Assembly (NCBI RefSeq): GCF_006345805.1
Contig: NW_021826660.1
Coordinates: 1-13,421, forward strand
DNA length: 13,421 nt
Source: Octopus sinensis
Taxonomy: Eukaryota
Direction: 5' to 3'
Positions within the stretch are counted from its first letter, which is position 1; every line of letters starts with the position of its first letter. Below the pieces are notes generated by a model. That model saw only the letters and a list, made by a program, of their open reading frames with translations, was not told where the DNA came from and did no database searches. This document shows positions 1-13,421 of this stretch, piece by piece. A program made the translations under genes and the position numbers.

Positions 1-325
1 TGGTACATATTTCATCGACTTCCGAAAGGAGGAAAGGCAAAGTCGACCTTGGCGGAATTTGAACTCAGAACGTAAAGACAGACGAAATACCTGTTTCTTT
101 ACTACCCACAAGGGGCTAAACACAGAAGAGACAAACAACGACAGGCAAAGGGATTAAGTCAATCATATCGACTCCAGTGCATAACTGGTATTTATTTAAT
201 CGACCCCGAAAGGATGAAAGGCAAAGTCGACTTCGGCAGAATTTGAACTCAGAACGCTGCGACGGACGAAATACCACTAAGCATTTCGCCCGGCGTGCTA
301 ACGTTTCTGCCTGCTCGCTGCCTTC
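1..325 (-). mobile_element. tRNA-derived SINE family A, tandem dimer (partial copy 1-91 joined to a complete copy 92-325)
   Basis: Two copies of the block ATCGAC..CCGAAAGGA.GAAAGGCAAAGTCGAC.T.GGC.GAATTTGAACTCAGAACG. The minus strand shows a B-box-like GAGTTCAAATT and an A-box-like GGCAGAAACGTTAG head ending near 325. Same family as 788-1431 and 8755-8926. Confidence 0.85.
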
Positions 326-336
326 ATGGAAGTAAA

Positions 337-378
337 TTATAATCTTTTTTTACTATAGGCACAAGGCTTGAAATTTTA
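337..378 (-). mobile_element. Short 3'-tail fragment of SINE family A (tail type 2)
   Basis: TAATCTTTTTTTACTATAGGCACAAGGCTTGAAATTTT resembles the tail at 784-820 (TAATCTTTTCCACTCTAGGCTTAAGTCCCGAAATCTTT). Confidence 0.55.
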
Positions 379-587
379 TACTATATTTTACAAGCAGCCC
401 CCTCCACAGATCTATTTAAGCATCTATGACACCTAAACATACAGACATAGAGATTCAGACACTTACATATTACATTAGATGTGCTCTAACGCATTCACAC
501 ACACTTACATAGATTTTCAAGCAGGTAGCTAAAACGGCGCGCACCTTTCATCATTTCATTATTAGTGCCAGCAATCGATTACAGAAT

Positions 588-700
588 TGATGTTGACGAT
601 GATGATGATGGTGAAGATGATGATGATGATGATGATGATGATGTTATTGTTGATGCAATTGATAGTGATAACAGTAGCAGTGGTAGTCATGAAGATGACC

Positions 701-740
<40 letters not shown>

Positions 741-773
741 CGGTGGTGGTGGTGGTGGGGTGATGGTGGGGTG
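588..773. repeat. (GAT)n/(GGT)n compound trinucleotide microsatellite
   Basis: Directly visible; it generates the poly-Asp/poly-Gly ORF 565-774. Confidence 0.97.
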
Positions 774-787
774 ATAATGTAAATAAT

Positions 788-1431
788 CTTTTCCACTCTA
801 GGCTTAAGTCCCGAAATCTTTGGGAAGGTGATCAGTCGATTAGGTCGATCCCAGTACGCAACTGGTACTTAATTTAACGGCCCCGGAAGGATGAAAGGAG
901 AAGTCGACCTCGGTGGTATTTGAACTCGGAACATAAAGACAGACGAAATACTACCTAACATTTTGCCCGGCGTTCTAACGTTTCTTATTTCTTTATTGTC
1001 CACAAGGGGCTAAACATAGAGGGGACGAACAGGGACAGACAAAGGGGTTAAGTCGATTACAGCGACTCCAGTGCGTAACTTGTACTTAATTTATCAACCC
1101 CAAAAGGATGAAGGCAAAGTCGACCTCGGCGGAATTTGAACTCAGACCGTAACGGCAGTCGAAGTGCCACTAAGAATTTCGCCCGTCGTGCTAACGTTTC
1201 TTATTTCTTTACTGCCCACAAGGGGCTACACACTGAGGGGACAAACAAGGACAGACAAAGGGGTTAAGTCGATTACATCGACCCCAGTGCGTAACTGGTA
1301 CTTATTTAATCGGCCCCGAAAGGCAAAGTCGACCTCGGCGGAATTTGAACTCAGAACGTAGCGGCAGACGAAATACCGCTAATCATTTCGCCCGGCGTGC
1401 TAACGTTTCTGCCAGATCACTACCTTCGATA
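788..1431 (-). mobile_element. Head-to-tail trimer of SINE family A flanked by a 14-bp direct repeat (probable TSD)
   Basis: Units are 788-985, 986-1201 and 1202-1427, each with the GTCGACCTCGG.GG.ATTTGAACTC block. Both internal junctions read CTAACGTTTCT|TATTTCTTTA. ATAATGTAAATAAT occurs at 774-787 and 1432-1445. Confidence 0.9.
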
Positions 1432-1512
1432 ATAATGTAAATAATGAAAAGAAAACAAAAAAAAGTACAATGCTGTGATTTTAAGCGAGGCAAATGCAAC
1501 GTGCGAATAGAG

Positions 1513-1689
1513 ATGTATGTATGTATGTATGTATCTTTGAATGTATGTATACGTGTATGCATGTATATGTGTATGTATGTATGTATGTGTGTATACGTGT
1601 ATACGTGTATATATGTATGTATGTGTGTATGCATGTTTGTATGTGTATGTGTGTTATGTGTGTGTATGCATGTGTAAATGTGTATGCAT
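1513..1689. repeat. (TATG)n/(TG)n compound microsatellite
   Basis: Directly visible. Confidence 0.97.
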
Positions 1690-1730
1690 GAAATCCGTGC
1701 TTATCTCTTTTCTGCTTAATGCTCATCCTA

Positions 1731-1835
1731 TAGGTCTCTCTAGCTGAACAGTTAAATTACGGGGATGTAAACACACCGACACAGGTTGTGACACGGTGGT
1801 AGAGGAACAAACACAGACAAAAAAATTAACACACA
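1731..1835 (-). mobile_element. Degraded internal fragment of the SINE family B 3' half
   Basis: AAATTACGGGGATGTAAACACACCGACACAGGTTGTGACACG aligns by eye to TAAGTTACGGGGACGTAAACACACCAGCATCGGTTGTCAAGC at about 8374-8414. Confidence 0.7.
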
Positions 1836-1917
1836 CACTCGCACACGCACATGCAGAACGGAACAGATAGCACGTGGAATTAAGGTGCAAACGTCTGACT
1901 ACTCCATAGACACGCCT

Positions 1918-2066
1918 ATCATTAACATAGTTCTCAGGATGTAACAAGGCCTGCCCTTTGAAATACAGGTTCTCCTCACTTTTGTTAGGACCAATTAGGA
2001 CTGGAGCAACGCGCGCCAGATATCGAAATCACGACCTTACAATCGTGAACCGAATACTCTAACCAC
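1918..2066 (-). mobile_element. tRNA-derived SINE family C, deleted/degraded copy
   Basis: The minus strand begins GTGGTTAGAGTATTCGGTTCACGATTGTAAGGTCGTGATTTCGATATC, a tRNA-like head with A- and B-box-like motifs. The body GGCCTGCCCTTTGAAATACAGG...GGACTGGAGCAAC is recalled as an abundant octopus repeat. Confidence 0.65.
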
Positions 2067-2069
2067 ATA

Positions 2070-2518
2070 CAAATGTATAATGTTTGTATCCTTTTGTCTC
2101 GGGAGACAATGGAGTTGCGCATAAACTAATCCAGTCTGGGTTTTACGTTTCATGTCTTCTTCAGTTTCCTCTCCAGTTTTGCGCAGGCCTGGGCTAGATG
2201 TAAGAAAATTCTGGGTAGCCCAATCATCAGGATTCCTCTCTCGACCTTGCTGATGTAGTCCAAAGGAGTGCAGAGCATTACATTTGGCACCAGTTTGGTT
2301 GCAGGAGCTGCCGGAAGAGTGTCGAGTCGAACACTAAACCACCTACGGGGCTCCAATCCGGATTTCTTTGAAGGTTGTCTCCTTTCCGTAACCCTGGATA
2401 GGGGCCCATACTGGGTATTGCCAGCTGGAGCCAGCTGAGCCCGGGACTCGTGTCAGGCAGTGTCGTGCTGCCTGACACTACTCCTTGAAGTAGTGAAGAA
2501 TATCGCTACCCACTACCT
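2070..2518 (-). mobile_element. Probable 5' UTR/leader of an RTE-clade LINE, 3'-truncated
   Basis: GC-richer island. The segment CCTTGCTGATGTAGTCCAAAGGAGTGCAGAGCATTACATTTGGCACCAGTTTGGTTGCAGGAGCTGCCGGAAG...CTCCAATCCGGATTT matches from recall the reverse complement of RTE 5' leaders seen in other animals. It contains the 68-aa ORF 2150-2356. Confidence 0.55.
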
Positions 2519-2652
2519 ATGTATGTATGTATGTATGTATGTATGTATGTATGTATGTATGTATGTATGTATGTATGTATGTATGCTGTATGTATGTATG
2601 TATGTGTATCAGAGTGTGTACGTGCGTGTGAGTGTGTTTGCCTATGTATGTA
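2519..2652. repeat. (ATGT)n microsatellite grading into (GT)n
   Basis: Near-perfect ATGT run at 2519-2585. Confidence 0.97.
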
Positions 2653-3154
2653 CGTGATCATATCACTGATGTTTCTGAAGATGTTACAAGCATTATTTCT
2701 TTTGTTTTAAGTGGCTACAAACAAAATCACCAAGCACCATCCATACCCTATAATTCAGCCGATAAAGCATCTTAAATCATATTAATTAGCACAGAAATAA
2801 AAAGGTAATCAGGATATACCCGCCCCTTCCGTTTCCCTCCTCTCTCCTGCACTTTGAGCATCATTTCAGAAATTTACTTGGAACGTTCAGATATTCAAGA
2901 AAATAAAAATAATTATATAAATTTTAGGAAAAAAAAAACATAAAGTATATAACCCTCTCCAACCCGTAATTCTAAGAATTATTTTCGTGAAATAAAGGCA
3001 TAAAAATTAGAAATAATAAAAAATAAGCAAAAACTGTAATAAATAGAAACAGAGAATAATAAATTTTGAGAAGCAAAAAAATTGAAAAAAAAAATCCTTG
3101 CAAAAACTTTTCGAAAAAACATCACTGATGTTCAGACATCGTTACATTATAAAA

Positions 3155-3235
3155 CACGTAGACACATACAGACATACACATACACATGCAGACACACTCA
3201 CACATACACATACACACATATACAGACATACACCC
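3155..3235. repeat. (CA)n/(CATACA)n degenerate microsatellite
   Basis: Directly visible. Confidence 0.9.
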
Positions 3236-3566
3236 ATGAGTTAATTATTTAAATCATCCTAATATATTACTCGCACGTGACCAATTTCTGTCTTTCTTGA
3301 TTAGCCATTTTATTATTTTGTAAATTCTGTATTTTTAAGTTGATTTTTTTTTTGGTATTTAAACGCCTCATTTTTCTTTTGTTTTAGATCTTTTTTTTCT
3401 TTTTTTTTATGGGGGGAACCTAGACACTTCTCCTTCCCTCCTCTTTCTCTCTCTACCTACTTCGGCACCTCCTCCACCACTTCAAAATGTCTTGCCTTAG
3501 CTTCCCCTCTCTCTTCACTGGGATCCACTTTATTTGATATCTTTCTCATTATGTAAGTAAGCATTA

Positions 3567-3777
3567 ATATATATATATATACACACAGATATATATATGT
3601 ATGTATATATATATATATATATACGTACATATATATACACACATATGCATATATATTGATATGTGAATACATGTGTATTTACATGCAACATCTATCTATC
3701 TATCTATCTATCTATCTAACTATATCTATATCTATATAAATATATACATACACACATACATATATATATATATATAT

Positions 3778-3810
<33 letters not shown>

Positions 3811-3836
3811 ATCTGTGTGTGTATAGCTATGTGTGT
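3567..3836. repeat. (AT)n/(ATCT)n/(GT)n compound microsatellite
   Basis: Directly visible. Confidence 0.97.
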
Positions 3837-3854
3837 ACGTCTTGAGAAACGGTC

Positions 3855-4057
3855 TTGGTTCGTTTGTGTCTCCTTCCCCCATCACCTAGCGGTTTGAGAA
3901 AAAGAGGTCGATAGAATAAGTATTAGGCTTTAAAATATAAGCGCTGGGGGCGATTTGTCTGAGTAAAACCTTCAAGCCAGTGCCCCAGTATGGCCGACGT
4001 GTGGCCGGAGTTTGGCCACAATCCCATGGCTGAAACAAGTAAAAGATAAAAGATAAC
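3855..4057 (+). mobile_element. 3' half of SINE family B or a related subfamily, with (TAAAAGA)n tail
   Basis: TAGCGGTT...GATAGAATAAGTATTAGGCTT...CCAGTATGGCC...TGAAACAAGTAAAAGATAAAAGATAA aligns to 6258-6405. Confidence 0.8.
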
Positions 4058-4060
4058 CCC

Positions 4061-4162
4061 CACACAGACAGATACACAGACACAGACAAGCAGACAGACG
4101 GAGAGAGAGACAGTGAGACAGTGAGACAGACGGACAGACGGACAGACTCACACACACACACA
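4061..4162. repeat. (CAGA)n/(CA)n microsatellite
   Basis: Directly visible. Confidence 0.93.
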
Positions 4163-4220
4163 GAAGAGATTTCGTGTGAGGATTAAATTTGCCCAAGTCT
4201 GTAATCGGAAGAACCAAGTT

Positions 4221-4380
4221 TATATATATATGTGTGTGTGTGTGTGTGAGCTGTTATGGATAATCACGAAAACGAAAGCACGATCATAGCAGCAGAAGCA
4301 ATAACAACAACAATAATAACGATACCGATGTTGATGATGATGATGGTGATGATAATGTTGATGATAATGATGATGATGTC
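4221..4380. repeat. (AT)(GT)n followed by degenerate (AAC/AAT/GAT)n
   Basis: Directly visible; it generates the Met/Ile-rich ORFs 4256-4493. Confidence 0.9.
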
Positions 4381-4730
4381 TGTGTTATCAATCGAAGACG
4401 CGAATGCAATCCCACCAGACGAAAGAAAAACAAAACAAAAGAAGTTGTTTTGAGCCAAAGTGACGGCATTAACAATACTTTCGCTAAGGTCACTCGCCAG
4501 TAAGAAGAATTTCGTATGCGTGACCTAGATCAAAATATACCTTGCGAAGATATATGACCAAAGAAGATGCCACATTGCCTTTAGATTAAATCCAAGGGTT
4601 GCAAAATGAAGGATGTATACCTCTGTGTCTCTTAAAGCATCCGACATCTCAGAATTCCCTCCAAACAGACAGCTAGCAGTTATCCTTGTAGATATGAACC
4701 GTGGTGTTTCTTCTGATGGTCGCTATAGAG

Positions 4731-4950
4731 CAGTGGTTTTCAACCAGTGTTCCGCGGAACCTTAGGGTTCCGCCAGTACAGTCCAGGGGTTCCGCAAGAA
4801 GTTTACAAAACTGCTAAAATCGGCAGTAATTTTTATTTTTCCTATGCAGATATGTGTTCATAAGACTATTAAATTATTGCACACGGGTTCCCAGAGCCAC
4901 TGGAATGTTTCCTTGGGGCTCCGCTCCAGCAAAAAGTTTGAAAAGCACTG
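4731..4950. mobile_element. Non-autonomous hAT DNA transposon (MITE), 220 bp
   Basis: Left TIR CAGTGGTTTTCAACC (4731-4745) and right TIR GTTTGAAAAGCACTG (4936-4950), 13/15 complementary. 8-bp TSD CTATAGAG (4723-4730) / CTGTAGAG (4951-4958). Repeated subterminal GGTTCCGC-type motifs. CAGTGG..CAAC termini with an 8-bp NTCTAGAN-like TSD are typical of hAT Charlie-type elements. Confidence 0.9.
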
Positions 4951-5366
4951 CTGTAGAGCCTTCAAGATGGAGGCAGGAAGCAAACCATGTTGAGGCGTTG
5001 TACATCTATCTATAATCACTAGATATAATACGTTGGCGAACGCAACATGGTGGTCAAAAAGAACGACATTGTAGATAAAGCTAGTCCTTGGTACAGCTAT
5101 AATACGCTTTTGGAAAGAGCTGAAAAATGAAATGACACGAAACGATATCGAAAACCTGTTTTGATGACCACCGAAAGCGAGAGAGCGTTTTTTAAAGCTT
5201 AATGATGGAAAGCAGAAATGTTCCAAGTGTAACCTTAGAAGTCATATGACGGGTTTCTGCTTTAACGTTCTGGAGGGGCAGAGAAGATGACCACTGTGGA
5301 CACGGCACAACCTGCATGGTAACAGTATTTTGTGGTGCTTAATGTTTTCAAAGCTCTACTAGTCGC

Positions 5367-5410
5367 ATCACCATTTGCGATAGTTTCTATCGCAAATGGC
5401 GATAGAAACT
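5367..5410. repeat. Overlapping inverted repeats (X-X'-X)
   Basis: CCATTTGCGATAG (5371-5383)/CTATCGCAAATGG (5387-5399) and AGTTTCTATCGC (5382-5393)/GCGATAGAAACT (5399-5410). Confidence 0.95.
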
Positions 5411-5705
5411 GATTTGTTTTCACTCCAAGTTACAGACTATCTGGAAGCGGTTTATTCAGCAGCCTGGGTTGGAAAGGGATCTATCTGACGAAGATGGCCA
5501 TAGTGTGAATCAAGGGAATATTTTAGACATTTCCGCTTGGTCAGCAAAACTTTAGCCAGATTTCATTGAATCCTTTCATAGAGTCTTAAAAAATGAAGGA
5601 CGCATTGGTCAAGCCAGTTCTACATATGACAAAGGACGAGTTGACCATGTCAAAGAAAACCTTTAATCATAAAACTGTTCAATGTTCGTAGATACGGTGG
5701 ACCTA

Positions 5706-5807
5706 AACAACAATAACAACAACAACGATGACGACGACGATGATGGTGACGACGACGACGATGACGACTACGACGACGACGACCACCACCACCACCATCG
5801 CTACCAC
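5706..5807. repeat. (AAC)n/(GAC)n/(CAC)n compound trinucleotide repeat
   Basis: Directly visible. Confidence 0.95.
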
Positions 5808-5978
5808 AATGCGTTCTAAGACATGTTGAAACCTGCGGTCATGTAGCAGTAGCCACATGTTAACTGTTACTCATGAAGCAATTAGAGGATAATTGTTTCA
5901 ATTTATCCTTTAATTAATTCGTAAAACAAAATTAGTTTGCGTGCCAGATAAGGAGTTTCTTGCCGTTTCTAATTATGT

Positions 5979-6138
5979 GAGTGTGTAGATGTGTGGTAAA
6001 TAGCTTGCTTATCAATCACATGGTTTCGGGTTCTGTCCCATTGCGTGGCACCTTGGGCAAGTGTCTTCTTCTATAGCCTCGGGCCGACCAAAGCCTTGTG
6101 AGTGGATTTGGTAGGCGGGAACTGAATGAAGCCCGTCT

Positions 6139-6180
<42 letters not shown>

Positions 6181-6404
6181 AATATGTGTGTGTGTCTGGT
6201 TGGCCCCCCTCCCAACTTCACTTGACAACCGATGCTGGTGGGGTTACTTCTCCGTAATTTAGCGGTTCGGCGAATGGGACCAATATAATAAATACAAGGC
6301 TTACAAAGAATAAGTCCTCGGTTGACTTGCTCGCCTAAATGCGGTACTCCAGCATGGCAACAGTCAAATGTTTGAAACAAGTAAAAGAATAAAAGAATAA
6401 AAGA

Positions 6405-6405
<1 letters not shown>
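5979..6405 (+). mobile_element. Full-length tRNA-derived SINE family B with internal (TA)n/(GT)n and (TAAAAGAA)3 tail
   Basis: Head TGTGTGGTAAATAGC...GGGTTCTGTCCCA (B-box-like, 6028-6040). Body GGCACCTTGGGCAAGTGTCTTC...GTGAGTGGATTTGGTAG, internal microsatellite 6139-6196, tail 6382-6405. It is the reverse complement of 8238-8639. Confidence 0.9.
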
Positions 6406-6435
<30 letters not shown>

Positions 6436-6644
6436 AATTCTTGAACACACGACTTCACTGCGTTCCAACCGTAACCATCTGGCGAACAATTTCTTGGTGC
6501 CAATACAACACATTAGGTTTCAAAGCAGACACAACACAATGCTAGATATTCGCCTTAGCAAACAGTGCTGCTTGTCTCTTCTCTTCCTACCCGAATCTTT
6601 TAACGTACACCTCTTGCCTACTCAACGAAAAACTAACGAAAAAC

Positions 6645-6700
6645 GACCAACAAACAAACAAACACACCAACCAACCAACCAACAAACAATCAAACAAAAC
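6645..6700. repeat. (CAAA)n/(CCAA)n microsatellite
   Basis: Directly visible. Confidence 0.9.
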
Positions 6701-6960
6701 ATAGAACTTTGGCCATGTAAGACATTATACTAAGAACAAGTAAAATATACAAGGAAGAGCTAAACTTCGACGAATAGCACCACCTAGCAACAAACGGACA
6801 GCAGACAAGATGGCGTAAGATCGTACCGATTACTGAATGCATCTTCATGTCAATGGTCAAGAATATTTAAAAGTCTCCTGTAAACTAACCAATCAGAAAC
6901 AAGACATAGGCAACCATCGTACCCATGATTCTTGTCTGGAAAAATATCTTTTTCCTCTTT

Positions 6961-6975
6961 GGATCATCATCAGTA

Positions 6976-7019
<44 letters not shown>

Positions 7020-7040
7020 TATATTATTATTATCATTATT

Positions 7041-7072
<32 letters not shown>

Positions 7073-7177
7073 TATTATTATTGTTATTATTATTATTATT
7101 ATTATTTCGGATGCATTTGTTTTAGTTTTTTTTTTAATGTTTTTTCTTCGTGTTTTTTGTTGTTGTTGTTGTTGTTG
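6961..7177. repeat. (TAT)n/(CAT)n and (GTT)n trinucleotide repeats
   Basis: Directly visible; it generates the poly-L/I/Y/H ORFs. Confidence 0.97.
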
Positions 7178-7424
7178 CTTGTTTTCGAGTAGCCTTAACA
7201 GCGATAACGACCAGTACTAATATTATTCCAAGCAGAAGATGAAGACCAAGGAGGTCTAGAAAAGTCGATGGACCTCGGAAATGTATTGTTCCAAAACCGA
7301 ACATTATGGTCTAACTGCTAAGAAACAAAAATATAAAAATATCTGTAATAATAAAAAGGGAAAAAAATATGAATTAAGATAAAGAGTAACCGAATTTCCA
7401 GCACTACATGAGTATATTAAGTGT

Positions 7425-7545
7425 ATATAATATATATATATATATATATCTCTGTATGTATATGCATATTATATTTATATATATATATATCTGTATGTAT
7501 ATGCATATATATGTATTAATATATATAATATATATCTGTTGTATA

Positions 7546-7621
<76 letters not shown>

Positions 7622-7751
7622 CTGTATGTATATGCATATATATATATATATATAATATATGTATGTATATACATATATACATACATACACATATCTATAT
7701 ATAAATGCGTAAATATATGTATACATATAGAAACACACACACACACACACG

Positions 7752-7782
<31 letters not shown>

Positions 7783-8062
7783 GTATGTATGTATATATAT
7801 ATATACAAATGTATATACATACCTATATGTTTAAATATACATATACATACAAATACGCACATACACACACACAGGCACACATACACATGTATGTATAAAT
7901 GGCAATTGCTATTGGGAATTGAAATATATAGATATACTCCGTTGTGTAGAATGGCATATATACACATACATACCAACACAAACAAATATACACATATGCA
8001 TCGATATATATATGTATGTATACATAACATACATACATACATACATACAAACATACATATAT
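7425..8062. repeat. Large (AT)n/(CA)n/(CATA)n compound microsatellite with higher-order units
   Basis: Directly visible. TCTGTATGTATATGCATAT recurs at 7451, 7490, 7535 (1-nt deletion) and 7621. Confidence 0.97.
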
Positions 8063-8237
8063 TATGGCTTCGTTAGAAAACGAAATTTACAGCCACAGTG
8101 ACATTTTCTTCAAGATTCCTAGTGATTACGTTTGGAGTTATAAAGAGCCAGACTCTAACCTTTGCGTTGCCGCATCCGTGGTCAGTAGGTTTGGCTTAAG
8201 TATGACTGAATCGCAAATAGTGTGCTGAAGGAACCAA

Positions 8238-8436
8238 TACTCTTTTACTTGTTTCAGTTATTTGACTGAGGCCATGCTGGAGCACCGCCTTTTAGTCGAG
8301 CAAATCGACCCCAGGACTTATTCTTTGTAAGCCTAGTACTTATTCTATCGGCCTCTATCGCCGAACCACCGCTAAGTTACGGGGACGTAAACACACCAGC
8401 ATCGGTTGTCAAGCAATGTTGGGGGGGGGGCAAACA

Positions 8437-8496
<60 letters not shown>

Positions 8497-8639
8497 CGAC
8501 GGGCTACTTTCAGTTTCCTTCTACCAAATCCACTCACAAGGCTTTGGTCGGCCCGAGGCTCGCCCAAGGTGCCACGCAGTGGGACTGAACCCAGAACCAT
8601 GTGGTTGGTAAGCAAGCTACGTACCACACAGCCACTCCT
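8238..8639 (-). mobile_element. Full-length SINE family B, low divergence, with a small internal deletion
   Basis: Minus-strand head AGGAGTGGCTGTGTGGTACGTAGC...GGGTTCAGTCCCA. Internal (CA)n/(TA)n at 8438-8496, tail AGTAAAAGAGTA. It lacks the roughly 16-nt ATAGAAGAAGACACTT-like segment present in the 5979 copy. Confidence 0.92.
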
Positions 8640-8754
8640 GCGCAATATGTATAAAAATCCAAGAACTGAAATAGAACCATTGGCACAAATAGGTTTCGAG
8701 AGACATATTAATGGTTTTGTATTTTCACAAAAGGGCAGCAATTTTGAGAGATGG

Positions 8755-8926
8755 AGTAAGTGGATTACACTGACCCCGGTGTTAAAATGATAATTATTTC
8801 ATCGACCCCGCAGGTATGAAAGGCAAAGTTGACCTAGGTGGAATTTGAACTCGGAACGTAAGGACGGACGAAATGCCGCTAAGCTTTTTATCCGACGTGC
8901 TAACAATTCTGCCAGCTCGCCACCTT
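8755..8926 (-). mobile_element. SINE family A, head and body, tail truncated or diverged
   Basis: ATCGACCCC..GGTATGAAAGGCAAAGTTGACCTAGGTGGAATTTGAACTCGGAACG...TTCTGCCAGCTCGCCACCTT. Confidence 0.85.
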
Positions 8927-9049
8927 AGACATATATGTCACTGCGCGTGTGTGTGTGTTGGAAAGACTAACTCTTTATATGAATGTATATGTACGTATAC
9001 ACACACAGAAATGTGCTTGTGTATATATATATATACATAAGAGCACATA

Positions 9050-9240
9050 AGAGCAAAACAAGGTGATAAGAAATAGTAATTGAATACAAAAGGTAAACTA
9101 ATATACTTTTTATTAAAGTCGCAAAATCAACACAGAAATGTTATTCAAAGTTTCACGCTTCCGTTCATCGAAGACTGGTGATAAATATTGCTCGACGAAC
9201 TGGAAGATGAAACCCTGAGTAACAGCAGTTTTAATGAAAA
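9050..9240. mobile_element. Probable Penelope-like element terminal fragment in inverted (fold-back) arrangement, with two degenerate hammerhead-like motifs
   Basis: Arms TGTTATTCAAAGTTTCACGCTTCCGTTCATCGA (9139-9171) and TCGACGAACTGGAAGATGAAACCCTGAGTAACA (9192-9224) are imperfect inverted repeats. Outer similarity extends to TTTTATTAAAG (9107) and TTTTAATGAAAA (9240). Each arm reads CGAYGA-(stem II)-GAAAC. Confidence 0.6.
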
Positions 9241-9321
9241 TTATATATATATATGTGTGTGTGTGTGTGCTTGTGCGTGTGTGCGTGTGTGTGTGTGTGT
9301 GTTTGTATGAGTTTGTGTGTG
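9241..9321. repeat. (AT)n/(GT)n microsatellite
   Basis: Directly visible. Confidence 0.95.
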
Positions 9322-9530
9322 AGATCTGGCGCCGGAGGGCAACTGTAAAATGTGCAATCCATAGACACTATTGCATGGTTCGTTCTGCTGCGACTAAAGC
9401 GACAATACTATCGAGGCTTCTTGTTAGAAACATGAACTTCCGAAAACCATGCAGCAAGGAATTGAAACCTTGTCAGAGGGCAGCGGATGAATGATGGAGA
9501 ATAATAAACATTAAAATTTGGTACATAAGT

Positions 9531-9613
9531 GCATACATACATATATACATACGTATACATACATACACACACACACATACATACTTACATACATACATAC
9601 ATACATGCATACA
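9531..9613. repeat. (CATA)n microsatellite, the sense-strand (TATG)n tail of the adjacent LINE 3' end
   Basis: Directly visible; it abuts the 3' end of the 9613-9806 fragment. Confidence 0.93.
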
Positions 9614-9806
9614 TGAAGACTGGCCGTTGCACGAAACTTAAATGTTATTGGTGCTATGATTGAATGTGACTTTTTAGCCCAGCTAAAGATCTACAATTTC
9701 TTGTACAGAATTGGCAACAAAAACCTTTACCGGTAATAGCCGGCTGTAGTTGTAACTGGGCTTCATGTACCTTTGCATGTCGTTTAAGTCCTCCTGCCGA
9801 ATTACA
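9613..9806 (-). pseudogene. Extreme 3' end of RTE-type LINE ORF2 (C2H2 zinc fingers) plus short 3' UTR
   Basis: The minus frame 9806-9654 reads CNSAGGLKRHAKVH-EAQLQLQPAITGKGF-CCQFCTRNCRSLAGLKSHIQS*H. This is one partial and one complete C-x2-C...H-x3/4-H motif of the CxxCxRxCxSxxGLxSHxRxH type found at RTE ORF2 C-termini. Confidence 0.75.
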
Positions 9807-9875
9807 CATCCATCCATCCATCCATCCATCCACCCATCCATCCATCCATACATACATACATACATACATACATAC
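9807..9875. repeat. (CATC)n/(CATA)n microsatellite
   Basis: Directly visible; it is the sense-strand (TGTA)n/(TGGA)n tail of the 9876-10520 fragment. Confidence 0.95.
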
Positions 9876-10520
9876 AAGCATAGTGGCTGCTTTCTTGTAT
9901 ACGAGCGAAGCTATTGATGGAAGGAATCAGTGATGCAATGCGAAGCCCTTGTATGACTCTTGAGCTCCGCCAAATATTTTCACATTGTATTGCACAATGC
10001 ACAGCTGTGCTGGCTGGCAGAGGGAACAGGTGCCACAGTAGGAACTCTTTTGACACACCTTTTTCAATCCTCAAACTGATAGACACAGCTTTACATTGAT
10101 TGCACATGTTCTGTTGTGAACGATGGCCATTTCACAATTTACGAGGGGTTGATTCCTGTGAGTTCTCTGATTGCTGACCAGGCTTGCATGACTCAAGTAT
10201 TTCTTCCCGCAAATCATACACGTAAAAAGCGCGACACTCCTTCATTCTTTCTAATTCCTCTCTTGATCTTCTCGGGCTTCATTCTCTTTTTCAAATTTCG
10301 AACAATCACTGTGCATTCTTTCCCACTGTCCATTCCTCTCATGTGTCTCCCTCTATCAATCAACAACTAAAACTCCTATCTATATCAGAGTAATTCTGGA
10401 GCAGTCCTTGATGTTCATTTGGGGTTTTTATGTCCTGACCTCCTACCATCTTCCAGCTCGCTATACAGGAGTTTCTTAGGAAGACTTTCATTATTCATTC
10501 TCATCAGATGTCCATCCCAC
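9876..10520 (-). pseudogene. 5'-truncated, decayed RTE-clade LINE: ORF2 C-terminal region with three C2H2 motifs
   Basis: Manual minus-strand translation from 10519 gives WDGHLMRMNNESLPKKLLYSELEDGRRSGHKNPK*, matching the RTE post-RT signature WxGHxxRMxxxRLPKxLLYGELxxGxR. After frameshifts it gives ...QWERMHSDCSKFEKENEAR...FTCMICGKKYLSHASLVSNQRTH...TCAINVKLCLSV*GLK(fs)RCVKRVP...HSCALCNTM*KYLAELKSHTRASH...*(9911). Confidence 0.88.
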
Positions 10521-10642
10521 ATCATACATACATACATACATACATACATACATTTGTCATTCTGTTTCTCTCTGTCTCGTCTCTCTCTCTCCCCTTTCGC
10601 TCACCCTCTCTCTGTCTGTCTGACAATCTCTCTCTTTCTCTC
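10521..10642. repeat. (CATA)n followed by (CT)n/(CTGT)n
   Basis: Directly visible. Confidence 0.92.
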
Positions 10643-11084
10643 CTTGGAGTGCGTGTCTTACATTCAACATTTCAAATTAAAAACAGATTAAGGACGTTTT
10701 CGTTACGGCATTCGGGTTATCACAAACGTCTGCAACACTGAAGTACCATCATATATTTAGTTCCCTCACTGGTTACCAACACTGTCCGTGTCACCGTATA
10801 CTTCGTTGAAAAAAAATAACGGTCTGTATCTAAGACGCTGTCTAACACTTTAGAACTCAAAAGAAAGACAGGAGGTACAAATATATCCAGGTACCTCGTC
10901 CCTCTAAGAATTTGGCCAATTCAAAGCTGTAAACTAGTATAGACATAACTTAACTTGCCTAGTTTAAAATTTACATAAAAAAAAATTGAACTCATAAAAA
11001 CCATGGAACTTCCGTCAATTTATGCGAGTTTACGTTGGTCTCAACGAACATATTTAAGATCATGAATATTTTTAAAAGGTACTG

Positions 11085-11265
11085 TTCTATATTTTGAGAT
11101 GAGGAATTCTGTGCATTATTTACATTATTTACATTGGACGGATCAGCCGATTTGTTGTTAACACAACATTTTGGCTGATTTATTCTCCATCCTTCATCAG
11201 GTGTCCTGGTGGAATTTTGAACCCAACCCTGGGTCCTCATTCATAAGGTATCTTTTTCTTAAATC
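11085..11265 (-). mobile_element. Probable Penelope-like element terminal (pLTR) fragment containing a hammerhead motif
   Basis: The minus strand reads GAATGAGGACCCAGGGTTGGGTTCAAAATTCCACCAGGACACCTGATGAAGGATGGAGAATAAATCAGCCAAAATGTTGTGTTAACAAC...AATGTAAATAATGTAAATAAT. The CTGATGAAG...CGAAAC-type terminus is characteristic of PLEs; the family is recognised by recall. Confidence 0.65.
11160..11206 (-). ncRNA. Decayed type I minimal hammerhead ribozyme
   Basis: Stem I ACAC (11204-11201)/GUGU (11164-11161); intact core CUGAUGA (11200-11194); stem II GGAUGG/UCAGCC (5 of 6 pairs). AAAAUGU stands where GAAACGU is expected (two CpG-type transitions); predicted cleavage triplet GUU. Confidence 0.65.
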
Positions 11266-11319
11266 TAAAAAAAAATAATTAATGAAGTAGAAAAATAATG
11301 TAAAATACTTGCGAGAATG

Positions 11320-11650
11320 TTCAGACAGCGGCCATGCTGGGGCACCACCTTGAAGGATTTTTAGTCGAATATATCAACATCAATACGTTTTATTACCATT
11401 TTAAAGCCTTGCTATGCTACATATTTTATTGGTTCACTTTTGCCGAAGCGCTTATTTACAGCGACGTAGACAAACCAACACCGATTGCTGATTGGTGGTA
11501 GACAAACACACACATATATACGACGGACTTCTTTCAGTTTCCGTCTACCAAATCCACTCACAACGCTTTGGTTTGTCCGAGGCTATAATAGAAGACACCT
11601 GGCCAAGATGGCACGCAGTGGGCCCAAACCAGGTAACATGTGCCTTGAAG
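11320..11650 (-). mobile_element. Older, diverged SINE family B copy
   Basis: GCGGCCATGCTGGGGCACCACC...ATACGACGGACTTCTTTCAGTTTCCGTCTACCAAATCCACTCACAACGCTTTGG...GAGGCTATAATAGAAGACAC aligns to 8238-8639. Confidence 0.85.
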
Positions 11651-12380
11651 TGTTCTTTTCGTGTTACGTCCTTTTTCGAGTTAAGTCGGATATATCTTGA
11701 AAGCAATTACCAACGTATGCGGATGCAAGTATCTGCTATATTTAATCGACATTGATAAGATCAAAGACCTCAGCAGGATTTGCATCCTGATCACAAAGAT
11801 CCTGAACAGATACAGCAGATCATTTCATTCCCGGAGCTCATGACACTGTATTTAGTCCCCCTATTTGACATTTTGCACAAGAGTTTGATAAAAAAACAGG
11901 GTGGGCATAGCTGGAATGTCTTTTACCAGAATAACAAGGAGCACACGAATAATATAGCGGTGACATCTTTAATCTTATAACAAAGTTACATCCCACAATG
12001 CACTTCTAGAAGAAATCCATTGTCTATATATTAAGACCCGGAAGTTTAAATCCTTCAACATTCTAACAATAAATATACAAAAAAGCCCAAGGGTTAAACA
12101 CATGTTGAAATCATATAATTTAAGTATAAGCAAGATTGATTTTAACTGCCATGGTTTAGGGGATGATGAAGTGATTGAAGTACCAGTAATATACCCTCCT
12201 CCAAAACAGGGTCTTTAGCCCAACGTTAAATATCAATATATGAGACCTATAGATTTTTCTATATAACAATATACTATATTAGTACGGCAATGCCGAACGG
12301 AAATACCGAAATCTTAAGATGTGTGTATATGTTTGTTATCACGTATATATATATATCATAAATCACTGATCGGTGATTGT

Positions 12381-12425
12381 CATACGCTGATGACGGGCAA
12401 ATACTCAGAAACTCGGGTCTGTGTG
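12381..12425 (+). ncRNA. Type I hammerhead ribozyme, near-intact
   Basis: Stem I CAUACG (12381-12386)/UGUGUG (12420-12425), 4 WC plus 2 GU pairs. Core CUGAUGA (12387-12393); stem II CGGG/CUCA with loop CAAAUA (12394-12407); GAAA (12408-12411); self-complementary stem III ACUCGGGU (12411-12418). GUC cleavage triplet with C17 at 12419. Possible distal stem I GUGAU (12373-12377)/AUCAC (12427-12431). Confidence 0.85.
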
Positions 12426-12594
12426 TATCACGTTAGGCTGGAGATGGAAACGATGACTTCCCTTTGCAAATACTGACAGGGCACAGATAGTGTGTCGATA
12501 GCCAGCTGGAGGAGGTGTCTTTCTGGGGCTACAAGCTACAGTAGCGTCGACACTTAAGGGTTAGCCACATTAGTTGGAAATATACTACTCACGA

Positions 12595-12755
12595 TAATAT
12601 ATATATTATATATATATATATAAATAAGATACAGATGTATGTATGGTAAGGTAGATGATTGTTTTTTTTTTTTGGCAGTATATATACATATGTATATATA
12701 TATATTACATATATATATATATATATGTATATATATGTGCTGTACTATATGTATG

Positions 12756-12811
<56 letters not shown>

Positions 12812-12855
12812 GTGTGTAATATATGTATATAATGTTTGTGTGTGTGTGTGTGGTA
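12595..12855. repeat. (AT)n/(GT)n compound microsatellite
   Basis: Directly visible. Confidence 0.96.
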
Positions 12856-13249
12856 TGTGCAGCATGACCGGACGGATAAAAGTCCCCCTCAGGGTACGAT
12901 ATCCTACTTTCGATACTATCTGTGGCAGGTGACATCTAGGAGTAGAATATAAGTAAAGGAAAACTGCATGGAAGCCCAATCAGCGGATTGTACTTATAAT
13001 TCCGAGGAAGCGACCAGCGATGCTGATTCCGCTATAATGAGGCAACACGTGACTGTTGCACGCTTGCGGATTTATACGTTAAATCGGAAGGAGGGCATAC
13101 GAATGATCGTAAACTGAATCGTCGTCGTGTAACGACGGAGATCCACCACAATATTCATGTGCACAACCAAACACTCGCTCATACACAAAGCATACACACA
13201 CCCACCCACATCCCCGCTTCCTGTGCGGGAGTACGCTTGTGCGCGTGTG

Positions 13250-13421
13250 CATATTTATCTACCTATCTGTCTATCTGTCTGTCTCTCTGTCTATCAATCT
13301 ATCTATCAATCTCTCTATCTATCTGTTTGTGAGGGTGTCTTCTGTCTGTCTGTCCGTCTCTCTCTCTCTCTATCCATCCATCCATCTACTTATCTTTTTT
13401 TCTTTCTTTCTTTCTATCTGT
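13250..13421. repeat. (ATCT)n/(CTGT)n/(CT)n/(ATCC)n/(TTTC)n compound microsatellite
   Basis: Directly visible. Confidence 0.93.

Follow-up and report, generated by a model that had tools for sequence, protein, structure and literature searches.

Type I hammerhead ribozymes are widespread in invertebrates. In the canonical metazoan form, helix I has 6 bp and helix II has 4 bp, the two interacting via conserved nucleotides in their loops. Helix III is reduced to 1-2 bp with a palindromic loop of 2-4 nt (in invertebrates, typically two base pairs and a tetraloop), and the ribozymes act as dimers in tandem repeats. Such canonical motifs reside in non-LTR retrozymes, i.e., tandem repeats of 150-450 bp that are expressed as circular RNA (circRNA). 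The hammerheads of Penelope-like elements (PLEs) are described as "minimal" variants, with a helix II of 7-8 bp, a helix I of 4-5 bp and no helix III. For PLEs, (TA)n is a documented and preferred target. A first-pass annotation of the DNA described here had stated that type I hammerheads occur in PLEs and in non-LTR retrozymes and often cleave as dimers, and these statements are correct by the published descriptions. Because the spread of these ribozymes among invertebrates is already known, and because 235 Rfam Hammerhead_1 loci have been reported in the genome of the giant squid, the novelty of a hammerhead in a cephalopod is modest.

A Type I Hammerhead Motif in Octopus DNA

Direct reading of the window, i.e., the whole 13,421-nt stretch of Octopus sinensis DNA that was analyzed, places a type I hammerhead motif of 59 nt at 12373-12431 on the + strand. 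Its sequence is GUGAU-UGU-CAUACG-CUGAUGA-CGGG-CAAAUA-CUCA-GAAA-CUCGGGUC-UGUGUG-U-AUCAC, and its elements are listed together with those of the flanks in Table 1. All of the elements reported in the first-pass annotation were present at their positions, with those of the core in the right order. The core is complete, all 13 of its nucleotides being intact (the CUGAUGA and GAAA boxes, U12418 and C12419). Of the 18 modelled pairs, 17 are able to form, and helix I is open, which is the type I topology. Two of the pairs in proximal helix I are wobbles (U12383.G12423 and G12386.U12420), the second of which adjoins the core. The pairs of helix II are, in order, a C12394.A12407 mismatch at position 10.1-11.1, then G-C, G.U and G-C. 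Given the complete core, the tiny self-complementary helix III and the signature formed by loop II and the helix I bulge, the motif is a genuine type I hammerhead, as had been proposed.

Table 1. Positions of the hammerhead elements, the surrounding unit and the flanking repeats within the window
Feature	Positions	Strand	Remarks
Left direct repeat, TCACG-(TA)n-C-ATAAAT	12339-12363	+	
Hairpin AAUCAC-UGAUCG-GUGAUU	12361-12378	+	Perfect 6 bp; in minimum-free-energy folds; competes with distal helix I
Distal helix I, 5' strand GUGAU	12373-12377	+	5 Watson-Crick pairs with AUCAC 12427-12431; aligned to the R2 distal helix
Helix I bulge UGU (U-R-Y)	12378-12380	+	Putative partner of loop II in tertiary contact; opposite U 12426
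Proximal helix I, 5' strand CAUACG	12381-12386	+	6 pairs with UGUGUG 12420-12425, 2 of them G.U
Core box CUGAUGA (C3-A9)	12387-12393	+	Exact; invariant in hammerhead alignments A1 and A4
Helix II (CGGG 12394-12397 / CUCA 12404-12407) and loop II (CAAAUA 12398-12403)	12394-12407	+	
Core box GAAA (G12-A15.1)	12408-12411	+	Exact match
Helix III, ACUCGGGU	12411-12418	+	A12411-U12418 (A15.1-U16.1), C12412-G12417, tetraloop UCGG
Predicted cleavage site, 3' of C17 (C12419)	12419-12420	+	Placed by alignment to hammerhead models
Helix I, 3' strand: UGUGUG, single unpaired U 12426, distal AUCAC	12420-12431	+	
Remainder of the unit, without the ribozyme	12432-12587	+	Unique in the window; folding stability unremarkable
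Right direct repeat, TCACG-ATAA-(TA)n-ATAAAT	12588-12625	+	

With a 6-bp helix I, a 3/1 internal loop, a 5-bp distal helix, a helix II of four positions and a 2-bp helix III, the candidate is, by its architecture, clearly a canonical hammerhead of the retrozyme type. Its loop II, CAAAUA, is also the consensus loop of Rfam family RF00163. The identity of this hexamer with loop II of the Schistosoma Sm-alpha hammerhead, previously given from recall, was confirmed in printed sequences. At the position of the helix I bulge, natural type I hammerheads carry UAC, UAU, UGC or UUC and the candidate carries UGU. The single U opposite the bulge is kept in hammerheads from axolotl and Schistosoma, in hammerheads L017, L042 and L064, and in the candidate. 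The elements of the tertiary contact between loop II and the bulge are, therefore, present as a sequence signature.

When set against the 45-nt consensus of RF00163 (aUccagCUGAcGAGUCCCAAAUAGGACGAAACGcgCGUCcuggAu), the segment 12381-12425 fits without a gap and shares the core boxes, the CAAAUA loop and the GUC site. However, the consensus has G-C at 10.1-11.1 where the candidate has C.A. The candidate also has several G.U pairs, and it remains below the gathering score of 34 bits. The Sm-alpha hammerhead of Schistosoma mansoni (and its engineered version, N79) shares the 6-bp proximal helix I, the four-position helix II and the CAAAUA loop. Its bulge is UAC rather than UGU, with a single U opposite in both, and its helix II is GUCC/GGAC, with G10.1-C11.1, and its helix III ACGCGU, whereas helix II of the candidate is CGGG/CUCA. 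Sm-alpha also sits in an abundant SINE-like satellite, while the candidate is present as a single copy in the window. With the hammerheads of the non-LTR retrozymes of coral, mussel and axolotl (Cervera and de la Pena 2020), the candidate shares the canonical type I form and a helix III of 2 bp with a tetraloop. Judged from these sequence comparisons, it is homologous to the class of type I hammerheads found in Schistosoma, newt and axolotl, and would be expected to share their mode of working.

The Flanking Repeats and the Origin of the Unit

The hammerhead lies within a unit that is bordered by microsatellites, a short (TA)n at about 12344-56 and an (AT)15 array, detected by Tandem Repeats Finder (TRF), at 12597-12626. 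Because the window is rich in (TA)n, such flanking microsatellites are weak evidence by themselves. The unit is also delimited by the direct repeat TCACG-(TA)n-ATAAAT (TCACG occurs only six times on the + strand of the window), which gives it a length of 224-249 bp, with boundaries that rest on this one flanking repeat. One possible reading of the repeat is that of a long target-site duplication (TSD) around a 224-nt insert at 12364-12587, with the hammerhead starting 9 nt from its 5' end. Alternatively, it may be the overlap produced by a unit of about 249 nt that is present 1.15 times. A retroelement origin fits either reading, the repeat itself being a post hoc observation.

The unit has no open reading frame (ORF) and a GC content of 46.4%. 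Its length of ~224-249 bp is inside the range of 150-450 bp stated for the monomers of metazoan retrozymes, whereas their stated GC content is less than 45%. The compact circRNAs described for retrozymes also differ from the candidate unit in folding stability, which was no better than that of shuffled sequences (z = -0.18 for the linear form and 0.08 for a circle permuted at the cleavage site). More generally, a stable hammerhead or a rod-like circle found no support when the motif, the unit and its circular permutation were folded.

Tandem arrays and abundant circRNA are the defining features of retrozymes, and at this locus there is one unit without a neighbor. TRF found no tandem array at the hammerhead within the window, neither blastn nor local alignment found a second copy of 12358-12596 in the window, and matches to decayed monomers up- or downstream did not rise above those of shuffled sequences. 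Tandem hammerhead-to-hammerhead monomers, which the first-pass annotation had envisaged, are thus absent from the window as searched by these three methods, the only repetition being the terminal repeat of 25-38 nt. Scans of metagenomic and viral sequences with the pattern CTGATGA-N4-CAAATA-N4-GAAAC returned 69 + 1 loci, among them many real hammerheads and no copy of the candidate's family. A six-frame peptide query of the unit gave no match in a collection of 5.8 billion proteins. A control (a translation of 8490-8790, a segment that overlaps a repeat with further copies in the window) and 10 ORFs of the window were also unmatched there, so that this negative result is uninformative on copy number. 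No real ORF was found near the unit, the downstream side having microsatellite ORFs only and no long one. The string YADD, seen in one frame across the core, is a mere translation of CUGAUGA and was dismissed.

Taking these results together, we favor, with a probability of roughly 70%, the view that the locus is a solitary, mutated canonical type I hammerhead at the 5' end of a non-coding unit of ~224-249 bp in or around (TA)n, and that it is the relic of a retrozyme-type monomer mobilized by a PLE. A (TA)n microsatellite would have received the unit as an insertion, or else a duplication around such a microsatellite would have produced it. The analysis shows the motif, its homology to the family and its solitary state directly, whereas the retroelement origin and the mode of insertion, like the inactivity discussed below, are inferences. 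In its living relatives, the non-LTR retrozymes, mobilization is thought to be by PLEs. Multimeric or tandem transcripts of these retrozymes fold with loop II docking on the helix I bulge, and the short palindromic helices III of two adjacent ribozymes pair with each other in trans, whereupon both ribozymes cut 3' of C17. The resulting monomers are then ligated to form circular RNA, reverse transcribed and re-inserted. In the present copy, the whole core and the tertiary-contact signature are kept, the 10.1-11.1 pair is lost, and the neighbor is absent. Should the host genome contain related copies, the integration of retrozyme or PLE cDNA into microsatellites could be studied at this locus, a clean solo insertion flanked by repeats.

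An unlikely alternative source of the hammerhead is a fragment of the pseudo-LTR (pLTR) of a truncated PLE, rather than a retrozyme monomer. According to the literature, PLE pLTRs carry type I hammerheads, most genomic copies of which are single motifs of truncated elements, and PLEs insert into (TA)n with odd terminal extensions. The candidate has the type I topology, the dimer-type logic of helix III, the frequent solitary state and the microsatellite target in common with them. In addition, since the derivation of retrozymes from pLTRs has been proposed, the two readings overlap. However, the PLE hammerheads are of the minimal kind, whereas the candidate has canonical helices of 6, 4 and 2 bp and the loop-bulge contact elements. 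A pLTR would also be expected to have, on the same strand, an adjacent ORF for a telomerase-like reverse transcriptase (RT) and a GIY-YIG endonuclease, but no Pfam family, including these two, was found in the three + frames of 9001-12596, and no long ORF lies downstream.

A more elaborate version of the retrozyme origin that we prefer appears distinctly unlikely. It holds that the unit belongs to an undescribed retrozyme family of the host with an unusual C10.1-G11.1 as its consensus, that this family is still transcribed and circularized, that the AAUCAC/GUGAUU hairpin serves as a switch masking helix I in the monomer, and that the locus is a recently integrated monomer flanked by a TSD. Were all of this true, the locus would record the insertion of retrozyme cDNA into (TA)n by the machinery of a PLE.

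The Condition of the Copy

The Rfam models, Hammerhead_1 among them, had been put forward as a check on the motif. Using cmscan, there was no hammerhead match in the whole window at the gathering threshold, nor was there one at the site at E<=10 in three nested slices of the sequence, including slices of 351 nt and 76 nt. Known hammerheads used as controls were detected with the same search (L017 at 47.2 bits, L011 at 36.5 bits and L064 at 35.0 bits), the gathering score of RF00163 being 34 bits, which the candidate does not reach. Since these controls were found while the candidate was missed despite its gap-free fit to the consensus, the curated model penalizes its defects heavily. The earlier label of "near-intact" has to be tempered on this account. 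It is generous in view of the C.A mismatch at 10.1-11.1, the silence of Rfam and a hammerhead fold that lies far above the minimum free energy (MFE).

Of the 18 aligned natural sequences, 14 have G-C at 10.1-11.1, where the candidate has C.A, and there are four G.U pairs across the helices of the candidate. Using nearest-neighbor energies, the hammerhead fold has a free energy of -5.1 kcal/mol compared with -13.4 kcal/mol for the MFE structure, i.e., about 8 kcal/mol above the minimum, and thermodynamic folding predicts a negligible population of the hammerhead. When the upstream context was included, the hairpin at 12361-78 sequestered the 5' strand of distal helix I. As AUCAC also occurs at 12427-31, and the 3' arm of the hairpin is shared, the hairpin and distal helix I are mutually exclusive. 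Helix III, paired in trans, is predicted to form an 8-bp self-duplex of -10.3 kcal/mol, similar to the values for real hammerheads (-11.7 kcal/mol for L017 and -8.9 kcal/mol for Schistosoma), and its UCGG tetraloop is one transition short of the palindromes UCGA or CCGG.

The defects at the bases of helices I and II had been attributed to decay of CpG dinucleotides. The contexts fit this proposal, A12407 lying in a CpA (12406-07) and U12420 in a TpG (12420-21), and CpG decay may have occurred. The proposal is weakened, however, by the reversion of A12407, which would yield C-G where G-C is usual, and by the CpG observed/expected ratio of the window of 0.86, which is a mild depletion.

Because the 10.1-11.1 pair has been lost, the helices are weak and there is no neighboring copy, we infer that this hammerhead is a relic that self-cleaves weakly, if at all. 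It is probably inactive. We go no further than "probably" because some natural hammerheads tolerate a mismatch where helix II meets the core. One of them is the axolotl hammerhead HHR_Amex2, in which the mismatch is U.U and which nevertheless gave 22% cleavage in one hour. The same precedent can be cited for a live or exapted ribozyme, i.e., an active member of an expressed retrozyme family or a domesticated, cis-acting hammerhead in a host transcript. The upstream hairpin would in this case serve as a folding switch. In its favor are also the retention of all 13 core nucleotides and of the tertiary-contact elements, and the competition between distal helix I and the hairpin at 12361-78. We nevertheless regard it as very unlikely: the C.A mismatch occupies a position that is G-C in most relatives, helix II retains three pairs, of which one is G.U, the window offers no partner copy for cleavage as a dimer, and a negligible fraction of the RNA is predicted to adopt the hammerhead fold.

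The candidate does not reach the Rfam gathering score, it lacks the 10.1-11.1 pair and it has no tandem repeat. It is best regarded as degenerate and solo, within the type I class. By itself, the locus adds one more such member to a well-described class of ribozymes and opens no new question. It does provide a case where a canonical animal hammerhead can be recognized by eye while the curated Rfam model reports nothing. Since a copy of this sort is missed by Rfam, decayed or variant hammerheads will be under-counted in genome annotations.

Resemblance beyond Chance

To estimate how often such a motif would occur by chance, we used a descriptor whose requirements did not go beyond what the candidate shows (CUGANGA, three or more of the four helix II pairs, a loop of 4-8 nt, GAAA, the 15.2-16.2 pair, UH, and six pairs in helix I). 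When both strands of the window were searched, only the site at 12373-12431 matched. One match was found in 300 Mb of random sequence generated by a first-order Markov model of the window's composition, from which ~1e-4 matches would be expected per window and ~18 in 5.4 Gb. At ~18 chance matches per several-Gb genome, the basic motif is by itself indecisive at the genome scale.

Two covariance models were then built, from both of which the candidate was left out. Model R1 (44 positions) was seeded with hammerheads from Schistosoma, from axolotl (two), from one coral and one mussel retrozyme (supplement of PMC7229834), and from one metagenome. Model R2 (59 positions) has the R1 architecture plus the distal helix, the 3-nt bulge and the opposite U, and was built from Schistosoma, axolotl and two metagenomic hammerheads. 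The alignment of these extended hammerheads was length-padded, the version made with MAFFT having misplaced helix III. R1 ranked the candidate first in the window with 23.1 bits (E = 1.8e-5), the runner-up having 10.7 bits. R2 also ranked it first, with 42.0 bits (E = 3.8e-12) and without gaps over 12373-12431, the runner-up having 10.1 bits. Natural hammerheads that were not among the R2 seeds scored 56.2 (L064), 36.7 (L011) and 35.9 bits (L007) with this model, so that the candidate is within their range. The corresponding Rfam scores were 35.0, 36.5 and 26.2 bits.

As an empirical null, 596 Gb of bacterial and archaeal genomes were searched with CTGATGA-N4-CAAATA-N4-GAAAC, the pattern also used in the metagenomic scans. 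There were 17 matches, about the number estimated to arise by chance, and 15 of these scored 19.8 bits or less or were unreported at E<=10. In a set of 18 natural sequences including the candidate, 84.9% of the cells were paired, compared with 58.7% after shuffling. Sliding the pairing partners along the alignment reduced this to 40% at most, and both sides change in 15 of the 18 pairs, so that covariation supports the modelled structure.

A chance resemblance in microsatellite-rich DNA, with the 3' strand of helix I provided by TGTGTGT, would be consistent with the silence of Rfam, with the ~18 occurrences of the basic descriptor expected in 5.4 Gb, and with R1, which alone would give a few chance matches per several-Gb genome, but it is scarcely credible, because the distal helix, the U-R-Y bulge and the opposite U raise the score to 42.0 bits (E of ~4e-12), loop II is exactly the consensus loop of the family, and the prokaryotic null, in conjunction with this score, excludes chance.

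Other Repeats in the Window and Hammerheads in Metagenomes

The window also contains six copies of a repeat of the form GGCGGAATTTGAACTCAGAACG...GACGAAATACC, at 22-91, 206-275, 883-952, 1099-1168, 1308-1377 and 8808-8877. Three of these are located in a tandem array at 834-1410, which has a period of 216 bp, 2.7 copies and 82% matches. No tRNA (ARAGORN) and no Rfam match was found in this repeat, and for this reason it is probably a SINE-like family of the host. Just upstream of the hammerhead, at 12284-12310, there are 2.1 copies of a 13-nt unit, ACGGAAATACCGA, that echoes the GACGAAATACC motif.

A second interspersed family is represented at 5985-6145 (+ strand), 8559-8635 (- strand) and 11514-11642 (- strand), with 82-86% identity, the copies forming the inverted-repeat pairs I1 and I24. 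The ORFs at 8416-8790 and 11485-11700 overlap this family and have a short peptide motif in common. The copy within 8500-8640 presumably resembles common Octopus repeats. On the minus strand at ~9650-10110, there are frame-shifted peptides resembling C2H2 zinc fingers (e.g., FCCQFCTRNCRSLAGLKSHIQS and CALCNTM.KYLAELKSHTRASH), which suggests a decayed fragment of a retrotransposon ORF.

Among the other hammerheads encountered, L071 (1791-1849) and L087 (3139-3197) are canonical, metazoan-style type I motifs that scored 57.5 and 50.4 bits with R2. Both are on a 2.77-Mb contig (CBDBCZ010000018.1) that is labelled as a Nitrospirales metagenome-assembled genome, inside repeats of ~350 nt that are 87% identical, and the site following helix III is GCU rather than GUC. 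They could derive from a eukaryotic contaminant or from mis-binning, or belong to a repeat of bacterial origin in which the motif is found. Finally, there is a metagenomic family with an extra unpaired U on the 5' side of helix II (CUGAUGA-U-GGCC-AAAUA-GGCC-GAAAC), the members of which are L047, L069, L004, L021, L023, L035, L055, L056 and L063. In L047 and L069, these sites occur as inverted pairs ~260 nt apart, an arrangement that has been described for PLE insertions.
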